A stretch of DNA of 32,000 nucleotides from Candidatus Saccharimonadota bacterium (GTDB lineage: Bacteria; Patescibacteriota; Gracilibacteria; UBA1369; 2-02-FULL-48-14): assembly GCA_965230905.1 (NCBI GenBank), contig OZ246396.1, positions 90,001-122,000 of the forward strand. The letters run 5' to 3'. Position numbers and translations under genes: made by a program. Shown piece by piece: positions 1-32,000 of this stretch (position 1 is its first letter; every line of letters starts with the position of its first letter). Below the pieces are notes generated by a model, which saw only the letters and a program-made list of their open reading frames with translations, was not told the DNA's origin and ran no database searches.

Positions 1-5
1 CTGCC

Positions 6-2024
6 ATGATCAAACCCGTTCTCACTGCCGCCAAGAAATATCTTCCCCAACTCAATGAAGAAAGAGTGACGCGGGCGTATGAATTTGCCAAAACCGCACA
101 CGAAGGACAAACCCGAAAAGACGGTGCGCCTTATATCACGCATCCGGTTACGGCAGCGTTGATTTTGACCGATTTGCATGTGGATGAGGACACCTTGATT
201 GCGTGTCTACTCCACGATGTGCCGGAGGACACCACGTACACTTTAGAAGACATTGAAAACGAGTTCGGAGCCAAGGTGGAATTTCTGGTGGATGGAATTA
301 CGAAACTTTCGAAGGTGCATTACCGAAACGACATGGAAGAGCGGCAGATTGAATCTTTGAAAAAACTGTTTTTGCACTCGGCCAAGGACCCGCGCATTAT
401 TTTGATCAAGCTGGCAGACCGTCTGCACAATATGCAAACCATCGACGCCATTCCGAATCCCCAGAAGCGCGAACGCATCGCCCGTGAAACCTTGGAAATC
501 TTTGTGCCGATTGCGAATTTGCTGGGTATATGGGAGCTCAAAAATCAGCTCGAGGATTGGTGTTTTCACGTTTTGGCGCCCAAGGAATATGAAGAAATTG
601 CGCAACTGGTGAGCAGCTCGATCCTACAAAAACAAAATGTTCTGAAGAAAACCATCAAGAAAGTGGAGACCCTGCTCAAGAGTAAAAAAATAAAAAACTT
701 CGAAATAAAAGGACGCCAAAAAAATCTCTACAGCATTTATAGAAAGATGCTTCGCAGCGGAAAGAGTTTTCACGAAATTTATGATTTGCTGGGAATCCGT
801 GTGCTGACCGAGGACATTGGCGGTTGCTACCAGGTGCTCGGAATTTTGCATCAAAATTTCACGCCAAAAATTGGGCGACTCAAGGATTACATTGCGATTC
901 CCAAGTCCAACGGTTATCAAAGCATTCACACCACGGTGTTTGGCGTGGATGGCGTGATCACGGAATTTCAAATCCGCACGGAGGACATGCATTTGGAGAA
1001 CGAATATGGAATCGCGGCACATTATTTTTACGCCAAGGCGCGCAAAAAGCAGGCGCAAATGCAGAAAAAATTTAAGAAGAAATATGAGTGGGTGAAACAA
1101 ATTTTAGATCTGCAACGGAATATATCCAGCAACAAACAGTTCCTTGAACATTTGAAGCTGGATATTTTTGAAGACCGGATTTTTGTGTTCACACCCAAAG
1201 GAGATGTGATCGACTTGCCACTGGGTTCCAGCGTGCTCGACTTTGCGTATCAAATCCACAGCGACGTGGGCATGCTCGCGGTTTCAGCCGACATCAACGG
1301 GAAGATTTTTCCCATCATCACGCAACTAAAAAGCGGTGATGTCGTGATGGTGAAAACGTCTGAAGAGTCCGATGGTCCTCAATTGGAATGGCTCGACAAT
1401 GTGCACACCAACTTGGCGCGAACCCGCATTCGTGAGTTCCTTAAAGAACGTGACCGCACCACGGTTATGCACCAGGCGGAGGGACTGCTCGATCAAAAAA
1501 TTCTCGACCTTGGCTTCCCCGGCGCAGCCTCCCTCACGAGCTTACAAAAAATCATGGCGCTGGAACATTTTGAAATGGAAGGGTGGGAGGATCTTTTGTA
1601 CGAAATTGGAAACGGCACGGTGAATGTCCATGACCTGATTCACATTTTGTTCACCGATAAAGAATTGTTTGGCGAAGAACGCGCGCCGGTGGATGCGGGG
1701 CTTTATGACCGTATTCCACGAAGAAAACTCAAGGCACCCAATCCTGAAAAAGTGCATCACATATCTGTTAACATTGAGGGTGCAAACCGCATTGGACTGC
1801 TGCGCGACCTCTGCAACGAGCTCGCAAATGTGGGCGTGAACATTGTGATGGTGCAGTCTATGCCGCGCCTCCAACCCAATGTGGCGCGCATCGGATTTGT
1901 AATCGAAATTATCGATTTCGCTCAATACGAAGTCGCCATGCGGGCCATACGAAAAGTCGACGGCGTGTTCAGCGTGCTGCGTCTGCAAAGTGAGCCGGTT
2001 ACGACGAAAAGCGAAAGTGCATAA
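6..2024 (+). CDS. rel: bifunctional (p)ppGpp synthetase/hydrolase, RelA/SpoT (Rel) family
   Basis: 672-aa ORF. HD hydrolase motifs (AHEGQTRKDGAPYITHP, LLHDVPEDT, ADRLHNM). Synthetase core (YRKMLRSGKSFHEIYDLLGIRV, NGYQSIHTTV, EFQIRTEDMH). TGS-like segment (IFVFTPKGDVIDLP) and ACT-like C-terminus. The frame is open to the window edge upstream of the ATG at 6, so the true start could lie further 5'. Confidence 0.9.
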   Translation: MIKPVLTAAKKYLPQLNEERVTRAYEFAKTAHEGQTRKDGAPYITHPVTAALILTDLHVDEDTLIACLLHDVPEDTTYTLEDIENEFGAKVEFLVDGITKLSKVHYRNDMEERQIESLKKLFLHSAKDPRIILIKLADRLHNMQTIDAIPNPQKRERIARETLEIFVPIANLLGIWELKNQLEDWCFHVLAPKEYEEIAQLVSSSILQKQNVLKKTIKKVETLLKSKKIKNFEIKGRQKNLYSIYRKMLRSGKSFHEIYDLLGIRVLTEDIGGCYQVLGILHQNFTPKIGRLKDYIAIPKSNGYQSIHTTVFGVDGVITEFQIRTEDMHLENEYGIAAHYFYAKARKKQAQMQKKFKKKYEWVKQILDLQRNISSNKQFLEHLKLDIFEDRIFVFTPKGDVIDLPLGSSVLDFAYQIHSDVGMLAVSADINGKIFPIITQLKSGDVVMVKTSEESDGPQLEWLDNVHTNLARTRIREFLKERDRTTVMHQAEGLLDQKILDLGFPGAASLTSLQKIMALEHFEMEGWEDLLYEIGNGTVNVHDLIHILFTDKELFGEERAPVDAGLYDRIPRRKLKAPNPEKVHHISVNIEGANRIGLLRDLCNELANVGVNIVMVQSMPRLQPNVARIGFVIEIIDFAQYEVAMRAIRKVDGVFSVLRLQSEPVTTKSESA

Positions 2025-3093
2025 CGTCGCCGTCGCGCACAATGTACTCCTTGCCCTCTAAGCGCATGAGACCTTTTTCGCGCGCCTTCACTTCGCCGTT
2101 GCAGTCCACAAAGTCTTGCCAATTTATAACTTCCGCGCGGATGAAGCCTTTTTCAAAATCCGTGTGAATGACTCCGGCCGCTTGCGGCGCCGTGGAGCCT
2201 TTTTTAATAGTCCACGCTCGCACTTCTTGTTCGCCCGCCGTGAGGTAGGTTTGGAGGCCGAGCAAATCGTAAGCATCACGAATGAGTCGTCGAAGACCGG
2301 TTTCTTTGAGTCCAAGGTCTGCGAGGTAACTCTGCGCTTCTTCTGGGCTGAAGCTCACAAGGTCCGCTTCCACTTTCGCGGAAATGGGAATCACTTTGGC
2401 TTCGGCTGGCAGGTCAAGGGCGCTGCGCAGTTCACTTTCTTGAATGGTCGCGAGTTCTTCCTCCCCCACGTTCACAATGTACATCAGGGGCTTCATGGTG
2501 ATGAGGTGCAGGTCTTGGATGAGGAGTTTTTCTTCGTCGGTGAGCTCCACTTGAATGGCGAGTTTTCCGGTTTCGAGTGCCAATTTGATGCGTTCCAAAA
2601 TCGCGTGGTAAGCAATTTTTTCTTTGTTTCCGCTGCGGGTTTCGCCAAGGGATTTGGCCATGCGTTTTTCCAGTGTTTGAAGGTCCGCCAAAATGAGTTC
2701 GGATTCAATGATTTCGCGGTCACGTTTCGGGTCCACATTGTCGTGCACATGGATCACGTTTCCATCTTTAAAATAACGCACCACTTGCGCGATGGCGTTG
2801 CATTCACGGATGTGAGAAAGGAATTGATTCCCGAGTCCTTCCCCCTGGCTCGCGCCTTTCACAAGCCCGGCCACGTCCACAAATTCCACAATCGCAGGGA
2901 TCACTTTTTTGGTTTGCGTCACTTCTTGGAGCGCGCCGAGGCGGTCATCCGGCACTTCCACCACACCCACATTGGGGTCGATGGTACAGAACGGATAGTT
3001 CGCGGCCTGCGCCGATTGGCTGCGGGTGAGCGCATTGAACAAAGTAGATTTTCCCACATTGGGCAGCCCGACAATAGCGATTTGTAGATTCAT
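1999..3093 (-). CDS. ychF: ribosome-binding ATPase YchF (Obg-like family)
   Basis: 364-aa ORF. P-loop N-terminus MNLQIAIVGLPNVGKSTLFNALT. C-terminal YchF/TGS signature RAWTIKKGSTAPQAAGVIHTDFEKGFIRAEV. Its 3' end overlaps rel by 26 nt (convergent). Confidence 0.95.
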   Translation of the reverse strand: MNLQIAIVGLPNVGKSTLFNALTRSQSAQAANYPFCTIDPNVGVVEVPDDRLGALQEVTQTKKVIPAIVEFVDVAGLVKGASQGEGLGNQFLSHIRECNAIAQVVRYFKDGNVIHVHDNVDPKRDREIIESELILADLQTLEKRMAKSLGETRSGNKEKIAYHAILERIKLALETGKLAIQVELTDEEKLLIQDLHLITMKPLMYIVNVGEEELATIQESELRSALDLPAEAKVIPISAKVEADLVSFSPEEAQSYLADLGLKETGLRRLIRDAYDLLGLQTYLTAGEQEVRAWTIKKGSTAPQAAGVIHTDFEKGFIRAEVINWQDFVDCNGEVKAREKGLMRLEGKEYIVRDGDVMHFRFSS

Positions 3094-3114
3094 GGTTGAG
3101 AAAGTGCGCTCAGT

Positions 3115-3609
3115 CTACTCAAGAGCAGCCAGATTCTCAATACCAAGACGATCCACAATAAAAATGAGGTCTTTACGTCGGATCCATCCTTCAGAAGCTG
3201 CACGGAGTAGCGGCACCTTTCCCAAGGGGAGGAAAAAATCACATGAGCCGGGCCCCCTCCATCCGCTGTGAACCCGCAGCCTACGATCAGCCGGATCCTC
3301 AGGCTCGAAAGGTCTGCCAATAAAAAGACTGCTTTGAATACTTTTTCCAGGAAGCGGTAGGTTTCGTTTTCTTAGTTTCCGTTCTAACCCAACACCCGCT
3401 CGCAATTGCGCGTCCATTGCTTGGAGATTTTCAATCAATGTGGCTACTTCTATACGAACTAATTCCTCGTATTGGTGAATTTCGATCTGGCCGATTTCAG
3501 CCAAGCCTTGATCTGACCAACGGTGAAAAGGTGCTTGAACGCTGAACCGGGCACAATCCTGCTGATGGAAGGTTTCACCGTCACTGGAAAGTTTGAGTAT
3601 TGAGGGCAT
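3115..3609 (-). CDS. hypothetical protein, 164 aa, no family recognised
   Basis: Intact ORF ending 21 nt upstream of the ychF start on the same strand, so probably co-transcribed. I can name no motif. Confidence 0.45.
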   Translation of the reverse strand: MPSILKLSSDGETFHQQDCARFSVQAPFHRWSDQGLAEIGQIEIHQYEELVRIEVATLIENLQAMDAQLRAGVGLERKLRKRNLPLPGKSIQSSLFIGRPFEPEDPADRRLRVHSGWRGPGSCDFFLPLGKVPLLRAASEGWIRRKDLIFIVDRLGIENLAALE

Positions 3610-3690
3610 ATGAATGGTTGCTAAGGCCTTATCTCACAGGAAAAGAGCCATTCTGTCCACTAACGACTGTCGTCAGCGTTGAATGACAGT

Positions 3691-3999
3691 TTAGAAAAAT
3701 AGCAGCGTGGTCCCTTTGTTTTTCACCAGGGTTTTGAACTCGTCGTCCAGCACCAAGTCCTTGGGGATGCGTACAAAAGGCAGCGTGGCCTTGGCGGCGC
3801 GCTTGGCCATATCCAGGGTTTTGGTGCAGCCAATGATGGGTTTATCAAAAGAATTTTGAATCACGCGCAGGTCGCCTTTCACTCGCATATTGTCCAAATC
3901 CACTTCAAACAGATCGGCGTCATCGTGAAAATGCCGAAGCTGCTTCACAAGCAGAATAAAACTTTCGGGGTTGAGCTTAATAATCCGTTGGGAGTCCAT
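3691..3999 (-). CDS. hypothetical protein, 102 aa, no family recognised
   Basis: Intact ORF. A -10-like TAGCAT (4007-4012, minus strand) ends 7 nt upstream of its ATG. It is divergent from the MscS-like gene across a 23-bp spacer. Confidence 0.4.
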   Translation of the reverse strand: MDSQRIIKLNPESFILLVKQLRHFHDDADLFEVDLDNMRVKGDLRVIQNSFDKPIIGCTKTLDMAKRAAKATLPFVRIPKDLVLDDEFKTLVKNKGTTLLFF

Positions 4000-4022
4000 C
4001 GGAGCTATGCTAAATTAAAACC

Positions 4023-4505
4023 ATGGACTTCACAATGATCCCTTTTGAAAGTTACGGCCTCATGCAGCCTTTGTCGTTTTACCTAAGCCGCGGGGTTTTC
4101 ATTTTAGTGGTGCTCACGGTGGCCGTGCTGGCCAACCGTTTCATTCGCTTTAAAAAATTCCCTTTTCTCAAGCCTTTCCGCCGGATTTTGATCTGGGTTT
4201 TTGCGACACTGCTCATTTTGAGCAATTTGGGTTTCGACATCAGTTCCATTATTGCGGGGCTGGGAATCGGAGGACTCGCCCTGGCGCTGGGACTTCAAAG
4301 CACGCTGGAAAGCTTTTTCAGCTCGCTCACTTTGCTCACCGATAAAGCTTTTGTGGTCGGCGACACCATTCGAATAACAGGTTACGACGAAGGAAAAGTT
4401 CTCAAGATTGGCTTCCGCAGCACCATTGTGGAAACGGCAAAGAAAACCATTCTCATTATTCCTAATAAAACGCTGGCAACCGGCGTTATTGAAAAGCTTA
4501 AATGA
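4023..4505 (+). CDS. short MscS-family mechanosensitive channel-like protein
   Basis: 160-aa ORF. Hydrophobic N-terminal half, then an MscS pore-helix/beta-domain signature (GLGIGGLALALGLQSTLESFFSSLTLLTDKAFVVGDTIRI...GFRSTIVETAKKTILIIPNKTL). It ends directly after the beta domain, so the usual C-terminal alpha/beta domain is absent. Confidence 0.65.
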   Translation: MDFTMIPFESYGLMQPLSFYLSRGVFILVVLTVAVLANRFIRFKKFPFLKPFRRILIWVFATLLILSNLGFDISSIIAGLGIGGLALALGLQSTLESFFSSLTLLTDKAFVVGDTIRITGYDEGKVLKIGFRSTIVETAKKTILIIPNKTLATGVIEKLK

Positions 4506-5212
4506 AAAAATTCACTTCAAAGCTAGTTAAAATCACCGCGCTCAATCACGATGTTTTCCAGTTCGACTTCACGTATCCCGAGGATTTGGATTTTTTGGCC
4601 GGGCAGTTTTTTATGCTCGAAGTTCCCACGCCGGAACGCAAGATGACGCGCTCGTATTCCATTGAAAGCGAACCTACCAATAAGGAGTTTTTCTCGCTGT
4701 GTGTGAAGCTTTTGGAAGGCGGAATCGGGTCTGAATATTTGCGGAAAATGAACGTGGGCGACGAGGCGGGTTTTATGGCTCCGTTTGGACATTTTGTTAT
4801 AAAAGACAACGGCAAAGACGCTATTTTGGTGGCCACCGGAACGGGACTCGCTCCTTTTATGAGCATGCTTCCCACTTGGTTCAAGGCCGGCGCGACGCAA
4901 AATATCACGCTGTACTTTGGGGTTCGGCATCAAGAGGATTTGTTTTATGTAGACGAACTGCGGGCGTGGGAGGCTGCGCATCCGAATTTCCGCGCAGTGA
5001 TCACTTTGTCTCAGCCAACGGAAGGCTGGACCGGCGACACCGGCCGCGTGACGGAGCATTTAGACACACTGAGTTTTGAGAATTCCACGGTTTATATTTG
5101 TGGAAACGGCGATATGGTAAAAAGCGTGAAAGATCTCTTGGATTCCAAGGGCGTGGCTCGTGAGGACATTTGTTTGGAGCAATTTACGCCTCTTCCTCCT
5201 CGGCAGGCATAG
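4502..5212 (+). CDS. FAD/NAD(P)-binding oxidoreductase, ferredoxin-NADP reductase (FNR) family
   Basis: 236-aa ORF. RxYS-type flavin motif (TRSYSIES). NAD(P)-binding GTGLAPFMSM. Late ICGNGDMV motif. Start overlaps the MscS-like stop (ATGA at 4502-4505). Confidence 0.8.
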   Translation: MKKFTSKLVKITALNHDVFQFDFTYPEDLDFLAGQFFMLEVPTPERKMTRSYSIESEPTNKEFFSLCVKLLEGGIGSEYLRKMNVGDEAGFMAPFGHFVIKDNGKDAILVATGTGLAPFMSMLPTWFKAGATQNITLYFGVRHQEDLFYVDELRAWEAAHPNFRAVITLSQPTEGWTGDTGRVTEHLDTLSFENSTVYICGNGDMVKSVKDLLDSKGVAREDICLEQFTPLPPRQA

Positions 5213-5561
5213 GTGGGCAGAGTTCATCAAATACTCCTAGCTTGAAGGCCCGTGCCACTCCATCCTTTTCCCATGTAGTGATGGCAGACGCGAAAAGATC
5301 TGGGTCTCTTGGTAAAGTGAAAGGATGGCCTGCTTTCAAACCTGGTTTAATAAAATAATTATCGCCTCTTGCTTCCAAGGAGAATTCTACCTGGCGTTTC
5401 CCTGACTCTACTTCTGCTAAAGCAGCATACAAATCATCAATAAAAACCGTAACTTCTTCTGGTTTCGGTTCAATAATAGGTTTATCAAAATCGAGCAGAT
5501 CCCCATCGCCTGCAACATTTTCTATGTATTCCAGCGTCACAAAATCTTGATGAGGTGCCAT
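5184..5561 (-). CDS. hypothetical acidic protein (126 aa from internal ATG)
   Basis: The longest ORF (5184..5678) runs through tRNA-Phe. The first ATG clear of the tRNA is at 5561 (MAPHQDFVTLEY...). C-terminus is acidic (PAEEEEA). Its 3' end overlaps the FNR-like gene by 29 nt. Confidence 0.4.
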   Translation of the reverse strand: MAPHQDFVTLEYIENVAGDGDLLDFDKPIIEPKPEEVTVFIDDLYAALAEVESGKRQVEFSLEARGDNYFIKPGLKAGHPFTLPRDPDLFASAITTWEKDGVARAFKLGVFDELCPPMPAEEEEA

Positions 5562-5633
5562 ACGTTTTAATTTAGAAGAACCAACTTTAGCATAAAATTG
5601 GAATAGGTCAATACCCCTCCCTTGAAGAGAAAG

Positions 5634-5708
5634 TGGTGCCGCAGGGCGGGATTGAACCACCGACACGTGGATTTTCAATCCACTGCTCTACCACTGAGCT
5701 ACTGCGGC
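5634..5708 (-). tRNA. tRNA-Phe (anticodon GAA), CCA encoded
   Basis: The reverse complement folds as a cloverleaf: GCCGCAG-TA-GCTC-AGTGGTA-GAGC-A-GTGGA-TTGAAAA-TCCAC-GTGTC-GGTGG-TTCAATC-CCGCC-CTGCGGC-A-CCA. Confidence 0.9.
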
Positions 5709-5757
5709 ACATGGGCCAGTTTACTGATTTCTTTGGTGGACGCAATGAAAAATAAGC

Positions 5758-5786
5758 TTGCAGTTCTCATAAAGTCGTTTTATACT
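5758..5786 (+). promoter_or_regulatory. sigma70-type promoter TTGCAG-17 nt-TATACT upstream of rpmG
   Basis: Hexamers at 5758-5763 and 5781-5786 with a 17-nt spacer. The ATG lies 24 nt downstream of the -10. Confidence 0.4.
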
Positions 5787-5810
5787 CCTCCAGCTTTCGA
5801 CTAAAAATAT

Positions 5811-6008
5811 ATGGCAAAAGGTAAATCAATTCCGTACGTGTGGATCTGCCAAGAAACCAAAATGATCAATGGATCAGGTTGGGCGCAGCGTGAGAAAGTG
5901 AAGGACATGACTAAAATGAAGTACAGTCCTAGCCTTCGCAAACGAACTGAGCACAAGGCTAAGCCAGTTAAGAAGGGGGGAACGAAAGCGTTAGTTAACG
6001 CCAAATAG
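5811..6008 (+). CDS. rpmG: 50S ribosomal protein L33
   Basis: 65-aa basic ORF beginning MAKGK. The segment KMKYSPSLRKRTEHKAKP matches the conserved L33 C-terminal pattern (LRK[FY]xPxxR[KQ]Hxx[HY]KE.K). The antisense ORF 5801..6004 is treated as a shadow. Confidence 0.7.
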   Translation: MAKGKSIPYVWICQETKMINGSGWAQREKVKDMTKMKYSPSLRKRTEHKAKPVKKGGTKALVNAK

Positions 6009-6689
6009 TTTTCCCAGAACGTCTCCTACAACGAATGCGATGGCGGCTGCGAAGCCCCCTATTAATGCTGTCTCCAAACCTGTAAGGATCCAACTCCGCG
6101 CACTGAAGCGACTTTTAACGGTGCCCACAAAAAAGAGGGCCAGCAAGGTTGCGACGCAGGTCCCAGTGAAAAGGTTTTTCTCGTCCCAGCCCATGAAGCT
6201 TTGAGCGGTGTAGCCCAGCAGTGGGATCAGCCCCACCAGAAGAAAGGCCAGAAAGGTGAAAAAGGCGCCTTTTACCGGGTTCACGTTCTCTTCAATCACA
6301 TTGAATTCATGGTTGAGCATGAGCTTTACCCACATTTTTGGATTGCTGGTGATCACGGCCTCCGCTCGCTTGAGATTTTCTCCTTTAAATCCGAACTTTC
6401 GGAAGATTTCACGCACTTCTTCGCGTTCTTCCTTGGGTTTTTCTAGAATAGACTGAATCTCATCGGTTTTAATCGCGTGGATGCGGTCGAGTTCGGCTTT
6501 ATCGCTGGAATATTTACCCACCGCCATGGAAAATCCGTCGGCAAAGAGGTTGGCAAAACCTAAAATGAGAATAACCGGAGTGGACAGTTCAGCTCCCACC
6601 ACGCCGGCCACCACTGCAAAAGTGGTGATCGCACCATCGATTCCACCGTAAGTGAAGTCGGGAAGCCAGTTGTATTTCATTTTTTTCAT
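5991..6689 (-). CDS. VIT1/CCC1-family iron/manganese transporter
   Basis: 232-aa ORF. N-terminal GGIDGAITTFAVVAGVVGA and GFANLFADGFSMAVGKYSS, a central charged cytoplasmic helix region, and C-terminal TM helices. This is the typical VIT-family layout. Confidence 0.85.
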   Translation of the reverse strand: MKKMKYNWLPDFTYGGIDGAITTFAVVAGVVGAELSTPVILILGFANLFADGFSMAVGKYSSDKAELDRIHAIKTDEIQSILEKPKEEREEVREIFRKFGFKGENLKRAEAVITSNPKMWVKLMLNHEFNVIEENVNPVKGAFFTFLAFLLVGLIPLLGYTAQSFMGWDEKNLFTGTCVATLLALFFVGTVKSRFSARSWILTGLETALIGGFAAAIAFVVGDVLGKLFGVN

Positions 6690-6742
6690 AGATTGGTGTG
6701 GCGTTACTCGCTACAATACGCCTGTTGACATTAACTCGCCAT

Positions 6743-7507
6743 ATGAAGATCATTTGCTGGAATGTGAACGGCATCCGCGCGGTGATGAAAAAGGGGTTTC
6801 TGGACCTTTTGGAGGTGGAAAAGCCGGATATTTTGTGTGTGCAGGAGACTAAGATTCAAGCGCATCAACTGACGCAGGAAATGATCAATCCGCTTGGGTA
6901 TTACAGTGAATGGGTGTCTGCGAAGCAGGCCGGTTACAGTGGTGTGGCGACGTTTTCGCGCGAGAAACCGCTCCGGGTGCAGAAAGAACTGGGCGGAGGC
7001 CGCCATGATGACGAGGGACGTTTGATTTTAACGGAATTCCCTGATTTTGTACTGGTGAATACGTACATCCCCAATGGCGGCCGTGGCGATCATCGGGTGG
7101 AATACAAATTGAATTATTATGACGAGATGATGGATGTACTGGAAGCCCTGCGCAAAGCGGGCAAAAATGTGGTCGTGTGTGGCGATTTTAACACCGCGCA
7201 TACCGAAATTGACCTCGCCCACCCACGCGAGAACGAGGGCGTGAGCGGGTTTTTGCCTGTGGAACGCGCGTGGGTCAGCAAGTTTATCGCGGCCGGATAC
7301 GTGGACACCTTTAGACACTTTCACCCGAACGAACCCGAACACTACACCTGGTGGAGCTACCGCACGGCGGCGCGGACGCGCAACATCGGCTGGCGTATCG
7401 ATTATTTCTTCGTAAATAAAGAATTCTTGCCCCGCGTGAAAAGAGCGTGGATTTTGGCGAACGTGGAAGGCAGCGACCATTGCCCGGTTGGGCTAGAGAT
7501 TGACTAA
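6743..7507 (+). CDS. xth: exodeoxyribonuclease III
   Basis: MKIICWNVNGIRA..., CVQETK and SDHCPV motifs. Start set at ATG 6743, not GTG 6698, because a TACAAT -10 box lies at 6712-6717, inside the GTG-extended ORF. Confidence 0.9.
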   Translation: MKIICWNVNGIRAVMKKGFLDLLEVEKPDILCVQETKIQAHQLTQEMINPLGYYSEWVSAKQAGYSGVATFSREKPLRVQKELGGGRHDDEGRLILTEFPDFVLVNTYIPNGGRGDHRVEYKLNYYDEMMDVLEALRKAGKNVVVCGDFNTAHTEIDLAHPRENEGVSGFLPVERAWVSKFIAAGYVDTFRHFHPNEPEHYTWWSYRTAARTRNIGWRIDYFFVNKEFLPRVKRAWILANVEGSDHCPVGLEID

Positions 7508-7526
7508 AACGGCCAATGCCCTGGTA

Positions 7527-7544
7527 TTCACCCCCGGGGGTGAA
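7527..7544. terminator. 18-nt perfect palindrome TTCACCCCCGGGGGTGAA between convergent xth and folA (candidate bidirectional terminator)
   Basis: The sequence is its own reverse complement. It lies in the 48-bp gap between two convergent stop codons. A T-rich tract follows on the + strand. Confidence 0.45.
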
Positions 7545-7555
7545 ATCTACAATAT

Positions 7556-8044
7556 TTATTTTCCTGACAAGTACCTCACAAACCTGAATGTGAAGCCTTT
7601 TTCTTCCATTTCCTCGGAGATTTCTTTCATCAGGAATCCGGCGGGAATTTCTGGGAAGAACGCGTCGCAATCCACACTGCCTTCCACTTCGGTGAGGTCG
7701 AGTTCTTTGCAGGCGGGGTGTTGAATGGCCTCGGCATATAAAGTCGCTCCACCAATCACAAAGGTTTTTCCTTCGGCGAGCTCCAAGGCTTCATCGAGCG
7801 AGTGAGCGAGTTTCACACCCGTCGGCAGTTCAAGTTCGCTGCGGCTGATCACAATATTCACGCGTTCTTTGAGGGGCCGATACGCTTCCGGTAAAGAGTC
7901 CCATGTTTTCCGTCCCATGATCACGGTGCCGCCTTTGGTGGTGGCCGCAAAATGCTTCAAATCTGCAGAAAGATGCCACGGAAGTTGATTGTCCTTCCCG
8001 ATTCCCCGGTTCTCGTCCATGGCGGCGATGATTGCAAAATCCAT
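7556..8044 (-). CDS. folA: dihydrofolate reductase
   Basis: 162-aa ORF with IIAAMDENRGIGKDNQLPWHL and VIMGRKTWDSLP motifs. Its start overlaps the thyA stop by 1 nt. Confidence 0.9.
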   Translation of the reverse strand: MDFAIIAAMDENRGIGKDNQLPWHLSADLKHFAATTKGGTVIMGRKTWDSLPEAYRPLKERVNIVISRSELELPTGVKLAHSLDEALELAEGKTFVIGGATLYAEAIQHPACKELDLTEVEGSVDCDAFFPEIPAGFLMKEISEEMEEKGFTFRFVRYLSGK

Positions 8045-8832
8045 TAAACAGCGACTTTAAATTTAATAAAAGGATCGTGCTCATAATCGAGCAGTTCGAA
8101 GTCTTCAAATTTCAAATCCCAAAAAGGTTTTTGGGCGAGTTTGAGCTGAGGGAGTTTTTTTGGCGTGCGGAGAAGCTGTTCTTGTAGACCTTCCACGTGG
8201 TTGAGGTAAATGTGCGCGTCCCCCATGGTGTGAGTGAAAATACCGGCTTCCAAATTGCATTCCTGTGCCACCATCATCATGAGGGCGGCGTAACTGGCGA
8301 TGTTGAAAGGAACCCCGAGCGCGATGTCGGCGCTGCGTTGGTAGAGCTGGCAGTCGAGGCGGCCGTTCACCACATAAAACTGGAAGAACATGTGGCAAGG
8401 TGGCAAAGCCATTTGATCGATCTCGCCCACGTTCCACGCATTCACAATAATACGGCGGCTGTCGGGATTGGTTTTAATTAGGTCGATGGCGGCCTGGATC
8501 TGATCGATCTCGCGGCCATTCACCGCGTTCCACCTCCGCCATTGTTTTCCATACACGGGTCCCAGTTCGCCTTTTTCGTCGGCCCACGCGTCCCAGATGG
8601 GCGTGTTTTGGGTCAGATTGTCGTTTATGTTGGTGGAACCTCGGAGAAACCAGAGCAGCTCGTGTAGAACCGCGTCGAACTTCACTTTTTTAGTGGTCAG
8701 GAGCGGAAACCCCTCCCGGAGGTCATACTTGCGCTGAACTCCAAAGATGGAAAGGGTTCCCGTCCCGGTTCGGTCTTCTTTTTTCTCCCCGTTTTCGAGG
8801 ACTTCACGGACTAGTGAGAGGTATTGTTGCAT
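8044..8832 (-). CDS. thyA: thymidylate synthase (ThyA type)
   Basis: 262-aa ORF with [26 protein letters not shown], catalytic [12 protein letters not shown] and DAHIY motifs. Confidence 0.95.
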
Positions 8833-8867
8833 AGCTAGTTAAGGGGATCGTCCTTAATCTAGCATCT

Positions 8868-9509
8868 CTACCTGTATTCAGCCAGACCAGCTCGAACCAG
8901 CACGAACCCCGTGGTGGTAAACTCATGGCAGCCTTTGTAATCCTGGGAAATGGCTGCTAAAAATTTTGACCTGAAGGGTTCCGACGCTTGCTCAAAAAAT
9001 GGCACCATCAACTGCAAGTCTTCTTCTTTATCCGCCTGGGTCACATGACCAGGAGTGAGGGTACGGGTGTGCCATAAAAATTGAGAGTCTGGTAGCACAA
9101 GGCGTCTAGCCCCTTTCATCCACGTATAAGCACCCCCACTTCTGACATGCTCCTCGGCGGAAGTTTCGACTTCCGCTCCATTTTGTTTAAACTCTTCAAG
9201 GGTTCTCCTGAAATCCATAACCATGGTTCGATCCCCTTCTCCATTATTTATTGAAAGCTCCACCTCCTCTTTGAAAGAAAGCAGTTTTTCAAGGAGCTCT
9301 CGATCCACCCCCATTTGTAACAAAGCTTGGCGTTGAGCCCTTATGTATGCTTCGGGGTCGCCTTCTCTAATGGATTTTTGAAGTATTCCCAAGCTACAAA
9401 AGGCCTCGCCACTAAACGAGTGTCTGCTTGACTGGGTTCTGAGTGAGAAACGTGCCGGCATGGGCTCGCCGTAGCGGAGCGCGCCATCGATGCGACCTGT
9501 GAGAAGCAT
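8868..9509 (-). CDS. hypothetical protein, 213 aa, no family recognised
   Basis: Intact ORF ending 35 nt upstream of thyA on the same strand. Confidence 0.5.
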   Translation of the reverse strand: MLLTGRIDGALRYGEPMPARFSLRTQSSRHSFSGEAFCSLGILQKSIREGDPEAYIRAQRQALLQMGVDRELLEKLLSFKEEVELSINNGEGDRTMVMDFRRTLEEFKQNGAEVETSAEEHVRSGGAYTWMKGARRLVLPDSQFLWHTRTLTPGHVTQADKEEDLQLMVPFFEQASEPFRSKFLAAISQDYKGCHEFTTTGFVLVRAGLAEYR

Positions 9510-9558
9510 AAAATTTTACGGTAGAGAGTATTTATAGCATAAGAGTATACTACGGTCT

Positions 9559-10683
9559 ATGGAACCTCTTGCAGCTAAAATTAGGCCGGCGACTTTGGAC
9601 GCGTATATGGGCCAGGAACACCTGGTGGGCCCGGGCAAACCGCTGCGCGTGGCAATGGAACAGCAACATCGTTTTTCCTTTATTTTGTGGGGGCCGCCGG
9701 GCGTGGGAAAAACCACCTTGGCACGCATGTACGCCAAAAGTTTGGATGCGGAACTCTTTGAGCTTTCGGCGGTTTCGGCCGGCAAGGCGGATATTAAAGC
9801 CATTGTGGACCAGCAGTTTTTTGGACGGCCCAAGGTTTTGTTTTTGGATGAAATCCACCGCTTCAACAAGGCTCAGCAGGATTATTTACTCCCGCACGTG
9901 GAAAGCGGCGAGTTGACGCTGATTGGTGCGACCACGGAGAATCCGAGTTTTGAAATCATTCCGGCGCTGCTCTCCCGCTGCCGCGTGTTTGTGCTAAATT
10001 CGCTGACCGAAAAAGAGATGGCGAAAATTCTGGATCAGACGGGAATTAAGATGAACAAGGAGGCAAAAGAATGGCTCATTCAAATGGCAAACGGCGATGC
10101 ACGTCAGGCGCTCACCTTGGTGGAAAACACTTCGCAGCTCTACGAAAAAGTCACACTGGAAAACTTGAAGAACGCGATGCAATCTAAGTTTTTGCGCTAC
10201 GACAAAAAAGGCGAAGAGCATTTTGATGTGATCAGTGCGTTTATAAAAAGTATGCGCGCCAGCCAACCGGACGCGGCGCTGTATTACATGGCGCGGATGA
10301 TCGGCGGCGGCGAAGATCCTAAATTCCTTGCGCGGCGCATGGTGATTTTTGCGAGTGAAGACATTGGCATGGCTATGCCCACGGCGCTGGTGGTGGCCAA
10401 TGAAGTATTCCGCGCCGTCGAAATCATTGGGCTGCCGGAATGCGCCATCAACCTGGCGCACGGTGTGATTTATCTTTCCCAATGTAAAAAAGACCGCAGC
10501 GTGGTGAATGCACTGGGCCTGGCGATGGCAGATATAAAACTGCACGGCAACTTGCCCGTGCCGCTCAAACTTCGCAACGCACCAACTAAGCTCATGAAAG
10601 GCCTGGGCTACGGCGATGGCTATGAGAAATACAGCAAAGAAGATTTGATGCCGGAGAAACTTAAGGCAAAAAAATATCTGTAA
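9559..10683 (+). CDS. rarA: replication-associated recombination protein A (AAA+ ATPase RarA/MgsA)
   Basis: [22 protein letters not shown], Walker [12 protein letters not shown], Walker [12 protein letters not shown], and a C-terminal MgsA region ([18 protein letters not shown]). A TATACT hexamer (9546-9551) ends 7 nt before the ATG. Confidence 0.9.
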
Positions 10684-10685
10684 AT

Positions 10686-11897
10686 ATGAATAGCCAAGAT
10701 TTCGTTTTACTTGAGTCCGGGAAGGAATTCTTTACTGACTTTTTCGACGAATTAGAAAAGGCTAAAGAGTGTGTCCTCATTAAACAATTTCTGTGGAGAA
10801 ACGATGGTACCGGGCAGAAAGTCGCAGCGGCTCTGCTCAAGTGCATGCAACGCGGAGTGAGGGTTACAGTGATCAAAGACCGGCTAGGCGCTTTTTATGA
10901 ATATGGCGAGGGTCATGGCCAAAGTTTTTTCCACGATGAGCCTATGAAGGACACACTTTTTTCAACTCATTCCTTGGCGACGGTTTATTTTCAAGCGCGA
11001 TTTTTCTTTTCAAAATTTTATAGGAATGCAGTTTCCAGCCAAAGTAAAAATCCCCTACGTGAAGCCTTTATTCAGCATCCAAATGCGCGCGTCGTTGATT
11101 CTTATAAACTCTACGACCATTCCAAAATTGTAGTGATCGATGGAGGGCTCGCCTACATTGGCGGCGTAGGTTTTGCCGATGAATTTGGCGAAGGACAGGA
11201 TCATTGGTGCGACTATATGTTAAAGATTAAGGATCCGCTCATGACGCAGAACCTCATTGAAACCTTGGCGGATTTGGAACCTTTACCTACAAAGGAAAAT
11301 CGTTTTTATACCGAAGCTCACCAGCCAATTTTGGATGCCATTCACATCTGTTCCAAGGAACTGATCATCGAGATGCCCTTTCTTGGTAATCCAAGTTATA
11401 TCGAGGCGCTAGCGGCTGCTACCAAACGAGGTGTTCAGGTGCATTTGCACGTTCCGGAGCGAGCCAGCTCCCACCATTATCGCAATCTCCATTTCTTAAA
11501 AACCTTGCTCCGTCGTTCTAAAAATAGTTCCAATATGCATCTCACGTTTTCATCGCAGATGTTACATGGAAAAACCATTATTTGTGACGGCTCAGTGGCT
11601 TTTTTTGGCTCGCATAACTTGAATATGGATCAACGCGTGGTACGGGAAATTACTTTAGAAAGTCGTGCCCCCCTCTTGATAGAAACTCTTTTGAAGCGTC
11701 TTAAACAAAATAGCTCCAGGGGAAAAACATTTACGTCTGTTTCCAGCTGGGTGCAAATAATTTTGCCTTCACGGCTTGAGTATCTTTCTGTGAAGCTTCA
11801 AACCGTCAGCAGTCGCTGGCGTGCTCATTCCATTGCTCGCGCCAGGCAGCAGAGTCAGGAGTTTATTCTGATTCACAAAGCTGAAGCGGTGTTGTAA
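10686..11897 (+). CDS. phospholipase D-family protein with two HKD motifs (ClsB-like cardiolipin synthase candidate)
   Basis: HKD motif 1 is HSKIVVIDGGLAYIGGVGF. HKD motif 2 is HGKTIICDGSVAFFGSHNL. No N-terminal TM helices. It starts 2 nt after the rarA stop. Confidence 0.75.
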   Translation: MNSQDFVLLESGKEFFTDFFDELEKAKECVLIKQFLWRNDGTGQKVAAALLKCMQRGVRVTVIKDRLGAFYEYGEGHGQSFFHDEPMKDTLFSTHSLATVYFQARFFFSKFYRNAVSSQSKNPLREAFIQHPNARVVDSYKLYDHSKIVVIDGGLAYIGGVGFADEFGEGQDHWCDYMLKIKDPLMTQNLIETLADLEPLPTKENRFYTEAHQPILDAIHICSKELIIEMPFLGNPSYIEALAAATKRGVQVHLHVPERASSHHYRNLHFLKTLLRRSKNSSNMHLTFSSQMLHGKTIICDGSVAFFGSHNLNMDQRVVREITLESRAPLLIETLLKRLKQNSSRGKTFTSVSSWVQIILPSRLEYLSVKLQTVSSRWRAHSIARARQQSQEFILIHKAEAVL

Positions 11898-11922
11898 GAT
11901 GGCGGCATCCTCACCCTTTGGC

Positions 11923-12945
11923 ATGAAACGAATTTTCGCTTTTATATTTTTTCTTGTACTTACTGGCTGCCAAACCACGCCCGAAGATGACGTGCTTTTG
12001 CAAAACCCTGTCACGGAGCCTGAAACAGAACTTGAAACGGAGGAAAGTACTATGCCCGAAATGCTCGATATTGGCGTCAACGATTTTGAACCACCCTCTG
12101 ATGTGGAGCGTGGGATGGGTGACGCGGGACCTTATGAAATGCGCCTGCTCAGTGCTCACTCGGAGGATGGTATCACTTGGGAACGCGACAGCGTGATTAT
12201 TTCGGAGCAAGCCAATGTGCCTGACATGATGGTGACGGAAGATGGAACGATTTTTCTTTACTATGTGGGCGGCAATATTCAAGCTATGGATGAAACCCTA
12301 GCGGCAGCGGTTTCACAGGACGGTGGTGAAACGTGGACTTTTAAAAAAGTTGCTATAAATGGATTCACTCAGACACACGCCACTCCTGGTGATCCTGATA
12401 TCGCCCTCCGTGATGACGGGACTTTTAGGCTCTACTTCACCTCACACATCAAAGGCGATAAGATGCCCAGCATCCAATATGCGGATTCCACGGATGGACT
12501 CAATTTTACGTACGGCGGCAAAGCTTTTTCTGCAGAGGGCTACATGACCATCGACTCTTCCGCGTTTTACATCAACGGCCAATGGATGATGAATACGTTC
12601 AGTGGTTTTGGTACTGAAGTTATCACGGGCAGTTCAAATGACGATGGCGACACCTTTGACTTTGTGCAAGCTGAAAATGTGACGTACAAGAAGCAAGCTT
12701 ACTTCCTTTCCAATCCCTTATCGCTTGAGGATGGTTCGGTACGTTTTTATTCCTTCCAATTGCATCCCAGCGGCTTCCGATCTTTCATCACCACCGACGG
12801 TTTAACGTGGGCGGATGAAGGCCGCGTGTACCTAGAATATAAAGAAGGCGAAAACGAGCTTGAAGGCTATTACATCAAAGACCCTGTGGTCGTACAACTG
12901 CCCGACGACACGTATTTGATGGTGTATGTGACTCGTGCACCTTGA
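11923..12945 (+). CDS. BNR/Asp-box repeat lipoprotein (sialidase-like beta-propeller fold)
   Basis: Lipoprotein signal MKRIFAFIFFLVLTGC (lipobox LTGC). Four Asp-box-like motifs: SEDGITW, SQDGGETW, STDGLNF, TTDGLTW. The start could also be the upstream ATG at 11899. Confidence 0.65.
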   Translation: MKRIFAFIFFLVLTGCQTTPEDDVLLQNPVTEPETELETEESTMPEMLDIGVNDFEPPSDVERGMGDAGPYEMRLLSAHSEDGITWERDSVIISEQANVPDMMVTEDGTIFLYYVGGNIQAMDETLAAAVSQDGGETWTFKKVAINGFTQTHATPGDPDIALRDDGTFRLYFTSHIKGDKMPSIQYADSTDGLNFTYGGKAFSAEGYMTIDSSAFYINGQWMMNTFSGFGTEVITGSSNDDGDTFDFVQAENVTYKKQAYFLSNPLSLEDGSVRFYSFQLHPSGFRSFITTDGLTWADEGRVYLEYKEGENELEGYYIKDPVVVQLPDDTYLMVYVTRAP

Positions 12946-12947
12946 GC

Positions 12948-13514
12948 TTACTGACAGGTTTTGTCAGCTGAGTAGGTTTCTGGAATGTAGTATTCGTCAC
13001 ATTTTTCTTTTACCCATTTCCCGAAATTGACGTAACGAAGGAGCTTGCCTTCCCCACTGCCCGCACCGGAATCATCCACAATATCTAAAACCAGAGATTC
13101 TTCGGTTATAAATAAATTCACGGGATTGAAATCTTCGTCAGGAATGGTGAAAAAAACTTCCCATTCGGATCCTTCTTCTTTACTTAGAAGTCCGGCCCAG
13201 GCCGAGTTTCCCTCACCTTCCCAGTCACGCACTTCTTGCAACGCATTCCAGCTGTTTGGTTGGCTCACAAAAGCATAGCTCATGTCGCCCCCCTTTTGGC
13301 ACGCCGTGATTTGATTGGGATTCAGTTTCTCAGGCAGTTGCTCTTCCACTTCACGCTGTACTTCGGCGAGTGAACAGTCGGTCCAGTCGTCGTTGGTCAG
13401 CGTTTCAACCGGCTCCACCGTGGGTTCTTCCACAATCGGTCCTGGAGCGGGCGTTTCACTGGAACAGGCGGTTAACAGGAGAGTTGCGAGAAAAAGAGAG
13501 AAGAGTTTGTTCAT
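12948..13514 (-). CDS. putative lipoprotein, 188 aa
   Basis: Signal peptide with lipobox (MNKLFSLFLATLLLTAC). Acidic mature protein. TACACT (13521-13526, minus strand) ends 6 nt upstream of the ATG. Confidence 0.6.
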   Translation of the reverse strand: MNKLFSLFLATLLLTACSSETPAPGPIVEEPTVEPVETLTNDDWTDCSLAEVQREVEEQLPEKLNPNQITACQKGGDMSYAFVSQPNSWNALQEVRDWEGEGNSAWAGLLSKEEGSEWEVFFTIPDEDFNPVNLFITEESLVLDIVDDSGAGSGEGKLLRYVNFGKWVKEKCDEYYIPETYSADKTCQ

Positions 13515-13564
13515 AATAGTAGTGTATTTGGAATTCTCTGTTAAGTATAGTATATTCTCCGCTT

Positions 13565-14404
13565 ATGCAATTGAACGAAAACACCATTTTCATTTTGGAC
13601 TGTGACAACACGCTGTGGCGTTGGATCCAGTATGCAGGTCCTGCTTATAAGGCTATGTGCAAGGTCTTAAGTGGAATTGCCGGGAAAGAATTTCTGGAAA
13701 CTGCCGCAGCAATGAAAACTTTTTATACGAGTGTAGGAACCCTCGAACATGAAGGCCTCGTGCAAGGATTGCAAAAAGCGGGTTTCTTCAAACACCTTCC
13801 TCATTTTAACTTAAGGGAGACCATTTTATTGGCTCAAGCCGCTTTCAGTGAGGAGCGGGATCGTCATTTTAAAGTTTTTGATGGAATAACTGAAATGGTG
13901 CGCGAACTTCAAGCCTTGGACGTGCGGCTACTCCTACTAACCGATGCCACCAGATATCAAGCAATGCGACGGCTGGCACGATCCCGCTTAGAGGGTTTTG
14001 AGAAAATGTACTGCATGCCTGCCCCCGTTTTCGAGCAAATGCCTGAGGATTTTGGCGCTACCGGACGTTTGCCATCCATTCCTTACGAAGAACTTCCTGA
14101 GGAAAAACCACATACCGACCTTGAAAGGATACTTGGATTAACACGGGCAGAAATTCAGGAGCGTGTGGTTATTGCGGGAGATAGTGTTAAGAAAGATGTG
14201 GCGCTTGCGGAGAGATTTGAGTGCCTAGTTGCTCACGCCGCCTACGGCTTGGCCAGTGAAGAAGATATTGACGCCATTCGTGATTTTGCACCAGATGACG
14301 TGGCAAATCGAAACACCGTTACGGCGAGCACGGCAAGTAGCTACCATCGAATGGTGACTGCCAATCACCCTTCTGAAATACTAGCGAAGGTGCGAGCGGC
14401 ATAG
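13565..14404 (+). CDS. HAD-superfamily hydrolase
   Basis: Motif I FILDCDNTLW (DxDxT), motif II LLLLTDA, motif IV GDSVKKDV. Confidence 0.7.
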   Translation: MQLNENTIFILDCDNTLWRWIQYAGPAYKAMCKVLSGIAGKEFLETAAAMKTFYTSVGTLEHEGLVQGLQKAGFFKHLPHFNLRETILLAQAAFSEERDRHFKVFDGITEMVRELQALDVRLLLLTDATRYQAMRRLARSRLEGFEKMYCMPAPVFEQMPEDFGATGRLPSIPYEELPEEKPHTDLERILGLTRAEIQERVVIAGDSVKKDVALAERFECLVAHAAYGLASEEDIDAIRDFAPDDVANRNTVTASTASSYHRMVTANHPSEILAKVRAA

Positions 14405-14417
14405 TGGGTTTGGAGTT

Positions 14418-15302
14418 CTATTGGTTCAGCTTTCTTGCCAGACATCCAACCCTGTTTCCCTCTGTCCAATATAATTCAGGTTTTGGGAAAACAAGTCTGC
14501 CGGTGGAGCTCATTACCAGAGGATTTTCCCCGTGGTAGCCAATCACATCGCCTTCATTAAACGGCTCCCAGGATTGCTTTCCCCACCCTTCTGCAAAACG
14601 AAATCCATTTGAAGTTACGATGATTTGCCCTACGAGTTCAAACACTTCCCGCTCCCGCAGCGGTGTAGGCCTAGACTCGTCACAGGTGATTTTAAGGTGA
14701 GCCATCAAGCCGCGGATATCGTCGATGACCTGATTCACCCGACTTGTATCAGATGCTTCGCCGGTTTCGTAACAAATACCAATGCCGCCGTGCGCTTCCG
14801 TGTACTCGTCCGTTGTGACGCTGGCTCCTCCTGTAACAAAGTTTGGGTCCGTTAAAACCTTGTCACAGGTGAACCATTGGACTATTTCCCGATGGCGAGG
14901 GGTGTCCAAGCAAGCCAAGAAAGGTTCGGACGGATTCGTGGTGGAATGTAAATCAACGGCCACATCACTTTGAATTAAAAAAGGTGCGATTTGGCGTGCA
15001 CGTGCATCTTCGTACGTTCCATCGGGCGGACTCTCCAGTAGATCTGTGGGGTAAGACCGATTGAGATCAGGGGAATCAGAGCTCGAGCGTTTTTGTCCGA
15101 GCGCGATGGCTCGCGGGTTTCCTAAAATCAGATTGCAGGTACCCGCTTCCATTTTCAAAACGCCTGACTCAATCATTTCTCGCAATTTCAAAACGACCTC
15201 CACTCCCGTCCGCTCGTTCCCGTGCGTTCCTCCCACAATGGTGAGAGTTTTACCCTGTTCCCTCCCGGAAACCGACCAGATGGCTTCATGTAACTCATTC
15301 AT
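14418..15302 (-). CDS. succinylglutamate desuccinylase/aspartoacylase (AstE/AspA) family zinc hydrolase
   Basis: IVGGTHGNERTG and VDLHST motifs. The 372-aa longest ORF overlaps the upstream gene by 119 nt. Homology begins near MNELHEAIW, so the start is set at ATG 15302 (alternative ATG at 15320). Confidence 0.7.
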   Translation of the reverse strand: MNELHEAIWSVSGREQGKTLTIVGGTHGNERTGVEVVLKLREMIESGVLKMEAGTCNLILGNPRAIALGQKRSSSDSPDLNRSYPTDLLESPPDGTYEDARARQIAPFLIQSDVAVDLHSTTNPSEPFLACLDTPRHREIVQWFTCDKVLTDPNFVTGGASVTTDEYTEAHGGIGICYETGEASDTSRVNQVIDDIRGLMAHLKITCDESRPTPLREREVFELVGQIIVTSNGFRFAEGWGKQSWEPFNEGDVIGYHGENPLVMSSTGRLVFPKPELYWTEGNRVGCLARKLNQ

Positions 15303-15417
15303 AGTGGTGGATCTTAGCATTTTCTGGATTCTTTGTCTAAAAAGACTCGTCTGTGACGAGGATGGAGCTCTATATGGAACGATGTGCGGAATGTGGTAGC
15401 ACTGGCTTTGCTGTGCA

Positions 15418-16143
15418 CTACGCCCATGTACCCAGAATCCCCTCTCCTTTACGTTCGTAGCTTGTACGGCAATCGCGTGCGTGAGGCAGTTGGGCATTAA
15501 GAACACCTGCATCGGCCAGGCCCCAATGCACTTCATGCAGTTGTCCTTCGTCTTTCAAGGAAACCTGTATCTCTCTCGCTATACGATAGTAAAGATCTAA
15601 GAGAGCGGCGTGCCTTTGTGTGACTCCTACAATCTGGATGAAGCCGCCTAGAGTTTCATCTGTAAAATGCCCACTGGTGATTTGGTCTCTGACTTTTGGC
15701 CACTCAGGAGCATGCTTAGCTCTTAAAGCTTGAGTGAGATCGGCTAGCACAGAAGGATCGTTTAAGACACGAGCGTATGCCAAACGTTGAGCATCCGGAG
15801 TGGTGAATACGGTGCTGGTGCTTACGTCTATCGGAACAAGACCGACCGTGCCATGCGTGTGAATAAAAGCATTGGGCAAGCCTTCCAAACCAGCGTTAAA
15901 AACGAGCGCATCTTTCTGCGGTCCATCAGGTCCTTCCATTATTTCTGCTTTTCTTCTATAACCCAAGTTGCAAGCTTCAGCTACCAGGTCTCTTGTCGCT
16001 GTGGTCAAAGACCCTTTGGAAAGGAAAGCGACTCCTTTTTGAGCTGCCAAATTTGCAATATCCGTCTGCATCACCTGTTTTAAGGTGGCTACGTCACTAA
16101 TGGAACCTTCGGGACGATGGATGAAGTGTGTCGACTCAAGCAT
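15418..16143 (-). CDS. hypothetical protein, 241 aa, no family recognised
   Basis: Intact ORF with a good upstream promoter (see 16151..16178). Confidence 0.5.
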   Translation of the reverse strand: MLESTHFIHRPEGSISDVATLKQVMQTDIANLAAQKGVAFLSKGSLTTATRDLVAEACNLGYRRKAEIMEGPDGPQKDALVFNAGLEGLPNAFIHTHGTVGLVPIDVSTSTVFTTPDAQRLAYARVLNDPSVLADLTQALRAKHAPEWPKVRDQITSGHFTDETLGGFIQIVGVTQRHAALLDLYYRIAREIQVSLKDEGQLHEVHWGLADAGVLNAQLPHARDCRTSYERKGEGILGTWA

Positions 16144-16150
16144 AGATAGT

Positions 16151-16178
16151 ATCGTACGCCAATTGTCTCGTTTGTCAA
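16151..16178 (-). promoter_or_regulatory. promoter TTGACA-16 nt-TACGAT, -10 ends 7 nt from the ATG at 16143 (leaderless-type)
   Basis: On the minus strand, TTGACA is at 16173-16178 and TACGAT at 16151-16156. Confidence 0.4.
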
Positions 16179-16218
16179 CTACGGCAGCTTAGCGTACAAG
16201 GCCATGAAAATCGTGAAT

Positions 16219-16247
16219 TTGACCTTTTTTAGGCTGAATGTTATACT
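16219..16247 (+). promoter_or_regulatory. promoter TTGACC-17 nt-TATACT upstream of ORF 16297
   Basis: Hexamers at 16219-16224 and 16242-16247 with a 17-nt spacer. Confidence 0.4.
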
Positions 16248-16296
16248 AAGACTGTAATTTTAGTTCTGTCAACTCTAACCAATTTACCCTTTCTTC

Positions 16297-16767
16297 ATGA
16301 GTACCGATTCAGTTCGTTGGCAAGATGTCTTGGATGCTAACCCGGGTTCCAGAGAGGGAGCATACAATCCTGCTAGGAAAACCCTTTTAGAACCAGGAGT
16401 ATTCGTTGATGTGCAAAGCAGACTAGTCGCAGCTGGTTGGGTACCTACCTTTATGGCAAAGATGAAAGCAGATGGAGAAAATCTTAACGCCCTTGCCCCC
16501 AGACCACCGGACGAGCGACCTGTCCGTGTCACTATTGTAGAAATTCCTGAAGAAACCAGAAATTCTGCAATGCATGGTCCCATTTTAGTTGAGGTAGAAG
16601 GCGTTCGAGGCAGGATGGATTCCAGTGTATTTTCCAACTGTATTAGTAATCCAGAGTCACATAAGTCTTTTGTATCGGCTTCGGGGGAGTCTTTGGATTT
16701 GATGGGCGATGGGACTGCCCTGCCTACGAGAGGAGAAGGCAGTCATTCTAGTTTTCATCGGCGTTAA
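16297..16767 (+). CDS. hypothetical protein, 156 aa, no family recognised
   Basis: Intact ORF, divergent from 15418..16143. It ends 30 nt before the tRNA-Gly 3' fragment copy. Confidence 0.45.
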   Translation: MSTDSVRWQDVLDANPGSREGAYNPARKTLLEPGVFVDVQSRLVAAGWVPTFMAKMKADGENLNALAPRPPDERPVRVTIVEIPEETRNSAMHGPILVEVEGVRGRMDSSVFSNCISNPESHKSFVSASGESLDLMGDGTALPTRGEGSHSSFHRR

Positions 16768-16796
16768 GCCTCTATAGGCTCGTCTTCGACGAAGGA

Positions 16797-16815
16797 TGGA
16801 GCAAGTAACGGGAGT
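16797..16815 (-). repeat. exact 19-nt copy of the tRNA-Gly 3' end (att-like direct repeat)
   Basis: TGGAGCAAGTAACGGGAGT at 16797-16815 is identical to 16975-16993. That segment covers the CCA, discriminator, 3' acceptor strand, 3' T-stem strand and 3 nt of the T-loop of the tRNA-Gly. Confidence 0.85.
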
Positions 16816-16852
16816 ATCTTCGCTACGCTCAGATGCGCCCTGCGCTCGTTCG

Positions 16853-16878
16853 GAAAAGTCTGCACGTGCAGACTTTTC
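16853..16878. repeat. 26-nt perfect palindrome GAAAAGTCTGCAC/GTGCAGACTTTTC
   Basis: The first 13 nt are the exact reverse complement of the last 13. It lies between the two 19-nt repeats. Confidence 0.85.
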
Positions 16879-16942
16879 ACTCACCTCGCTTGAGCTTCGA
16901 ACCACGGGCTTCTCATCCACTGTTCACTCTTCCAAGAGAATT

Positions 16943-16967
16943 AAAAAGCGCCCACACGGGGCGTTTT
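16943..16967 (-). terminator. candidate intrinsic terminator just downstream of tRNA-Gly
   Basis: Minus strand reads CGCCC-cgtgt-GGGCG followed by CTTTTT, beginning 11 nt after the tRNA CCA end. Confidence 0.45.
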
Positions 16968-16974
16968 CAATTCC

Positions 16975-17049
16975 TGGAGCAAGTAACGGGAGTCGAACCC
17001 GTGTCTCCGCCTTGGCAAGGCGGCATAATAGCCGTTATACGATACCTGC
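16975..17049 (-). tRNA. tRNA-Gly (anticodon GCC), CCA encoded
   Basis: The reverse complement folds as GCAGGTA-TC-GTAT-AACGGCTA-TTAT-G-CCGCC-TTGCCAA-GGCGG-AGAC-ACGGG-TTCGACT-CCCGT-TACTTGC-T-CCA. The discriminator U is as expected for bacterial tRNA-Gly. Confidence 0.9.
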
Positions 17050-17058
17050 GCAGATGGG

Positions 17059-17087
17059 AGTTTAGTCAAAAAGTGAGTTTCAAGCAA
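17059..17087 (-). promoter_or_regulatory. candidate promoter TTGCTT-17 nt-TAAACT for tRNA-Gly
   Basis: Minus-strand hexamers at 17082-17087 and 17059-17064. The -10 ends 9 nt before the mature tRNA 5' end. Confidence 0.35.
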
Positions 17088-17124
17088 CAAAAAAAGGCTC
17101 AATACCGCAAGAGCTTCGCTTTGA

Positions 17125-17643
17125 TTAAAGCCTAGCCTCAATCTTTGCTTTCACGTCTGCTAAGGGCATTTTGAATTCGGCAATACTGGTAACTTCTTCA
17201 TTTTCGTCGATGGTGTATTTGCCGAGCTCCCCGGCAAAGATTACATAATCACCGTTGGCGTCGGTCCCTAGAAAAAGCAAAACTCGTTCGCCTATAAACA
17301 GAGATGCTGAATCTTCAACCCACAAGCTGCTCAATGGGTTTCGCACCTCAACAGAGACGGTGCTCAGATTTTCATCTCCTTTTAAGACCTCTTCTATCGT
17401 AATGGTGGCGTCTGTGTAGGGCTGACCACCGTCCATACCCATACTTTCTACGGTTCCGATGATAATTGCATTAGCTTCCTCGCTGTACAAACCGTCCGCA
17501 TCACGTCCAATCACAGAACCATTGGAGACAACATTCATTTCATTTGGATCCTGGACTTCTAGTTCTGGCTCGGACGTTGAGTTACAGGCTGTGAATGCAG
17601 TTAACAAAAGAAATCCGGCAATGGTGAGATAGGTGTTTTTCAT
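17125..17643 (-). CDS. putative lipoprotein, 172 aa
   Basis: Signal peptide with lipobox (MKNTYLTIAGFLLLTAFTAC). TAAAAT (17650-17655, minus strand) ends 6 nt upstream of the ATG. Confidence 0.6.
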   Translation of the reverse strand: MKNTYLTIAGFLLLTAFTACNSTSEPELEVQDPNEMNVVSNGSVIGRDADGLYSEEANAIIIGTVESMGMDGGQPYTDATITIEEVLKGDENLSTVSVEVRNPLSSLWVEDSASLFIGERVLLFLGTDANGDYVIFAGELGKYTIDENEEVTSIAEFKMPLADVKAKIEARL

Positions 17644-17659
17644 AATGCTATTTTAACTC

Positions 17660-17683
17660 AAAAGACCCCGCCGAAGCGAGGTC
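17660..17683 (-). terminator. intrinsic terminator downstream of pnp
   Basis: Minus strand reads GACCTCGC-TTCG-GCGGGGTC (8-bp stem, UUCG loop) followed by TTTT. A second hairpin, CTGCAC-GAAA-GTGCAG, lies at 17694-17709 directly after the pnp stop. Confidence 0.6.
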
Positions 17684-17713
17684 TCTCTTTTTAAGCTGCA
17701 CTTTCGTGCAGTA

Positions 17714-19906
17714 TTAGAAATCGTAGCCGTCGTTCATTGGCTTGGATCCTTGAGGAGCCTGTGGCCCTTTAGGAGCTTGAACGCCAGGTTTTTCGTCTTG
17801 GTAGAATTCCTTCATAGACAGGTTGTAACGTCCTTGTTCGTCGATCTTAAGGAGTTTCACACGAACCTTGTCGCCCACCTTAACCACGTCACCTACTTTT
17901 TCCACACGGTAAGGACGGAGCGCAGAGATGTGCACGAGACCGTCTTTTCCAGGAACGAATTCCACGAAGGCTCCGAAGTCCATGATGTTCACCACGGTTC
18001 CTTCGAATTCTTCACCTGGAGTTGGTTCGTAAACAATCGCCTTAACCCAGTTCGCGGCCTTGTCTCCGGCTTCCTTGTTAGGAGCGGTGATGATCACGAG
18101 ACCGGTTTGTTCGATGTCCATTTCCACGCCACATTCGCCGGTGATCTTTTGGATGGTTTCCCCTCCCTTACCGATCACATCACGGATGTAATCAGGGTTG
18201 ATTTGGATTTTCATGATGATTGGCGCGTACTTGCTGAGTTCGGCACGAGGTGCAGGCAATACGGCAGCCATTTCAGCGAGCATCTGATTACAAGCGGTCG
18301 CGGCTTTTTGCAAAGCCTCACCCATCATTTGAGTCGTAATACCCTTCACTTTAATATCCATTTGCAGAGCGGTGATACCATCGGCGGTACGAGCTACCTT
18401 GAAGTCCATGTCTCCGGCAAAGTCTTCAAAAGACTGAATGTCGGTGAGGATCTTGTAGGCTCCGGTTCCGGACTTCTTGAATTCATCGCTACACACGAGT
18501 CCCATGGCCACGGCAGAAACCGCTTTTTTGAGCGGAACTCCGGCGTCCATCATAGAAAGCGTTGATCCACACACGGAAGCCATTGAGCTGGATCCGTTAC
18601 AGGTCATGATTTCAGATACAACGAGGATGGTGTATGGAAAGTCTTCTTTAGCTGGGAGAACTGGGAGCAACGCACGTTCTGCGAGCGCTCCGTGTCCAAT
18701 TTCACGACGAGATGCGCCGCGAAGTCCTTTGATTTCACCTACTGAATAAGGAGGGAAAACATAGTAATGGATGTAACGTTTCTCCATGTCCACTTCCATT
18801 GAGTCGATGATTTGCGCATCGCCAGGAGCTCCCAAAGTGGTGAGCGTGAGGGCTTGCGTTTCTCCACGTTGGAAGAGAGCGGATCCGTGCGTTCGAGGGA
18901 TGAGTCCGGCTTCGATGCTGATCTTTCGAACTTCATCGAGACGACGTCCGTCGAGACGTTGGTCACGTTCCAAAATATTGTTTCGCATGGAGTTGTCCAT
19001 AACCTTCCCCGCTGCCCCGAGCAGTTCGCTCTTTTTGTAGGTTCCGGCTTCGATTTCTGCAGCAAAATGCGTGAGCACCTTGTTTTCAATCGCGTGGATT
19101 GCGTCTTTAATTTCTTTCTTAGCTCCTCCTTTGTAAGCAGCCAAATCGTCCGCAGAAATAATACCAGCAACGAGCTGAATCATTTCGTCAGAAGCCTTAG
19201 CAACGGTGTAAGTACGAGCCGTAGGATTGATCTTTGCTACGAGCTGCAATTGGAAAGCACAGATTTCCTTGATGGTCTTGTGTGCGAGTTCCAAAGCTTC
19301 GATCATTTTTGCGTCGGTGAGTTCGTTGGCTCCGGCTTCCACCATGGTGATGGCGTCTGCAGTTCCAGCCACGAGCAGATCGAGCTGAGCCCCTTCCATT
19401 TCTTCGAAAGTTGGGAAAACAATGAACTGATCGTTCTTCATTCCAATGCGCACTCCGGCAAGAGGTCCGGCAAAAGGCATTCCGGCTACGAGCATCGCAG
19501 CGGACATACCTGTAATCGCGAGCACCCCGGTCTCATTCACGAGATCCGCAGAGAGAATGGTTGCAATGGCCTGAGTTTCGTTCGTGATTCCTTTTGGAAA
19601 CAAGGGACGAATAGGACGGTCGATGATACGAGCCTTTAAAATGGCTTCATCGCTAGAGCGTCCGTCACGCTTCATGAAACGAGATCCTTTGATCTTTCCA
19701 GAGGCGTAGTAACGTTCTTGGTATTCAATAGTAAGAGGAAAGAAATCCGCGTCGGGTTTTCCTTCTTCGGCCATCATAGCGGTACAAAGCACGATGCTTT
19801 CACCCATTTGAATGGTGACCGCTCCGTTCGCTTGCAAAGCAAGACGCCCAGTTTCGAGCTTAATCTTGCGTCCGGCAAGTTCGGTTTCAACAGTTTGTAT
19901 AGACAT
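17714..19906 (-). CDS. pnp: polyribonucleotide nucleotidyltransferase (PNPase)
   Basis: 730-aa ORF with two RNase PH domains, a KH domain (GKGGETIQKI) and an S1 domain (GTVVNIMDFGAFVEF). It lies downstream of rpsO, as in the classical operon. Confidence 0.97.
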   Translation of the reverse strand: MSIQTVETELAGRKIKLETGRLALQANGAVTIQMGESIVLCTAMMAEEGKPDADFFPLTIEYQERYYASGKIKGSRFMKRDGRSSDEAILKARIIDRPIRPLFPKGITNETQAIATILSADLVNETGVLAITGMSAAMLVAGMPFAGPLAGVRIGMKNDQFIVFPTFEEMEGAQLDLLVAGTADAITMVEAGANELTDAKMIEALELAHKTIKEICAFQLQLVAKINPTARTYTVAKASDEMIQLVAGIISADDLAAYKGGAKKEIKDAIHAIENKVLTHFAAEIEAGTYKKSELLGAAGKVMDNSMRNNILERDQRLDGRRLDEVRKISIEAGLIPRTHGSALFQRGETQALTLTTLGAPGDAQIIDSMEVDMEKRYIHYYVFPPYSVGEIKGLRGASRREIGHGALAERALLPVLPAKEDFPYTILVVSEIMTCNGSSSMASVCGSTLSMMDAGVPLKKAVSAVAMGLVCSDEFKKSGTGAYKILTDIQSFEDFAGDMDFKVARTADGITALQMDIKVKGITTQMMGEALQKAATACNQMLAEMAAVLPAPRAELSKYAPIIMKIQINPDYIRDVIGKGGETIQKITGECGVEMDIEQTGLVIITAPNKEAGDKAANWVKAIVYEPTPGEEFEGTVVNIMDFGAFVEFVPGKDGLVHISALRPYRVEKVGDVVKVGDKVRVKLLKIDEQGRYNLSMKEFYQDEKPGVQAPKGPQAPQGSKPMNDGYDF

Positions 19907-20035
19907 ATTTGTCTGAGTAATTAGGGTTAAAGTAGCCCATATACTCAGAGGGAGGTTTCAAGATATCTCTTATTTCGACCTATGCGCGTAGTGCGCGTGG
20001 TTAGAGAATTCTTGTGATCTCGCTCTGAGCGGGGC

Positions 20036-20059
20036 AAAAAAGAAGGGGCACGGGGCCCC
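20036..20059 (-). terminator. rpsO-pnp intergenic hairpin plus T-run (terminator/attenuator)
   Basis: Minus strand reads GGGGC-cccgt-GCCCC followed by TTCTTTTTT, starting 6 nt after the rpsO stop. Confidence 0.5.
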
Positions 20060-20065
20060 CTCAGT

Positions 20066-20329
20066 TTATTTTCGAAGTTGTAGCTGATCTACTACTTTCT
20101 CGTATTCGTCCTTGTTCTTCGTCTTTAGGTATTGCAGGTGACGGCGGCGTTTACCTACCATCTTGAGCAGACCTTGGCGTGAGTGCAGATCGTTCTTGTG
20201 GCTCTTCAAGTGCTCCGTGAGCTGGTTGATACGAGTGGTGAGAACGGCTGCTTGCACCTGGGCACTTCCAGTATCTTTGTCGTGCTGAGCAAACTTTTTG
20301 ATGAGTTTTTTCTTGTCGTCGCGTTTCAT
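20066..20329 (-). CDS. rpsO: 30S ribosomal protein S15
   Basis: 87-aa ORF with GSAQVQAAVLTTRINQLTEHLKSHKNDLHSRQGLLKMVGKRRRHLQYL. Confidence 0.95.
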   Translation of the reverse strand: MKRDDKKKLIKKFAQHDKDTGSAQVQAAVLTTRINQLTEHLKSHKNDLHSRQGLLKMVGKRRRHLQYLKTKNKDEYEKVVDQLQLRK

Positions 20330-20387
20330 AGAAGGGATTAAAGCAGGGGCATTTTATAAGCTGGAGGCCATAAAAGCAAGTTTTTCC

Positions 20388-21299
20388 TTATATCCATCGT
20401 TTAATGCGGAAAAAAATGAGCATGACCATTAAAATGAAGATCATTCCTCCCGCCAGGAAAAAGAAGATCAGCGGGTGGGTGGAAAATGGCAGATGCACGT
20501 TCATTCCATACATTCCCGCCAACAGGTTGAGCGGCAGCATCACCACGGAAAAAATGGTGAGCGTTTTAATAACGTTGTTCGTTGTGTGAGAAATAATGGA
20601 CTCATTCGTGTCCTGCAAGGATTCAATCAACTCTTTCAGGTTTTCCAAGGTGCTCCAAATTTTCTCCACCTTATCCAGCACGTCGTCAAAGTAAACCTCC
20701 AGGCTGTCGGGGAGAAACTTTTTATTCTTGTGTTCAAGTTGCGCAATCACAGTCCGCAGCGGAGCCATCACCCGGCGAAAACCAATGATATTCTTTTTAG
20801 TGTTGAGGATTTCCTTAAGCATGTCGCGCTGGCCTCCCGTGAAGGCATCTTGTTCTAGCGTGCCCACATTCGCCTCAATTGTGTCGAGCAAAGGAAAGAG
20901 CGTTCCAAACAAATGATCGATGATTTCGTAGAGCAAATATCCGCTGGAGTGTCCCATCATTTTCTTCCTCTCCTTTAGGTCAGACTCCACTTTTTCGTAA
21001 AAGTTATTCAAGGGCTTGAGTCCACCCCAGTGCACGGTTATGAGCAAATTCGTCTTTATAAAAATATCCACTTCCTCCCCCACAATGCGCTGACGGCGCT
21101 TGTCGTAAAAAGGAATGTGCAAAATCGTGAAGATATAATCGTCGTATTCATCCACTTTTGAGCGCTGATTTTCGGACAGACAATCTTCAATATCGAGCTC
21201 GTGGAAGCCATGTTTTTCCTTCAAGGCAAGAAGCGTGTCCGTGTCGGGATCTTCTACGTCTATCCAAGTGAGTTTTTCTAGCGTGAGGGAGCGTTGCAT
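20388..21299 (-). CDS. corA: CorA-family magnesium/cobalt transporter
   Basis: 303-aa ORF with two C-terminal TM helices and the GMN signature (GMYGMNVHLPF). TATACT (21306-21311, minus strand) ends 6 nt upstream of the ATG. Confidence 0.9.
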   Translation of the reverse strand: MQRSLTLEKLTWIDVEDPDTDTLLALKEKHGFHELDIEDCLSENQRSKVDEYDDYIFTILHIPFYDKRRQRIVGEEVDIFIKTNLLITVHWGGLKPLNNFYEKVESDLKERKKMMGHSSGYLLYEIIDHLFGTLFPLLDTIEANVGTLEQDAFTGGQRDMLKEILNTKKNIIGFRRVMAPLRTVIAQLEHKNKKFLPDSLEVYFDDVLDKVEKIWSTLENLKELIESLQDTNESIISHTTNNVIKTLTIFSVVMLPLNLLAGMYGMNVHLPFSTHPLIFFFLAGGMIFILMVMLIFFRIKRWI

Positions 21300-21386
21300 G
21301 GAGGGAGTATAACTTGAATACCAAAGTTCCTAAAAGAGGATTTATAGCCTTTGCAAGTTTCGAAGAAACGGGAGCGTCTTTAGGAA

Positions 21387-21415
21387 TTGCAGTTCAGTCC
21401 CTTTAGTTGCATAAT
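21387..21415 (+). promoter_or_regulatory. promoter TTGCAG-17 nt-CATAAT, -10 ends 6 nt from ATG 21422 (leaderless-type)
   Basis: Hexamers at 21387-21392 and 21410-21415. The listed ORF start at 21407 is a TTG lying inside this promoter. Confidence 0.4.
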
Positions 21416-21421
21416 GCCCGC

Positions 21422-22375
21422 ATGAAATATCGCGCCATTATTCGTGAAGCTTGGGGGCTGACTCAAGAGAATAAGAAACTCATGTGGTGGTTCGGCTTTG
21501 TACCCGCTTTGCTGAGCTTTTTAGTGAGCATGGTTTATTTGAGCTACCAAGCGTTTTCTTTGTGGACCTCCCCTTACGTGCGCCAGGGAGCCACCGAAGT
21601 GCATTTGATTTCGGATCTTGCTAGAGCCGTGGTGGATTTATTTGAACGAGAGCCGGCGCTGGGAACCTTTGGCGTGATTATGTTGGCTTTGATGGGAGCG
21701 GTTTACTTACTGCTGCCGGTTTTTTGTCAAAGCGCCTTGATTCAGCTCGTGGCCCGCATCCGTGCCGGTGAGCCTTTGTCCATTGCCCGCGGGATCAGTT
21801 ACGGCTTCACCCGTTTTCTTCAACTCTTTGAATACAACGCCTTTATAAAAACTTTCAGTCTGGTGGGAGTGTTCACGGAAGCCACGTTTGTCTTTCGTAT
21901 TTTTGGCCCTGAGCCGTTTAAACTCTTCAGTTGGATTTTCCTCCTGGTGCTCGTGGTGGGGCTCATCTGCACGCTGCTTTTCACCTATGCGGAGTACTAC
22001 ATTGTGATCGATAAAGAAGGTGTGCTGAACAGCATTGTGAAAAGTGGAGGATTGGTGATTCGCCAGTGGCACCACACTTTGTTCATGCTCCTCCTCATGG
22101 CGGTTATTGTTATTCGGGTGCTGCTCAATCTAGTGGTGGCCCTGTTGGTACCGGCCATTGTGCTGGCGCCGATCTTCTTTTTCACGAGTTTAACGCTCGC
22201 GAAAATAGGAGTTATTGTGGGAGCCATCGTGGGCTTGGTGGTGCTGTACTTTGCTTCTTACTTTATAGGAATTTTTCACGTGTTCACGACCACGGTGTGG
22301 ACTTTTACTTTCTTGGATCTGACTCGCGAAGAATCCAAAGTGGTGGATCTACACGAGGCCGCCTCCAAAGACTAA
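21422..22375 (+). CDS. polytopic membrane protein, unknown function
   Basis: About six long hydrophobic segments. Start moved to ATG 21422 (MKYRAIIREAWGL) because of the promoter geometry. Confidence 0.6.
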   Translation: MKYRAIIREAWGLTQENKKLMWWFGFVPALLSFLVSMVYLSYQAFSLWTSPYVRQGATEVHLISDLARAVVDLFEREPALGTFGVIMLALMGAVYLLLPVFCQSALIQLVARIRAGEPLSIARGISYGFTRFLQLFEYNAFIKTFSLVGVFTEATFVFRIFGPEPFKLFSWIFLLVLVVGLICTLLFTYAEYYIVIDKEGVLNSIVKSGGLVIRQWHHTLFMLLLMAVIVIRVLLNLVVALLVPAIVLAPIFFFTSLTLAKIGVIVGAIVGLVVLYFASYFIGIFHVFTTTVWTFTFLDLTREESKVVDLHEAASKD

Positions 22376-22924
22376 AACCAGCGAGTAGAGCAGCGTGAAG
22401 ACCACAATGCGGCGAAGCATGGCGGGAATGTTTGCCATGAACTCACGAGGCGCTTTGCTCCTTTGACGAAGGAATTGGTAGAGCGTGATGTCGTAAGTGT
22501 AGGAAAACAAAATGGCACCGATTATATAAATGGCGGCGAACTTAGAAGAATAGAGCATGCCAAGCCACTCGGGCAGGGCCATGGCGGGGAGGTCTTTCAG
22601 TAAAGGACTCAGCAAGAAGATCAAGGAAACGTGAAACAGTTGGTCCGCGAAAAACGGCAGGGTGCTCTTTTTTTGGTTGAAGCGGATGTCGTAGGCAATT
22701 TTCAAACAATCCTGCACAAAATGCACTCCAAAAATAGCCCCAATCACCCACCAGGTTTCCTGGTGTTGCCAGTATGGGAAGAGCGACAAAACGGTGAAGG
22801 TCCCAATGATGCAAACGTGCTGAAAAGTACCGGTCCAACTTTTGTATTTCTTTTGAATCAGGTCGTTCGACTGAAAAACGAAATCTCCGAGAAGGTGGGC
22901 GATAATGAGATGCAAAAAGATCAT
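22349..22924 (-). CDS. DUF3307-like membrane protein
   Basis: N-terminal HLIIAHLLGDFVFQ motif, which I recall as typical of DUF3307 (recollection, not a search). Several TM segments. The 3' end overlaps the previous gene by 27 nt. Confidence 0.55.
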   Translation of the reverse strand: MIFLHLIIAHLLGDFVFQSNDLIQKKYKSWTGTFQHVCIIGTFTVLSLFPYWQHQETWWVIGAIFGVHFVQDCLKIAYDIRFNQKKSTLPFFADQLFHVSLIFLLSPLLKDLPAMALPEWLGMLYSSKFAAIYIIGAILFSYTYDITLYQFLRQRSKAPREFMANIPAMLRRIVVFTLLYSLVLVFGGGLV

Positions 22925-23325
22925 TGTGCGTTTTCTTGTTTACGAGCTTGGTAGGCTTCTTTCACCTTGCGTAGAATGTCCGGACTTTTTTGAAGAAGCG
23001 CAGCGAAGTCTTCCTTATTTAAAACAAAGATTTCACAGTCTGACAAGGTTTCTGCGCTTGCATTTCTTGGCTGATCTTCTATAAGCGCCATTTCGCCAAA
23101 AAAATCCCCCTCGCCCAGGCTCGCCACATCAGCTTGTTCATTATAAATTCGGATCATTCCCGACTTTATGATGTACATGGCATGCCCCGGCACGCCTTTT
23201 TCAAAAAGAACATAGTGCGCCGGAAAATATTGCATCGTGATGTGGGCAATAATACTCTGATGCTCCTCCTCGGTCAGATTTTGAAAGAGCGGCACCGTTT
23301 TGAGAATTTGGAGAATTAGGTTCAT
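22921..23325 (-). CDS. stand-alone cyclic nucleotide-binding (CAP-effector) domain protein
   Basis: 134-aa ORF with GDFFGEMALI and RNASAETL phosphate-binding-cassette-like motifs. No DNA-binding or other output domain. Its stop overlaps the DUF3307-like start (ATGA at 22921-22924). Confidence 0.8.
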   Translation of the reverse strand: MNLILQILKTVPLFQNLTEEEHQSIIAHITMQYFPAHYVLFEKGVPGHAMYIIKSGMIRIYNEQADVASLGEGDFFGEMALIEDQPRNASAETLSDCEIFVLNKEDFAALLQKSPDILRKVKEAYQARKQENAQ

Positions 23326-23501
23326 AGCGGGCGTTTTAATCTTATTAGTATACCTGAATTAGGTCGGCCGGTAAAGGCGTACGAAGCCACTCCCGGGCAT
23401 TAAGCCCATATTCAGAGAATTGGCGGTGGAGAATTTGAAAAAAGGCGTGGAATTCGCCCTCATCAGTGAATAAGCGGCTTAGGAAAGCCACTCTTAGCTT
23501 G

Positions 23502-23530
23502 TTGACGCTCGCTATAATTCATGTTACAAT
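23502..23530 (+). promoter_or_regulatory. promoter TTGACG-17 nt-TACAAT
   Basis: Hexamers at 23502-23507 and 23525-23530 with a 17-nt spacer. The ATG of the small ORF lies 24 nt downstream. Confidence 0.45.
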
Positions 23531-23554
23531 GTCCTAATATCAATAAAATAAACC

Positions 23555-23752
23555 ATGGACGTATTCCACACCCTTTCCCAGAGAACCAAGGTCCTCATTG
23601 TGGCCAGCTCTCTCTTTTTAGTCACCATCACTCTGGGACTGTTGGTTTTTGGCACGAACATTGTTTCGCACGACAACGCGCTCCTTAAACAGGCCAGTAG
23701 CAGTACAAAGGCGGACATGCTTTACATTCATCCAACAGATAGCGGACATTAA
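23555..23752 (+). CDS. putative small single-pass membrane protein, 65 aa
   Basis: One clear hydrophobic helix (VLIVASSLFLVTITLGLLVF), preceded by one of the best promoter matches in the window. No homology recognised. Confidence 0.35.
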   Translation: MDVFHTLSQRTKVLIVASSLFLVTITLGLLVFGTNIVSHDNALLKQASSSTKADMLYIHPTDSGH

Positions 23753-24669
23753 GCTTCGCAGACCAAAGGAACGTAGTGCCTACACAGGACTTCACTCAAC
23801 CAAGCGACATACTCTTTTAGTGCGGATTGATCGTTGCCTTGAATGTGCAGGGCGGGACAGGTCCCTTTGTTTCCGTGGTTATGTTTTTTGAATTCAGTTT
23901 GGACACTTGCTTCTGTCGAAGCTTTCATTTTAAGAATAGAAAGCCCTCCTCTATCCAAAAGTTCGAACTGATTCGGATCGAATCCCCTTACACAGTGTGA
24001 ATCGTCAACTTTTACCCGTTCAAAAAAGGCATGTTCCGCATGGACTCCACTCATACCAAGGAACACTGCCGTATTCAAAAAGGGTTGCGACCTGAGGGCG
24101 GTTTGCATCTCTTCCACCTTCATTTTTCGGCCATACTGTTTTTCATATACGAGGTGCATCAATTGAGCAAATTGCAAAGAAATCGAGGTCCCAGCAATAA
24201 TCCCATCAAGAAAAAACTGAAAAATACTAATTTCATCCTGGCCCGCCAGTGCCTTTGCGTGGCGTACACTGATTTCTGCAATCCAGAGCGGTAGAGAGAG
24301 ATCCTCTCGTTCAACGAGCTTTCCAGCAGCCTCCTTGAATTCCTGCTCAAGATGGTTGGATACAACTGCAAAAATCGTGCCGACCAGGGATTCAGAATTT
24401 TTAAGCCTCGTTTCCAGCTCATCGTGAGGGAAATATGTCTCAAAAGCTTCCTTTTCTGCCCAGAAGCTTCGTGTTAATTCCATTAAAACCCTTGCCCTGA
24501 TTTCTTTTAATTCTCCAGTATTTATCTCACCGTCCCTGCTTATTTTTTTATCTATAGCTTGGCTTGCTTTTGATAAATCCATGGCAAGTACTTCTTTTGG
24601 ATTTAAAGAGGGTTTACGCTCATCGATTTCTAGAAGCTGTTTTCCCAGGTATTTAGACATAGATGGCAT
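23749..24669 (-). CDS. hypothetical protein, 306 aa, no family recognised
   Basis: Intact ORF, divergent from leuS. Its stop codon shares the tetranucleotide TTAA with the stop of the small + strand ORF. Confidence 0.5.
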   Translation of the reverse strand: MPSMSKYLGKQLLEIDERKPSLNPKEVLAMDLSKASQAIDKKISRDGEINTGELKEIRARVLMELTRSFWAEKEAFETYFPHDELETRLKNSESLVGTIFAVVSNHLEQEFKEAAGKLVEREDLSLPLWIAEISVRHAKALAGQDEISIFQFFLDGIIAGTSISLQFAQLMHLVYEKQYGRKMKVEEMQTALRSQPFLNTAVFLGMSGVHAEHAFFERVKVDDSHCVRGFDPNQFELLDRGGLSILKMKASTEASVQTEFKKHNHGNKGTCPALHIQGNDQSALKEYVAWLSEVLCRHYVPLVCEA

Positions 24670-24758
24670 TATAATATCTAATTTATTTTCGTCAATGTAT
24701 CCTGCCGTTGATTAAGCGAGCGCTATAAGCGTACAATTTGCGCACCTTTACGAAGCCT

Positions 24759-27161
24759 ATGCAGTCTTATAATGCCCCTGAAGTAGAAAAGAAATGGCAG
24801 CAGAAATGGAAAGAAAGCGGCCTACATAAGGCCAACTTGGAGAATCCAGAAAAACCGAAGTACTACAATTTGACGATGTTCCCCTACCCGAGTGGCGATA
24901 AGCTGCACATTGGGCACTGGTACAATTACGGGCCCGTGGACACCTGGGGTCGCTACATGAAAATGAAGGGGTTCGAGGTTTTCCAACCAATGGGATTCGA
25001 TTCTTTTGGGCTGCCTGCGGAGAATTATGCCATCAAGACGGGCGTGCATCCGGCAGAAACCACGCGTACGAATATTGATAAAATGAAGGAGCAGATTGCA
25101 GCGATTGGAGGGATGTACGATTTGGATCTCAACCTGGAAACGAGTTCGCCAGAGTATTATAAATGGACGCAGTGGGTCTTTTTGCAGCTCTATAAACAGG
25201 GCTTGGCGTACCGAAAGGAAGCGCCGGTGAACTGGTGCCCCAGCTGTATGACCGTGCTCGCGAACGAACAGGTGAATGACGGGATTTGTGAACGCTGCAA
25301 AACGCAGGTGGTGCAGAAGAATTTGCGCCAGTGGTTTTTTAAGATCACGGCTTACGCGGACAAACTTTTGGATTACACGGGGCTCGACTGGCCGGAAAAG
25401 ACCATTTTGATGCAAAAACATTGGATTGGACGCAGCGAGGGGAACGAGGCGGACTTTAGAATTGCGGAAGCGGCTGGAAAAACCGTGCGCATTTTCACGA
25501 CTCGTTTTGATACCATTTATGGAACGAATTTTGTGGCGGTGGCGCCGGAGCATCCAAATTTAATGGACTACGTAACGGAGGGCCAGCGCAGCGCGGTGGA
25601 AAAATATGTGCAAGACAGCAAAAAGAAAAACGAGCTCGAACGGCAAATGGGTGACCGAGAAAAAACGGGCGTGTTTACCGGAATGCACGCCATCAACCCG
25701 ATGACCGGTTCCGAGATGCCGATTTATGTGGCGGACTTTGTGCTGATGTATGGAACGGGCGCTTTAATGGGCACGCCGGCGCACGACGCACGGGACTTTT
25801 TGTTTGCAAAAACTATGGGCCTTGAGTGCCCACAAGTGCTGGTTACGGCCGCGGGCGAAGTGGCGGAAGACAATGTGAAAGAGTGGAAAGAATCGCTGCA
25901 CGAATATGGGATTTTGGTAAACAGCGGACCTTATACGGACATGCGAACGGAGGAAGCGCTCAAGCTCATGACCGAGCAGATGGAACGCGAGGGTTGGGGC
26001 AAGCAGGTGGTCAATTTCCGCCTGCGCGACTGGCTGATTTCACGTCAGCGTTACTGGGGCGCGCCGATTCCGATTATCAATTGTGAAAAGTGTGGAGAGG
26101 TGGCGGTGCCCGATAGCGATTTGCCCGTGGTGCATCCGCATGTGGAGGATTACGTGCCGAAGGGGACTTCCCCACTCGCGACGGTGGAAGAATTTGTGAA
26201 CGTGAAATGCCCTACGTGTGGCGGCGATGCGAAACGTGAAGTCGACACCATGGATACTTTTGTGTGCAGCAGCTGGTACTTTTTACGTTATCCCGATGCC
26301 GGGAATTCTGAGCAGGCGTGGCGAAAAGAACGAGTGAACACATGGATGCCGGTGGATATGTACATTGGTGGGCCGGAGCATGCGTGCATGCATCTTTTGT
26401 ACGCGCGTTTCATCCACCAAGTTATGCACGATTTGGGTCACGTGGAAGCCAAGGAACCGTTCAAGCGTTTGGTGCATCAAGGAATGGTGACCAAAGACGG
26501 TGCGAAGATGAGCAAATCCAAAGGAAATGTGGTGAGCCCGGATGAGTTTGTGAGCAAATATGGAAGCGATGTTTTCCGCATGTACCTGATGTTCATGGGG
26601 CCATTCACGGATGGCGGGGATTGGAATGATCGCGGCATTACGGGTGTGGCGCGTTTTGTGGACAGGTTTTATAGAATGATGCAAGAAGATGGCACGGGAG
26701 AAGCGATGGACGGCGTGGTGCATCAGACGGTGGCACGCGCGAGCGAAGCGGTGAAGAGCATGACTTTTAATGTAGCGATTGCGTCGTTGATGGAACTCAC
26801 GAATGCGGCATTGAAGGGAGGCTTGAATAAAGCGCAAAAAGAAATTGTGACGAAAGTTCTGGCGCCGCTCGCGCCGCATTTGGCGGAAGAAGTGTGGGCA
26901 GAATTGGGACACAGCGAAAGCATCTTTAAAGAAAGCTGGCCGGAGGCGGAGGCGAAGTTTTTGGTGAAAACCAGCGTGACTTTTGCGGTGCAGGTAAACG
27001 GAAAACTCCGCGGCACCGTGGACTTGGCTCCCGATGTGAGCAAGGAAGATGCGCTCGCTGCCGCTCGCGCCTCAGAAAACGTCGCCAAATATCTCACTGG
27101 CGAAGTGGTGAAGGAAATTTTTGTGCCGGGGAAGATTATTGGCTTCGTAGTGAAGGGCTAA
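24759..27161 (+). CDS. leuS: leucine--tRNA ligase
   Basis: Class I HIGH motif (SGDKLHIGHWYNY) and KMSKS motif (GAKMSKSKGN), with CP1 editing and Zn-binding CxxC segments. Start set at ATG 24759, because TACAAT (24732-24737) abuts the TTG at 24738. Confidence 0.97.
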   Translation: MQSYNAPEVEKKWQQKWKESGLHKANLENPEKPKYYNLTMFPYPSGDKLHIGHWYNYGPVDTWGRYMKMKGFEVFQPMGFDSFGLPAENYAIKTGVHPAETTRTNIDKMKEQIAAIGGMYDLDLNLETSSPEYYKWTQWVFLQLYKQGLAYRKEAPVNWCPSCMTVLANEQVNDGICERCKTQVVQKNLRQWFFKITAYADKLLDYTGLDWPEKTILMQKHWIGRSEGNEADFRIAEAAGKTVRIFTTRFDTIYGTNFVAVAPEHPNLMDYVTEGQRSAVEKYVQDSKKKNELERQMGDREKTGVFTGMHAINPMTGSEMPIYVADFVLMYGTGALMGTPAHDARDFLFAKTMGLECPQVLVTAAGEVAEDNVKEWKESLHEYGILVNSGPYTDMRTEEALKLMTEQMEREGWGKQVVNFRLRDWLISRQRYWGAPIPIINCEKCGEVAVPDSDLPVVHPHVEDYVPKGTSPLATVEEFVNVKCPTCGGDAKREVDTMDTFVCSSWYFLRYPDAGNSEQAWRKERVNTWMPVDMYIGGPEHACMHLLYARFIHQVMHDLGHVEAKEPFKRLVHQGMVTKDGAKMSKSKGNVVSPDEFVSKYGSDVFRMYLMFMGPFTDGGDWNDRGITGVARFVDRFYRMMQEDGTGEAMDGVVHQTVARASEAVKSMTFNVAIASLMELTNAALKGGLNKAQKEIVTKVLAPLAPHLAEEVWAELGHSESIFKESWPEAEAKFLVKTSVTFAVQVNGKLRGTVDLAPDVSKEDALAAARASENVAKYLTGEVVKEIFVPGKIIGFVVKG

Positions 27162-27305
27162 CTTAGATTCTCTTCCCCTGTTTCATTCTATGGGTGGATT
27201 TCTTCAACGGGAGCGAAAGAACTCGGATACGTGATCCTCGTCCTTTCTTCCTTATAGTTTATGTTTCAAAAATCCACCCATAGAACCACGGAAAGAGAAT
27301 CTAAG
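27162..27305. repeat. nested inverted repeats forming a ~144-nt two-tier stem structure
   Basis: Outer arms CTTAGATTCTCTTCC (27162-27176) and GGAAAGAGAATCTAAG (27290-27305) pair over 15 bp with one bulge. Inner arms CTATGGGTGGATTT (27188-27201) and AAATCCACCCATAG (27270-27283) pair perfectly over 14 bp. The two tiers enclose 68 nt. Confidence 0.75.
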
Positions 27306-27395
27306 CCTCTAAACAGCTGGAGACTGCTTGGAGAGATCAGCATAAAGGCTCCCGCTGAATCGACCCAAGACAGGCTTCAAAAGCTGTTTAGAGGC
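27305..27395. repeat. second long hairpin: perfect 14-bp inverted repeat around a 63-nt loop
   Basis: GCCTCTAAACAGCT (27305-27318) pairs with AGCTGTTTAGAGGC (27382-27395). The right arm ends 1 nt from the stop codon of the minus-strand pilin-like gene. Confidence 0.75.
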
Positions 27396-27396
27396 T

Positions 27397-27900
27397 TTAC
27401 TGCTCCACTTCTGGGAATCCTCCGTACATATTCAGGCTGATTTCTTTGCTGTAAGTGGCGGTGCTGTCCACCAAAGTGAAGGAGATTTCGGTGGCGAGGC
27501 TGTCGCAATCGGGCGTGTCGAAACAAATGTCACCGTTGGGCGGGAAGTAGTAGACTTCCTCGGAGCCAGTGATGGAAAAGTTGCTGTCCAAAGTCACCGT
27601 TTCTAAAATGGAACTGGTGCTGGAATTGTAAGCCAATAAAGTTATTCCGGTGCTGCTTACGGTGAGCAAGTAATATTCGGCCGGGCTTGTATCTGCGATG
27701 AGGAAATTCGTGAGCGAATACGTGCGGGCCTGCTCCAGCACATGCACAATTTGAATCACTTGGTCGTCGAAGTTCGCCTTCAATTGGCTTTTCCCAAAAT
27801 TCACCACCACCGCAACGGACAAAATAGCGACGATCACAACGCAGATGCAAAGTTCAATTAGAGTGAAAGCTGGTTTTCGGCCTGGCAGAAAACTTTTCAT
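27397..27900 (-). CDS. prepilin-type N-terminal cleavage/methylation domain protein (minor pilin/pseudopilin-like)
   Basis: Class III signal MKSFLPGRKPA|FTLIELCICVVIVAILSVAVV, with Glu at +5. A C-terminal Cys pair (CFDTPDC) is typical of a pilin D-region. Confidence 0.8.
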   Translation of the reverse strand: MKSFLPGRKPAFTLIELCICVVIVAILSVAVVVNFGKSQLKANFDDQVIQIVHVLEQARTYSLTNFLIADTSPAEYYLLTVSSTGITLLAYNSSTSSILETVTLDSNFSITGSEEVYYFPPNGDICFDTPDCDSLATEISFTLVDSTATYSKEISLNMYGGFPEVEQ

Positions 27901-27928
27901 GCGTTCACTTTAGCATTATGATGCAAGC

Positions 27929-28558
27929 ATGCGCCACGCCAAACCCGCAGAATCTCTTATTGAAACGATGATCGCCATCACGGTGATTGTCTTGGCAACC
28001 ACGGCGGCTATGTCCGTGCTGCGAACGTCCACGGACGGGAATGAAATCATTGGGAAAAAAGTGGTGGCCATGAATTTGGCGCTGGAGGGTTTTGAGGCAC
28101 TGCGAAACCTGCGCGACACGAATTATTTGTTATTTTCAAGTGACCCGGACGAGTGCTGGAATGCCTTGGATGTGGCTGACGTAGCCGACTGCCCCACCGC
28201 TACGAAGATCGCAGATGGAGAAACTTATTTTTTGACACGGGATTTTGAGGGCACGGCAAATCCTTATTTTGAATGGTATTTGGTGCCCAAAACACTTCCC
28301 ACTCAAGGCTATTTAAGCTTGTTCTCAGTGGACACTGATGGAGACGCCGGCTGGGAATCACAGATGTATGCCTACAGCTCACTCACGGGCGTTGCCGACA
28401 TGAGCGCCATCGCCGCCAACCAGCGCCTATTCCAACGCACCATCACCATAGACTACCCTTCTACTGAATATTACAACGCCACTATTGTAGTTAGCTGGTA
28501 CGACAACTCTGTTTTACGAACGCTTTCCCTAACCCGCAGCATCGGCCATGTTTACTAA
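27929..28558 (+). CDS. PilV/GspI-like minor pilin candidate with a degenerate prepilin motif
   Basis: MRHAKPA|ESLIETMIAITVIVLATTAAMSVL has a short basic leader, a hydrophobic helix and Glu at +5, but Glu rather than Phe at +1. It has a Cys pair (CWNALDVADVADC). Confidence 0.6.
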   Translation: MRHAKPAESLIETMIAITVIVLATTAAMSVLRTSTDGNEIIGKKVVAMNLALEGFEALRNLRDTNYLLFSSDPDECWNALDVADVADCPTATKIADGETYFLTRDFEGTANPYFEWYLVPKTLPTQGYLSLFSVDTDGDAGWESQMYAYSSLTGVADMSAIAANQRLFQRTITIDYPSTEYYNATIVVSWYDNSVLRTLSLTRSIGHVY

Positions 28559-29552
28559 ACGTCGCGCTTTCAGTTTGGTGGAATTGCTCATAACGCTCAC
28601 GATTTTTTCAATGGTTTCCGTGGTGTGCGTGCAACTTCTGGTGAACAGCATGGCGTCCGCACGGCGCATTCAGGCGCAGGTTTTTTTGTACTCGGAAGCC
28701 AACGCACTCATGGACCAACTGGCGCGCGAAGTGGAACGGAGCGCCATTGATTACGAAGCCTATTATTTACGCTATGCTTACGAGACACCGGAAACTGGTT
28801 GGGAAACCACGGACTATGGTTTTTATGGACAAAGTTTTTATCACCCCGGGAACGATGGACTGGAAGGAGGACCCTATGGAAGCAGCGTTGGGGATGTGTA
28901 CGGAGCCGAGTGTGCCGATGGAACGGCCTACCCCGACAATTGTCCGGACGAAACGCCCGACTACGATGATTTGGATTTGGACACCGGCGCGCATCCTTTC
29001 ACCGAAATATATGACTTCGGCTACTCCGATGATGACCCCGATACCATGAACGCTTTTTGCGAAACCACCAGCAGCGTGGACTGCAATGCGTGGTCCGAAA
29101 CGGTGATGCAGGAACTGATTTTGATAAATGGGGCCGGCGACGAACGTACGGTTTTCATTCAAGAACCGCTGGCCGGAAGCAGCAGCGAGTACAGCATTTC
29201 TAAGATGGAACTCAGCGGAACGGATGGCGATTACGATGGCATCGTGGATTCGTGGACTTGTAGCGACCACTACGTCTGCCCCAGTGGAGACGTACCGATG
29301 GAAGACGATTTTGAGCCCATCACGCCCAGCGCGCTGACCATCGACTCTTTCTATATATACATCGCTCCTTTTGAAGATCCCTACCGCGCCTTTGCTGAAG
29401 CGGACGTGCAAATCCAACCCCAAGTTACCATTGTGTTCAAAGCCACTTTGAGCGACGAATACAGCAACCGCCTGCTGGGAACGGTTCCCACCATTACTAT
29501 TCAACGCACCGTTTCGACTGGTGTTTACTCCGAAATTCCTTCTTATGAATAA
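28548..29552 (+). CDS. PilW-like minor pilin candidate
   Basis: MFTKRRA|FSLVELLITLTIFSMVSVV prepilin motif. Very acidic globular part with three Cys pairs. Overlaps the upstream gene by 11 nt. Confidence 0.7.
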   Translation: MFTKRRAFSLVELLITLTIFSMVSVVCVQLLVNSMASARRIQAQVFLYSEANALMDQLAREVERSAIDYEAYYLRYAYETPETGWETTDYGFYGQSFYHPGNDGLEGGPYGSSVGDVYGAECADGTAYPDNCPDETPDYDDLDLDTGAHPFTEIYDFGYSDDDPDTMNAFCETTSSVDCNAWSETVMQELILINGAGDERTVFIQEPLAGSSSEYSISKMELSGTDGDYDGIVDSWTCSDHYVCPSGDVPMEDDFEPITPSALTIDSFYIYIAPFEDPYRAFAEADVQIQPQVTIVFKATLSDEYSNRLLGTVPTITIQRTVSTGVYSEIPSYE

Positions 29553-29586
29553 GGATGTGGCTAAGCCACCTTACTGCTTAGCATCC
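29553..29586 (+). terminator. interrupted 11-bp hairpin immediately after the PilW-like stop (possible terminator or RNA stability element; no T-run)
   Basis: GGAT-gtg-GCTAAGC / loop caccttact / GCTTAGC-ATCC. A second 8-bp hairpin, TTACTGTC...GACAGTAA, lies at 29600-29628. Confidence 0.3.
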
Positions 29587-29632
29587 GCTTCGCTACTGCT
29601 TACTGTCATCCAACGCTGACGACAGTAAATGC

Positions 29633-29661
29633 TAGACAAAAAGACTGCGCTTAGGGATAGT
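29633..29661 (+). promoter_or_regulatory. candidate promoter TAGACA-17 nt-GATAGT upstream of the TcB-like ORF
   Basis: Hexamers at 29633-29638 and 29656-29661. The ATG is 23 nt downstream, the same spacing class as rpmG, xth, leuS and rpsO. Confidence 0.3.
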
Positions 29662-29684
29662 TTGTTCATTTCTCACAAACCCAC

Positions 29685-32000
29685 ATGCTTAAGCCACAAA
29701 TGCGAGTTCTGACCGGAGCGCTTTTAAGTGTTTTTCTCTTCGTAACGCTGGCGCCGACCACGTTTGCGGATGCCACCAACCGTAATGAAGGGTTTTACGA
29801 TCAGACTTTTGAAATCGGGAACCGTATCTCCTCTAAACAAGGATCTCAAACCGGATCGTCATCGGGGGCTTATGTTTTTTCTTTACCGCTGAATGTACCG
29901 GCGGGAAGAAATGGACTCCAACCTTCCCTTTCTCTCAGCTACAACAGCCAGGGCGGCGAGGTGAACAGCTTTTATGGATACGGCTGGTCTTTGGACCTGC
30001 CCTCCATCAGCCGCATGAATAAAACCGGACTGAACAACTTGTATTCCGAAACGAACTTCAGCTCGTCCCTCAGCGGTGAATTGGTTTCTATTAGTGGTAG
30101 TCCTTATGGGGACTATGGCGCCAAAGTCGAGAGTGGAGCTTATTTGGACTATGTCTTCAATTCCTCAGATGATTCGTGGACGGTCACCGATAAATCCGGC
30201 ACGGTCTACACCTTTGGTTCAACGGCGGACAGCCGCCAAGACAATCCCTCGGATTCCACTGAAATCTATAAATGGATGCTGGAAGAAATTCGTGACACGA
30301 ACGACAACTATCTGCGCTATGAGTACTTTAAAGAAAATGGCCAAATCTATCCCGAGAGCATCAGCTACACTGGGAACGGCGCCACCGATGGCATCTTCCT
30401 CGTTGAATTCGGTCTGGAAAGTCGGAGTGATCCCAGTAGTTTTTACAGCACGGGTTTTGAAGTTCAAACCGATTATCGCGTCAGTGGCATTGAGGTTTCA
30501 ATCGATGGGACTTTGCGAAAAAGTTATGGGCTCACTTATACAACTCCGGACAATACCACACGTTCACTCCTGAAGTCCGTCACCGAATCGGGGGTGAGTG
30601 AAACGGGTGTTACTACCACCTTACCGGCCACTACTTTTGATTATGCTCAATCGAGTAAGGGCTGGAGCAGTGTCAACGGGTACACTATCCCCGTATATTT
30701 TTACTTTTCTGGTGACCATTCCGATAAAGGAAATGATGTTGCAGATGTGAATGGCGATGGACTTTTGGATATTATAGACAGCGGTCTCTACTCAGGCTCT
30801 ACCGGCGTTGACAGCGTTTACCTCAACAACGGCGATGGAAGTGGCTGGAGTGAAGACAGCAGCTATACAGTGGGAGTTCGTTTTTGGGACAACGGCAAAA
30901 ATCAAATGCGAAACACTCGCATGACGGATATCAATGGAGACGGCTTTAGCGATATCCTTTATGGAGCCATGGACTCCACCACCGACGCGAGAAAAACTTA
31001 TATTTTTGATGAAGACACTTCCACCTGGGTTGAGGACAGCGCTTACTCACTGCCGATTCGCTTCAACGATGGATACCTTGATGATTTGGGCGTTCGTCTT
31101 TTGGATGTAAACGGTGATGGCTATTCAGATTATGTGCAATCGCTCATCGACAGTAGCGGCGCTCAGCAAAGCTTGTATCTTTTTGACCCAGAAACCCAAA
31201 CTTGGAACGTCGAGACCAGTTATTCCATTCCTGTCGCATTCAATGACCGGTCCAGTAATACTGACGAAGGAGTGAGTTTGGGAGAAGTGAATGGAGATGG
31301 CTTGGTGGATATCATCAAGTCCAGATACGATGGAAGCACTCAGCAAGCGGTTTATCTAAACAACGGCGATGGAACCGGTTGGACTCAAGATACCGGGTAT
31401 TCCATTCCCGTTTATTTCTGGGAAAGTAGTGGAATCCTGTCTACCGTCGCTCAACTGATGGACGTGGACGGTGATCGTTTGGCAGATATTGTGCACTCCG
31501 ATGCGAGCCATTCGGATGTTTACATAAACCGAGGGAATGGAACCGGATGGGCCAAAGATACCGCTTATACGGTACCTGTTGATTTTGCGCTCTCTTATGG
31601 CAGCCCTGAGGGGGTTCAAAGCATGGACGTGGATGGAGATAATTTTGTAGATTTTGTGCAATCTAAACAGAGTGGAGGCACCACTACTCAGCGGGTTTAT
31701 GTGAGCAATGCAAGTCCTGAGCTTTTGGAAACCGTACACTCTTACAAAGGTTCCACGACCACGGTCAGCTATTCCCCCTCTACCGAGTTCGATAATCCCA
31801 ATCTTCCCTTTGCCATGAACTTGGTGGACTCTATTACCGTAGACGACGGCCTGGGCGATAGTAGCACCACTACATTTGACTACGAAGGCGGCGCGTATCT
31901 TTATGAAGATGAGCTCAACCGACAATTCGCCGGCTTTTCTAGCATCACTAAGACGGAAGATGGTCGAGAGACCGAGACTTTTTATGAGCAAGACGATTTG
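29685..32000 (+). CDS. secreted SpvB/TcB-like protein, N-terminal 772 aa of a probable Rhs/Tc-type encapsulation toxin (3' partial, runs off the window)
   Basis: This ORF is not in the supplied track because it has no stop in the window. Hand translation from ATG 29685 (in-frame TAG at 29658) to 32000 shows no stop. Signal peptide: MLKPQMRVLTGALLSVFLFVTLAPTTFA|D. SpvB N-domain signature: SLPLNVPAGRNGLQPSLSLSYNSQGG..GYGWSLDLPSISR (29880-30014). Six DxNGDGxxD-type repeats occur every 165-183 nt between 30744 and 31652. A TcdB-mid-N-like segment follows: LLETVHSYKGSTTTVSY...FDYEGGAYLYEDELNRQFAGFSSI. Confidence 0.9.
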   Translation, partial: MLKPQMRVLTGALLSVFLFVTLAPTTFADATNRNEGFYDQTFEIGNRISSKQGSQTGSSSGAYVFSLPLNVPAGRNGLQPSLSLSYNSQGGEVNSFYGYGWSLDLPSISRMNKTGLNNLYSETNFSSSLSGELVSISGSPYGDYGAKVESGAYLDYVFNSSDDSWTVTDKSGTVYTFGSTADSRQDNPSDSTEIYKWMLEEIRDTNDNYLRYEYFKENGQIYPESISYTGNGATDGIFLVEFGLESRSDPSSFYSTGFEVQTDYRVSGIEVSIDGTLRKSYGLTYTTPDNTTRSLLKSVTESGVSETGVTTTLPATTFDYAQSSKGWSSVNGYTIPVYFYFSGDHSDKGNDVADVNGDGLLDIIDSGLYSGSTGVDSVYLNNGDGSGWSEDSSYTVGVRFWDNGKNQMRNTRMTDINGDGFSDILYGAMDSTTDARKTYIFDEDTSTWVEDSAYSLPIRFNDGYLDDLGVRLLDVNGDGYSDYVQSLIDSSGAQQSLYLFDPETQTWNVETSYSIPVAFNDRSSNTDEGVSLGEVNGDGLVDIIKSRYDGSTQQAVYLNNGDGTGWTQDTGYSIPVYFWESSGILSTVAQLMDVDGDRLADIVHSDASHSDVYINRGNGTGWAKDTAYTVPVDFALSYGSPEGVQSMDVDGDNFVDFVQSKQSGGTTTQRVYVSNASPELLETVHSYKGSTTTVSYSPSTEFDNPNLPFAMNLVDSITVDDGLGDSSTTTFDYEGGAYLYEDELNRQFAGFSSITKTEDGRETETFYEQDDL

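Follow-up and report, generated by a model that had tools for sequence, protein, structure and literature searches.

Bacillus subtilis WapA, a Sec-exported Rhs/YD toxin of Gram-positive bacteria, is one of several described systems against which the gene presented here can be set. The closest is the "TcdB/TcaC-type" class of polymorphic toxins (Zhang, de Souza, Anantharaman, Iyer, Aravind 2012, Biol Direct 7:18; PMC3482391), for which the proposed "export pathway" is itself uncharacterised (PMC3482391). Then there are the ABC (Tc) toxins, which bind TcA and are gated through a propeller of pseudo six-fold symmetry (PMC11435725), and for which Song et al. 2021 used the presence of tc genes within <10 kb as a neighbourhood criterion (PMC7861908). 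Tc toxins exit cells by lysis (PMC10847048).

The gene runs off the right-hand end of a 32,000-nucleotide stretch of DNA, called the window here. We put at roughly 80% the probability that this Patescibacteria gene encodes an Rhs cocoon toxin of the SpvB-propeller ("TcdB/TcaC-type") class, made as a single chain and exported by Sec. The class is a published one (2012), and the toxin is not a new kind of system: all six of the features tested for it are present in the sequence or the model, namely a leader, an SpvB domain, a propeller, RHS/YD repeats with their core, a tip shared with other proteins, and a downstream ORF. On this reading, the gene cut by the window edge belongs to an intact toxin-immunity cassette, and is neither a fragment nor part of an insecticidal ABC toxin.

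An open frame that continues past the window

Positions 29685..32000 of the plus strand translate into 772 codons with zero stops, in agreement with the preliminary description, which had read an uninterrupted frame from ATG 29685 that was missing from the ORF track; the frame is missing because ORFs running off the source sequence were not listed. An exact match of a neighbouring 334-aa protein led to the source contig, and the sequence past the window was taken from ENA ERZ1292638 NODE_1 (1.3 Mb), whose 13,453-nt overlap with the window is identical. The complete gene has 1,882 codons, 1,110 of them past the window, and ends at a stop codon near window coordinate 35333 (position 16786 of locus L082); the window thus holds the 5' 41% (772/1,882 codons) of the SpvB-propeller-Rhs toxin gene. 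At NCBI the protein is recorded as MEK9160051.1, from a Patescibacteria MAG, under the name "SpvB/TcaC N-terminal domain-containing protein." Two starts have been annotated, ATG 29685 (NCBI, 1882 aa) and ATG 29700 (the ENA gene call, at Met6, 1877 aa), and the first is favoured because M1 is invariant in the alignment with relatives.

Such genes can break, and this gives some colour to the idea that the frame is a pseudogene fragment or an assembly artefact. In the closest relative (protein P0001, locus L001) a different tip follows the same core and an inversion breaks the gene at codon 1234, because of which the protein stops early, inside the YD repeats and 92 nt from the contig end. The inversion concerns a 3.8-kb segment between 59-nt inverted repeats (sample ERZ27247322). 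Against this, all 1,882 codons are open in the source genome of the window and each domain is intact; the toxin protein is recorded in NCBI, ENA and Logan sources, and the adjacent pilin-like protein is carried by five contigs from ENA and Logan assemblies. No inverted repeats were found around the toxin gene of the window. The probability left to a defective gene is close to negligible, and the idea is already refuted as far as sequence alone permits. The outcomes that the preliminary description had named as counting against its interpretation did not occur: the ORF does not end early, the SpvB and TcdB profiles do match, and the frame contains neither a frameshift nor a stop.

Related loci were retrieved with a 7-sequence alignment, and 21 of them came with flanks of up to 10 kb. 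Most complete relatives in these genome loci are single ORFs of ~1,900-3,700 aa, and four annotated relatives are single ORFs of ~2,000-2,400 aa with the Rhs core lying 180-200 residues before the end. An initial set of matches of 1,336 aa or less had suggested short or split genes as the norm of the family, a view overturned by the genome loci. One relative, P0006, appears from its protein record to be truly split. The best matches come mostly from Patescibacteria and Saccharibacteria, with relatives also in Woesearchaeota, and a search of the literature found no dedicated study of Rhs/SpvB toxins in Patescibacteria or Saccharibacteria. Ultra-small episymbiotic lineages seem to carry SpvB-propeller-Rhs toxins commonly.

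Leader, SpvB domain and propeller

Residues 1-28 (29685..29768, plus strand) form a predicted Sec signal peptide, as the preliminary description had proposed, to judge by sequence features, the model and relatives. The leader, MLKPQMRVLTGALLSVFLFVTLAPTTFA, followed by DA, combines basic residues with a hydrophobic core, whose highest 15-residue Kyte-Doolittle mean is 2.43, and a T-F-A site; cleavage after TFA (A28) is a rule-of-thumb reading by eye. The AlphaFold2 model has a helix at residues 5-21 and then a disordered, low-confidence linker (residues 29-56), and signal-like N termini are present in 23/23 full-length relatives examined.

After the linker comes an SpvB/TcaC N-terminal domain (residues 59-222; 29859..30350, plus strand), recognised by Pfam and in the model. 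The N-terminal SpvB motif quoted in the preliminary description is present, and the domain matches PF03534 at 1.2e-22 (80.9 bits vs a cutoff of 22), with PDB sequence matches to TcdB1, TcdB2, YenB and SpvB. In the AlphaFold2 model the beta-rich part of the shell extends to about residue 335.

A six-bladed FG-GAP/integrin-like beta-propeller follows (residues 350-685; 30732..31739, plus strand), supported by Pfam, by its loops and by the model. All six calcium-type loops quoted earlier were found, one D/E-x-N/D-G-D-x-x-x-D loop to each blade, starting at residues 354, 415, 474, 534, 593 and 648 and spaced at 61, 59, 60, 59 and 55 residues. FG-GAP_3 (five stretches, 4e-14) and FG-GAP (2.6e-11) both match above the Pfam gathering score, and the six blades that had been deduced from the repeats are modelled between residues 350 and 685 with four strands each. 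A TcdB_toxin_midN-like segment (residues 643-765; 31611..31979, plus strand; Pfam 3.7e-18, again above the gathering score), also foreseen, is where the chain re-enters the shell.

The AlphaFold2 model of the fragment (residues 1-772; pLDDT 82.5, pTM 0.80), a prediction that the preliminary description had suggested, superposes on TcB across the whole fragment. The best structural matches in the PDB are TcdB2-TccC3, TcdB1 and YenB (E 9e-35 to 8e-29, TMq 0.60-0.69); T6SS Rhs proteins reach a TMq of 0.21 or less. Fungal GlcNAc-binding PVL-type lectins and CRTAC1 are further matches to the propeller fold.

Shell, core and toxin tip

The RHS/YD shell and variable C-terminal toxin that had been expected to follow are found in the full-length gene. 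In the full protein from L082, the shell occupies ~950 residues (RHS_repeat 5e-23, YD_repeat 4e-24) and is followed at residues 1630-1717 by a Rhs-associated core (TIGR03696, 6e-17). The C-terminal autoprotease motif to be looked for there is present in the form NPINLVDPSGE (1708-1718), of PxxxxDPxG type, which aligns to the cleavage region of RhsA (7q97) with a 10-residue insertion; the core aspartates D1681 and D1714, 33 residues apart, are both intact. A PT-TG module (residues 1733-1780, 2e-6) then leads to a tip of ~80 residues.

This tip belongs to a family of 1,058 representative clusters and is C-terminal in all of them, on carriers of 76-1,932 aa; eight of 10 sampled carriers are RHS-repeat proteins. 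R1836, Q1843, F1844, R1845 and H1859 are invariant. Neither the tip nor the immunity-type protein discussed below matched a named Pfam family, and a fold comparison of the tip gave a best Foldseek E of 0.74, with noise only from a profile search of the PDB. Tip and partner are members of sizeable families without a Pfam model. Ntox47 (PF15540), a predicted BECR-fold RNase, was considered as an identity for the tip and not assigned: the match (E 0.1, 13 bits vs a cutoff of 25) occurs in 1/9 members and spans profile positions 79-112 only, weakly and below the cutoff. A "PH-x-H-x-E" stretch of the tip does resemble part of the Ntox47 pattern (D, [HRK], RT, E, D, PH, H, [DE], R). The invariant Arg/His/Glu pattern, together with this weak resemblance, invites the guess that the tip may be a nuclease.

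A likely immunity gene and its cassette

The preliminary description had placed the payload and any immunity gene beyond the window, where candidates for both do lie, the tip being followed 5 nt after the toxin stop codon by a 118-aa ORF (MEK9160050.1). Its product shares 35-41% identity (E 1e-12 to 2e-21) with that of the ORF directly after the same tip in L084, L085, L087 and L088, four unrelated contigs, and this recurrence makes it likely, from the sequence comparison, that the 118-aa protein is an immunity protein. In L090 the cassette of three genes is kept whole (71/82/68% identity).

At the window locus the cassette of toxin, immunity and membrane-protein genes is flanked by two copies of a perfect 29-nt direct repeat (ACTGTCATCCAACGCTGACGACAGTAAAT), detected by a repeat search. 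The left copy lies at 29602..29630 (plus strand) and the right copy 6,443 nt downstream (L082 17498-17526), at the end of a 124-aa ORF; the repeat has a single copy within the window and was matched in 0/100 shuffles. A promoter-like site (TAGACA, 17 nt, GATAGT; 29633..29661, plus strand), which is a consensus match only, lies 24 nt upstream of ATG 29685. A similar TAGACA...TAGAAT is seen after the right copy of the repeat.

Three pilin-like genes lie upstream, and genes for SLH and GEVED proteins downstream, a surface and pilus setting that invites another reading. In it, an episymbiont would use the protein mainly for surface adhesion or host attachment, through a teneurin-like YD shell and a propeller, and would not deploy the C-terminal tail as a toxin. 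Attachment to host cells is generally regarded as the way of life of Patescibacteria, and the integrin-type calcium loops and the resemblance of the propeller to PVL-type lectins and CRTAC1 would suit such a role. Other features fit it poorly: the Rhs core is intact, with its two aspartates kept, and the tip, a mobile module, occurs at the C terminus of many RHS carriers and is tightly linked, in five independent contexts, to the conserved small downstream ORF. That linkage is a hallmark of toxin-immunity pairs and would be unnecessary for an adhesin. We regard an adhesin without a working toxin as unlikely and keep to the SpvB-propeller-Rhs toxin.

The search for a TcA partner

The fragment contains the fold of TcB, with its SpvB domain, six-bladed propeller and TcdB_midN segment, and the full gene might encode the TcB and TcC of a true ABC (Tc) toxin as one natural fusion, with a propeller that docks a TcA pentamer encoded elsewhere and a payload injected into a eukaryotic or other cell. 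The best structural matches of the whole fragment are TcB subunits, SpvB and TcdB_midN are Pfam markers of TcB, and in Tc toxins such a propeller does bind TcA and act as a gate (PMC11435725); moreover, the stretch inspected for a partner covers only ~34 kb of the 1.3-Mb contig. Within those 29.7 kb upstream and 4.2 kb downstream there is no TcA-sized ORF or TcA-type Pfam domain, which for the upstream side bears out what the preliminary description had reported; nor was TcA found in the flanks, of up to 10 kb, of the 21 related loci. Neighbours in the DNA read were housekeeping, helicase, PBP, MCP and laminin-G proteins. The neighbourhood by which ABC toxins are recognised, with tcA and tcC nearby, is therefore not seen in the regions read.

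The protein itself also speaks against the fusion. When the full protein is scanned against Pfam, TcdB_toxin_midC (PF12255) does not turn up, even with E values of up to 1 allowed. Solved TcB chains are leaderless and start the SpvB motif at about residue 32, vs residue 57 here, where a signal-like leader precedes it in the window protein as in every relative examined; release by lysis, as given for Tc toxins (PMC10847048), sits badly with such a leader. The payload, at 164 aa, is small beside the ~30 kDa hypervariable regions of Tc toxins, the sequence of the C-terminal shell resembles T6SS RhsA and Tse5 more closely than TccC3, and the conserved likely immunity gene points to a prokaryotic target. 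We consider membership in an ABC toxin quite improbable. The preliminary description had offered the protein as either a TcB subunit or an SpvB-Rhs toxin; the latter stands, as a Sec-exported branch, and the former falls on the leader, the single chain, the missing TcdB_midC and the lack of TcA nearby. For the same reasons, with shell and payload in one chain, the role it had assigned to the propeller, docking to a TcA translocon, is not supported for the window protein.

How the toxin may work

We propose that the precursor is exported by Sec and its signal cleaved after A28. As in TcB, strands of the SpvB domain and of the RHS repeats would enclose a shell that the propeller closes like a lid. 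D1681 and D1714 would cleave behind E1718, so that the tail of 164 residues (V1719-D1882) stays enclosed. When a target cell is touched, the propeller may bind or gate and the tail would be released into that cell, while the 118-aa protein would shield the producer and its kin. The conserved likely immunity gene makes a prokaryotic target most likely: a competitor, or the cell that hosts this likely episymbiont.

A bolder and tentative extension, in our view rather less likely than not, is that Sec-exported SpvB-propeller-Rhs cocoons provide self-sufficient, contact-dependent delivery in Patescibacteria and DPANN archaea, with the propeller, a homologue of the TcA-docking gate of Tc toxins, as the receptor-binding and gating element against host or competitor, and with the tip as a new catalytic toxin family and its immunity protein as a new family too. 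It is suggested by the lack of an outer membrane in the Patescibacteria and DPANN archaea that carry relatives, and by T6SS and TcA being unseen in the regions read, TcA in any locus examined. Were it true, the propeller gate of TcB would be older than its use by TcA, and host range or the killing between episymbiont and host might be determined by proteins of this kind.

Comparison with known systems

TcdB/TcaC-type toxins share with this gene the signal peptide, SpvB domain, integrin-like beta-propeller, RHS repeats, variable C-terminal toxin and downstream immunity gene. The phyletic list of 2012 predates CPR genomes and is without Patescibacteria. The differences are that tip and immunity protein here fall outside named Pfam families, and that an N-terminal ZU5 or other releasing peptidase is absent.

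TcB-TcC cocoons (TcdB2-TccC3, TcdB1-TccC2 and YenB-YenC; PDB 4o9x, 6h6e, 6l7i and 4igl) have the same order of folds over residues 57-772, the SpvB and TcdB_midN profiles, and an RHS shell with a two-aspartate autoprotease core ahead of the payload. They differ in being without the Sec-type leader predicted here, in their two chains (TcB and TcC, ~1,470 + 950 aa) where 1,882 aa here naturally form one chain, and in their payload (~30 kDa vs 18 kDa), which here is accompanied by a likely immunity gene. The propeller described here keeps canonical FG-GAP calcium loops, and its sequence can be aligned with TcB only in the last blade and at the midN junction; TcdB_midC is absent from this protein and TcA from the regions read.

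The nearest sequence matches of the C-terminal shell and core are T6SS Rhs effectors (RhsA 7q97, Tse5 8cp6, Tse15 8uy4; E 5e-22 and 5e-16), with which two-aspartate C-terminal cleavage and toxin encapsulation, both predicted here, are held in common. Those effectors have PAAR or VgrG-linked N termini and an N-terminal plug, without a signal peptide, in place of the SpvB domain and propeller.

WapA-type toxins (Streptococcus suis WapA, PMC12704120) combine, as here, a signal peptide with a YD/RHS shell and its Rhs core, a toxin that varies and an immunity gene next door, and act without T6SS or TcA in cells lacking an outer membrane. The distinction from WapA, drawn by description, lies at the N terminus, which in WapA consists of cell-wall-binding repeats and here of the SpvB-propeller, with no wall-anchoring domain seen. 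By analogy, WapA-type toxins are most likely the functional counterpart of the toxin at this locus.

A complete gene beyond the window edge

The frame that begins at ATG 29685 (+) runs to the window edge at 32000 as 772 stop-free codons, the number reported in the preliminary description, and every motif quoted there was found in the translation. The frame is missing from the six-frame ORF track for the reason proposed, namely that it reaches no stop and ORFs running off the source are unlisted. Exact look-up of the neighbouring 334-aa protein led to ENA ERZ1292638 NODE_1 (1,307,106 nt), in which the corresponding locus, L082, is identical to the window across a 13,453-nt overlap. With this 3' extension the gene comprises 1,882 codons, ends at the equivalent of window coordinate 35333, and continues into RHS/YD repeats and a toxin tip. 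The ENA gene call uses an alternative start at Met6 (1,877 aa). The product is already annotated at the domain level in NCBI, as MEK9160051.1, 'SpvB/TcaC N-terminal domain-containing protein [Patescibacteria group bacterium]'.

Signal-like N-terminus, SpvB domain and propeller

The N-terminus, MLKPQMRVLTGALLSVFLFVTLAPTTFA/DA (slash, predicted cleavage), combines basic residues with a hydrophobic core (Kyte-Doolittle mean 2.43) and also carries a T-F-A site. It looks like a Sec signal, with cleavage after TFA predicted by rule of thumb, and signal-like N-termini are present in 23 of 23 full-length relatives examined. Profile searches matched all of the SpvB, FG-GAP, TcdB_midN and RHS/YD families; within the first 772 residues, SpvB (residues 59-222, 1.2e-22), FG-GAP, FG-GAP_3 (five stretches) and TcdB_toxin_midN (residues 643-765, 3.7e-18) score above the Pfam gathering threshold, bearing out the SpvB motif and TcdB-middle/N-like segment proposed earlier. 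Six D/E-x-N/D-G-D loops lie at residues 354, 415, 474, 534, 593 and 648, at spacings of 61, 59, 60, 59 and 55 residues. These Ca-loop blades are FG-GAP/integrin-like, the integrin sequence match itself being nonsignificant (E 0.15), and sequence alignment with TcdB1/YenB is confined to the last blade and the midN junction.

In an AlphaFold2 model of the 772-residue fragment, built on a 23-sequence alignment (pLDDT 82.5, pTM 0.80), residues 5-21 form a helix and 22-56 a disordered linker; the SpvB portion is rich in beta structure, six four-stranded blades fall within residues 350-685, and the chain then goes back to an extended beta form. The predicted fold is TcB-like, and loop spacing and modelled blades agree with the six-bladed propeller first read from the repeats. 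Foldseek ranks TcdB2-TccC3, TcdB1 and YenB at the top of the PDB (E 9e-35 to 8e-29, TMq 0.60-0.69), in alignments spanning the whole fragment, followed by an isolated SpvB N-domain; Rhs proteins of the T6SS align poorly (TMq <=0.21). Taken by itself, the propeller is also similar to PVL-type lectins and CRTAC1. At the DNA level, blade 1 (window 30816-30889) and blade 4 (31350-31423) are 72% identical over 74 nt and lie 534 nt, or three blades, apart, which hints that the propeller grew from a duplicated three-blade unit.

Shell, core and predicted cleavage

The shell and variable C-terminus expected beyond the window are there: RHS_repeat matches in eight stretches (5e-23), YD_repeat (4e-24), an Rhs-associated core at residues 1630-1717 (TIGR03696, 6e-17) and a PT-TG pre-toxin module at 1733-1780 (2e-6), after which domain searches gave no confident family match for the final ~100 residues. 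The core reads ...ARWYDGDIGRFGSLD(1681)P...NPINLVD(1714)PSGE(1718)/VPEW (slash, predicted cleavage), a candidate for the aspartyl autoprotease motif that had been sought. It aligns to the RhsA (7q97) cleavage region with a 10-residue insertion. The aspartates D1681 and D1714 are 33 residues apart, compared with 22 for the Tse15 cleavage aspartates D1369 and D1391 (PDB entry title); the insertion reconciles the two spacings. Cleavage after E1718 would free a payload of 164 residues, V1719-D1882.

A candidate toxin-immunity family

The tip proper occupies residues 1799-1882 (L082 16532-16783). A word-indexed search with the tail returned only eight relatives, sharing an ~80-residue C-terminal block, ...GVFRSADxxRQFRMTxxDLxDPKQGPHVHFE...ENSHV..., which in one of them directly follows the Rhs-core end motif. 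Exhaustive profile search with the tip raised the count to at least 1,058 representative clusters, of which 504 reach E <=1e-10, and the block always forms the very C-terminal end of its carrier, whose length ranges from 76 to 1,932 aa. Eight of the ten carriers sampled are RHS-repeat proteins, not all of them of SpvB type, as would suit the hypervariable toxin domain predicted earlier. Invariant residues of the family correspond to R1836, Q1843, F1844, R1845 and H1859, and near-invariant ones to H1861, E1863, E1874, N1875 and H1877. In the model of the tail, confidence is high only over the final ~75 residues, a helix packed on a five-stranded sheet with no fold match in the PDB, and the tail profile matched no solved structure. 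A weak resemblance to Ntox47 (E 0.1, one of nine members) is a lead only.

The small downstream ORF that had been anticipated as an immunity gene probably corresponds to a 118-aa ORF (MEK9160050.1, L082 16792-17148) starting 5 nt past the toxin stop codon. Four unrelated contigs (L084, L085, L087 and L088) have a homolog with 35-41% identity (E 1e-12 to 2e-21) as the next ORF after the tip. Such repeated linkage is standard comparative evidence for a toxin-immunity pair, and its recurrence here suggests one. No tip among the sampled carriers matched a Pfam toxin model, and the linked ~110-aa immunity-type protein matched neither Pfam nor NCBIfam; each appears to represent a polymorphic toxin or immunity family without a name as yet.

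The third cassette gene, a 124-aa ORF (MEK9160049.1, L082 17141-17515), is predicted to encode about four transmembrane helices and shares 8 nt with the end of the 118-aa ORF. A related genome retains the full cassette in L090 (toxin C-terminus 71%, 115-aa ORF 82%, four-helix membrane protein at 2823-3176 68% identical); downstream of distant tip homologs the membrane protein has no counterpart. Tip-plus-immunity cassettes also exist as short stand-alone genes, at L088 1685-4637, adjoining an IS110-family transposase and an Ntox28 cassette, and at L087 2713-5894, downstream of a 712-aa RHS ORF; these look like arrays of orphan cassettes.

Neighbourhood, possible mobility and relatives

The window is chromosomal housekeeping DNA (RelA/SpoT, YchF, ThyA, DHFR, MgsA, PNPase, CorA, LeuRS), with three pilin-like genes directly upstream of the toxin gene at 27397-27900 (-), 27929-28558 (+) and 28548-29552 (+), and SLH- and GEVED-domain proteins downstream of the locus. 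Two of the three pilin-like genes encode prepilin N-methylation motifs, and the 334-aa product weakly matches Verru_Chthon cassette protein C.

A perfect 29-nt direct repeat, ACTGTCATCCAACGCTGACGACAGTAAAT, at window 29602-29630 and L082 17498-17526 (equivalent window 36045-36073), brackets exactly the three-gene cassette, its copies 6,443 nt apart. The 32-kb window contains a single copy, and shuffled sequence never gave a match. The right copy overlaps the final codons of the 124-aa ORF, and a TAGACA-type promoter-like element follows each copy. The cassette may have been inserted as one piece, the repeat then being an att-like site or a target duplication, though the bracketed segment contains no integrase or transposase.

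The closest relative, L001 (63% identical; ENA ERZ27247322 k141_487355), keeps the LeuRS-pilin-pilin-pilin-toxin order, with ~7 kb (AbiEii, CreD, Imm50 and an inverted RHS half) inserted between pilins and toxin gene. There a 59-nt inverted repeat (9759-9817 and 13634-13692, 92% complementary, encoding '...SETSFGVWRYTYDKNN') flanks a 3.8-kb segment that includes codons 1-1234 of the orthologous gene together with its promoter. The gene's 3' half, which matches residues 1214-1718 at 65% identity, sits inverted upstream with another toxin tip and small ORFs of its own, among them an Imm50 homolog, so the gene is split in its present orientation. The arrangement may be a true switch, inverting to turn the gene on and off or to exchange cassettes, or else a rearrangement that has become fixed.

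The closest proteins are mostly from Patescibacteria MAGs. Species-representative genomes yielded 80 related loci, many in Saccharibacteria, with others in Omnitrophota, several Proteobacteria and archaea (Woesearchaeota, Methanosarcinales). Archaeal SpvB-propeller relatives include L016, L017, L029 and L040 (Woesearchaeota, archaeon GW2011_AR15 and a Methanosarcinales-labelled MAG); in L016 and L017 the gene is a single ORF of ~1,700-1,900 aa whose product has a signal-like N-terminus. Ultra-small lineages, both bacterial (CPR) and archaeal (DPANN), seem to be enriched for the family. Most complete relatives are single ORFs of ~1,900-3,700 aa; the four annotated ones carry SpvB, FG-GAP and RHS repeats, TcdB_midN in two of the four, and an Rhs core 180-200 residues from the protein end. 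In a 39%-identical relative, P0006 (JGI 3300056388), the system is apparently split among four closely packed reading frames, just 10-25 nt apart: a SpvB/FG-GAP/RHS gene of 1,259 aa comes first, then an fn3-rich one of 1,047 aa, an RHS/TEN_YD-shell one of 1,121 aa and an ORF of 256 aa; this may be a true multi-gene variant or reflect recoded or erroneous stops.

Proposed action and relation to Tc toxins

The families involved suggest how such a protein might act. Sec would export the precursor and the signal peptide would be removed; SpvB and RHS strands would close into a shell with the propeller as lid; D1681 and D1714 would cleave after E1718, leaving the 18-kDa tail inside; contact with a target cell would release it; and the 118-aa protein would neutralise the tip in producer and kin. 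Conservation of the putative immunity gene argues for a prokaryotic target. We put at roughly three in ten the chance that the protein serves episymbionts as an autonomous, propeller-gated device for delivery and carries a toxin-immunity family that is new.

The preliminary description placed the protein with both TcB subunits and SpvB-Rhs polymorphic toxins. The architecture upholds the second assignment; TcA-dependent TcB membership fails, because TcdB_midC is absent from the full protein (midN alone of the pair matched), no tcA is nearby and the leader is of Sec type. A nearby tcA was the criterion of Song et al. 2021 (PMC7861908); no TcA-sized ORF or TcA-type domain was found within 29.7 kb upstream, where none had been seen earlier, within 4.2 kb downstream, or in the flanks of related loci. 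Solved TcB chains begin their SpvB motif from about residue 32, whereas a Sec-type leader is present here, and Tc toxins are released by lysis (PMC10847048). The Tc propeller, a TcA-binding gate of pseudo six-fold symmetry (PMC11435725), is structurally retained. The corrected placement is thus a Sec-exported polymorphic-toxin branch, and the toxin has every element that defines the TcdB/TcaC-type class of Zhang et al. (2012; PMC3482391).
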